DNA of 63,215 nucleotides, counting the filler, from Folioceros fuciformis (lineage: Eukaryota): the NCBI GenBank assembly GCA_049999805.1. It is 10 parts of 10 records of this genome, joined end to end, with 100 filler letters (N's around TTAATTAATTAA, not from the genome) between each part and the next. Parts side by side here need not be neighbours in the genome. Positions count along the whole stretch, not along the records: positions 30,147 to 41,134 come from JBNGIO010003438.1; 9 more parts are not named here. One strand, 5' to 3'. Below the pieces are notes generated by a model. The model did not search any database, had not been told where the DNA came from, and saw nothing but the letters and a program-made list of their open reading frames with translations. The position numbers and the translations under genes are program-made. This document shows positions 1-63,215 of this stretch, piece by piece; positions within the stretch are counted from its first letter, which is position 1, and each line of letters begins with the position of its first letter.

Positions 1-807
1 TTTTTATCGCATTGTGATTGGATAAGTTAGATATCTATATTATCCATATTATTTTAAGTATAATATATATATATATAATAAAACTAAAATAATATTTATA
101 GAATTGGACTATAGTAGTTTGGAGTGCCTATTTTCATAAAAAAAGTAACATATAATATTTATAGAAAAATAACATTTATCCTTACTCCCAACTAGGAGTA
201 CCCAAACCTGTAACATTTATAGAAATATAACATTTAACCATTCTAATGTCCAACCCGGATTGCTCCAAACCGCGTGCCTACATACCTTATACCTGAATGT
301 GCCTTATACCTGAATGTGACATCTTAAGGTTAGGCCCCATTCTCGGCTTTTGTCTTCAAATTTCTCATATTTGGGTAGCGAAAGATTACATTCTTACTTA
401 CATCCATATTTGTATCTTCCTTCCTCGCCCGTCAGTANNNNNNNNNNNNNNNNNNNNNNNNNNNNNNNNNNNNNNNNNNNNNNNNNNNNNNNNNNNNNNN
501 NNNNNNNNNNNNNNNNNNNNNNNNNNNNNNNNNNNNNGGACACGGAACATATTTCGCACACTGGACCGGATTCTCAATTCATTGCGGAACCCAGCTTTTG
601 AAACCTGTTTTGTCCCATATTGGGGAAATCAATTGATGCTACCTGATGTACAGAAAAAGGGTTTTGTTGACGGGAGGATGCAGTCCTCAAAGCCGAAGGA
701 GACCAGATCTGCCTGCTTCGTGCTCACAGTGGTCAGCGCCAGGTTTCGTTTCACGCAGAGCTCCGCAAATCCACCCGGGTGCCAGGCTCAGCCAGATTCT
801 AGGAAAC

Positions 808-2722
808 ATGGGGGTGCAGGCTGACCACAATGCGCAAGCTGGGAAGCGAAGGCGAGTAGCTTTTATTCTTGTGGATGGAATTGCAGACGTTGCTGTGCCG
901 TCTTTGGGATACAGGACGCCTCTTGAGGCTGCCAAGACTCCGAACTTGAATGCCATCGCTTCTGCGGGTCTGAGCGGGCTCATGGACCCTGTGGAACCCG
1001 GTTTGGCTTGCGGCAGTGACACGGCTCACCTTTCCTTATTGGGATACAATCCGCGGGTGCACTACAAGGGAAGGGGAGCTTTTGAGTCTCTAGGAGCTGG
1101 CATCCCCATGTGTCCGGGTGATATTGCTTTCAAGGTATTGCCGGATTTTGCATGGAGAATGCTACGGATGCCCTGGTTACCAGGCGTGCTACGAATGCAC
1201 GTGAGGATCCATTCAATTCGAGACTTACGTCTGTTTTTCTCCAGAGCAATTTTGCAACCATTGATGATGCCACTGGAGTCGTCACTAGCAGAAGAGCAGA
1301 TCGACATTTCGAAGAGGACGGGCCTGTTTTGTGTGCAGCTCTGGACGGGCTGAAACTTCCATCGTTCCCTGAATGCAAGGTTCGAGTTAGGTCTGGTGAC
1401 CATCCTGTGACCTACTCTTTCTAGCCCTTACCTGATATGGGTGCAGGGATGTGTGCTATGGGGTACTGACTGATGACTTTATCTACGCAGGTATGCTACT
1501 GAGCACAGGTGTGGTGTTGTTGTCAGTGGTCCGAATTTGAGCGGAAGCATATGTGGGACCGACCCGCTGAAGGACAATCGCTTGCTTACTTCAGTTGCAC
1601 CGCTTGATGACACACCCGAAGCAAAACGCACCGCGGCAGTAGTCAATGAGCTGTCTGATGTAATTAGACGAATTCTATCTGCTCATCCTCTCAATGCCGA
1701 GAGGCTCTCCAATGGGAAGGCTATAGCTAACGTAGTCTTGTTACGGGGATGTGGGATTCGAGTAGAGGTACTTCTTCAACCTTCTCTATTCTCATGATTT
1801 AAAGTCTTGTCTTAAAACAGCTTTTTTGTCAAACACTTCCAGGTACCAACCTTCCTGACAATTCATGGGCTTCGCCCATGCATGGTTGCTCCCACCAAGA
1901 TAATTGCTGGACTCGGTCTTTCTCTAGGGATTGACATACTTCACGCTCCAGGAGCGACAGGAGACTACAGAACGCATCTCACGTCCAAAGCAGCTGCTAT
2001 TTCTAGAGCTCTGTCCGCTCCACTCCAATCTCCTCCTTCAATAATCGTCCCTGGGGAAGAAGGAACTAAACTCGGGTGGCCCCAAGGCTATGATTTCGGT
2101 TTCCTGCACATCAAGGTACTTCACCTTATGGACACGGCAGCTGTCGGGCAGGCCTAGTTATTTGCTGTTTCAGCAATGTTTTCGTCAGTATAGCAATGCT
2201 TGACTGATGGCTGGGCGACTGTGTTGTTGTTTCGTTATTCAGGCCATAGATGATGCCAGCCATGACAAGGCATTGTATTTGAAGGTGAAAGCTTTTGAAG
2301 CTGTGGACACAATGGTCGGCCAACTTGCAGCCATGCTTTGGAAAATTGAGCAGAGTGGAACTTTTGAGCACAGTATCGCAGTAACTGGAGACCATTCAAG
2401 TCCAGTGGAGTACGGTGATCACAGCTTCGAGCCAGTGCCTTTCACAATCTGTCATCTCAAGGACTTCGTTGCAGCTCGAGGGGAGTCCACAGTTCTCGCC
2501 ACTTCTTTGACTCCGTTTAGCCTACCTATAGCAAAGGATGAGGCGCCATTAAATGATTTTGAAGATTTGCAGTTTCAGCTCAACGATTTGGACGAACCAA
2601 CTCGTATTCCAGTAGCTGGGGATTCAGTCACAGAGTTCAGCGAGACCGCTGCAGCGAGGGGATGTCTGGGTCGCTTCCCAGGTAGCGAGATGATGGGCGT
2701 GATCAAGAGTTACATCGCCTGA
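808..2722 (+). CDS. 2,3-bisphosphoglycerate-independent phosphoglycerate mutase, archaeal (ApgM)-type; 5 exons
   Basis: Motifs VAFILVDGIAD, TPLEAAKTPNL, GLMDPVEPGLACGSDTAHLSLLGY, YATEHRC, ANVVLLRGCG, FLHIK-AIDDASHD, VTGDHSSP, GDHSFEPVPF, GCLGRFPG. Exons with GT-AG junctions that keep the frame: 808-1134, 1245-1390, 1491-1767, 1843-2115, 2243-2722. Confidence 0.93.
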
Positions 2723-3197
2723 ACGAGCTGAATAAGGCGAAAGGAGTGGAATGCAATAATGTTACCACAAGGATAGCTGCCGAAGGTCTCACCAACTTCC
2801 ATACTAGGATGATGTGATCAAACGTCATGGGTGACAACCAGAGCACATTGGAATTCACATGAACGGCAGGTCGCTTCGTCACTGGACTCCCACGAGAGGA
2901 AACTTAGAGCAATGGGCCCTTCAGTTCTCGTCTGAAAATACATCCGACAAGGGGGGACAAGGCTTCCATAGCTCTCCAATCTTATTTCATGCACATCCCC
3001 AAATGGGATAAAACTTCTATACCTCGATAATGCTCCAGTTGGCGACGGCGAGTCCGCCGCTCCCAAAATCCATCAGGCCGACTCCCTGTGTAACTCAAAA
3101 CAAGGCTGGCTGCTTTCCTTCTGTAAAACTCCTTGCAGCCAGCAAAATTTGCCAAGCCCAGAAGCTCATGGTTCAAACACTGTAGTTTGAATCCGCT

Positions 3198-3593
3198 TCA
3201 TACACTCTTATACAGCCTTCGTCGAGCCAGAAACCGCGAAATGGGAGGCGTGAGAGCGACTGTCAAGGGGACTCTCACTGGGAACAACGCCTTGTTACAT
3301 AAAATAGCCAAAGCCAGAGCTCCCCCTGTTGATGCGGCTGCTGCAGGGCTTCCTTCCTTTCTGCTGCTCGTCTCGCCAACGCTATCCACGCGGCCGTCCG
3401 GCTTGGACGCATCAGAAACGCTCTGTGCTTCCTTCCGGCTGATAAGCCCTATCTTCTCCAGCGCAGGTCCCACATCTACTTTGCTCTGAATGGCCACATA
3501 GAACCCCGTGATGGACACCGCGGATACAGACAGATGTACGGCGACTGCGACTCTCCCATATTTGGCAAACAGCTCCTTCAAGCGAGCTGCCAT
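3198..3593 (-). CDS. DUF1279 / FAM210B-like small membrane protein (131 aa, single exon)
   Basis: N-terminal RLKELFAKYGRVAVAVHLSVS..GFYVAI and C-terminal ALAILCNKALFPVRVPLTVALTP match the two conserved blocks of DUF1279/FAM210 as I recall them; ATG to TGA intact. Confidence 0.8.
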   Translation of the reverse strand: MAARLKELFAKYGRVAVAVHLSVSAVSITGFYVAIQSKVDVGPALEKIGLISRKEAQSVSDASKPDGRVDSVGETSSRKEGSPAAAASTGGALALAILCNKALFPVRVPLTVALTPPISRFLARRRLYKSV

Positions 3594-4189
3594 CCTTGAG
3601 CGCTAGAGCGTACGCCGTGCGCGCCTGGAGCTGCAGATCCTGTCAAGCAAAACAAGTTTTGTGTCTGCTCTCGTTTCTCGCAGGCCCGCATGCCTCCACC
3701 ACTTTCATGGCTGCATAACCTGTTTCTCCGAATCACGAGGTGCAAAGTGAGGAGTAAGGAAGGCAAACCGGAGCATCGGCAGACTGTCGTTCGTTTAGGG
3801 CTTATCGTGGACGTATAAATGGTGTAGACCGTTTCCGACGGGATCAGATAATTTTAATAATGCCTTTGATGTGATGTGGAGGTTGATGTGGGTTCAGGAT
3901 TAACGAAGTCTAGTCTAGTGTCGTCGGCTGGCCGAGGACTACGCAGGTCCACAAAACGTGGGGAAATGGCAGAGATATAAGGCACAGTTTGGATATCTGC
4001 ACTTGGAGCGGTCTTGTCTTCAGAGTGGAGTAGCGAATGAGTTTACTCCAGAGGTCATTTGGTGGGGTGCAGGAGTGAAGGAACTAGATTGACAAACGAG
4101 TCATGCCGCCTAATCCGATGGAGTAGCGCCTCCGGTGTTGCGACGGTATACTAAAGGTTTGATCCAGGAGGCTATGTCCAGAATCCCCT

Positions 4190-4796
4190 AAGCAGTGAAG
4201 GCCTTGAACTATTTGACAGGTGGAGAAAGAGGGTTTCAACCCTGATGATATCACGCTTGTTTCTGCCCTGGCTGGCTGCAGCCATGCTATTCAGTTGATG
4301 AAGAGCACCAGTTGTTACATTCCATTAATCAGGATCTTGGCGCCCAACCACTCTTCAGCACTATGCGGGCATGGCAGGTTTGCTTTAGGGAGCTGGCCAC
4401 CTCCAGCAGGCAGAACACATGAGTAACAATATGCCTGTCCAACCTGATGCTGTGATGTGGTTGTCGTTGTTTGGTGCCTGTAAACCCATAAAAAATCTGA
4501 ATATAGGACCGCGTGCCTTCCCCGACTGTCTTAAGCGGAAACCCAAGAATCATGCATCTTATGTGCTAGTTTTAAATCTATATACTGATGCTGGTAAAGA
4601 AGATGATGCAGCAAGCAGCAGGACAGAGATGCAAGAAACAGGACTGAGAAAGGTGCCAGGGCGTAGCTGGATGTTGATCAACAATGAAGTGCATGCTTTC
4701 CTTGATGGAGACAGGTTACATAGCGAGACAGAATTAATCCTCCTGGAGCTTAAGAGAGTGATTGCGATGGTTGGACATTCCAGGTGCGAGGTCTGA
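4190..4796 (+). pseudogene. Decayed PLS-class PPR gene fragment (last repeats + E/E+ domain)
   Basis: GFNPDDITLVSALAGCSHA, then a frame break to MPVQPDAVMWLSLFGACK...ASYVLVLNLY...RKVPGRSWMLINNEVHAF; frameshifted and lacking an N-terminal repeat array. Confidence 0.8.
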
Positions 4797-4859
4797 TACA
4801 GAATTAGCAAAGGCACTGGAGGTTTCTTTTCAATCGGAGAACATGGACGTCCCTTGCAT

Positions 4860-6506
4860 ATGATTTTCAAGTACAATAGTTTTGAGACACGTGCTCCTTT
4901 GTGCAGGGGCAGGGGCAGGGGCGAATGTAATTTTGGTTATCTTCCACCATTTGGAAGTTCATTCAGGCTAGCACGGAGTGGCCATGTCAGGAAGACCTCT
5001 GAGCCCGTTGAGCCGTGGGACAAGCGAGCAGAGCGTCGTTCTCTGCACTTCCTACAAACTTTAGTGCACGAGTGCACTCAGAAGAAAGATGTAGCAGGCG
5101 GGAGGCAAGCGCAAGCACTGATTCAACAACATGGTCTTGAGTCAAATACGTTAGTTGGTGGCCAGTTGGTTCACATGTTCGCTTGTTTTGGGAACCTGAC
5201 GGAAGCAAAGCAAGCATTCGACAAACTGTCATCACCGGATGCTTTCGCATGGGCTGCCATCATGTCGGCACATGGCCGAAATGGGCAAAGCATGGAAGCC
5301 ATTGGTTTGTATCAGCGGGTCCAGCAATCTGGCACGAAGCCAAATGGGCATGTCTTTGTTGCTGCCTTGAAAGCCTGCACCGATGCTGCAAGCTTGAAGC
5401 GTGGAAAGCTGGTCCATGCTCACATAGTAGAGAGTGACTACGAGTCCGATGTGTTTGTTGGAAGCACCCTTATCGACATGTATGCCAAATGTGGGAGCCT
5501 TCAAGAGGCGTGGAATGTGTTTTCCAGGCTACCATCAAAAAATATAGTAGCATGGACCGTAATGATTTCCGCATGTGCTCAGCATGGACATGGTGAAGAA
5601 GGTTTGGGTCTGTTGAAGGAAATGCAGGCACAGGGATTGGAACCAGACAGGGTGACGTTCTGCAGTGCCCTGAAAGCATGCTCTAGTATAGCAGCGCTGG
5701 AGCGGGGCAGGACAATTCACTCGGAGATTATGGAGAGGGGGATGGAGACTGACATTGTGGTTGGCAGCACTCTCATGGACATGTATTCCAGTTGTGGGAG
5801 CATCGAAGATGCCCATGCAGTGTTCGATAAATTGTGGAATAAAGATGTGATTGCCTGGACTACGATGATTGCAGGATGTGCTGAGCACGGACGGTGTTGG
5901 GAGGCCCTGCAGTTGTATGAGCAAATGCAGCAGGGGGGTGTGAAGCCAAATAATGTGACATTCGTCTGTTTGCTCTCTGCCTGCAGCCATGCTGGTTTGG
6001 TTGAGCATGGCATGTGCCTGTTCCGTTCCATGTGTGACGACTATCGCATTACCCCGGAGTTGGAGCATTACGCTTGCATAGTAGACCTACTTGGTCGAGC
6101 AGGGCATCTTTCCGAGGCTGAGGACTTCCTCCATCAGCTGCCCGCAACACCTGACATCGCGTTGTGGATGTCTCTCCTGGGGGCCTGCCAAATTCACAGC
6201 AATGTAGGGCTAGGAAAGCAGGCATTCGAGGCCATCTTGGAGCTCGATAGCACAAATGTGGCTGCATATGTGTTGATGTCAAACATCTATGCAGCGTGTG
6301 GGATGTGGGAGGAGGAGATGGACACAAGAACGAGGCTACGGAAAGCCGGCGTGGAGAAGAAACCAGGGCGTAGCTGGCTGGAGGTAAACTGTCAGGTGCA
6401 CTCTTTCGTGAAGGATGAAAAAACACACCCTGAAAGAAGGGTAATATACGATACACTCCAGACCTTGACTGAACTGATCAAAAGTGGAGAGCAGGTGTAT
6501 CAATGA
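4860..6506 (+). CDS. PLS-class pentatricopeptide repeat protein with E1/E2/E+ extension and no DYW domain (putative organellar RNA-editing specificity factor)
   Basis: Intronless ORF of ~548 aa from ATG 4860. Repeated P/L/S motifs (DVFVGSTLIDMYAKCGSL..A..VF, VAWTVMISACAQHG, PDRVTFCSALKACS); E domain (ALWMSLLGACQIH, AAYVLMSNIYAACG); PG box KKPGRSWLEV and E+ HPERRVIY, then stop. Confidence 0.93.
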   Translation: MIFKYNSFETRAPLCRGRGRGECNFGYLPPFGSSFRLARSGHVRKTSEPVEPWDKRAERRSLHFLQTLVHECTQKKDVAGGRQAQALIQQHGLESNTLVGGQLVHMFACFGNLTEAKQAFDKLSSPDAFAWAAIMSAHGRNGQSMEAIGLYQRVQQSGTKPNGHVFVAALKACTDAASLKRGKLVHAHIVESDYESDVFVGSTLIDMYAKCGSLQEAWNVFSRLPSKNIVAWTVMISACAQHGHGEEGLGLLKEMQAQGLEPDRVTFCSALKACSSIAALERGRTIHSEIMERGMETDIVVGSTLMDMYSSCGSIEDAHAVFDKLWNKDVIAWTTMIAGCAEHGRCWEALQLYEQMQQGGVKPNNVTFVCLLSACSHAGLVEHGMCLFRSMCDDYRITPELEHYACIVDLLGRAGHLSEAEDFLHQLPATPDIALWMSLLGACQIHSNVGLGKQAFEAILELDSTNVAAYVLMSNIYAACGMWEEEMDTRTRLRKAGVEKKPGRSWLEVNCQVHSFVKDEKTHPERRVIYDTLQTLTELIKSGEQVYQ

Positions 6507-6696
6507 AATGGGAACCAAGACCCTTCGGAAGCTTGGGAAGACGCCCATTTGGCCCCACAGCTTGGGAACCTCTGAGACGTTTCGTGTTTCATGCGTCATT
6601 TACGCCGTCCCCACAAGCCCAGTGTAGCCCTAAAGAAAGCGACACACTGTTCTGTGTATCCAGTTAGGCGCCCTTTCCGTGGACAGTGTGAAGGTG

Positions 6697-7153
6697 GTGG
6701 ACAGTGTCACAACTACGTTGACAAGCGCATTTTGACCTACCTTCCCAGTTCGTCTTCCGACAACCCTTCGGCCCCAGCAAGAACAAGCTGGCCTTGGCTT
6801 TTCTACCAAACGCCTGGCGTGTGCGTGCGGACTTTTGATGTCCAATGGTCAGCGCTGTCACGCTTTGTACTGTCCTGCCACGCTCGAGTCGTCACCACGA
6901 AGTTATCGGAGGCACTGAAGCGCCGTTGTGGACAGTATTACAACTACGTTGACAAGCACATTTTGACCTCCCTTCCCAGTTCGTCTTCCGACAACCCTTC
7001 GGCCCCAAGCAAGAACCAGTTGGCCTTGGCTTTTCTACCAAAAGCCTGGCGTGTGCGTGCGGACTTTTGATGTCCAATGGTCAGCGCTGTCACGCCTTGT
7101 ACTCTCCTGCCACGCTCGAGTCGTCACCACGAAGTTATTGGAGGCACTGGAGC
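6697..7153. repeat. Two-copy direct tandem duplication, ~231-bp unit
   Basis: GTGGACAGT..CAACTACGTTGACAAGC...GTCGTCACCACGAAGTTAT.GGAGGCACTG occurs at ~6697-6921 and again at ~6928-7153 with few substitutions. Confidence 0.9.
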
Positions 7154-7549
7154 ACCTTTCACAACGAAGCCGACAAAAGGAACCCGACAAAAGGAACCGC
7201 GCCGTGATAATTACCTACCGTAAAGAAAGAAGAATGTTATTTTAAACATCTTTTTGCCATCTTTCGGCCCGCCGTTTATCAGGCTTACGGCGCAGTGTTT
7301 TGATGTATGTCAGGGTTTTTTCAGCTTATGGTCCCCTAGGTTTGCCCGAGATCTATAATGAAGTGGATTAAGTCTATCGAAACGCGCCCTAAAATTCAAA
7401 CTTTACGATTAAGTTGGTGAGGCCATATGCAAGATCTAGTTTCGTCTTGTTGCGGCCGTCCCGCAAGATTGTTTTCTTGCTTGTTCCATATGCAGGGTGT
7501 GCATGTGGCTTGGCCTTGTAGGGTTTAGTGTCCTGGTACTTTGCAGTCA

Positions 7550-7890
7550 ATGGATGAAGCCATGGCTCTTTTTTCTCAACAATCAGATCCGGATGATGAA
7601 GTTGTGGCATTAGAATCTGCAAGTCCATACGAGGTACGGTCAAACTCTCTCAAGTCTCTCATCTGGTCAGAAGAGGCAACGTCCACACTAATCGACACAT
7701 ACCATGAGATTCATCTTGTGCATCTCAAATCTGGAAATTTGGGGAACAAGCACTGGTCTGAAATAGCCAAAGAGGTGGCTAGTACTTGTCACATGGATGG
7801 TCTATGTGGCAAGAAGTGCAAGCAGAAGCTAGAGATTCTTAAGACGGTATTGCAAGAAGAAGGAGATGAAGTCAAGCACAGGTCAGGTTT
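7550..7890 (+). pseudogene. Myb/SANT-like (trihelix-type) DNA-binding domain fragment, probably degenerate or transposon-derived
   Basis: WSEEATSTLIDTYHE...GNLGNKHWSEIAKEV...KKCKQKLEILK resembles the trihelix Myb/SANT consensus (W..EET..LI....W..IA......QC..K...LK); the ORF runs into a poly-T/poly-A tract. Confidence 0.6.
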
Positions 7891-8940
7891 TTTTTTTTTT
7901 TTTGTGAAGAAAAAAATCTGATTATACGTAGCTCAAGCTATAGCCAGATTACAGTACTTGCTCGCATAACTACGTAAGGCGTTAGTCTACATGCTACTTC
8001 CTAAACTGCAGAAGTGATCAAACTAGAACTATCGTGCAGGCGAGAGATCCCTTGTCAATGGGTGGCTCACCTTCCCCACGGGCAGGAGTGGTTCCACTGG
8101 CCATTATGCCCGAGGAGTCTGGCGGTCTTCCACTCTGTTTGTCTAAACTTGTTGTGGGTGGAAGTACGAATGCTCTCCGCAGTCACCAGGACCTATTCCT
8201 AGATATGCCAAGATAGAGCTTTCCTTGATACCGGGTCATTACCGCCATAGACCATTGCTATCCAGTTTTGCCATAGGGCGAAGAGAGACAGAGACCATAC
8301 CACTCCCCACCACTGCTTCTATACAAGAGGCTCTCGTGTTTGCTCGTTGTGGGGGAAAATATTGCACCCGGGGGTGCTGCGAGGTCCACACAAACCCTCT
8401 TTGTCGTTATAGCACTGGGATTCGATCCCAAGGGAATGATTTGTGTCCAACTACACAAGTTTCCTCTCAAAATCAATTACTACCTTAAGGGTACCTATCT
8501 CCTCAGGACCCCCCAACTACCCAAGTCACACCCGGGCGCTCCCACTCTTCCTGACTTCCTGATGACTCCAGCTCCGGCCACTGCTTCAACCGCCTCAACC
8601 ACTCCATTGCCCCTACGACTACTTCTACTGTGGTCAATGCCCGCGCTGTTCCTATCTTGCTCAGGAGCCGTTGTGTCTGACCATGCCTTCGCTCTGGTTG
8701 CCTGTCTTCCGCTCATGCCCCGTCCACCACTTCCTCTCCCCGACTCCTCGGTTGCGCTCCTTTTCGAAATCACACTCGGGCCCTCCTAGTCCTTACGTAG
8801 GGTTTTCCTCTGCCCGGCCATTTTGCTTTCGCTACCCAGCGGAGCTCCACCACCAGTCATCCTTCCATGAAGGTGGTTCACCTTCCCCTACCGTTGCTGA
8901 ATCACGACTTCCTTATTTTCTAGCCTAAGTCCACGACCTC

Positions 8941-9040
8941 NNNNNNNNNNNNNNNNNNNNNNNNNNNNNNNNNNNNNNNNNNNNTTAATTAATTAANNNN
9001 NNNNNNNNNNNNNNNNNNNNNNNNNNNNNNNNNNNNNNNN
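8941..9040. other. Artificial scaffold-joining spacer (N44-TTAATTAATTAA-N44); first of nine
   Basis: Identical 12-mer flanked by Ns at 8985, 16103, 24622, 27478, 30091, 41179, 46403, 50053 and 53749; it supplies TAA stops in all six frames. Confidence 0.97.
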
Positions 9041-12000
9041 CCATCTGGAGGAGCTGCAAGGAGTGCTGGATGTGCTGCAAGGCCACTCCATCGCTGGTAC
9101 TGATGAGGAATTGGATCGTTTTTTAGCGGAGTTTCTATTACGTGAGGTGAGATGCCGCTGTCGTTGTCTCCGCCGGTTCGCATTATCGCACTCACAATGG
9201 TTTGAACTTGTGGGCTGCTCATCTGGCTGAGCTGGGGTCTAATGTGTCACGTCAGTTGGCTTCCAAAAGCTGGTCTTATCTCGTGGGATTTGTGGGTAAG
9301 CTCTGTTTGCTGAACTGTTTGTCTGTCACGTCACCTGGAAAGGTGAAGGCCTGTCAAGACCTAGGACAGTTACGGGGGAAAATCCAGTTTCTGGAGGTGC
9401 AACTACCCAAGGTATGCCTTGCACGGATAGGATTCTGTCGATTTGGTATGGTGGCAAGGTCGGCGATGGTAGCCCTGGTTGGCTGATGTTTGCAGTGTTG
9501 GACCTTGTACAGCTGTCAACGACATTACTGGGGGAAGTGGCTTCTCAGTGTCTAACATCAGGTGTGCCCAAATTCCTGCTCATCCTGAATGATCTTAATG
9601 TAGGGTGTGTTGTAGGAACGTGTAGGCAGACACTGAGTGCATGTGAGAGTTGTCAAATTAGAGTGTGACAATTGCCATGACATTTTGTTTCACCTTAAAC
9701 AGCCTCCTTGATTCTGTCAGATCATGCAAGCATGGGAATGATAGTGAGTGGTCATGGGGACGGCACATCTCAAAGGAATGCAGCGTTTGGAGGAAACGAC
9801 CCGGCGCCAAGGGGAAATATCCTGGTTGCCAACGAACCTTTGGTCGGACTGAGCTCCATGCTTCGAGCAAGATCTACTCTTGAAGATTTCGTAAGCTATT
9901 TTGTCTCTCATTCTTAGTTGCGGGTTCATCAATGCCGAAATGCGGGCCTACCTTGCACATGTTACCCTTTTCATGGAAATCTTGTGGGCTTGCTGATTGT
10001 GTGGGCAACAGTGCAGATCTTATTTTATGTTTCACGGCTTGGACGTCAATGCCCCAGCGGACTTGTTTCGCCACCTTCCTCTTTTGATGTTTGTGGAGTC
10101 CTACATTTATCAGGTTCCAAACGGGGCGACGTATGTTGTGTAGCTTGCAGAGACTGATTTGTGCTTGGATTCGAGGGGTGAGGCTCCCTCATGTAATTTG
10201 AGATGGTGTTGAAATCGTGACTTTTGTCCCTGTGTAGTTGGATGAACAAAATGAGGAGGACGTTCACCAGTGGTCTGAAGGCAGGCATCAGGTATGATTT
10301 TGTAGATGCTGGATCAGCTGTCAACTTGCCGAGCCCGTGTCGCAGGAATTGGTCATGGGAGCATGTCGCTTGATGTTGGGATGGACAGGATTCTCAATTA
10401 AGGTAGTATGTTGCGGGGTGCAAGGTGGCTGCCTTTGGTGCTGTCAAGGATCCTTTCAAGGAGCTACAGGCTTGTCTTGTCCGGCGAGAGCTCTTCACAG
10501 ACAGGTGCGGATGCCATCATTTCCTCCTAGTCAAATCTGAAGGCTTCTCTGTTGTTACGATGACTGGACTGTGTGGTGGCTCACAGGATCCAGGAAAAGC
10601 TCAAAGATGGGGTGGAGTATTGGTTACTAGAGCAGTCGTTATGTAGAGATCTTGTAACAGGGAGGAAGGCAAGCAGTGTTGGCCTCTGCTCCATGAGCTG
10701 CAATCTAATCTGTGTCCATCCAAACTGATGGAGGTGGTGTTGTCTTTTTGCAGATTTCCATACATGACGTCATGCGGGCCATCCGCCTGAAATCCTTCGA
10801 CTACCAGGTCTTAAATCTCCTCTTGTACAGACTGCAAGGAGAAGAGGTAGCGACGAATCCTAGATCTAGTGGGTTATGCATCTGCTGTTGCTGAGAACTG
10901 GTCCCTGTCCCCGGCTTTGTGCGACTGACTTCAGGTGTTTGGTTTGCAAGGTGAACGAAGATCATTATGCATACCTCTGTGCTTCAGAGTTCCTTGTGGA
11001 GATTGCGGATGACCTGTAAGCGACTGAACCATAACTCTGACGTGGTGAGATTTATCTTCCAACTTCCGCGTGGACTCCTCTGAGTCAGAAGTTTTGTCTC
11101 GGCAGGTACGACTACGAGGTTAGTAGAAGCTCTTGTCATGTTCATGTTCATGGGGAGTGAGGAGCAGCAGGCAATTGCGAAACAAACCTTTGCTCCAGTT
11201 CCTCAAAATGCATTCCAACTGCAGGAGGACGTGCTCAAGAACAGCTTTAACCTACTGCGCATGCTGGTGGGTGTATACGGCCCTGCAGAGGCGCCAAAGG
11301 TGCTGGTAAGGACACGCAACTCACATCCTCGTCACCAGGCTCCGCGCTCAACTCAGCCCGCCGGCTAATGTTCTCCTCTTTTCGATAACACAGGCGCAGT
11401 GCATCAAGGAGGGAGAGGCTGCATACGAAGCCCAGCTGAAGAAACTGGAACCGAGCTTATCATCCCGCTGCCAACTCCGATGCGAGGAGGCTGTTCGAGA
11501 AGGTCCGCCCACCTTCCTCCTCCAGTCACCGTCCATGCCGTCACAATGCAGGGCCGCCGACATACATCTAACCAGCTACCGGTCCGCGTCCAGGTGGCGG
11601 AGGTGGAGAGCACCCTCTAGGATCATGGACAATCCCGCACCTCATCCTGGACGAGCCTGCCTACAGGATCCAAGTCCAGCAGCTGGTGGAAGCAGAAAAA
11701 AAACAAGGCGTGTGATTCCACCTACCCTACGAGAGTACCGACTGCGACCAAGCCAGCCAGCCAGCCAGCAGTCCACATTGCCATATCGGTCTCCCACACG
11801 CCATAGAGCTCACACATCTTGCATTCAACCCTAGCTATCGTTGTGGACGATAAACAACAGTGTCCCGCCTCTCGGGACGTCAAAATCACCACGCCAGCTC
11901 TCGCCAGAGACTGCGCGTCTTGAAGGTGACGGTGCAGTCGGTTCAGGTTCCGTCTTATCCGACCATGTCCTTTTTCAAGCCACTCGTCAAGCCGTAGAAG

Positions 12001-15000
12001 GAGCAAATCCGCCTGGTCATGGCGGTGCAGGACAGAGACGTGCCTAGCTACCCTTTTCTCTTTTTTCGAGCAGTTGGCTCCATTACTCGGTGACCATGTC
12101 CTTCTCCCGGTTGTGCACTCTCGTGTCCTCTCGGGAGTCGCGAAAACGGGACGAAAGGTCTGGAGTGCAGTGGAGTTGAGTATGTGCGAGACGAGTCGAG
12201 ACGAGCCGAAACGGAACGAAACAAATCGGCAGTGCAGTGTGCAGTGGGCTTGTGTGCCGCGTGCTGCGCAGAGTGGAGAGACACGATTCGCGTTCCAAGA
12301 CGAGGAGAAAAAAAGAAATCGGGCGGACACACGCCACCACGAGTCCGGCACGCACCGGGCAAATGGGTAGTAAAATAATCCCGATAATAGAGGCCGAGAC
12401 AGCCACGCTCCCCGCTCTTATTGGCGTTATTACNNNNNNNNNNNNNNNNNNNNNNNNNNNNNNNNNNNNNNNNNNNNNNNNNNNNNNNNNNNNNNNNNNN
12501 NNNNNNNNNNNNNNNNNNNNNNNNNNNNNNNNNGGCCCGGTTTGCAGCCGGTGACCGGTGGCCGGTCGCGGGACCCGGTCGCCGCGGATTAGTTGCCTGC
12601 CACCCGCGGACCGCAATTACGAAGCCATGATGCAGATTCGTTTCCATTCCGCCACGACGCGGCCCGAGGCGGGCTTGTGGCCACCGGGGAGCTGGGTTGG
12701 GCTGGGCTCGGTGTGACCGGGCCGGGCCGAGCCGGGCCGGGTCGGGCCCGCTCGGCCCATCGGACGGCTGCGGGGGCGGCAGAGATTGTCGCCTCGCCGG
12801 CGACAGCAAGCAGGAGGCAGCAGGCAGCGAAGAATTGAGGAGAGAGAGCGGCGCGGGATAGAAGCCTGAAGCGGGCTTCCGCCGGGGCCCGCTCTCACAC
12901 TCTGACAGAGAGAAGCGCAGCGAATAAAGCGAGGTCCGGGCAGCCCGGGCCGGGGCCACGCTGCCCGACCTGCCCGGATCCTGCTGCCCGCTGCCCTACC
13001 CTGCCCTGCCCTGGCGAGAGTGGAGGGAGGACAAGGCGAGGGAGAAGGCCAGGACAGACGGTACTGTGAACTGCTCTTGTGTACTGCTGCTGCTGCTGCT
13101 GGACTGGTATGCCTGCCGCAGCTCCAGGAGACTGTTGTGATGCGATGTGGGGCCGAGTGAAATGAAATTTCACGCCCACCGTGTTTATTGTTCATCGGCC
13201 ATGTGATGTGAGGAGGTATGTACCGTGGCCACTGCAACTGCAGGGCAAGCGGCTGGAGCTGGTGCATTATATGGAGTGGCAGACGATTTTGCTGTGAGCT
13301 TCACTTTGCTGGATACAGAGATGGGAGTGCAGAGAGGAGACTGGGCTCGTACGACTTGGTTCTGTGTATGTACACATGCATGTAGATGGGAATTAAGGAG
13401 CCTGACATGGACCCCAGCTAAGCAAGGGCTTGTCTGGATTGCCTTGCCCCTTCCATAGACGATGCATGCAGCCAGAATCGGGCTGCAAATCTCATCGCAC
13501 GCGTAGACGCTATGGCCATTAGTGAGGAGGCGTAGCCAGGGACGTTATAATTGGGCCGCGCCCGCTCACGCCCACACCCCAACCCGAACTCCGAGACGTC
13601 CATTTCCTGGAATTCCTGTCTCGGGACTGGCACTGAGAGATGTGCGGCCCGAGGCAGGCCGACGCGCGGCCTCACTACCTTCACCTGTTTTTCTCGCCAT
13701 CGGCCAATTTTAATGCCCGAATATTCTCTACATCGCTCATGTACAGTGTACTTACTTGGCTATGTACAGGACTGTGCATACATCTGTGACTGCTGCATCA
13801 GGTCGGGGTCGGACCATTCCCAATTTTTGTGGCGTCCTCATCTCAGGCATCACGTTGCGAGTTTCGAGGATTGTTCTCTTCTTTTTTGTTTTGGGAGAGG
13901 GGGTTGAGTTGAGGTGAGGTGATTTACTGGTCACCGGGATGCGATGTGAAGCGAGGCGATGCTGTGGACTGAGAGGCGTCATTTTGTAGGTTTGCTTGCA
14001 TGGGCTGCTAGGCTGGGAGGGTTGCGTTGCATGGGCGATGGCATTGCGCTTCGTTTTGGTTTCGTTTTGTTTTCGGGTGTGCAGCTCGTGGGTATTATTA
14101 CACCGGGATTCTCCTCGTGTAAAAATGCAAGGACCATGGAATTGAGGGGGGAGGCTGTGTTGCAACACACAACTTTGTATGTACATACAAATACTTTGTA
14201 CGTACATACAGCAGTGTGCAATCTGGATCGCGCAATGTGACAAGACGAATGTGACAAAAGCTCGTGATGGAGGGAGGTTTTGACCGTATCAATCTCTGGG
14301 AGCATCGCATCTGTTTGGTGGTGTTCGGTGGGGCCAATTCGGAAGCCTGAAGTGGGGATGAGACGGATTTTTCATGGGTTATCCGTGTGTGTATGATTAG
14401 CGTCAGCTAATGATGCACAGGGCGGGAAGTAACGGAAACTTGTCGGAGCGGAGCCCCCGAGTCGGCGGAACATGAAGGATCGCAAAGTAAACCAAACAAC
14501 ACGGAAGTCGAAAGAAAGTGAGAAGAAAGCAACAGTAGTAGTATGTATGCATGACTGTGTGGAGGGTAGCTGGGCTGCCGAAGTCAACCTTAGCGGAGAT
14601 GCGGGGCGGCACGAGGCTGGCGGCAACCTCGTTGGCCCAGCTATGTGTGTGAGGGAGTGATCCGGCAACAGCCAGATTGGTGACACTCACATCAGTTTCT
14701 TCTCCAGCCAGGCATGTTGGCCAGATTTCCGACCGTGGGCGCGTGGCACTGCACTGCACTGCACTGCCAGCCCCTTCCCTTCATAATACAGTCTCCACAC
14801 TGTCTAGATGGATCCGGGCCTGAGGCTGCCTTGCCCTCGGCAACGGCATTGGGCCACCTGCATGATTGAGCCCGGTCCCCACACCCAACGGATCCCTCCC
14901 TAACCCTCCGCAGAACCGGGCCAAACCTCGGCTAACGCCCATCAAAAGCTCCATGACCCATGAGTGATGGTGGCCAGCATGTGGGCAGGGGGAAGGAGTT

Positions 15001-16158
15001 GCGTCCATGCGCGTCATACCGAGCCGAGCCACGTGAACCGGAAAGTTCTTCTCCAAGAAGAGGAGGCGCGATCTCAGCTTTGTGTGTTGTACTTCCCACG
15101 TGGTTGCTCATAGGCCATGTACAAATTGTCTGTATGTATGTATGTGTGTATGTATAGCAAGCGTTGCTTCATGTTCCGTTCCGAGCCCCCTAACCTGTCC
15201 GCCTTAAATCATAGCTGCCGCTGGGATTCACACAACAAGCTTCACACGGTTTTCCACACAGCAGCCTCTCCCCGTTGGCGATGGCGTTCACTGAGAGGAA
15301 CCCATGACGTGAGCCTTCGCTTCTACGGAATCCGTGAAGGCTTTCCTTTGGCTTTGTGGGTTGTCAAAGGAAATGGCGAATATTTTATGGGTAGAGTGAG
15401 CAAGGGGGGAATTTTGTGGGTTGTTTGAGGAGGATAAATGGAATCTCTGCACAATTGGACGAACAATTTTGTGGGTTGGAAGAAAAAGGCACAAACTTTT
15501 TGTGGGTGTTATACACACACCAAGGAGGGAAGGCGACAAATAGGATGGCGGGGCCCATCTCAAGCAAGGCCATGGCGGGGCGGTGTGCTGTGGCATGGAT
15601 TAAGTATAAGAGGATGAAGAAGGGGCTTCTGAAGTCCATGTCTGAGTCTCTATCAATAGCACACCAATGGGTGGCAAGGAAGTTTGGCACTGCAAATTTG
15701 TCATGTGTTGTTGTTGCAAGATGCGATTTCCCATCTCGGCTTTGCAGGAGGGGGCCCGGGTTGCTATCACACCGGTCGTGATGATGGAGTTCTAGCTCGG
15801 CGGGCAACGGGGACTGCCGCCTTCACGGCCCAGGCCTGCGTGCCCTGCAGCCACTGGCAAGGTGCGAGAGTGCATTCATTGTCACCCCACCAACTCCCGC
15901 TAGATCGCACAGCCGAGCTGTCGAGTGCCCCAGCGCAGCGGGTACAAGTGCCGTCGCCATCTCCATCGCCCAACACTGAGCGTGATCGCCAGAAATCGAT
16001 GCAAGCAGCGCTGGCCGCCGGCCGGCCCCAGCCCTGCCGAGCCCATCCCATCCCACCCNNNNNNNNNNNNNNNNNNNNNNNNNNNNNNNNNNNNNNNNNN
16101 NNTTAATTAATTAANNNNNNNNNNNNNNNNNNNNNNNNNNNNNNNNNNNNNNNNNNNN

Positions 16159-18343
16159 GCTGGTGGAGGTGTTGGAAGTGGTGGGGGTCGAAGGGAAGAG
16201 TGTTTGGCTTCAAGAGGGTGGGATGGCCCTGATTATGGTTCGCAAAAGAATAGGAAGAGGGAAAAGAGGGTCGCGAGTGGATTTGCAGGAGAGTTGCCTT
16301 GGGCTGTTATCAGTGTGTTGCTTGGAATTTTGGCGTCCCTACTGCTATGGGTCCTCAGAGTCGTGCCCTCAAGGTGCCGCAGTGAAGGAAACAGGTCCTT
16401 CAGGGTGAGCAGGGTATGGAAGTCTGCTGCATGGAAGGGCAGGCGAACTGGCTTCAAGTGTAAATTCAGCCTGCCTCGGATGGGCAAAGTTGTGTCATCT
16501 CTGTGTATCAAGCTTCAGGTTGGCTCCTGTGTTGCATGTCAGATGGAGAGCTCACTTGTTCTGCTCCTCTGGATGGAGAATTTGGTGACGGAATCTGCTT
16601 GGCTTGATGACGGGTGGATTGCAGACTGGATATTACCAACACCTGTTTGAACATCAACCTGCAAAGTTGAGAGTGTTGACGGCATTAGATGGTGCAGCCC
16701 CTCTTTACAGTCAACTGCCGCACCGCAGAAGGGAGATCACGATCGTCACACAGGTATCCTCCCCTGACATGTACTTGCGCAGTGGTGTAGCTAGTGATGG
16801 CTGACAAATGGGCTTCTTCCGATTTAGTGGCTTGCAGGCCTCTGCTGATAGGTTGCAAGCGATTGAAGCAATGGCTTCTTCCTGGCAAGGTGCATTGTGT
16901 GTGGCAGTCCATGTGCGGACACGAGGGGAGCTTCAGCAAGTGTACCGCACTATGTGTAACCTGCATGCACGAGTGGAAGGAACGGGGCAGTGCAGACTTC
17001 ACATGTGCATCGCCATGGAAGTGGGCCTTCCAGACGATGCAGCTGCGATGGCTGCACTCTACCCGGTAACTTCCTATAGTGTCCATTGAATAATTCCTAG
17101 CATGTGTGAAATGTGCTGACGGAGTCCACCCCCACTCCCTCCCTTCTTCCCTGCAGGTGAACTCGATGCGCAACATCGCTCTCAGAATGGCAACCACTGA
17201 ACTAGTATTCCTTCTCGATGCTGACTTTGTTCCCTGTCCTGGGTCGGTAGACTTCTTCTCTTTCTTTTCCTCACCTCATGTCCCCATCCCTGTCCCCGGC
17301 TGACCCCACAAAGTTTGCTGCACGCACAGGCTGCATGACAGATTGACCAACAAGGCATGTTACAACAAGATCCTAAGAGACGCCAAACACAACAAAAAAA
17401 TGTTTGTGGTTGCTGCGTTCGAGTCCAGAACAAGCCACCGACGGTGGAAAGAGTCTCTTCCCCCCTGCCAGATGCCCCGAACCTTCGAAGAACTCAGGAA
17501 AATGTGGCACAGGGGCCTGGTGCAGGGCTTCCACTGCGGCCACTTTCCAAGGGGCCATCAGCCCACCGATTATTCACGGTTCTTCAACCACGTCTCCACC
17601 AAACCGTACAGTGTCCAGTTCAGGTATGTCTGGAGGACGAAATCTCCATATCCGTCATCATCGCGAAGCCGTCCTCCTCACTTCCACGTTACCTTGTTCC
17701 ACACCGTTCTGTGCAGGGAGTACTACGAGCCGTATGTCATTTGTGCTAGGAAGTCGGTCCCATTTTTCGATGAGCGTTTCAGGTGAGGATGGAAACTGCC
17801 ACTCCCATCTATCATTTCCCTTGCCTCCAACCGCCTCTGAGAAAAAGGCCCAACAAACCTGGCTGTCATTGCAGGGGCTATGGATTAAACAAAATTTCAC
17901 ATTCCTACCACTGTGCCATCACGGGCATGACTTTCTCAGTCCTGCCTCGCCAGTACGTGTGGGAATTCCCACACCCAAGATCCGAAGCCTGGATCAGAAC
18001 ATTCGGCGTCAGAAAGGTATGGATACGTGTGGTAACCTGTCCAGAATCTTGTCTCCAAAACGTTTGGCTTGCTGTTCCTAACCGCAATCGGTTGGTGCAG
18101 GACCCAAATCAAGTTCTCCGCGTCCAAGGACTCTACACCCGGTTCAAGGACGAGCTTCTTGCTGATCATCCAAGCTCGTCTTCCACCATACTTAACTCTA
18201 CAACCATGGAGATCCTGGCCACAACAGTCCGTTGGCTAGTACACCTTTTCTACGCTACCCAACAGGGATTGGAGAAGTTTGTCGTGCCGTCTCCGTGGAG
18301 CTTGAACGGAACCTTACGTTTATCTGGTAGTAGGGTACATTGA
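16159..18343 (+). CDS. GT49-family (LARGE glucuronyltransferase domain / B4GAT1-like) type II membrane glycosyltransferase; 5' end lost in the gap
   Basis: TM anchor WAVISVLLGILASLLLWVL, then EITIVTQ|ASADRL...SWQGALCVAV, LYP|VNSMRNIAL, VFLLDADFVP (DxD), FVVAAFE, PRTFEEL, FHCGHFPRGHQPTDY, EYYEPYVI, PFFDERFRGYGLNKISH, FSVLP...FPH. Approximate exons: 16159-16404, 16625-16753, 16838-17065, 17157-17242, 17330-17623, 17717-17782, 17875-18016, 18101-18343. Confidence 0.88.
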
Positions 18344-21300
18344 GTCCACCTTACTGGACCAAGGGAGAAAAAGTCATGACCCCTGGCTTGTGATTTCGGG
18401 TCATTTATGTTGCCTACAGTATGGAATACAGTTACGGACACGCGCAACACACTCATCCACGATCATCTTTTTACTGTTCTGATATATACTTTGTACAGGA
18501 ATATATTAAGAATATCCCACATATTCCTATAATTTACATCGCACTTCACCAAGGGAGGGTGCACTATTTCAGGGTTTTCACCTCAGGTATTTAAGGGAAT
18601 ATACCCAAAGATGCTGTTTTCGTGACCCCAAAACGAACGAACTTTTTCCCACAGACACTAATATCTTCCCACACCGAACACTCATATCTCTTTAAACTTT
18701 TTTTTTTAATAATTCTCAAACATTCAATGTAGATCATTTTACATTCATCATGGAGCTAGGGTTTGCTCATTTAGGGTTTAACCAAGGGTTCCTTCAATGC
18801 ACCCACAAGGCCGTAGACCCACCAGGGTTAGGGTTTACGGTTTAATGCAGAGATCATTGCCTCAATAGTGTTTTAGATTGAGCCTAAGCCATGGCTACAT
18901 CTCTCATAGACAACAAAGAACAGAACCCTAACCGTTACTTTAGAAACCAAGCAAAGCCATGTTCCTTATGAGAAAGCTGTTTAAGAAACCAAGCTTTACT
19001 TGGTTTCTTTTCTATCACTACCTACGATTTCCTCACAACCAGGTCATGCGTTCTTCCAACACGCTCGAATGTCCCTCAACCCTATGCATCAAGCAGCCCT
19101 TAGCCCTACGCATCAAGCAAGATACCTACTGGAATGGGCCTCAGCCTGCGTGCATCTAGCACAATACATCCAGGAAGGGGCCTCAGCTTTCAAGCTTCAG
19201 TTTTGCTAGCTACAACAAAGTCTCACTATATGAATCATGATAACTACAGGATTCAAGCAAGCCTAAAGCATCGCCCATATTATGGTCATGGCTCCGCGTC
19301 CACTGATCAGGCACCTCACATATCCTTGCACTTTACTCAAGTCTTGCCGCCGCGCATCCCTTACAGAAAACATCCCACCTGCGTCCATCAAATGTTATGT
19401 TTGTCTCCAGTTCACAGGTTCCGCCCTCCACCGCCTATTCCTGTAGCCTCAGCCTCTCCCCACCTACTACTTAGGGTCCACCTACCAAAATGCCCGGTGC
19501 ATCACAATGTCTGGGTGCGTAGACGCTTCCACTATGAAGGTCAAGGAACTGAAATGAGTAGGCTTGTAGGCAAAGGTTTTCCCATTCATGGCACAAAAAC
19601 CAGCCATTACTCGTTGTCGTCGGTATTGTCTTTCTCCTTGGCATTTATTTTGCTTGTTTCATCTTCTTCAACCATGCCTGCAGCAACAAACGAGAGGTGA
19701 GACTGCAGGAGCTGCACCAACCTATTCCCAGTGTGACCGTCGCCACAAAGTGTCAAGACCTACCTACTTTGGGTTTGACTGTAGTGTCGCCTTCACAGAT
19801 ATGCATATCAGCTGTAGTAGCCGGGATAGCACAGGCACTGCAGCTTGGCATTACTCTGCAAAACGTCTCAAGGTTAGCTCCACACACATAACACCAAATT
19901 CCGTCGGAACCATTCATCACTGGGTAATAGAATTACAAACCCGCAACGCGTAAATGCCCTGCCATCGGAGCCTTGCTTCATGGCACCAAGATCAGCCTCA
20001 ACACGCTTCCTGGATATGCTATGGAGTGATTCTTACACCCAAGAACCACCAAGGGGCCACATCTCCCCTTATTGTCGTTGCAGTCTTATGATTCGCTCCC
20101 AAGAGAGTGAACTAGTGTCAAGGTTTCCTAAAATCTCCCCACATTATCCTAATCTAATCCTATCTATCAGCCGACTCCTAGACCTAACCACACTACAGCA
20201 AAAGGATCAAAATCCTTAGCCCTATCTTCAACACCAACCACAACTCCAGCTGAATAAGAACTCCAGCATTATCTTCAGCTCCCACTTCCAGCTCCAGGTA
20301 TCAGCTGCCTCAGCAGCTGAGAGGAGGCCCTAGCCNNNNNNNNNNNNNNNNNNNNNNNNNNNNNNNNNNNNNNNNNNNNNNNNNNNNNNNNNNNNNNNNN
20401 NNNNNNNNNNNNNNNNNNNNNNNNNNNNNNNNNNNAGCCCAGGCCTCAGCCTCCACTCTCAGCCCTAATTGCTAGCCACCTCAGCAGCTGATTGAGAACT
20501 TCAGCACCTAAGCTCCTCACCTCAGCACACCAACTCCAAGCTCCAGCACTTCAAATCTCTACTCTAGCACCTCAAATCTCTACTCCAGCACTTCAACTCT
20601 TCAGCCCTTCACTCTCACGTTTCACTCCTGGATTTTGGAACACAACAGCCCCTCACTTGCAGTCCTTGAGGCAGGGATGTGCAGACCCAGGCTGGATAGC
20701 GTTCTCGGTTCACAGCCCTGCAATTCGTCGCCTTGGAAACCGCTTAGGGACGTCAAGGTACCCCAACCACCCAACCAGCATGCAAGAAAGGTCAGCCCTT
20801 GCGGATCTGGCCACCCAGATCTCAGCAATTTTGGGAGCCGCAACGTTCCCCTAGCGGCATGGGGAATCAAGGCTGAGGTGCATCTACACACTGGATTAAC
20901 CCTCTAACCCAGCAGCTTGCACACAAGGTCAGGGTGCTCTCACCAAAAAAACCCCCCCTTCAATGACAGGCCTGGCCTCTTACACCTCCTTGGCCAAGAA
21001 CCCCTGTCACTGTCTAACCAGGTCAGCACGCCTCCGACAGAACCCTCCATTCGTTAAAACCCTAACCCTAACTCAGACCCTAACTCAGACCTATGAGAAC
21101 CTGCCAACTGGCCTTTTTGGACTCATTACTAGTTACTCCCTACAGAATCATCAAACTCATTACTGGTTACCCCTACAAAATCATCATTAACATCCCCAGC
21201 AAATCCTCGTCCACCTAGGGCATAACCATAACAAAATCCCTTGCTATTACTCCACCTTCCCTTGGTCCTCAGACAAGTGTTCACCGACCACCCGCGGCTT

Positions 21301-23515
21301 GTTCTCCATCAGTGCTTGTCCTTCATCCGTGCTGCTTGCCCCACACATGCATAACCCAGCACAGTGATTAGCAATTTCACCTGTCATGCGTAGGGTATCG
21401 TTTGCACCCACTCCAAGAAGTAGATGGCCAAGCCATATTCTGGCCTCTCCACAACTATCTTGTTGTGGTTCACAAACACCAATAGGAAGGCGTGGAGCTG
21501 CCTACACCAATCCCAGTGCACCAGGCACCCTTGCTCGGTCATATGTCTTGCCTGTTCCATCAGCTCGACCAAGCAGTCCAGGCGAGTATTCTTCGAGTGC
21601 TACTTCCACAGAAACCTACTTTCGGCATCTTCTACTCTACGGCTTCTTTTCTTAATGCTTGCCACGGTGCCGTGCAAGCTTGGGTATGTCTCAGCTATCT
21701 ACCTTGCGGCTGTCACCTTCTGAACTGGACTTTGACCCTTCAAATTTAACAACCGGGCTCCTTCTTCGAACGACTCCTGAAAGGTCTCCCGTAGATCCGA
21801 TGCCACCCTCCTGACCTCCAATTGTTCTAACTTTTCCTTCAACTCCAGTTCACCCTTAGTGAGGACCTTCTCCCTGCCAACGAAGGCATTCCCCAGCTAC
21901 TACCATAGCTGCCTATAGAGGTCCCCTGGATCAGCCCCAGCTTGATCCTACAAGCGCCACCTTGATGCTTGCTTGTCTGCCAGCCTGCCGCGATCCAGCC
22001 TAGCCTCCTTGCCAACCAGTCCGCCTGTCTACGCAACCACGATTCCGCGTAGCTAATCGGTACCAAAACCACAAGCACACAAACAAGAGTTGCTTGGATT
22101 TCACCAAGTCTCCCCGCAATTCCATCCCCAATCCAATCACCCGCCTACTTGCCGATCCGGCCAACCCATCTGGCATTGGGCACCCCCACTAGCGCCCTCT
22201 AGGACCTCCTTGCCCCATCATCATTGTACTTGCCTCCATTGTTTCCTCGCTAACATCATCTGCAGTCCCCCTTCCCACTACATCGTCCAGCACACTTCCA
22301 CTTGTGCTTATGGAGGCCATCTCCACCCTCAACACAAACACAGCTTGCTCGCAATCTCTTACACCTGCCCCACTTGCCCACTCGTCCTCCCCTTGTCTCG
22401 CTGCGCTCATGATAAGTCACCCCTCACATCACCTTTGACCTGCAAGTTGTTTCTTTTCAGCAAACGGATGAGGAGGAGGCGGGAGGTCATTGTAAGAGAA
22501 GTAATGCAAGGGCTGCAGTCCATGGAGCATGATGTGGAGAGCTTGCAAGGTGGGTTGCAAGTGGGGCTGGATTCCCTAAAGGCCAGCATGTAGTCTAGAC
22601 TAGGGAACTTGAAGGAGAGGCTGCGGCAAGCCACAAGAAAAATGGAGGATGTGAAGCAGGTCGTGGCGTTGCTAGAGTAGGCTAGGCATAGGATATGCAA
22701 GGGAGGGCTAGTATAGGCTAGGTAGGCTATGCTAGGGAGAGGGTGTGAGGACTGAGTAGTAGATGCTAAGGAAGGAAGACAACTTTTTGCTACAGTGGTG
22801 CTTGGCTTTTTTTTTGTGGTGAAACCCTACATCTCGGAGATTGTGTTGTGGTATTTTCTTATTTGTGTGTAGGGTGGATTGTTTGTAAGACCCGTGTAGT
22901 GATTGCTGGAGGATAGGATTGTTTGTTTAAGCTACATTTATGGTGGATGCAAGTTGTTTTCTAGAGCAAACGAGTAGTGGCGAGGGGTTGGTGAAGTACC
23001 ACAGGCCATGAGGGAGTTGATCAATGGACGTAGGGGCCATGCGCCTTTGTTGTAGGTAGGATGCTGGATGTGCGGTGCGGTGGGCATCGCACCTAGTGGT
23101 GATACCTGGTGTGGTGAGCTCGAAGAAGAGTGGTAGCATATGTGGAGTCCACATGGAGAACAGACCCCCTGGAAAATGGCAGAGTTGGTTTTTTTTTGGG
23201 TTTCTGATTGAATTTCGTAGAGGAGTGGTTAGGAGATTAGGTTAGATTAGAGGTAGATTAACGGTAAGGCGATAGGGTCTAAGAGGGAAGTGTGGCAAGT
23301 AGTCACGGGTCTGGGTCCATGTAGCTAGGGTGTCTGGATGTGTGTGTAATCCTAGGTTTGTGCGTGCGAAGGGCAAGTTGGGGCTCCTGGGGGAAAGATA
23401 GGGATGATGGGCCCTTGCCCTGGTGCCCCGGCTAGACAAGGTCCACGAGGGCACAGCAGCGCATGAGCGGGGATACTACGATTGCACGGTATGCGAAATG
23501 TAGGGATGTTTAGGA

Positions 23516-24145
23516 GTGCGTGCAGTGGAGAGGCAGCAGGCTGGGGGGACACTGACAGAGCTGGCTGCGGAAATTTGCTGCTCAACAAGGACATTAAGGA
23601 GGTGGATGGAGTGGTGCCCTAGGTGGAGGGGTGCGTATGCAGGGCTGCAGAGATCAATGGAGGACGTGGTGACACTCATACGGGAAAATGTTGCAATCAC
23701 ACGACATGCTATCACATGGGGAGTGAGAGTGGTGCAGGCAGCATTGTTGGATGCAGGACACATAGTGCCTCGGAGGCAAGTAGAAGCAGCACTACCGACA
23801 ATGCAGCCGGAGGCAATTGCATTGAGAGCACGAAATCGTATTCGGCAAGTGCAGTACACAAATCGGACACCAATGTACATGTGGCACATGGATTGTGAGT
23901 GTCTGAACCTTGTTGCCTTAAGCTTGTTGATATTGCAACCTAACTGAGAACTGCGATGGTTTGGGTGCAGCATACGACAAAATGTTCATGTTCCATATGA
24001 GAGTGCACACAGCAATCAATGGAGCAACAAACTACATAACATGGGCAACAACTGCATGGCGGACAACAAACCAGCAGAAACCATTTATGATGCGTACATT
24101 GAGGCTATGTAGAGATTTGGCCACCCACGGGAGAATGGAAGCAAC
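23516..24145 (+). mobile_element. IS3EU-like (eukaryotic IS3/IS481-related) DDE transposase fragment with one intron, truncated at the 3' end
   Basis: HTH-like LTELAAEICCSTRTLRRW; WGVRVVQAALLDAGHIVPRRQV; RIRQVQY....MYMWHMD, then intron GTGAGT...GTGCAG (~23895-23970), then SYDKMFMFHMRVHTAINGATNYITW. This parallels the WHxDGxxKL...IHGxIDG core of this group. Confidence 0.7.
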
Positions 24146-24577
24146 TGTCAATAGGATCGACTCCAATCTACGTGCAAGTGTAGGAGAGGAGAGGAGAGAA
24201 GAGAGGGTGGTATTGGTGATCACAACCATGAAAACAATACACATCACCACTGTCTTACTATGGAGGTCCGAGGTCTCCATTTAAGTAGTACATTTAGGGC
24301 TACACAACTTCCAGGTTCAATATGGGATAATCTACACTATTCTAAGTTCACTAATAACTAGAACTAGTCTAGTATGAACCCAACTGGGATAACTAACACC
24401 ACATGAGTTTAGCTCATATAGAGCTCGATAACTCAACACTCCCCTCGAGCTCAACATAGCATATGTACGCCTAACATAGCTCAGAATTTCTTCAGGTTCT
24501 CTGCTCCCATTGGCTTAGTAAATATATCGGCTATCTGCTCGTCTGTGTTGACATACACAAGATCAATAGCTCCAGAT
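24146..24577 (-). mobile_element. 3' end of a Ty1/Copia LTR retrotransposon (RNase H end, PPT, ~293-bp 3' LTR)
   Basis: Minus strand reads IDLVYVNTDEQIADIFTKPM (Copia RNase H ADIFTK motif, followed by a premature TGA). Polypurine tract GAGGGGAG is immediately followed by TGTTGA at 24438, and the putative LTR ends TTGACA at 24146. Confidence 0.85.
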
Positions 24578-24677
24578 NNNNNNNNNNNNNNNNNNNNNNN
24601 NNNNNNNNNNNNNNNNNNNNNTTAATTAATTAANNNNNNNNNNNNNNNNNNNNNNNNNNNNNNNNNNNNNNNNNNNN

Positions 24678-25500
24678 CTGTCATGAAAAATTTCTCCCCA
24701 GCGAAATCTACTCCCTCAGTCCTTAGACGGTAGCAGTGCTCGTGGATGTTAACACAGCGGTCGTAAGAAAATTCATCCAGAGTCACAACGACAAGATGGC
24801 GGACCAGGTGGCTGATGTTATCTCCCCGTTCGAAGCTGCTGAGAAACAGGTCAAACATAGAGTTCTCAACCGCCCACGCTTGATTCAAAGTTGTAATGAT
24901 TACAGTTTTATCGCCAGTAGCAGCCCTGTCTAGCACTGCTTGCAAGTGACGTAGCTCGCTCTGCACCAGACCCACACCAACTAATCAAACAATCTCCAAA
25001 GGGCGTGTTAACTTCAAGGGCAATAACACCTCCTCGGACTAATAAACGAGCTCAATAGAGCACCCCATCCATTTCTACAATGGCAGCGGACCAGGTCCTG
25101 AATCCAGGGATATGAGTATTACAGACCATCAACCATCCGCGAAAAAAGTCAATAACACGAGTGCACCCGGGACCTGCGGCAGTGGCACCGTGGTGCGCAC
25201 AGGGCCAAGCTGTACCAAACCAAGGCCCCGCTAAACGGATCCCCCACGGCATCTGCATGCTCACAGGCTCTCAAGTTCAGCGCAGAAGACGAAAACCTGA
25301 CTCACCATGTTTCCTCTGGCACCAAGCCAGTTCTCATCCCCCGACATCAACTGCTTCCATTTCTCCGCAACAGACTCCGGCGACATCATCTTGAACACTC
25401 CGTGCGTCTGCAATAAGACTAGATACGGAAACACGACGAACGTCGTGCAAACCACCATGCGGATCACATCCTTCAACTTCAACCTGGTAACCATCCACAT
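24678..25500 (-). CDS. Nucleotide-diphospho-sugar transferase (GT77-type, At4g15970-like) glycosyltransferase; 3' part lost at scaffold end
   Basis: Exon 1 25500-25306 carries a TM segment (MVVCTTFVVFPYLVLL) and a GTGAGT donor. Exon 2 from 24960 reads VLDRAATGDKTVIITTLNQAWA..SMFDLFLSSF..HLVVVTLD..RC..IHEHCYRLRTEGVDFAGEKFFMT. Confidence 0.88.
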
Positions 25501-26392
25501 GGCTCCACCCTCCTCAGGCTCCCGGAGCAGGGGAAACCAATTCCTGCTTCCCACACCACAAAATGCTCGAAATCCGCGTCACAGCCGCAACAACGACATC
25601 ACAGCCTCTAGCAGCTGGTACTCCCCAGCCTCACAAATCCCGCCAAAAAATTAACCTCAAACACTCTATCTACCCGGCAATACAGTATCCCAAACCCCTG
25701 CAAATCCCAATCCCTGCTCTCCAAATTCTGCTCCTACACAATNNNNNNNNNNNNNNNNNNNNNNNNNNNNNNNNNNNNNNNNNNNNNNNNNNNNNNNNNN
25801 NNNNNNNNNNNNNNNNNNNNNNNNNNNNNNNNNNNNNNNNNNACCAAACTCCGCACCGCGGCCCAGCGATCCCCAATCCGCTCCTCCGCGGCTACGATCC
25901 TCCCCTCGTGTCGAAACCGACTCCGATTGGACGCTCGGATGCCTTGAGGGGCGGACGACTGAGTCCGCCAGAGGAAGGTTCGGACTAGACTCGCACCCCG
26001 GGCGGCCCACCTCCCGAGGTCGCCGCCCGGTTCCATACGCGGTAGGTACTCCGCCTGCGGACCGATTCAACTGCATGCCGTGTGCCTCTCCGCATTCAAA
26101 CACACATGAGCCATCGATGTTTTTACTAGTAAGTAAGTGGGTTGGTACGTACACTTCCACACCGGCACCGGCACCGGCACGACCGGTTTCCGAGCTGTAG
26201 CCGACAAACACATGTGTACGCGACAAGTGAGCCACTCCTCCCGACTCACGCCTTCCAAGTTCCTGCCTGGTAAGCACTACACGACATCACCCGGTCTTCA
26301 AAGCAAATCTTCCACCTTCATAGAAACCGAAGCAAAAGGTAACGAAAACTCCGCTTCCCGCACATTTTCACTTGCCTAACTTTCCTAAGCTT

Positions 26393-26514
26393 CCATGCGA
26401 AGCCAAACAATCACAGAATGCAATGAAGCTACCCATGCGAAGCCAAACAATCACAGAATGCAAGGAAGCTACCCATGCGAAGCCAAACAATCACAGAATG
26501 CAAGGAAGCTACCC
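26393..26514. repeat. 40-bp tandem repeat, 3 copies
   Basis: CCATGCGAAGCCAAACAATCACAGAATGCAA(T/G)GAAGCTAC repeated three times. Confidence 0.92.
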
Positions 26515-27533
26515 GATGAAGAGCAGGGATTAGGTAGAATTTTCCTTTTGGACGCTCAGCCAAAGCACGAAATGAAGCTTGAAAGAATGGCCTCAAACCC
26601 ATTGTTCCAATTCAGCTTTCAAGTGCTCGTAGCAACAACATGCTGCAATGGCACTTGTACTTGGAGCGAATCCTAAATTTTGTTTGCTAGTCTTTCACTG
26701 CGTAAGTACTACAGCACGACACTCCAAGTTCCAAGAAAATCATCTCCTCGAATCGAACCTCTGGGAACAACCCAGTACATACTCAAGCGGCGGTTGGCCC
26801 TCCCGAAGGGAACTCACAAGATCCTGCATTAAGAGACGTGATTCGCGAATCAGTTGAACGGAGGGCCGGTCAAAGTAGTGAATGTTTGTGTGGTTGTGAT
26901 GTACACATGTCTATCTGTAAGGGTGACGGGAGGAAATGAAATCCCTATCCTGGTTCCCGTTCCGTTCCGTTACGTTCCGTGAGGGAACGGCGGGGCAAGT
27001 GGAGCGCCAGGAAGTGAGCTCGTCTGCAACAGGGCGGGGCAATGCGCGCGGTGATGGAGTCCGGGTAGGCAAGCGAGGGCGGGGAGTGCGAGGTAGACGG
27101 CTATGGCGGAAGCGAGGCACGGAGCGGGCGCGGGCGATGCCGGATTCGCCTTCCCGCCTGGGTATGAGCCGTCGGCGCCGCCCGCTCCACCGGAGCTCGG
27201 GGGAAGGCATCATGGCACTGATTTCTTCTTGGGAGGAGAGTATCCGCCGGCGGAGTTCCGGCGTGGAGCCGCGTTAGGGCGGGGGACGCTGGCGGAGCAG
27301 GAGCAGGAGGAGGAGGAGGAGGAGACGGTAGGGCAGAGGATTGCGGGAGTGCTGGCGGGAGTGGCGAGAGGGCTATGGCGGACGTCGCACACGGTAGTGC
27401 GGCTGGAGCTCCGGCGGAGACTGGGGTACGGCTNNNNNNNNNNNNNNNNNNNNNNNNNNNNNNNNNNNNNNNNNNNNTTAATTAATTAANNNNNNNNNNN
27501 NNNNNNNNNNNNNNNNNNNNNNNNNNNNNNNNN

Positions 27534-27580
27534 AGTAGAGTAGAGTAGAGTAGAGTAGAGTAGAGTAGAGTAGAGTAGAG
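27534..27580. repeat. (AGTAG)n microsatellite at a scaffold edge
   Basis: Perfect pentanucleotide run directly after the gap. Confidence 0.9.
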
Positions 27581-29294
27581 GAGGGGAAGGGACGAGAAGT
27601 GGGCCGAAAGAGCGAGAAGGAGAGAGGAGAGGGAGAGATTGGCGCAGGGCAGGGCCTGGCCCAGCTAGCCGAGGAATAGAGCAGAGCAGAGAGGTCCAGG
27701 CCCACGCACGCACGGTTCACCCACCCAATGACCCCAACCTGTCCACGCAATTGGCGCAGGTGGCGCCCAGTGGCCGCAGAGCGCGCGCAAGAGAAGCAAA
27801 AGGGGGCATGGCAGAGTAGAGGCCAGGGGACGGAAGGGAAGGGGGCCCGGGCCCGGGACCGGGCTCGGCCCCGGCCCCGGCCCCAGCCCCGGCCCCAGCC
27901 CCAGCCACGGCCCTTGGGCTGGCCTGGCCCCGGCTGTGCTGCGCTGTGCTGTGCTGTGCTGTGCCTCCTGTGTGCCTGTGGCTGCACCTACCACCGTCTG
28001 GCACCCTAATTCTGACCAACCGTGCCGGTGTTGAATGCTCTCACCTCTCACTCACCGGCGCGTCGTGAAGCGTGAATGATGGTGGGGGTGGCCGTGGCGT
28101 CGCGTCAATGATGGGGCCCGGCTCACCTCGGCTCCGCCACCCCCACCGCTGCCCAGCCGGTGCCGGTGCCCGTGCCCACTGCCACACTGCCACTGTCTGT
28201 CACTGGCGGCAACGTCCAATGCCCGGTGCCGGTGCCGGTGCCGTTGCCCTTGCCGTTGCCCTTGCCCTTGCCCTTGCCCTTGCCCTTTGCCTCGGGCGGT
28301 CAATAAGCCAGCCAGTGAGGTGCGAGGTTAGTGGTGAACACTATCGTCGCGCACTAATGGCGCCTGACGCTCCTGACGCCACGCCCACACTTTACACTTG
28401 TGAGCGAGTAATAAGTAAGGCAAGCTTGCTTGCTATGCCAAGCTGTGCTCTGCTCTGCTCTGCTCTGCTTTTCTTTCATTTGGCTTTTCCTTCCACACAT
28501 TTGTACAGACAGATTTGTTGCGTGCTTCCAAGGTTCTTCCATTGCCAGCCTTGCTTTTGGCCTGGATTGGCTTGTGGAGGGTGGGATTGAGGNNNNNNNN
28601 NNNNNNNNNNNNNNNNNNNNNNNNNNNNNNNNNNNNNNNNNNNNNNNNNNNNNNNNNNNNNNNNNNNNNNNNNNNNNNNNNNNNNNNNNNNNCGGATGTG
28701 GAGATGTGGATGCCCCAGGCCGGGCAGGGCCGCGCCTGCCTTCCAAGTTCCTGCCTATGCCTTTGCCTTCGCACCTGCACTCCTGGTCCTGGGGTGGGGC
28801 CGGCTCCGCTCTCTGCTCCTGGCCTGGCCTGCGCACGAGTCAAGGGCGAAGACAGGCCAAGGAGGCAAGAACACGAGCCGCGACACGACAAAGGAGAAAA
28901 AGAGAAAAAGTGAGGTGCCTGGCTGTGGCTGTGGCCCTGGCAGGCCCATGGCCCGGGTCCAATTGCCGAAGCCCCAAGGCCCTGACCCTGACCCCAGTCC
29001 CAGCCCCAGCCAGCCCTTGCTCCACTCCGGCGCTCGCTAATTTTGACCAGCTGCAACCGAAGTTTGGGGGAATGGAATGGGCGAGGCGACCCGACGAGAC
29101 CCCATCCCATCCGAGACGAGACGAGAGCAAACACGAGGCAAGGCCAGGCGAGCGCAAGGAGTTTTGCATTCGCCTTGTCCGGCTTGGACTTGGATCTTTT
29201 CTTTTCCTTCCTTTTTACCTTTCCTCTGAGATGCTGATGCTGATTTTGATGCCATTGTGTGTACTGTGGTGTTGTTGGGTGTGGGTGTTCCGTC

Positions 29295-29347
29295 GCCCTT
29301 GCCCTTGCCCTTGCCCTTGCCCTTGCCCTTGCTCTTGCCTTTGCCCT
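29295..29347. repeat. (GCCCTT)n microsatellite within a GC-rich SSR-dense region (27.5-30 kb)
   Basis: Hexamer run; (GGGCA)n at ~29732-29775 and (GCAGT)n at ~29800-29820 lie nearby. Confidence 0.85.
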
Positions 29348-30146
29348 TACGGGAGGGACGGGGTGAGGTGGAGCAATGTTGTTGACTGGTGGATGGAGGG
29401 AGTTATCCAATTCTAAAAAAAGGCCCTCAGCATCCATGCAATTGCTGTTGCTGCTTGCAGTGCCTACTTGCACAGACTTCACTCGACTGCAACTGCAACC
29501 GCAACCGCAACTGCACCTGCACCTACACCTGCAACAGCAAGAAGTAAGTTGTGGTGATGACAGTGCAAAAGTGGCAGTCGTAGAGTCGGTGATCACGCTC
29601 CTCGATTCCAGGTCCCTCCCCTTCCGATTCCCATCATGCGCTGCGCTTTTCATTCTACCATTTCTGACCCCCGCATCACAAGCAGCATGGTATCGTTGTG
29701 GGCCTGCAGCACTAGGCTGGCTAGCTAGGCAGGCAGGGCAGGGCAGGGCAGGGCAGGGCAGGGCAGGGCAGGGCAGGCAGGCAGGCAGCCAGCAGAGTGT
29801 GCAGTGCAGTGCAGTGCAGTGTGCACACTAGTGCTTGCAGTGTGCAGTGTTCAGTGCAGAGTACAGAGTGCTTATTAGTGCAGAGGCAGACGACGCAGAC
29901 TCCCTGGCTGGCTCCTGGCCCTTGCCTGTCTGTACAGTACATGGCTCGCTTCTGCGCTGTTGCTGTTGCAGTTGCAGTTGCACCACCTCGATTCACGCAA
30001 TAATTGCCTCATCCTCGTCGGCCATGGCAGGCAGGCAGGCCCAGACNNNNNNNNNNNNNNNNNNNNNNNNNNNNNNNNNNNNNNNNNNNNTTAATTAATT
30101 AANNNNNNNNNNNNNNNNNNNNNNNNNNNNNNNNNNNNNNNNNNNN

Positions 30147-30430
30147 AATTCCTGTTGCTTGTTCTACTTGAGGGTAGTTTTGAGGTGTGTCATCCACCAT
30201 GTGTTGTCCCCATTGATTAATTCTTGTAGCTTGTTCTACTTCAGTGTAGTTTTTAGGTCTGTCATACACCACATCTTGTCCCCATTGTTGAATTCCCGAA
30301 GCTTGTTCTACTTGAGGGCACTTTTGAGGTGTGTCATACACCATGTCTTTTCCCCATTGTTGAATTCCCGAAGCTTGTTCTACTTGAGGGAAACTTTGAG
30401 GTATGTCATACACCATATCTTGTCCCCATC
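30147..30430 (-). repeat. 72-bp frame-preserving tandem repeat (~4 copies; 24-aa unit QWGQDMVYDTPQNYPQVEQASGIQ)
   Basis: Minus-strand ORF 30512 to the gap translates into four diverged 24-aa repeats without stops. Confidence 0.85.
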
Positions 30431-30542
30431 TACACATCAATTGTGTTAGAGATTGAGCACGATTGACATTCTTTATCGGCAGTTGGTCTAGCCTTGTAGA
30501 CACCATCTCCATTTTCTCCTCTGTCTCACAAATAGCGTTCTT

Positions 30543-30695
30543 TATCTCAAGTGGACTCCTTTGAGCTAGAAAAGCATACTTCCACTTGTNNNNNNNNNNT
30601 ATCTCAAGTGGACTCCTTTGAGCTAGAAAAGCATACTTCCACTTGTATATCCCAAGTGGACTCCTTTGAGCTAGAAAAGCATACTTTCACGTGTA
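30543..30695. repeat. ~48-bp tandem repeat, 3 copies spanning a small N gap
   Basis: TATCTCAAGTGGACTCCTTTGAGCTAGAAAAGCATACTTCCACTTGT repeated; the copy flanking the gap may be assembly overlap. Confidence 0.8.
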
Positions 30696-31686
30696 TTTCA
30701 CATTATTAATTCTTGTCTGGGTCTCACTATTGGAGTCTTGCAACAAAAGGAAAATAGACAAACAATGTACCTTAAGACACACACACCAAACTATGGTTGA
30801 AGAGCAAACAATATAAAGTAACAATGTTGCGATGCATGACTATTATCCATTGTATGTGCAATGCCAAATTGATTGTCATTATATAAATAAATAAATATAA
30901 AAAATATAAAAATAGAATGAGATTACTTGCTCAAGGTCTTGTTTCGTTTCTAGATGATGGATTGCACGAATACCCCATAGTCTAATCTCTTCTTCTTTTG
31001 TTGTTCGTTGGAAACCGATTTGTATCGGTGAAGAACATGTTCCTCACTCCAGTGTCCCCAAAATATATTAAGGTTATTTTTATTCTTGTTAGTTTGAACA
31101 CCGATACCCTAAAGTTGGACACCGGTACCACACATAACACCCCGTGATGTGGCGTTGTTGCTCATTCATGATAGGCTGGATAATGATCATACATAACATT
31201 GTATCATTGATTTCAGTTTCGACATTCCCTGTCTGGGTTTTGAGATTGGTTCAACATTGTCTGTCCCGATTGCATTATACCTTAACACTTAAGCCATGGA
31301 TGGCAATGAAGCCATGGTCTGAAAGATGAACATAGAGCTATAGGCGCCTGGCCATTGGACAACGTCTGCTAATTTTCTATCACAACGTTCCAAGACGGGT
31401 GCCATACACACGTGACGCGAGTCTGGGACGATTCCTAGCTTCCCTACAACCTGATTCTGATTAGCCTTCCCACGTAACCTTGGTCTGTCGACATCAAAAT
31501 TTACTCGTATCTTTCTCCATCATCCTGCGTTCTTCAACTCTTCCCTGAACTTACGACTCTTCTTGCGAGAAATGACGACTGTACTGAGATTCATTTCCTT
31601 CAGCAGGTCGTGAAGAAGAGAAGAGTGAAGAGCAGCCGCCCATGGTGCCCAAGTGTGATGGGTGCTAGCATGCCTTCTGTCCCATG

Positions 31687-33031
31687 CTATGCTGGAGGTT
31701 CTTCAAGTTGTACTCCCAGGTCACGTAGCTGCATCTCAATGACGTCTTCCCAGTTTTTGTTGGCTTTGGGGTTGGCTGGGCTAGGATGCATAATCTGCCC
31801 GACCTTCACCTGTACTACATCCTGCACACAGCAGCGTTCTATCTGCTGCCTGGCATAGCCGCCTACACCCACCACAAGCCTGGGTTGGAGCAACTGGATG
31901 ACCTGAGCCAGCGAGTGCCTGCATCGTGCTTCCAACTCTTCCCGCTCGCACAGTCTGATCTTGTCGGGTGTCCGGTTCCTGCAGTGTCTCTCACCAGGAA
32001 TGAAACCAGCTTCTCTATAGGGGACGTCGAATGTAAGGTGCATTCCATCATATTTACTCACTTCCCAGAGGCTTCCATGAATGCCAGAGGACAGAAGTTG
32101 TACACCCAGAAGCGAGTGAAGAACGAAGCAGCCGAGATAAAACGCCTCTGCGCCCATCCCCAGAGCCTCTGGCCGCTCACCTGCCGCCACCCAAAGTGCT
32201 ACTTCAATGCATGGCGGAGGAAATGGTGACGGTAGTCAGACTCGCATTGTTGTTCCCTCCCACTTACCTCACGCCTGTAACAGGTCAAGCCATCGATCGG
32301 TCTCTTGGGATGGATAACCTCTGGCTGATCCACTCTGCCGCTTATTCCCAGAAACTGGCGTACAACGAGGCTGTCTCCGAATGGTATCCCCGTCTGTAAG
32401 TAATGTCAACAGTGGGGTGAGTCATCCAGGTTTCTACAACGCTCCTCTACTTGCGTCAGTCCCAGCCATTGCAGGACCAGCAGCACTTTACCTGAGCCAT
32501 GCCGAAAGGGCCGGGGTTCATGCCCACGAGGAGGACTTCAACTCTCTTTCCTCCTGCACGATGAACATGGATGCCCCGATCATCAAGTCTCAGGCCCTCG
32601 TAATCAGCAGCAGGTAACAAGACAACGATGCAGGAATGAGGGAGTGCCAACACACCATGCTTCCTCACATACTGCACATACGGTTCCCTTGCGTACACCA
32701 GCGGATTGTATCTGGATGACATCCATCACAAAGGCAGCCGTGCTGTGAGGCAAGCAAATCCCGCATCTCCAACAAGATGCCATGGCTTGATTTGCCTTAC
32801 TTACACGCAAGTGACGGGAGCTTGGAAAGTGAGGGTGGAGAGGGATTCCACCAGTGCATCGGAGATGCCCACCAACTTCTCACAAGCCTCCTCTCGGGAC
32901 CAGCCCAGCCGCTGTTCCGGTGGCAGCTCCTGCTGCTCCACTGATGACTCTGCCTCGGCATCAAGCTGGTGGGCCTGTGCCTGCTGGGAGGGCCCAATCC
33001 GACGGCGCTTGCGTTGGGGATCGCCATCCAT
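31687..33031 (-). CDS. SMUG1: Single-strand-selective monofunctional uracil-DNA glycosylase (UDG family 3, SMUG1); 6 exons
   Basis: Spliced protein: MDGDPQRKRRR...VYNPLVYAREPY...LLVGMNPGPFGMAQTGIPFG...HPKRPIDGLTC..REVSGQRLWGW...YNFCPLAFMEASGKNRTPDK...PRLVVGVG...IMHPSPANP..NKNW. Exons 33031-32805, 32711-32656, 32553-32492, 32393-32268, 32180-32062, 31978-31687, all GT-AG and in frame. Confidence 0.93.
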
Positions 33032-33109
33032 GGTCTGTCTTGCCGCGGCTGCCCTAAGAGTGACCGTGGGAGGGATGCAAGGCAGTTGCACCTGCTGTTG
33101 CTTCCAGGC

Positions 33110-34816
33110 ATGGCCCAATTCAGGCCGCGTTCGCGCGCATGGGGTCCCCTGCTGGTGCTGCTGCTGGCTCTTGCAGTTGCTCTGTTTGCGGATCGCGCGG
33201 GAGCAGCTCGGGATCAGCCGGTAGTGCCCACCTTCGCGCGGGCTGCAGGTAATGGGTCCTGCCCGTATCGCTCGAGGGTGCGCTGCCGATGCAAATGCCC
33301 TGTCGTGCCGGCTCTCAAGGGCGATGATGCGTGCAGATTGGCTGTCTCTGGACAACATAGCTAAGGCGCTGCGCAGCGCTGCCTCCCTCCCTCGACAGTC
33401 GCAGAAAGTGATTCTCGCGGGCCTGGGAGAGGCTATCCTCTCGCCCGGCCTGGGAGGAGAGAGACAATGCAATCTGTTCGGAGGATCTGCTGCCTGCGTG
33501 CCCGTGCCAGCTGGATCCGACTATTCAAGATTGTGCGCCTCGTCGAGAAAGCTGGTGGATTGCGCGTTCCGGCTGGAAGCCGAGGAGCATGTATCCAAGG
33601 ACCCAGATTCGTTGCTCAGAGACAGAGCTGCAAAGGAAGGTAGGCAGTAGGGATGGATCTGCTAGCTTGCTGACTAGGACAGGGCAAGGAATTGCAGCGG
33701 GTCTTATCTTTGCTCGTGCCTGGGCGTGGACAGGATACACACCTTGCCCTGAATGCTATGAATTGCTACACAAATTCTGGTGCGCGCAGACTGTGCCTGC
33801 CTGTGGCACATTCGACAAGGTGGTGGATGAGATTTTGGTAGGCTGTCTGGACTACACTCTTTCCGGACTGAACCAACATGTGACGGTTTGTGTGCAACGT
33901 TCATCTTTTCTTGGGACTTGTTCGTGCATGTGCAGCCTTTGATCTCCTCGGTGGTGCTGGGAAAGGAACCCGTGGGTGTGGCTTTGGAACAAGCTGTTCC
34001 TGACATGCTGCAGGCCATAAGTCTGGGACTTCCTTGCAAGAAAATGTGTAACTCCATCACCACGACCTGCGGTTGTGGCCAGCCAGCTACTTTTGGAGAG
34101 GTCGGTGTCTGCCCTTGTCTGCTGCTCGGTAGCTTTACTCGTTGCTGGTACTGGTGAAACATTGAATTTTTGCTTGGATGAGGATACAGGTTATGACAGC
34201 TCTTCAGCAGAATAGTGATGGCTACAACACAAGCATGTCGTCAGCCACTTCTAAGGATATATTTGCCAAAGTGTGGGACAAGCCTGTATGCGACTTATTT
34301 GCAGAGGACACCATCCCTGGGTTTGAAGGGGTCTGCGAGGTGCCGGCTCAACAATTCACTTGTGCGTGGTGCAAAGGGAAATCCAGGCCCCAGGGAGTGC
34401 ATGAGCAAATTGTTGCACAACTCGCTCAGACTTTCTCTGGGATGATGCAGGTAAAGTAACAGGGAACTGCTCTTTTCTGTTCTTCAAGGTTCTTCAAGCT
34501 TTTCTGGACTTGTCATCTTCATTTGTATGAGCATCCTCCGTTCCTTGGTCCTCAGGGTGGACTCGAGAAGATTCTTATTGAAGCTGGTGGCAAAAACAAA
34601 GCAGGAGACAAAAGTTGGAGCTGGGCGCAGCAGCAAGCTCCTCCTGAATCCAAGAAACGCAATGGCGGCCATACAGTGGCCGTGGTATTGATCACTTTCG
34701 TGGTGCTGACAGCAGCTGGCGCCGTCTTTGTCGCCTTGAGAATTCATCGCACACGACAGATTCCCTCCCAGTATATTGATTTGAACAGCATGGGATACAC
34801 TCCTCCGATCTTGTGA
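33110..34816 (+). CDS. Uncharacterised single-pass type I membrane protein with a cysteine-rich (Frizzled-CRD-like) ectodomain; 6 exons
   Basis: Signal peptide MAQFRPRSRAWGPLLVLLLALAVALFA; Cys-rich ectodomain; TM VAVVLITFVVLTAAGAVFVAL; short tail RIHRTRQIPSQYIDLNSMGYTPPIL. Frame-consistent GT-AG exons 33110-33248, 33337-33639, 33734-33837, 33936-34100, 34190-34450, 34556-34816. Confidence 0.82.
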
Positions 34817-35129
34817 CCAGCAAGGTGCAATGGGTGACCAAGTGGTTTCAAATTTATATGCTCGTGAGTTACATTTCCTGATTTACTCACAGTGTGGCTG
34901 CAAACTAGACAACTGCAGGACAGCTCTTGTGTACAAATGTACCACCATGACACAGCGCAAAAGATGTATATACAGACATTCCGAAAGTGGCATCGGACGT
35001 TCTACAGACCAGCCGTCCTTTGTCAGTCAGGACGCATGTGCGATATATCTATCACATGTCCTGCAGTAAAACATTATTTCTGTGAATTGTCAACTTCGCT
35101 CTCCCTGTGGACATGCTATCTTCCGGTGA

Positions 35130-36861
35130 TTATAACCATGGCTGTTCCTCCATCCAAGGATTGGGATCTACTGCTTCACCGTTCACAAACAAACCCCTGG
35201 CAACAGCGTATGGGTTAGTGGCCAATTTACATAGGTTGCAACAAGCATCCGCCAGAACATTGTTGGTTACCAGTGGAGATGGGGACCAGTTGCCAGGCCA
35301 CTCTGGCCGACACGACCAATGCCTTGTCCTGCCTGCACCACCATCCCTTTCCTGCACACACGCACAGCTCCAGGAGCTTTAGAAGCCGCTTTAGACACCA
35401 GAAAATGCATAAAACACGCGGTGACGGAACAAAACAGCGTCTTACTGCACAGAGACGGAGGAAAGATGCATGAGCATGCTAATGACTCCTTGGCCGTGGT
35501 CCAGTCCGACGCAGTTACCGTGCAGTTCAAATCCATCTTCCTCCCTGCCAACAAGGGCGACAACGCCAGTGGCTGGAGCTGTGACAGGAGTTCCCTCGTC
35601 AGCTCCGTAGTCCACACCACGATGGTAGTAGCTGCACATGCATCCAAAAGAATTCAAGAGATCGTTAATATTCCCAACCCCAGAACAAAATCTGTCACCT
35701 TTGCTCAGAAGTTCAAGTAGTACCCTTCCGCGAAAACACCGTTGTAGAAACGTTGGAGACCATATGCAGCAGTCACTTCCCCTGCAGCTGGCAGCTGGAA
35801 TGGACCATTCCAGTACTGCTCCTGGGACTTGCTAGATAGGAGAGCCTTCACAGCTTCTCTTTCAACCGCAGTTCCTGTGATAGAGAAGGAGGGCCATGGT
35901 TTGGCATATGGTGAAGAGAGCACAACTCCTGAAGCACTCAGACTAGAGTGTAGCGGAGGGAGCACCTTACCTTGAATTCCCGACTTTGGCTCACTTAACC
36001 AAATAGACTCCACAGGGTAATCCTTGAAACGGATCTCCACAAAGCCGTTGTACATCTCGTGCCTTCCATCTCTGATGTCCACCTACCAAAAAGAAGCTCT
36101 CTGGATCACACATGAGTTCCTGTTTGCCATCATGTGGAAGGCAAGCACAGTGGTCCCAAAACAGAACGATTCACACATACTGGTAAATGGACGAAGGCTC
36201 ACAGTAAGTGGTCGCATGCCAGGATCATTGAGGGGAGTAGTGGGGACAAGTGCTCTCCAAAGGCCGGTGTCCGCTGGGTAAGCGCACACTTCTGATCCTC
36301 CATAGGTTATCTGAACTAGAGGCTCCTTGGGCAAATACTGCCTACGGAGGATGGCTGGCTCGTCAGGAACCTTGCACTTTTTCTATCGCTTTCCACATAC
36401 AGGGCAACAGGAACACAGTGAAAGCACCGTGCCTACCTGATGGCAGCACTAAGCCAGTCCAGGAACCCCCGTGGAGGCGGCACGGACACCAGAATTGCCA
36501 AAGTTTCACCCTGGAAAGGCCTCCACGATGACAGACTCGGCTTCACCCGCTGTCTGCGTCGTCCAAACAAATCCTTAAGCTGCTCCCCTCTCTGAGAGAT
36601 AAGACCGAAATTGTGGGCTCTTGCTCCATCTTGTGCAGGTTGTTTCAGGACCTTGAAGACTGATTCCAGTCCTTGAGCCAATTGTCGCCTCCAGGCATTG
36701 GAGCTCCAAACGCGCTCCAGCTCGAGGCCGGCGAGAGGCAAATGCTGTAGCGTTGCAGGGACACCGCGAGCAGCGGCTGCTAACAGACTGAGAGGGGAGA
36801 GGTCTTGGCAGGGCCATGCGGGTTCCTGGCGCCTGCGTATGTCCTCCAGGCGAGGAGGCAT
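35130..36861 (-). CDS. M23-family (LytM/MepM-like) Zn metallopeptidase of cyanobacterial type with a long N-terminal extension; 7 exons
   Basis: QGETLAILV, WRALVPTTPL..PG, YWNGPFQLP, YGLQRFYNGVFAEGYYHRGVDYG (HxxxD), [54 protein letters not shown] (HxH). Exons 36861-36437, 36341-36203, 36082-35971, 35874-35724, 35631-35446, 35351-35271, 35196-35130. Start codon choice is tentative. Confidence 0.9.
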
Positions 36862-36942
36862 TGCTGATGTAGCGAATAGAACCAAAGACGTTCCAAAGTC
36901 TTCTATCTTCCTAACGCGCACCACGCCGCTAGAAGAAGGGTG

Positions 36943-38430
36943 ATGGCAGTACGAGCCCTGCAGCTGCTGCCCGTGCTGTTCGCGGTTCCTGGGAGACGGC
37001 CATGGGTGTCAGTGGGTGCCCGTGTATTACCTTTGCCTTCCCAAGACAGGCACCGGCAATCGCCGCACCACTTTGGGCTGCACCACAGACGAGCAAGCTC
37101 AATGACAGAGGCGGATGTGGGACTGGATTCCTCTGCTCCTGGAATACCAGTGTCGACGGAGGAAGGGACTTGGGCGACTGGGAACAGTCTTCGCAGACAT
37201 CAGCATCTCTGCCTCTACTTCACCCAAGGCCTGTGTACGCTTGTAAGATGTCTATCGCTCGCTACCAGGTATGTGCTTGCTCCTTCCTTCCCTTCCTCTG
37301 ACCTGTGCTCACATTGTGTTATGGGGTTTCTTGGGCAGGCAGACGATGGCGAACATGTTGCAAAATTCACACACTTGTATCCAGATCTTCCTGTGAAGCC
37401 TTCATACTTGGAGAAGCTGTGTCCACAGCCGTTCGACTACTTTCTGGTGCTGGATCTGGAGGGCCGGGTGGAAATTCTTGAATTTCCTGTGGTGCTGCTG
37501 GATGCTCAGACTTTGGCGGTAGTCGACCGCTTTCACAGGTAGTCAGTACTGTACTCCTGGAGAACTGCCTTGCCACTGTGGACAAGGACTGGCTCTCACA
37601 TCGTATGCTGCTCTAGTGCAGGTTCGTGAGGCCCGTGAAAATGTCCGAACAGAGAATCACAGAGTACATTGAGGGGAAGTATGGACGCTGGGGTCTTGAC
37701 AGGTGAGAAGACCAAAGGTCGGGCTTTTGTTTTGCTCACATTCTTCCCTTCAGCGTGTGTGCTGGCGTGAATAGCTAACCTTCCTGAGCTTGCTCCTTTT
37801 CCAGGGTTTGGCATGATACAGCTGTGCCCTTTACCCAGGTAATCGAGAACTTTGAAGAGTGGCTGAAAAGCCATGGTCTGTGGAATCCAACCAAACGCGG
37901 GAAGATGAGACGTGCAGCATTTGTCACCTGGTGAGCGGCATACATACCAGCCGTGTAAGAAAATTACGTTTCCTATGTCCGCAAGGTTTGTTGTTGATCT
38001 CGAACTGCATGCTGCTACATCTGGGCACCAGCGGGAACTGGGATGTGAAGACGAAGATTCCCGAACAGTGTGTGTCGTCCGAAATCACAGTTCCTCCGTA
38101 CTTTCACGAGTGGATCAACCTCAAAGATATCTACCTGAACTTCTATAATCAGAGGGTACGCAGTTCGCTTTACCTGCTGCTCTGGTGTGTTTTGAAGAGG
38201 CTAGTGTACCTGATGTTGGCAACCTGCAGGCAGGAGGGATGTTGGCAATGCTCAAGGGCTTGAAAATGCATGTACAAGGCAGCCATCATCTGGGACTAGA
38301 TGATGCCCATAATATCGCTCGTGTGCTACAACGTGTTCTCGCAGATGGAGCGGTGGTGAAGATCACTGCTAAACGAAGTGCCACTGACCCGAAAGATGTA
38401 AAATTCACATTCAGAAACCGGGTGAAGTGA
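36943..38430 (+). CDS. ERI1-like DEDDh 3'-5' exoribonuclease (At3g15140/ERL1-type) with N-terminal targeting-like sequence; 6 exons
   Basis: LCLYFTQGLCT, DYFLVLDLEGRVEILEFPV, FVRPVKM, VWHDTA, AFVTCGNWDVKTKIPEQC, EWINLKDIYLNFY, GSHHLGLDDAHNIARVL. Approximate exons: 36943-37242, 37339-37538, 37622-37702, 37805-37929, 38032-38155, 38230-38430. Confidence 0.92.
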
Positions 38431-39421
38431 CAGTCACCTTTGGTTGGTGACTCTAAAGGTTCAGCTTGTGGGTTGTCGCACCTGCTCCGAAATCTGTTTG
38501 GGTTGGAGTTGACAGTCACCCAGGAGCTGGGCTCTGAGTTTGACGCTAAGACGCTACCTTCCAGCTGCAGCTACTGCAGTTCAAGTCTCTGCTGCTACCC
38601 CTTGCATGTTGGTGTCCCTAATGCTGCCGCAAGAGGGTGCCCACCACGGGTAGGATTCTGCAGTTACGGCGTCCCACGTGCTTCGGGGACGAGTGCAACA
38701 TGCAGATCCGAACAACAGGTGTGTAATGGGCTGTACATGGGCAGCTTTGCCTTCCGGCAGATGTGGACCCGTGAGTTACCCACTGGTGGTGTGGCCTGCA
38801 GGCATCCAGCCAGGGAGGTGGTCAAGGACGCTCTACAATATTTGATTCTTCTGTGGGAGCGTGTGGCAACCAGTGTCACCAAGGCGGTACATGAATACAG
38901 AGCCACTGGAGAAATGAGGAATGTTAAGTTGGAGAAATGAGGAATGTTAAGTTGGAATTCTGGTGTTTGGATGTGGTCATCTACCAGCCTCCATCTAGAT
39001 GTGTGAGACCAAAAGGAAGTACTGTTTGGTTGGTTGCTTAGAGTTGGAAGGGATATGTAAGCTTAGTGGGCTAGGTTTAAGTTGGACTTGTTCTAGATAG
39101 AGGAAGAGATGGGAAGTGGGGTGGGCTGGAAGAATTTCAGAAGATAATGCGCACTTCTAGAGCCCGGAAGACAATTAGTCACAAAGATTCGAAGCAAGGA
39201 GGAGGGATGAAGAAGTGGAGGTGGGTTGACTAGACTTGAGCTTGAATGGAAATGCTGAATGACATTGATGTTATATGATGTCGCTTAATTGAAAGACCTA
39301 CATCCTTAAGTTCAAATGGCAAGGAATTTGTGTCATATTGGTTTATATCTAGATTGGTTAATCAAACTTATTCTTTAAGACAAAAATTTGAATTTGGTGA
39401 AATACATCCTCAATTTTGGGC

Positions 39422-39476
39422 GAGAGAGTATGGAACACCGGAGAGAGTATGGAACACCGGAGAGAGTATGGAACAC
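39422..39476. repeat. 19-bp tandem repeat, ~3 copies
   Basis: GAGAGAGTATGGAACACCG repeated. Confidence 0.85.
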
Positions 39477-39644
39477 TTTTGTTTTGCACCCATATATTTT
39501 TATGCAAATATTCTGCTGCATCTTCCACATATACAGATTTTAGGGCTCCTCGTCACGTTACAAGCTGTCATACAATACGGAGTTTATTTTCTGTTATCAT
39601 TGCCACTTCAGTGGATTAATCAAGCGCAACGAAGAATCTTCTCC

Positions 39645-39875
39645 GGTCCATAACTTTGTTTCTTCTCCATTCACAACCTTTTTTGTTCCATAACTTTGTT
39701 TCTCCTCCATTCACAATCTTTGCTGGTCCATAACTTTGTTTCTCCTCCATTCACAATCTTTGCTGGTCCATAACTTTGTTTCTCCTCCATTCACAATCTT
39801 TGCTGGTCCATAACTTTGTTTCTTCTCCATTCACAATCTTTTCTGGTCCATACTGTTCTTTCTTCTCCATGCACA
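39645..39875. repeat. 40-bp tandem minisatellite, ~5-6 copies
   Basis: GGTCCATAACTTTGTTTCTCCTCCATTCACAATCTTTGCT unit. Confidence 0.92.
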
Positions 39876-40269
39876 AGCTTCGTCATGTATTTTTTCTACC
39901 CACATCATGCCTTGGACTGCCATTCTTCCACACTTCACCCTTCAGCTCAACGAGCGGAGAGTGACACCTACATCCTATGCCCGGGTATTCTTTCCATCTT
40001 TGTAAAGATGGACAATTTAGGTTGAGGGTGCACATGAGGATCCTAAGGTAGATACAAGGCACGTACCTTGCACAAAGGATGCATTCTTTTCAATCTCAGA
40101 CTTAGGGCCACAGTCCAGGAATGGGTATGCAAGGTTGCTTGTGCCAATGATAGAGGCTGCGTTGGCTTAAATAACATATGTGCTTGGTTCAGTGGTCCTC
40201 AGGGTTCCATGGGTTCCTCCAAGTACGATGAATCTACCAAAACGGGCATTCAGTTGCCCACCATTAAGC

Positions 40270-40620
40270 TCCTTTCATTCATTCTTTGTGATCAGGTTGA
40301 ATAGGGGCATAGGAATTGCAATGGCTGCAACCCCACATCGTACTGCACAGACAACCATGCTAGCTTTCCTCCTAAGTCTGCAAGAAGCCCATGCAATTGC
40401 TTGCATTTTCAGCTCACATTCCATGTTGGTGGACCTGAACTTCACTGCAATGTCATTCGTGGCCACAGCCCACTGAGTATGCACATTTTTCAATCCCCAC
40501 CCTTTGCACTTGCAAGCAAACGTTCTCTTACCGTTATTGCACCCTTCTTGGGTGTCACGGGGTACCTGCACAATAACTACCTCTCACACACTCTATGGAT
40601 TTCATCAATTGAACCCCATT
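40270..40620 (-). mobile_element. Possible degenerate SWIM zinc-finger (Mutator-like transposase) remnant
   Basis: RTFACKCKGWGLKNVHTQWAV resembles a damaged CxC..(C)xH SWIM motif; lies in repeat-rich, gene-free sequence. No DDE core seen. Confidence 0.3.
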
Positions 40621-43600
40621 TTTGTGAGGGATTTGGATGCGCAAACCAAAGGTACACATACATTTCATTCATTTCCAAGGTTACATGACCATAAGTTCTA
40701 GTGTAGGGATACAATCGCCCGAAATTTTTAAGTTCAAGCTAAAAGTTTTTGTTTTTTTTATTAAAACCTTTAGTGAATACTCACCATGAAAGATGAGTAA
40801 ATATCACGTCCCAAAGTAATAGAAGATAAATTTTTTTAATTGATTAATTTATCTATTTATATAAGTTCAAATATACTTTGTGTTGTTCATTGTTGAAGTA
40901 GAATATTTTTAATTTTTTTTAAAAATTCTTATCACTTCATTTAAAATATTTTCCAACCGATAGAATTCAAAAATTGCGCAAAAATTGAAACTAACAAGTA
41001 TTATTGCATTATGCCTTTGAATTAGAGATACTAAAAGTTTATGATTTGCTTAAAAGGCAAGGCTAAAGGAGGAAGACAATTTTTCTAGAAGGAGTCCAGA
41101 GATAGATTGGGAGAGAAAAAAAATTTGGGGATCANNNNNNNNNNNNNNNNNNNNNNNNNNNNNNNNNNNNNNNNNNNNTTAATTAATTAANNNNNNNNNN
41201 NNNNNNNNNNNNNNNNNNNNNNNNNNNNNNNNNNCCATTCCCAACATAGGAATCATACCGAAAAAACGGCGCAACCGTTATCCTAACTCCTGGACACCAC
41301 ACACGAGCGGACAATTCATGACGGCAATACAGAACCCTAGGGCCATGGCAGACAGGTCGTTCCCGACCAAGACCACCCTGATGCCATCTTTTGAAGCTAC
41401 TTAAGCACACCCTCCATCCCGTCAGCGGCCGGACTGTTTCCTTTCACCTTCCTAAACACAGCGCAGCGAAGAGCAGCGCAGCGCAGCACGCCAGGTACAG
41501 CAGCAGTGCACAAAACGGCTTACTTCTCGTGCTCTGCGGCAGCACTGGAGGGGCGGATCACTCCCAGATGCGGCGACGAAGCCGTCGAAGGTGAGAACTG
41601 GAGATAACGCCCCGCCATGGAACAGTTGTAACCGTGTTGTCGGCGAATGCTGCCTCCCAACCCTTTCCGACTGATAGACGCAGAAAGTGCGGTATCTGAA
41701 TTTCCTTGTTGTGGAACTGTCCCCCCGGCTAGCCCCGTCTCCTCATCAGGACGCAGCCAACCTGAGCCTCCACTTCCCTCTTCCCGCCCTCCAACTGGCA
41801 AACCTAAGCTATCGCCAGTCCATCAAATTTGTAAGCCGTTATTCTTTACACAACTTCTGGTAAATCTCGTTCCAGTGCAGCCACACAGCTGCGCTCGCCC
41901 ACATCGATGCGCTTTTCACCACACCGCGTGTAAACTCAGGTAACTTTGTTTCATCTCCGTAGCTCCTGTAGTGGGAATCAGGATGGGGTGCACAAACGGA
42001 TCAGCGTTGTCCTGTANNNNNNNNNNNNNNNNNNNNNNNNNNNNNNNNNNNNNNNNNNNNNNNNNNNNNNNNNNNNNNNNNNNNNNNNNNNNNNNNNNNN
42101 NNNNNNNNNNNNNNNNGTTGTCCTGTACGGAACTTCTTCCAGCGGACCTGTCACCTGCCTGCCACGGTGGGCTCCATTGGAAAATGAATAAAGTTTTCGA
42201 TTACCTACCAAAAGAAAATAATATTTTACAGTCGGAACTACGAACTGTATGTACATACATACACATACATACATACTGGTGTTCTTGATTATTCCCTTAC
42301 CACGCTGCCGGCCCATCGTGCGACAAGGCTGGCTCACTGGACGACGCAGGTACGCCGTGAGCAGGGCTGGCTTTCTGGAGGACGCAGGTACGCAGTGAGC
42401 GAATGGCAGTACTGCGAGAAACGGGAAGAAAAAACGCGCAAACAGACGACAGGCTGGCTGGTGGCGGAAGAGGAGGGAAAAAGGTGTTGGCAGACAGGAA
42501 GCTTGTGGCGGAGTCTGCTTAGCAGAAGGCAAGGAAGGATCGCAAGGAAAAGCTGAAGCAGGTTATGGAGACGGGCCAGGGTTTTGGCTTCGTTCTCCAC
42601 ATTCGGCGTTCAGTGTTTGCGCGAGTTTCTGGAGCCTCGTTAGGTCACCAGAGTAGTGCCGACGGTGTCGTGAGGCAAAGCTTTGCTGAGTTGTTCATCA
42701 TGTCCGTTAAGCACTTCCGATCTCAATCACCGCAGTTTAGTACACCTTTTAGTGTTCTTCCTGGTCGAGGACTCCCGTGCTGTTATCGAAAACAATGTCT
42801 CCCCTCCCGCTCTCGGCGATCCCTAACAGGTTGGATAGGAAGGCTGGTGGAAAGGGTGCGGAGTGTTGATCATCGGATGCTTCGTAAGGACGAGAGTGCC
42901 TTGCAAGGACCGGCAAGGGAGTCGTGTGTGGTTCACTGCAAACTCAGAGCATGTGCCGGAAAACCTTGATGACGTGAAATCTACGTCATCGGAGGACTGG
43001 TGAACCGAACAAGTTGCTTCACTGGTTGGTGCGTGACTCTGATTTGTGTCTGATTTGAGCTAGTCGACTTGGCATGGCTGTGAGTGGTTGTACCTGCTGT
43101 AGGTGGAAGGTTGCTGCGTGGGACAAGGCCAGGAAGCGGCCAATTGCTAAGCCGAGAAGATGAGTTGACGTTGCTCGGCTCTGAGGTGCGGTCAGGTCAG
43201 GACGTGTCTTTGTTTTGTGTCGTCTGCGTCGCATTTTACAGCGCGGGGGGGAACGGCAATCTCAGAGCAGTGCGCCAGCCCTCCCTGTCGTCTCGATTCT
43301 CAAGCAGGTGTGGCCGGCAAACCAGGTTGGCACTTTCAGCACAAAGATGGAAGCATGCACTTGACAAGGTTATGGGATCTGCTGTCATCCCCGTGAGTCA
43401 GGGGATCTGTCATGATCCCTGCCAGATAAACTAGTACGAGGGGACGCACCTGATGCACGAGCTTGAGGCCTGGAAAATGAACACATATGGCTCGATGGCA
43501 AGGAAAGCAGGGAGTGGTTTCAAGGCAAGCGACGTATACGGAGATGGGGATTGGAGTAAATACAGAGTGCTGTAGCGAGTGACATGGAATGGGCATGGGC

Positions 43601-46458
43601 GTATGGCCGGTCATGTGCTGAATGTGGATGATGATGTGGACCCATGGGCTGATACCGAAGAAGATGCACTGAGACCTGGTATCGTATGGCAATACCCTGC
43701 ACTGGCACAGGCTGCTGCTGCAACTTCACATGGGATTGTAGACCCCTGCCCGTAAACAGACCACCGGACCTCCAACTGTAATTTCTTCGCCACATGTGCG
43801 AAAGCAGGGCGTTCCCCTCGAAGAGCGTCGTCTTCCAAGAGTCGGGAGGTCCCTCGGTAGGGTGGAAGAACAAGAGTCTAGTGAAGCGGGTACGTAACTA
43901 AGAAAGTCTCCCCCAGCCGCCCCGCCCCATCTGCCGGTCTCAGGATCCTGATTAGTTAACCCTTTTCGAGGCCGCCATGACATAGGCACACGGAATCAAT
44001 CCTCCACGCTGGAAGTGGGTCAAAGGATGGGAAGTCGTTCCGGAACGAGAATCTTACTGCCGTGGAACTCGTGGCAGTTTGTTCAAGCATTGGAGGAGTC
44101 CCATTAAATTGGTACATACATACTGTATGTTGCAATGCGTTGTCACCCGGTGGACAGAATAAACAAGCCTGCGCATGTTGGTGCAGGATGAACAGTTCGC
44201 GATGTACCCGGGACGCGTAGTCTTGACGGAGGTCTTTGTACAATTTATTGAAAGAAGGGACGGGAACGGGGAAAAAAAAAAAAAATCCAAGATGGTTAAG
44301 GCTATAAGTAGATTAGCCCCATAACACAACTCCGACTACTATTTAGTGTCCTAAGGATGTTATGTTACTGTCATAAGCTCTTTCCATAGCAATGAAGACT
44401 TACTGAGACAAAAAAAAGCCTATTATTGAGACAAGGGGGAGAATTTCTTTCCTATGGCTATGATGGCTATCCTTTAGGAATGGGGTTTCTATGGTTATGA
44501 CAAGAAGAAGGAAAAGAATGTCATTCCTCCAGCAATGATAAGAAGAAGAATTGTACTAGAGTCCAATAAGAACTCAATTTTCACCATGACACTTAGTAAA
44601 ACTTATATCATGTATATGTAGCTACTTGCTCCAAAAGGGCATCTCATCTAAGTACCCAGTGGCACAAAATGCTTAATCCCATAGTTTAAAATCTTGTGTT
44701 CTTTTGACCTAAGTCATTTGGACACAAATTTAGAGATAAGCTTAAGTGCAATCCTTGATTAGCCTTCAACAAGTCCCTGACTCCATCGGCCTAAACAAGC
44801 AAGCGGGATCAAAACATGGTCATTCTAAATGACCATGTTGTTGTACCCCTTTGTTGTCTAGCCTCAAGGGTTGATGATGTTATGCTCATGTCCTAAACGA
44901 ATACGTAACAACCATTATGATAGTGGAAATAGGGTTTGCTTTGAGGGAAACATGGTAACAAAATTAGGCATTGTTGGGAGAGGGTCTAGGAATGGATGAG
45001 TCAATGAGGCAAGCCCTTTAGCTGAGTCAATGAGGCAAGCCCTTTAGCTTGCGTATATTCTTCTTCTTGAATAGAGGATTGAAGGCCTCACATCCCTTCC
45101 ACAATGCGAGAGAGAAGAAGGAGGGCATGGCGTTCAGTGCCTGCAATGATAAAAATAGTCTAGTCTTTTGAGCCTCCAAAGATCAAAAGAGTTTTTAACT
45201 TGCTTTGCAAAAACCTACAAAGGGACCTACTTAAGAACAAATTCTTATTTGAAGAAGTGGCACCAATCCATTACACCTAAACCTTATGAAAAATGGGAGT
45301 ATGTTTGAGAAGTCCCATCTTATGAATAGTGTGAGTCTTTGAAACCCTAAACCAAAATGACCTATTTGGAAGATGCTCTTTCAAAATACCCATTCAAATG
45401 GATATCAGTTGAGCCTTTATCATATCATAATTATTTATTGCTTTTCATCATAATCCATGTTTATTATAAATGATTGCAATCATATACAACTTGCAAACCA
45501 CCCTTAGGGTGGTTTTACATTAGACCAGATGGTGGCCTCGTGCAAGATAGCCATAATGTGTTTTACATGCATTGGTGGTGTCGTTTTCCGCAATTTGACT
45601 TGGAAATACTATGCGCCAATATGGCCGGGTCTCACAATGTCAGGTCCCCACTTACCCTTCGAGGTTGGTGGTGCTTGACACCCTTCAGTCCTAACACCTT
45701 CCACCAATCTGCCACCAACACCTGCACCATTGTTTACACGTCTGGTAGATTTTTCATTTTTATCTTTTAACAATGATCAATTTACTATGATTAATAGGGT
45801 TAGGGTTGATCTAGAGTTCGCTCTCGATCACGACGGGGGTTTCCATTGTCCTTGCGTCACCCTACATTTCACAAAGGTGGACTAGCCCACTCACCATACA
45901 CAAGACTCAATTACTGATGACATCCTCGCTTAGCAGCCAGCCCCCTGCCACACCCTAGGCATGGCCAGCAATTGTGCCTCCATCCTTGGGCTTGCAGCCC
46001 TTATTGGCAAGTTCAAATTTTGTATGCTCGTGTTTCTCACTCCATCTATGTTGTTGCAACCTCCTCCATCACACCTACTCCTCACCAAAAGTGGAGAAAT
46101 TTCGAGCCTCCAAACTCATCCGTGGCTGCGTTAGATACTAAACAGATTTTCAGTATGTTTGTTCAGTACGGTTAACTCAACACATTTTCATTGCATTTGT
46201 CAGCTCCTGCAGGTTTGGACCCCTTTCGTTGAGCCTCCAACGAGTCCTTCCAAAACTATGTGTTCACTCTCTTGCACCCCTCTTCAGCCCCAAATCAAAA
46301 GATGTATTCAACCCCCCCTCCCATGCAACCTTTTGGTGTCTCCCCTCCAAATACTATTNNNNNNNNNNNNNNNNNNNNNNNNNNNNNNNNNNNNNNNNNN
46401 NNTTAATTAATTAANNNNNNNNNNNNNNNNNNNNNNNNNNNNNNNNNNNNNNNNNNNN

Positions 46459-46930
46459 AAACACTGGGTGTGGAGGATGAGGGACGCTGGAGGCAAGTTT
46501 GGAAAACATACCGAGTATGGAGGCAAGTTTGGAACAGACACCGAATGTGGAGGATAAGGGATGTTGGAGGCAAGTTTGGAACAAACATTGGGTGTGGAGG
46601 ATGAGGGACGCTGGAGGCAAGTTTGGAACAGACACCGGATGTGGAGGATAAGGGATGTTGGAGGCAAGTTTGGAACAAACACGGGGTGTGGAGGATGAGG
46701 GATGCTGGAGGCAAGTTTGGAACAAACTCCGGGTATGGAGGATAAGAGACGGTGGAGGTAAGTTTGGAACATACATGGAGTATGCAAGATAAGAGATGTT
46801 GGAGGCAAGTTTGGACCAGACATTGGGTATGGACGATAAGGGACGATGGAGACAAGCTTGGAACACACATTGAGTGTGGAGGATAAAGGACGGTGGAGGC
46901 AAGGTGGAGGCAAGTTTGGAATAGATATCG
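46459..46930. repeat. ~47-bp tandem satellite, ~10 diverged copies, running into the scaffold edge
   Basis: TGGAGGCAAGTTTGGAACA.ACAC.G..TGTGGAGGAT.AGGGA.G unit; period 47 measured between 46518 and 46565. Confidence 0.92.
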
Positions 46931-49826
46931 GGTGAGAAAGATAAGAGCTACGGACAAGAATGCCCTTTGCCATGTCCTTGCGATAGCTTTCTAGAAAGAA
47001 GATTGATTCCAAGGGTTGGTGCAACTACAACTGAATGTTGGTGAGGATGACGAAGTTGGTGGGCCCTAGCCTGGAGAAAATGTAGCACTAGAGATCCTGC
47101 CTGCTAAATGGAGTGAATCGCTTGAGTGTTGGAGGTATTGTTTGATGTTTTTATTAGTATTTCTTGTTGTCTTGTAGGCTGTCATTGCATGTTGACTTCC
47201 TCCCTAACATGTATTGGTTGCATCTCACCTTAATGATCTTTATGTAGGGAGTACAAGAGTAGGATGGATAGCTCTAGGGAGTACAAGAGTAGGATGGATA
47301 GCTCGAGAGTTGGAGGTGTTGTTTAATGTTGTTGTTTAATGTTTCTATTTGTATTTCTTGTTGTCTTGTATGCTCCTATTGCATGTTGACTTCCTCCCCA
47401 GCATGTATTGGTTGCACCTCACCTTAATGATCTTTATGCAAGGAGTACAAGAGTAGAAAAGAGCCATTGGAAAAGTACTTGCAACTGTGGACGAAAGAGG
47501 AGATCACATTTTGGGCTTGGACATGCATCTATGTTCTCCCAATCTCTTACAATAGTGTGGGCACAATGCTATGAGGGGTGTTGGTATATTACAAAGGCTT
47601 TATGAGTTGTTCTTGTGTAAAAGCCATATGGTTTGTTCTTATGCTCAAGGGGATACGGCGATAAGACATGTCCTGGATTATTTTCCCCCTCTAAACTTTT
47701 TCTTGCATTTGTGGCAAAGCCCTGGAGTCCTCTACAGTCACTTGCATTAGTGGAAAAGCCAAAAGCCCCCTATGCTCACTTACAAGGACGAGAAAGCCCC
47801 CATGCTCACTATGCTAATTAAATTCTTTAAGATAGCAAACCCTAGCATTTGGGCATGGTAGAAAATATTAGATGTGAACCAAGCACCACTTGTGTGAAAA
47901 AGAGTCCTCTAAGATATGGTAGGAAAGTTGTGGTCATCCCATAGATAGATGACTCTATTGAGATGTCCCACTAAGAGTATTGAGCCAATGCAATCATCTT
48001 TACTGCAAGTTGTTGTCCATCCAATGGGGCAAGAAGAAGACTTCCTTATAGCATCACAAGCGGGGAAGGTCACCATTGCGGATACTTGGTCGACGAGGGC
48101 AAATTGTCTCCACACAGGAAAAAAAAAAANNNNNNNNNNNNNNNNNNNNNNNNNNNNNNNNNNNNNNNNNNNNNNNNNNNNNNNNNNNNNNNNNNNNNNN
48201 NNNNNNNNNNNNNNNNNNNNNNNNNNNNNTCCTGTAATGTGGTACCACCCTGAACGGAAGCATGGAATGGGCGTGAGTTCAATAAATGTGGGAGGAATTG
48301 GAGAAATTATGGGCAGGTGTGGGTTAAGGGATATCCGGATACGCAAAGATTTGATTTGCTTGTACGTATGGGTGGACTATGTGTGTGAAGTAGGTACGGC
48401 AGACAACAACCGGTGGGTGTTGAAGACAAAAGTTAAAAAGCAAACAAAGATTGACATCAGCAAAGCGTGTAGGAATAAAAATCTCCGGTGCCCGGTACGT
48501 GTGGGGCAATCCTGGTTTTTTTTTCCATATTTTCCCGAGGAGGAAGGAGCCAACGACAAGCATGCAATCATCCGAAGCGGGAGGTGAAAAGAAGAAAGGG
48601 AAGGGAAGCAAGAGTCGTGGCCATCGGGACTGCAGCCTAGCACAGCCCGTGGTCGACGTTGCCTGCTTTTGCTCATAGTGACCATGCCTGGGAGCCCGCG
48701 CTTCCGCCACCCCCGCCCGCTTTTTCTGTAGGCCGCTTCGCTTCACTTCTTCTATCCGTAAACCCTAACCATTCTCTTCCCCGCTTCTCGTGCCGTGCCG
48801 TGCCGTGCCTTCCCTTCCCTTCCCTTCGCCTTCCCTTTTCCCCAGGATTTGCGAGACACAAACTGAGCGAAGGAGGAAGGGCCGAAAAGCGGTGGTTAAG
48901 CGATTGGCTAGTCCCGCGGCCCCAGGGAGGCCAGATGCGGGCACGGCGGCCGAGGCGCTGTTCACACTCGGGCTGGGATGCGGTTGGTTGATGGCGGAAG
49001 CGAACCGGTGGCCTGGCTCATGGACGTTTGGTGACGACCGAACGCGACGCGATCATGATCATGGCCAGCAGCAGCAGCAGCAGCAGCAGCACAGCCGCAT
49101 CACCCGCACCACTGCACCGCACAGCCGTCCCTTGCCTTTCCTTGTAGCATCTTCTCCCGGCAAGCATCCCCGTTCCGCGTCCTGCACTGTCGGGCCGATA
49201 AGCAGGATCGTTCACCACCAACAAGAACAGCAGCAGCACAGCAGCAACAACAACAACTAACAACTTTTTTAGAGTGGATTGGGAATCGTCTTCCGCTGAG
49301 CTGATGAAGTCTCCCCGTTGGATAAAAATGTCTCGTTATACCACGGTAGAGAGTACTGGGAGGATATAAAAGTGGGTCGGAGGGGAGCCCGAGCCGGAGC
49401 CCTAGCCGGAGGATATGAATGTAGTACATCCATGGTAGTAGTAACGGCGGGGATCCTCGTAACGGAACGGACCCTCGGGAGTCTGACACGCTTGACCCGC
49501 GTCGTCGGGCCTCGGAAGAGGTGCCGCGTTTTGGTTTTTGCCGCCCCCGGTGCAGGCAGCGGGCAGCGGGTTTTGAGAGCCAGTTGCATGCGCGAATTTT
49601 TTCCCACGCCTTTTGTCGGAGCAGCTTTAATAACGCTTGGCTTTGCTTGGCTCGGCTCTGTACGGGCTCGGCCGATGGATCCCTACATTCCCTCGCCGTC
49701 TGGGAGAGACACGATAATTTAAGCGCCCGGGCTTTGGCTTCCCTGCCGCCGGTCCCACGGCAGCAGGCCTGACTGGCCAGCTGTTGAGTCTGCCGCTACC
49801 CGCTCTCTCCCTGGAGACGGAGCCGG

Positions 49827-49907
49827 GCAGGCCAGGCCAGGCCAGGCCAGGCCAGGCCAGGCCAGGCCAGGCCAGGCCAGGCCAGGCCAGGCCAGGCCAG
49901 CCCAGGC
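49827..49907. repeat. (GGCCA)n microsatellite
   Basis: Long near-perfect pentamer run. Confidence 0.9.
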
Positions 49908-51904
49908 CGGGGCAGGGCGCTGGGCCGGGTCGGGACGGGCCTGACGGGCGCCATCTTTTCCTCCTCTTCCTCCTCCGAGAGGGAATGCGAGTGCGAGAGC
50001 GACTGCCGNNNNNNNNNNNNNNNNNNNNNNNNNNNNNNNNNNNNNNNNNNNNTTAATTAATTAANNNNNNNNNNNNNNNNNNNNNNNNNNNNNNNNNNNN
50101 NNNNNNNNCCCTTCCCTTCCCTCCCCATCCTCATTCCCATCCCAGGCCTCGTCCTCGTTCCGGTCCCAGCCAGGAGACCAGATTCCCTACCCGCGGATCT
50201 CCCTCCCCTCCACAAATTTCAGCGGAATGCAAGAACAAATCCTCACCGACTCCACCGCACACACGCCCAAGAGGAGAGAACACTCACTTGCGAAAAGCGC
50301 AGGTCCGTGGAATCCACCACAGCAACCTGCCGCCGATCCCGACACCCGGCTGTCAAAGGGGGAGCACCCCAAAGCTTCACGAGGCAGCGGCCGCGGCTGC
50401 GGGTGAGCGAGGCGCAAGGAATCTGGGGGCAAAGCGGCTTTCACTCCACCAGCTCCACCGAATTGCAGCGTACATTTGCGGAGCAGAGCACAGTGCAGTG
50501 CAGCACACCACAGCGCAGCGGCGAGGGAGCAGAGAAAGGCAGGCAACAACGAGGGAGCAAGAGAAGCGGCAGCAGCTAGAAGCAGCCCAGCGACAGCAAG
50601 CGGGCCGAGCTCCTGCGATGACAAAAGACAAGCTCAAACAATAGCGAAGAAAAGGAGGATGTAGCCGTGGGGTGCGCCAGGCCGGGTCGGGCCGGGTCCG
50701 GGTCCCGGTCCTAGCCCTGACCCCTGCAGGGTCCGTGGTTACCCTGGCCCGACCAGGGGTTAACCCCTCCCCGGGCGAGTTATCTGAACCCGATACGGCC
50801 CCGCACTTATACAGATCGAGGCCTTATATAATCGCGAAATGTTGCAGGGCCGACGTGGAGCCATCCAACCCCTCCATCTCCTCTGTCGCCGACAACCGGT
50901 CGCTGGTCCGGCCGACTGGAGCCGACCCGCCGGTCGCCTCTCGGCGAAAATATCGGGCGGATATTTCCGGTAGGCGCGGCGAAAGGACCGGCATTAGGGA
51001 GTGCGTATATAGCCGAGCATTAGCCGGCGGCGATATTATTCCGCCAGCCAGGTGGTGCGTACACGTGGTGACGAGGCTCGGGGCCGCGCCACGGATAGTA
51101 TGCACATCAACTCTGGTCAGGGCAGAAGCAATCATGATGGGTTGGGCTGGGTTCTGGCTAGCCGGGTTGGGTTCTGGCTGAGGGTTGGATTTTGCGGCAC
51201 CCAATTATACTGCCTGGACTGCCCACTGCCAAGCCTGGCGAAATGATCGGGATCTAAAATATCCCGATACTGCGTTCACACGGGGAAGGGCAGGGAGCCC
51301 TGTCCCGTCCCGTCGCCACCCCGCGGCACGCGCATGCTGCAGGTCACAACAACCGGGGGCAGGCGGTATCCAATCACCGGCTCTCGCCGGTCACAGGCGG
51401 GGGCCCAGCAGGGTGAGGTGCCTGCCTGGCCTGTTCCTACTATTCTGTATTTGGGAAGGGGCTCGCGAGGTGGGCCCCATGAGAGACGGGCGGGCGGCTG
51501 CACCGCCCGATCTGCTCCCATCCGACCGTGCTGCCTGCTCCACGTGATGAAAATATGGCCGGATCCTCCACAAATTTGGCAAACCTGTCACAAACCGTCT
51601 TCCCCCGCCGGGGTTAGGCTAACCGGGACTGAACCNNNNNNNNNNNNNNNNNNNNNNNNNNNNNNNNNNNNNNNNNNNNNNNNNNNNNNNNNNNNNNNNN
51701 NNNNNNNNNNNNNNNNNNNNNNNNNNNNNNNNNNNCCACTACACCCACCCTCCGTCTTGGACCCGGAATCTGTAGACCCCAAGTTACACTTCCTCCTTCT
51801 CCCCGCCTTGCCTTGCGTTGCTTCCCAGCCAATGTTCACGTTATCTATCATGGTCTAGGTACAAGATTGTGTGTGATTTCCCTTTCCCTAGAGCTTGCTT
51901 GTTC

Positions 51905-52082
51905 GAGCAAGAGTATTTCGCTTGTACACAAAAGGATAAACAATCCATCGAATCTGATTGCTTGTTTGAGCAAGAGTGTTTCGCTTGTACAAAAAAGGAT
52001 AAACAATCCATCGAATCCGATTGGTCGAGCCAGAGTGTTTTCCTTGTACAGAAAAGATAAACAATCCATCGAATCCGATTGG
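51905..52082. repeat. ~60-63-bp tandem repeat, 3 copies
   Basis: GAGCAAGAGT.TTTCGCTTGTACA.AAAAGGATAAACAATCCATCGAATC.GATTG at 51905, 51968 and 52027. Confidence 0.88.
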
Positions 52083-53534
52083 GCGAAGATGCTGCAAGTC
52101 TGGAGTGGGTGAAGGAGGAACGCAGCTTTCTGCCCTTATCCGGGACGAGGATGAGGACGACGAGGATGAGGACAAGGACGAGAAGGAGGAGGAGGAGGAA
52201 GAAGAAGGTGAGTTAAACTCTTGGGGAAGCTGAGTGTGTCAGAGGTTGGTATATTCGTACCCCAATCATACAATGCTCAAGTATCACACCTTCATCGCTG
52301 CTGACAAGTACGGGCAAAGATCTGTGAGACGATAGCGAAGGTGTGGGTACTTTGGGTGGTGCTCTTTTGACGTGTAACCACCAGCACCACATGAGGCACG
52401 ATGGAAGGGCAGGGCAAGGCAGGCAGCCCCAGCAGATATCTTGCTTTATTTCACTTTACGCGTTTCCTTTCCTCTCCTTTCCTGACACTCCAAAGGTGCA
52501 GGTACTGGTGTTCCAGAGCATAACAGAGCAGAACAGAGCAGCCGAGCTCAACAACTAACATGTACTTGGCTTCATGTGTGCACGGTGTGATGCTTGTGTT
52601 GTTTGCCTCTGCGCCATGCTTGTACAACTCTGCCCACACAAGCACCATGTAATCTACTCTTTTGGGCAAAGTGAGTCACACTTCATGCACAAACTTTGAT
52701 CTTCTAGCATGCTCTTCTTCTTGCTTTCATAACTAGCATTCTACTTGTGTTGTGCATTACATTACATTACAATAGATCTAGGATTAGGAATGATGAGATC
52801 AATGATCGTTGTTTAACTATATGATAAATTGTATTGGTAAAAAGTAGTTGACATAAGCAAAAGCAATTCATTCAATAGAACATCGGATTCACAATGCTAA
52901 TCAAACATGGTACTACCCTAAATCTCATGACAAAAACTTTAATAAAAAAAGGAAAAAAAGAGACTCAAGAAACTAGGTAATTTAGGTACACTATATTTGA
53001 GCATCTACGGATCCGTATTAGTTGGTGACGCCAACACAAAATCTCACAAATTTCAAGCATGTATGTACCTGATGATGACGGACGACACAAAATTCCACAA
53101 AATTTGAAAATAGAAGCAACAAAAACCAAAAACACTAGATGTCACCATGTGTGCCAACTAAACTATCTTGTGTGAAGGAATATACTGCATGTGATATTAT
53201 AAAATAATAAAAGTGAAAATAATCCAAAATTGCATTGTTCACATCATTAGTTTCGTCATGCAGGAGATTATGGAGCATGGAATCTTAACTTTAAAAACAT
53301 ATCACAAAATATCACCATTGAATCTTGGTTTGAGGTTGAGGTTGAGGTTGAGGTTGGGGAGGGAGAATCGGGAGCGCATGCTCGGGGACAGGGTCCCGAC
53401 GGGCAAGGGCGAAGGGAAGGGAACGGGCACTCCTCCCATACTCCATATGCTCTGGATGCTCCACGTTCCCGACTTTTTAATCATATGTTTAGACTGAAGC
53501 AAATCATGTTGGGCATAGCAGCCCACAAGCAAGC

Positions 53535-53617
53535 AATGGAAGCAATCGAAGGTGTGGGAGCTATGGAAGTAATGGAAGCAATGGAAGCAATGGAAGCAAT
53601 GGAAGCAATGGAAGCAA
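53535..53617. repeat. (ATGGAAGCA)n 9-bp minisatellite
   Basis: Several perfect copies at 53572-53617 plus degenerate upstream copies. Confidence 0.85.
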
Positions 53618-53885
53618 GGTGAGATGTGGATCCACGCAAGGAGGGAAAGGGGGCCCGAGCCCGGGCCCAGTGACCGACATGAATGGTGTGTGTACTTGGG
53701 TAGCNNNNNNNNNNNNNNNNNNNNNNNNNNNNNNNNNNNNNNNNNNNNTTAATTAATTAANNNNNNNNNNNNNNNNNNNNNNNNNNNNNNNNNNNNNNNN
53801 NNNNCCTCCTTTTTGGGAAGTTCTCGCTGGGAAAGGCGCGTGCCAGATGCTTTTTCAGCCTCACGCCCGTGTCGTTTGGGTGCAG

Positions 53886-55573
<1,688 letters not shown>

Positions 55574-56982
55574 CCGTCGGAACATGCGTCTCCCTCGATC
55601 CTGGTCCTCTGATGGACGAAGATGCGGTCCTTGTTCCAGTACAACTCGTTTTCCGTGTCAGCCACAGATTTTTCGTGCCGACAAAGTAAGTTTATTCCCG
55701 ATTGCGCATCATCTTCCTCAGCAGAAACATCTAAAGAGAATCGGAAGACAAAATCCATCCCGTCACAGAACCCTCAACTTGACCGCAAGCAAGCAACTTT
55801 ACTCTCCAGTCATCGATCACTCACGCCTGGCTCTGTCTAGATACATTCCGAGCTTAGGAGGGTCACACGAGGATTACTGTTACCACGGCCCAGAAACACG
55901 CGCAAGGTCCCTTATCGACAACGATGGCCAGCCTGGGGCTGACATTAAAGCTGTCACGTGCATTGGACATCGTGCCCTCTTAGCCCACTCGGGAGCTTCC
56001 AGGAAGCAGAGTGCGGCGTAGACTATGTCGTGCCCCCCGGACCCCTGCCTATCCTGGATACGCATTGGGCGAGTGTGGAAATCCGCGTCATCATGGCGGC
56101 TGGCCCAGCACGAGTAGCTGTCCAGCCCATTAATAAAGATGTACATATGTCCACTGTCTTGAGGGTAAAGCGACAGATACGGCGTTGCGCGAGGATACAG
56201 TCTTGCTCCCACTGACATCCGCACATGGGAGCATTTGAAAACGTACGCACACTACTGAGTACCACGGTCGTGTGAAGGTGGTGAGGACCTGCTCCCCGTC
56301 CCGGTCCTGAACCGCAGATTATGCAAGGAAGGATTCAAAAACACACAAACAAATCGTACTCAGTGCGAATGGGTGACGGAGAGTGGCTTGATTTGCAGCT
56401 GGGCAGCACTACAGGCTGAAATGTTATCCTTCGGAATCTTCCAAGATGACCGTTGATGGAAAGCTTACGGGGTTGTTGTGATGAGCACATCCGGCTCGAT
56501 TTGTGATTAGAGATTTACTGGATCAAGGAAGGAGTATTTTATACGCAAGCGCTGTAAGTAAAGGTTCCGGGTTCTCGGGGCAAGTTGGGCCGAGCCAGCA
56601 GAGCGAAATTCTCAAAAAGCACGGAAATCCCGCTGAAAGGGGCCTAAAATAAGATCTGCGTTGGCATGGGAGACCGCCTGGCTCTCCCTCCCAAATTGCG
56701 CGTCGCGTCACATGGAATGGGCTCACACTTGAGGGGAGCCGCCGAACATGCAGGCTCCATCCAACGCTGTTCGAATGTGGTGGACGAGGCCGGGTATTCT
56801 TGTCCGTCTTGTGCGGGCGGAGTATGTGAATTTTTGAATCGTGAAATACTGGGATTCCTTCTGACGAATCGAGGTTGGGATAGGGAGAATGGAGTGAAGG
56901 TTTTGATGCCGGCAGCCATCCTGCTCGGGTAGGAGAGGAAGGAAAGAGCGCTCACCAGCCGCTTGTCGGATCCGCAGGAGGG

Positions 56983-59900
56983 ATGGGCAGGCTCGTCGTC
57001 CCCGGCCTGTTGTTGTGTCTAGTGCTCCTCACCAGCTTCGTATCGAGCAGCCACGCTACGTTGGCAGAAGGTGGGAGGGGGGTCAAAACTAGTGCGGGAT
57101 GCGTGCCAGTTTGAATGCGTTCCTGGCCAGGGAGCTCTTGGGCTAAGCTTATCTTGTTTGATCGGCAGGTGGTACTTTGATTTCGATTCTCAATCAATGG
57201 CAGGCGGTCTCGTTCCCTACGTGGGTGCCTGGCACGGATCCCTGCCAGCCGCCGGTCTGGGAGAACGTGACCTGCGACCAGACTGGATTCGTCGTAGAGC
57301 TGTAACGAACGCTTGCCTTGCCTTGATAGGAGAGGCTTGCCGCGCTGGTCATTGGGTTCGTCGGTGGTTCGTGGATTGCAGATTGGTGATTGGGTGTTTG
57401 TTGGGCTGTCGGGGAAATGTGCAGGAATATTAGTAACAGGAATATTATAGGTCCGCTGCCGCCGCAGATTGGCGACTTGGTACATCTGGAAGTGCTGGAT
57501 GTGAGCAACCTTGGGGGCAACCTTGGCAGAAATCTCACCAACAAGAACCAGTTCACAGGGGGCATTCCAGACGCGCTTTCCAAGCTCACGGCTCTCAAGG
57601 CGCTGTGAGACCCTTTCGTTTCATTCCAGCATACTCTCTGGTTGTAGCTCCTGGAGTAGCCTAGGGGGCGGAATCATCGGGATCTGAACTTGTGAGGGAT
57701 ATCGATCCGTGCAAATGCATCGCAGGAATCTGAGTACTATCGGCTGGAACAGTAGCTTTCCGCAATGGATCCCCACTCTTACCAACCTGGAGGAGATGTG
57801 AGTTCCAGTCTTCACTTTGTTAATACGATACTGATTTCTGGTGGCTGCCTGTGCAGATTGCATCTGATGCTACCTAGCGCTGATTTTGTGTTGACAGTGC
57901 ATTCCCACCATGTGTGCAGCTTCATCAGTGAGGCGAACTTAGTCGGACCCCTGCCGCCCAAGCTTTTCACGGATCTCAAGAAGCTGCGACATTTGTGAGC
58001 ATTATCCCGCGCGANNNNNNNNNNNNNNNNNNNNNNNNNNNNNNNNNNNNNNNNNNNNNNNNNNNNNNNNNNNNNNNNNNNNNNNNNNNNNNNNNNNNNN
58101 NNNNNNNNNNNNNNTTACTGAACTGTATGTCAACCCTCCTGCTATTGTTCATCTGCTTTCCGTGACGATTTCGCCTCGGATCAACTTGAAATTTCTGTTT
58201 TCTCCCAGGACTTTTTGGGGCAACAATCTGAACCAAACAATTCCTCCAGAGTTTGGTAACCTCACGCAATTGACGTACCTGTAAGCTCCGGGCTCTGCAG
58301 CAACAGGTCTCTGGTTAAAAGTCATATTTGTTTCGATCAGTCTTAGTCTGACTGCTGCATGCAACCCGGATCTCCGACCACTTGCAGGAACTTGCACGAT
58401 ACGTCTCTATTCGGCGCTCTCCCAGATTCCTTCGGCAATCTCGTTAGGTTGGATACCCTGTAAGTGAATGTCACGGCGTTTCGTGTTGTGCAATCACCAC
58501 TAGCGCATTAATTTGGTTGGTTCAGTCTGGACTGGAATCAAGGGACAGTTTGTGAGCAGTCCGTTCTCAACGCAGGCAGCTGTACAACAACCTGTTCACG
58601 GGACGCATTCCCGAATCTTGGAGGGCATTGAAAAAATTGATGCAATTGTGAGTTATTCCCGGCAACCTATGCGGGGCTGATGCCCTGTCTTGCATCAACT
58701 CTTTTTTGGTGTGAGTTGCGCTAAGCTCTAGAGGATCTCTGTCGTGGACACACATGTGCAGGCGCATGGATTCCAATTACTTCACTGAAGAATTCCCGTT
58801 GTGGTTGCTCACAGACTTGCCAGGCCTACTATACCTGTAAGCATGGTCACTGCAGTTCCCCGTCATTGCACGTCACTGGGCAGCCCTGATGATTACTGCC
58901 TGAACCCTGTTTCTTCATTTGCTTGCGATCTCCTGCAGAATGCTCAGTGGTAGCAACTTTTATGGCCGTATGCCCGACCCAGATCTGTTTAACAAGTTTC
59001 AAGATCTGTGAGCTGTTCAGCCCCTGCCACCGATCGCAAGTTGGCTTTATTGTAGACTTCCGTTGCCGGAATGATCTCAGCTTTTGGGGGTTTTTTTATC
59101 ATGCAGGCGTCTCGACTGCAATTACTTCAACGGCACCGATCCCTTCCCGAACAAGTGCGTGCATCTTTCGGCAGTTGCCTCATGTTTCCAGGCTAAATTT
59201 CAGTGTGCTGTGTGCAAGCTCGTCGAAGTAATCCATCTGAGCGTGCTTTCTGTGACTCTTGGCAGTTCGTCTACTTATAAGTACCGCACCAAGTATAATT
59301 GTTACGATGGAGCTTCCGCATCCGACCTGAAGAAAATAACTGGACAGTGCAAGAAGACACTGGACTGCGCGACGTTTCGAGCCGACGTCATTTTGGGCGG
59401 CCAGTGTGCTCCTTGCCCTCCGTATCAGTATGTCAGAAAAGGGAATCCCATTACCAATCCATGCGTCTGTGGTTATGGAGGAGGTAACGCGCAATCGCTC
59501 AGCTTTTCTAGTTCTCCTGTTCTCCGAACTCCTGATTGGACCATTGCTGCAGAGCTACTAGCTGACCCGTGAACATGCCATCTCTTAGGCCCGAAACATC
59601 CGAGCAAGGGAGTGCCAGTTGGTGCTGTGGTCGGCGGTATCCTGGGATTGCTTGCCGTCTTCGTCGTCGTTGTGGGTTACATTCTGTGGAAGCGCCGGGA
59701 GCATTTCGCATTCCTAGACAGATTCAAAGTGAAAAAGGAGGAAGGTCGGCAACCTATTTTGCTGCTGCCCCTAGCTAAATCATGTTGGTTCGTCGCAGTC
59801 CTCTAATCTGTTCGGATCTGTTGTGGAACAGTTCTCGGTGACTGGGAGATTCCTGCAGGCGTACAGAGGTTCAGTGCTGAGGAACTTGCCAAAATCACAG

Positions 59901-61456
59901 ACAATTTCAATGATTCTCACGTTATCGGTGCCGGCGGGTTTGGCAAAGTCTTTTTTGGGCAACTGGATGACGGCAGGACCGTGGCCATCAAGTGTGCTTC
60001 TCTCACGAGCTTGCAGGGAGCTACGGAATTTAGGAACGAAATTACATTGCTAAGTAGGTTGCACCATCGTCACCTTGTCCGACTGGAAGGTTTCTGTGAC
60101 GAGGCAGACCTTCAGGTGAGCCTTCTTGGCTATGTTGCACTCCCGTTTGCACGTGTTCGCAGATGATTTCAGTTCCTGACATTACCACGCTTGCGTGGTG
60201 CAGGTGCTGGTTTACGAGTTTATGAAAAAGGGCAACCTGCACTCCCATCTTCTCGGTCGGTCAAAGTGCAGGGGTCATTGACACAATTGTTTGTTTTTGA
60301 CGCAGTCTCATTGTTCCTAACGTCTAGCTGTGATGCAGGCAAGATTACCAGTACACCTCTTCATTGGTATAAAAGGTTGGAGATCGCTGTCGGAGTTGCT
60401 CAAGGCCTGGAATACCTCCATTCTTTTGCGGTACATCTGACTTACCTTTCTAGATGAAAAGAGCTGGCATAAGGTTAGTAAGTGCAAATCTTATCCAATA
60501 ATGTGTCCTTCTGTGTGTTCTGCGGTGCAGGATCCTCCTGTAATCCACAGGGATGTGAAACCTAGCAACATCTTGCTGGATGACAACATGGTTGCCAAGC
60601 TTGCTGATTTTGGGATCTCCAAGGCCACGGCTGAGTTTGACACCCATGTCTCAACCAAACCAGCTGGCACTGCAGGGTATGCGTTTAGACACATTCCTAT
60701 GTGGGCAAGGGTGTGCCACCTGGAAGAGATGCATGACGTCTGGCTGTGTTGCAGGTATTTGGACCCTGAGTATTTCTTGAGGCGGCAGCTGACGACAGCT
60801 AGTGATGTGTATGCTTTTGGAGTGGTATTGCTGGAGCTGGTGACTGGTCAGGAGGCGATCGACCATAAAAGACACGAAGAGTATAACCTGATTGAGTGGG
60901 TGAGTGGCAGATGGCAGTGAAAGAGTAACCTTTTGTTCGAATTTTGTCTCTGTCAGCTTGATCCAAACTTACAATGGGGTTCATTCTTCTGAACAGGTAA
61001 GAAAACGCTACAAAACTGGGGGAATAGTCTCCATCATCGACCCATTAATCGAGTATGAATATTCAAAGGACGCTTACTGTGCAATGACTGAGCTTGCTCT
61101 TGCCTGCACCACATTCAACAAGGACGAAAGGCCAAACATGAAGGTGTGTGTGAGTGGTTGTCTATTGCTTTGCTTGGATACCGAGGGAGTGATGGCCACG
61201 GACTGCTTCCATTCATCATTCTGGTGCATCTGCCTTGCAGACTGTACTATCTACGTTGGAGCCACATTTGGCCATCCAGTCACTGTATGGTCCAAGCTCC
61301 ATTAGAGAGAAAGGGGAGAGGAAGGAGGAGGAAGTAGAACCCACGCCCCAGCATCGTGGAGTGTACATCACCTTCGATCCCGAGTATCTCGACACAAGTG
61401 TCCCGACGGAGGTACACAACATGAAAATGGTGGCTGAGAATCTGGGACCAAGATGA
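56983..61456 (+). CDS. Leucine-rich repeat receptor-like kinase (signal peptide, LRRNT, mostly one LRR per exon, Cys-rich juxtamembrane, TM, RD kinase)
   Basis: [51 protein letters not shown] exons ([54 protein letters not shown]); [29 protein letters not shown]; full kinase; ends NLGPR*. An N gap at 58015-58114 may hide an exon. Confidence 0.92.
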
Positions 61457-62139
61457 TCAGGGAAGACTTCGATAAAACAAACCACGATGACGGGATTGTC
61501 ATCTGGCGAAGCGAGGGCCTGCCTGAATGCGTGCAAGCTACATGCGTCGAGGTTGTCACAAATTGGACTCTGCAAGGGAACCCGAAAGATCGAGCTTGTC
61601 CATAGAAATGGGTACGTTCTCGGAAAGCTATGCAATGAGAGTTTCCGACCTATTCTTTGTCCTGAGGCATGTACTAGTCGTGAGTGTATAGTAGGTTGTA
61701 AAGTTTTGCGAGCTGCAGCACTGATAGCAGTGAACAGGCCTGTGATGGGTATTTCTGTTCAAGCCTGCAGCTTAATGATTGTACGGTATGGCTGTAAGCA
61801 TGGACGTGGGGGCTGAGACTCATCTTTGTTCCTGTAACAACTCTAGATGCTTGGGCTCTCTTGTAATAGCCGATTTAGGTGGACAATTCTTGAGCAAGTT
61901 AGATCAGCTGCTTATCTCACGTCGAAGCAACAGACGAAAGATCGGCACGCTTCGCCACCCTCTGTCGTGGGCCAGCGCAGTCGCTCTCGCCCCTCCTTCT
62001 CCCAGTCCAAACCCTACAGCCTGCGAGGTAATCGGCTGGGATTGTTCCGCTCCTTTTTCCTGGGTACCCGACTTTTCATTCTTTTTTACAATGAAACGTC
62101 CTGTTGACTGAGGTAACCACGGGAGAGGAGCCACTTGGC

Positions 62140-62790
62140 CCAGAGCCAAGCGGCTTTTCTCCCCATTCAGGGCCTTCAGTTGAAGAAATAGTGGATCGTC
62201 CCCGTTCTCAAACCTGGAAGGACGACACGACTACGTACCAGATGTACCTTCAATGGCAGAAAATTTCCAATGAGAAAAGTGCGTATGCAGAACATTCTAT
62301 CACAGAACTCCTGTCAAACATGTGTCGGTACATTGTGCTGTTGTTTACATCAGATGCTGCAGCCTTCTACAGAGCGCAACTCCCGTGGTCGAGGCAGCAG
62401 CATACTTGGATTTGTCTTCAAGTCTGCAATCACGCGGACTGTCTCGCCCTTCCACGCGTGCCACACGCGATTGCTGCACCACCTTGCTGGTGACGAAGGG
62501 CACCGTCATGATCCTGCGCATCATCCTCCAGTGCTCCCCATAGACTGTGAACGCCATGTCCTCTCATCGACATTCAAGAACTTGTATAATTCATGTGCTA
62601 AAACTGCGACCGCGACTAGGAAGCACGAGCCAGATCCACTGTTATCTCCTGGGTAAGGAAAACTGCGTTGGCAAGTTTAGGAGAGGATATCACCACCACA
62701 TTTCTCTGTTCTTCCCGAGCAAGCGGAAGTCGCCCTATTTCTTCGCCAGCCGCCAAGCTGCTATTGTTCAAATCGTACCTCTCGTCCCCC
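62140..62790 (-). pseudogene. CYP73: Cinnamate 4-hydroxylase (CYP73) pseudogene fragment
   Basis: DLNNSSLA...QRNVVVISSPKLANAVFLTQ, DMAFTVYGEHWRMMRRIMTVPFVTSKVVQQ, GVALCRRLQHLM* and RFENGDDPLFLQLKALNGEKSRLA match the N-terminal half of C4H; frameshifts and stops are present and no heme-binding half is seen. Confidence 0.88.
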
Positions 62791-63215
62791 TCCCCACATC
62801 TCCTGTAATAATTATTTTTCGTTTTTAAATTATTTATTCTGCACCCTGCTGTGCGGAGCATATTCACTTTTGAATCCTTTCTTTTTCCACTCCTTTTCAT
62901 TTTAATCTTTGTTTTTTCACTCGGTCGTTAGCCTTTTTTTTAATTCTTTTTTTCTCACTTCACCTCATGGCGGCCAGCAACTCGTTTTTGAATCTTCTTT
63001 TCCACCCTGTTTTATGGCAGCCATGAGTTCTTCTTAATCCTTTCTTTTGCGTCTTACCCTGCTAAGGCCATGACTCTTTTTTGAATCCATTCTTCTTGCC
63101 TTATGGTGGCCATGTCTCCTTTTTGAAGCTTTTCTGCCTTATGATGGCCATGTCTTCTTTTTCAAGCTTTTCTGCCCTACTATGGCTATGACTCCCTTTT
63201 GAAGCTGTTCTGCCT

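Follow-up and report, generated by a model that had tools for sequence, protein, structure and literature searches.

A single-copy SMUG1 uracil-DNA glycosylase gene in the hornwort Folioceros fuciformis: probable vertical descent within streptophytes and a two-sided deeper origin

Is an intact, bacterial-looking SMUG1 gene in a hornwort the trace of a bacterial transfer, or an ordinary plant gene that flowering plants no longer have? In this study, we analyzed such a gene in a window of 63,215 nucleotides (the whole stretch of DNA from Folioceros fuciformis, GCA_049999805.1), made up of several separate contigs, with N runs carrying a 12-base stop linker at the joins. Distant genes in the window are therefore not neighbors, and the true genomic context of the SMUG1 gene is positions 30147-41134 only. 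Our results suggest that it is very probably a single-copy streptophyte SMUG1 ortholog, with vertical descent reaching back at least to the ancestor shared by Chlorokybus and land plants; the hornwort, mosses, ferns and conifers would have kept it and angiosperms lost it, and it is predicted to be a nuclear base-excision glycosylase that backs up UNG.

The gene consisted of six minus-strand exons (33031-31687; Table 1) with an 882-base open frame for a protein of 293 aa. All five introns (93, 102, 98, 87 and 83 bases for introns 1 to 5) had GT..AG borders, and contigs of run X1 skipped exactly these bases and showed no other letters. Translation of the gene model showed that an early stop appears if intron 1, 3, 4 or 5 is kept. 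Intron 2 is in frame and stop-free; it was rejected as coding sequence because it is spliced in run X1 and missing from orthologs. A protein search with the last exon found 1 match in the 87-Mb genome, and an intron-split family-1 UNG was present on another contig of the same genome. The Pfam UDG profile gave no candidate in this genome although the SMUG1 gene is there, indicating that such a search is blind to split genes.

Table 1. Positions in the window of the parts of the Folioceros SMUG1 gene and of its flanks
Feature	Positions	Strand	Content or evidence
Exon 1	32805..33031	-	aa 1-75: RKRRR run, acidic low-conservation tail, first fold helix
Exon 2	32656..32711	-	YNPL motif
Exon 3	32492..32553	-	Motif 1 GMNPGPFGMAQ with N107, G109, G112
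Exon 4	32268..32393	-	TGIPFG with F120; HPKRP loop
Exon 5	32062..32180	-	SGQRLWGW; NFCP with N185
Intron 5	31979..32061	-	83 bases; spliced form seen, unspliced form suggested by depth
Exon 6	31687..31978	-	NRTPDK; motif 2 and wedge HPSPANPKANK with H261, A265; stop
Transcribed 3' region	31246..31686	-	Contigs cover ~440 bases beyond the stop; true end not visible in contigs
Gap between the ATGs of SMUG1 and the head-to-head gene	33032..33109	.	78 bases; one unbroken contig

The evidence of expression came from run X1 of one study, whose status as RNA is a guess; no run was recorded as RNA. Across SMUG1 and two neighboring genes, 14 GT..AG introns were skipped exactly in this run, which makes cDNA the plain reading of X1. 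Thus, the intact six-exon gene described in the sequence-only reading stood, as did the splice junctions that it had named as a check: its 293-aa frame had five GT..AG introns, and five of five junctions were seen in this one probable RNA run. Runs X2 and X3, from other organisms, gave no cover. The 5' ends of SMUG1 and the head-to-head gene appear to overlap. Over introns 1-4, binned X1 depth was fully accounted for by the listed contig records; over intron 5, depth arithmetic pointed to an unspliced contig of depth 25-27, beside 27.9 for the spliced form, and we infer that approximately 50% of SMUG1 transcripts retain this intron. Retention puts a protein stop at aa 197, upstream of the catalytic H261, and three moss-cluster proteins share this endpoint: P0123 and P0126, both Sphagnum models, and P0285 from a Physcomitrium cluster. 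It may reflect regulated splicing or slow processing of the last intron. These observations, together with the fact that angiosperms manage without SMUG1, could be read as signs of a gene that is intact yet mostly non-productive or repurposed (e.g., for RNA quality control), its output being limited by intron 5 retention. We consider this quite improbable: every catalytic residue was kept in moss, fern, conifer and algal orthologs, the spliced form was as deep as the unspliced one, and last-intron retention can mean incomplete processing.

The last exon matched Geobacter, Xenopus and human SMUG1 chains among solved structures (E 4e-17 to 2e-15), and only SMUG1 chains were matched at E<1e-14; its Pfam UDG match (E 9e-5) was just under the cut-off. 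The motifs, with GMNPGP from aa 105 and HPSPANP from aa 261, were colinear with those of human SMUG1 at an offset of +22, so that N107, G109, G112, F120, N185 and H261 correspond to human N85, G87, G90, F98, N163 and H239 (human numbering of catalytic residues and mutant data reported in PMC1919486 and PMC12699328; F98 position in PMC6749576). Motif 1 of family 3 contained the catalytic Asn (N107), a Gly (G109) where UNG has a thymine-blocking Tyr, and G112. Both the substrate-binding Asn (N185) and the motif-2 His (H261) of family 3 were present, and the wedge HPSP(R/A)NPxANK, reported as SMUG1-specific (PMC1919486), occurred as HPSPANPKANK at aa 261-271. The family-1 (UNG) motifs GQDPY and HPSPL were absent from this protein. 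A265 stands at the position of human R243, where bacteria are reported to carry Ala and where the human R243A mutant retains 94% activity (PMC1919486). A structure model of the Cryptomeria ortholog, used in place of the Folioceros protein (pLDDT 89.9), fitted Geobacter, Xenopus and human SMUG1 with rmsd 0.8-1.1, and matched SMUG1 at E<=4e-26 vs 5e-10 for SMUG2. Judged by its sequence, the gene is a family-3 SMUG1, not SMUG2, family 1, family 4 or UdgX. The basic run RKRRR (aa 7-11) was echoed in moss and conifer orthologs; it is a putative nuclear localization signal and suggests a nuclear location. This agreed with the sequence-only reading, which had described family-3 motifs (here with catalytic residues intact) and a basic stretch near the start; that this is a family-3 SMUG1 in a plant also carrying UNG now rests on residues, structure matches and the separate UNG locus.

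The best matches of the Folioceros protein were moss, fern and conifer proteins (57-65% identity). Named orthologs were found in Cryptomeria, Taxus, several Sphagnum, Ceratodon, Physcomitrium (two clusters), Adiantum (two), Klebsormidium and Chlorokybus, and two EukProt models with SM0000 ids are taken by us to be Spirogloea. Streptophyte SMUG1s formed one clade, both in a FastTree of 214 rows (19/19 rows, support 99) and in the mixture-model tree described below (10/10 rows, 96/97). Folioceros lay inside land plants (100/96) and outside the moss, fern and conifer subclades. AU tests (43 rows, 242 columns, short constrained searches under LG) gave borderline values: removing the Folioceros protein from the streptophytes was nearly rejected (p 0.104 and 0.0501), as was removing it from the land plants (p 0.137 and 0.0508). 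In addition, breaks lie after GMAQ and before ISGQ in conifer isoforms, and before VSGQ and at SGK in moss models; these breakpoints fall at Folioceros introns 3, 4 and 5, which indirectly suggests shared introns. Descent within streptophytes is thus well supported. That the gene came recently from bacteria into this lineage alone, or that it contaminates the assembly, is extremely improbable, although the bacterial-type motifs and the fact that an outside position was nearly rejected, not rejected, might favor it. Both readings were rejected on the five spliced introns, the agreement of intron positions with moss and conifer models, and the plant matches and land-plant clade described above; moreover, two neighboring plant-type genes in 30147-41134 were spliced in the same run, so bacterial contamination does not account for SMUG1.

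No angiosperm, liverwort, lycophyte or chlorophyte was named among the best 120 of 7954 matches. Because most rows were nameless and only 8000 candidates were scored, this absence supports, but does not prove, loss. As the sequence-only reading had stated for Arabidopsis, this species and flowering plants are reported to lack SMUG1 (PMC6728418 and PMC10573277). Its idea of a relict lost in seed plants is wrong: Cryptomeria and Taxus keep the gene, and the loss lies in angiosperms rather than in all seed plants. SMUG1 has apparently been lost in angiosperms.

We then considered what the bacterial look of the protein means. The states SGQRLWGW and RTPDK, noted as bacterial-like in the sequence-only reading, were indeed common in bacteria: LWGW after SGxR occurred in 56 of 80 GTDB proteins and 13 of 19 streptophyte rows, and RTPDK in 51/80 and 15/19, respectively, and LWGW was none of the listed top states in the 46 animal-clade rows. 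The bacteria compared had been chosen with a plant-led alignment, which had at least 595 matches, of which the best 80 were taken. Atlas clusters for a moss ortholog were bacterial-majority UDG clusters only. The Folioceros protein was 48.0% identical to 31 bacteria vs 39.6% to 11 animal-clade rows. To the same bacteria, streptophytes had a mean identity of 48.4%, the red clade one of 47.1% and animals one of 42.2%, and identity between these eukaryote groups was lower (39-43%): animals were at 42.2% to bacteria vs 39.4% to plants, and red algae at 47.1% vs 43.2%. Since animals and red algae, too, were nearer to bacteria than to plants, identity here reflects slow bacterial rates and the selection of bacteria. 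A likeness common to every eukaryote group does not show transfer, and the trees neither show nor exclude it; the bacterial transfer proposed from the motifs therefore does not follow from them. Beyond plants, SMUG1 was found in Gracilaria, Rhodelphis, Bigelowiella, newt, wasp and unnamed eukaryote-like clades. Absence from other eukaryotes near the recipient, which a transfer from bacteria to plants would predict, was thus not observed: Gracilaria, Rhodelphis, Bigelowiella and animals have the gene.

Deep trees left the source of the streptophyte gene two-sided. In the FastTree, streptophytes lay separate from the animal-like clade, amid named bacteria and without a supported sister. An IQ-TREE mixture-model tree of 70 rows (10 streptophyte, 5 red, 2 other named, 5 unnamed eukaryote-like, 11 animal, 31 named bacterial and 6 unnamed; names stood on 2 of the 11 'animal' and 1 of the 5 'red algal' rows, the rest being labeled by placement) put all eukaryote groups on one side, with one unnamed row (P0330) inside. 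The split had support of 94/89, which is below the tool's star level with the bootstrap unsettled, and occurred in 92% of 200 bootstrap trees. It was also seen in a quick mixture tree (89) and with 30 of the other 49 bacteria (83), and the eukaryote grouping vanished without animals and unnamed rows. In the AU tests, all six deep topologies stood, with p-AU values of 0.22-0.68 under LG and 0.16-0.82 under the mixture model; eukaryote monophyly was unrejected (0.56 and 0.39), and Archaeplastida, split in the best trees, were unrejected as one group (0.22 and 0.16). The tested tree that came out best under LG joined both streptophytes and red algae to the main set of bacteria. No tree supported a bacterial sister group of streptophyte SMUG1. 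The sequence-only reading had held that angiosperm orthologs, or a vertical placement with other eukaryotic SMUG1s, would remove its case for transfer: on the former it stood, with no angiosperm named in the best 120 of 7954 matches; on the latter, the eukaryote grouping (94/89) and the unrejected deep topologies neither show nor exclude transfer.

Two accounts of the streptophyte ancestor's SMUG1 carry most of the weight. The gene may have passed from a bacterium to the streptophyte ancestor separately from the animal and red-algal copies, gaining introns and the basic N-terminal tail later; this is the idea of the sequence-only reading and of a 2023 review (PMC10573277), moved back to the algal stem, and we would give it close to an even chance. 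The FastTree position among named bacteria, the higher identity to bacteria than to the animal clade, the loss of a single eukaryote side once animals and unnamed rows were left out, the best LG tree, and the fact that no chlorophyte or fungus was named among the matches listed (best 109-120) are consistent with it; the lack of a supported bacterial sister, the fact that animals and red algae, too, lie nearer to these bacteria than to plants, and the split of eukaryotes from the 31 named bacteria (and, at 83, from 30 others) argue against it. Alternatively, SMUG1 may have entered eukaryotes once, early, followed by many losses (fungi, chlorophytes, angiosperms and others), with plants keeping ancestral residues and animals diverging. 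The occurrence of SMUG1 in Gracilaria, Rhodelphis, Bigelowiella and unnamed eukaryote-like clades, the one eukaryote side recovered in quick, careful and replicate mixture trees, and the unrejected monophyly of eukaryotes point this way. However, that support was below the star level with an unsettled bootstrap, the longer eukaryote branches may attract each other, the probably bacterial row P0330 sat inside the eukaryote side, the best trees split Archaeplastida (whose grouping was nevertheless unrejected), the grouping failed without animals, the many losses have to be assumed, and no intron common to plants and animals was shown. We regard such inheritance from an earlier eukaryote as a substantial possibility, though it does not reach an even chance, and transfer between eukaryotes as unlikely. 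A bolder combination is doubtful: SMUG1 not as an animal enzyme that plants borrowed separately from bacteria, but as an ancestral eukaryotic glycosylase that persists in red algae, Rhodelphis and chlorarachniophytes as well as in streptophyte algae and plants without flowers, lost repeatedly and lastly in angiosperms, its level in bryophytes being set by a conserved, stop-bearing retention of intron 5.

How much of this was already in print? Section 3.1 of PMC10573277 describes bacterial-like SMUG1 homologs from mosses, ferns and horsetails as well as gymnosperms, with a possible transfer. The presence and bacterial look of plant SMUG1 are therefore already known, and the novelty claimed from sequence did not hold, the transfer idea itself being in that text. 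These plant SMUG1s belong to the same orthologous group, and share the same bacterial-like sequence, as that of Folioceros, which is a real, expressed and ordinary member of the reported group. Neither hornworts nor algae are named in the review, which presents no tree, whereas the clade found here reaches Klebsormidium and Chlorokybus. A 2019 review (PMC6728418) states that family 3 is not represented in plants. In Supplementary Table 32 of PMC7027989, Anthoceros angustus AANG006026 is annotated with PF03167 and K10800 (SMUG1) and has a transcript hit, and one SMUG1 stands beside one UNG; as in Folioceros, a hornwort thus has both, known there as a table row and by annotation. No published phylogeny or assay of a plant SMUG1 was found in the literature searched, in which subscription journals were mostly missing. 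The UDG phylogenomics of Lucas-Lledo (2011) may already cover the distribution of SMUG1. What is added here is the algal depth of the clade, an origin of streptophyte SMUG1 left two-sided, and the likely retention of intron 5 in ~50% of transcripts. The gain lies in a caution against taking the suggested bacterial transfer as established and in a broader range of eukaryotes with SMUG1.

Comparison with characterized enzymes suggests how the protein may work. Its best solved match, Geobacter metallireducens SMUG1 (PDB 5h93 and 5h9i), shares the Ala at the base-flipping position and the TPDK motif; it differs in having no introns or basic N-terminal tail and a wedge with ASP where Folioceros has ANP. 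In such bacteria SMUG1 is reported as the only UDG (PMC1919486), whereas Folioceros also has UNG. Vertebrate SMUG1 (human 9ggs, Xenopus 1oe4) shares N85, G87, N163, H239 and the NPxANK wedge, and coexists with UNG; in contrast, it carries Arg243 where Folioceros has Ala, and belongs to a separate clade, with ~40% identity between the Folioceros and animal-clade proteins. By homology to human and Geobacter SMUG1, the Folioceros enzyme would be a nuclear monofunctional base-excision glycosylase. The wedge HPSPANPKANK would be pushed into duplex DNA and the damaged base flipped into a pocket kept open by G109, with N107 positioning a water molecule and H261 stabilizing the leaving base. Because the pocket is open at G109, it should admit C5-oxidized uracils; the predicted substrates are uracil and UNG-refractory oxidized pyrimidines (5-hydroxymethyl-, 5-formyl- and 5-hydroxyuracil), possibly also xanthine. 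The AP site left would start base-excision repair, and the enzyme may back up UNG at U:G with a wider substrate range. Sugar-beet UNG is reported not to cut 5-hydroxymethyluracil (PMC12428235). Plant base-excision repair is known almost wholly from Arabidopsis. Mosses and hornworts can be edited, and UNG and SMUG1 could therefore be studied together in them, outside animals, a route to asking how angiosperms cope with 5-hydroxymethyluracil without SMUG1.

Several further observations concern the neighborhood of the gene. Head to head with SMUG1, with ATGs 78 bases apart, lies a six-exon gene for a 410-aa membrane protein (33110-34816, +) with a signal-peptide-like start, a Cys-rich middle and a C-terminal membrane stretch. 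Five of its five introns were spliced in run X1; the pieces of it tried against Pfam gave nothing beyond noise, and no Atlas match exceeded 0.85. An upstream in-frame ATG (33358-33032, -) would add 109 aa to SMUG1. Depth also suggests an unspliced contig (~17) over intron 1 of the 410-aa gene, which would mean retention or a longer SMUG1 5' end. An extension ahead of the basic run was also seen in several moss and red-algal orthologs, a hint that it might give SMUG1 dual targeting. Tail to tail with the 410-aa gene, and covered with it by one contig, is a spliced peptidase M23 gene (~35000-36100, -; Pfam E 6.5e-13). A gene at ~36940-38430 (+) has a DEDD-type exonuclease-like start with a DLEG motif and no Pfam match for the pieces tried; it is presumably ERI1-like. 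At 30147-30500 (-), an open frame of degenerate ~25-aa repeats, without a Pfam match, adjoins a short tandem DNA repeat near 30540-30700.

Among the SMUG1 proteins collected, the Chlorokybus model P0167 had an N-terminal DUF167 (PF02594) joined to SMUG1 and may be a merged model, and P0205, probably bacterial, carried a GIY-YIG nuclease domain (PF01541) ahead of SMUG1. Elsewhere in the assembly, a STAR extension was seen in 0 of the 4 RbcS loci read, rbcL was not found, and none of 20 pattern matches for viral contigs was confirmed. Finally, an intron-split LCIB gene was observed at L086-L088 (G000:C1919); LCIB is described as hornwort-specific among land plants (PMC8075897), and LCIB/C as also present in other non-angiosperms (PMC7027989).
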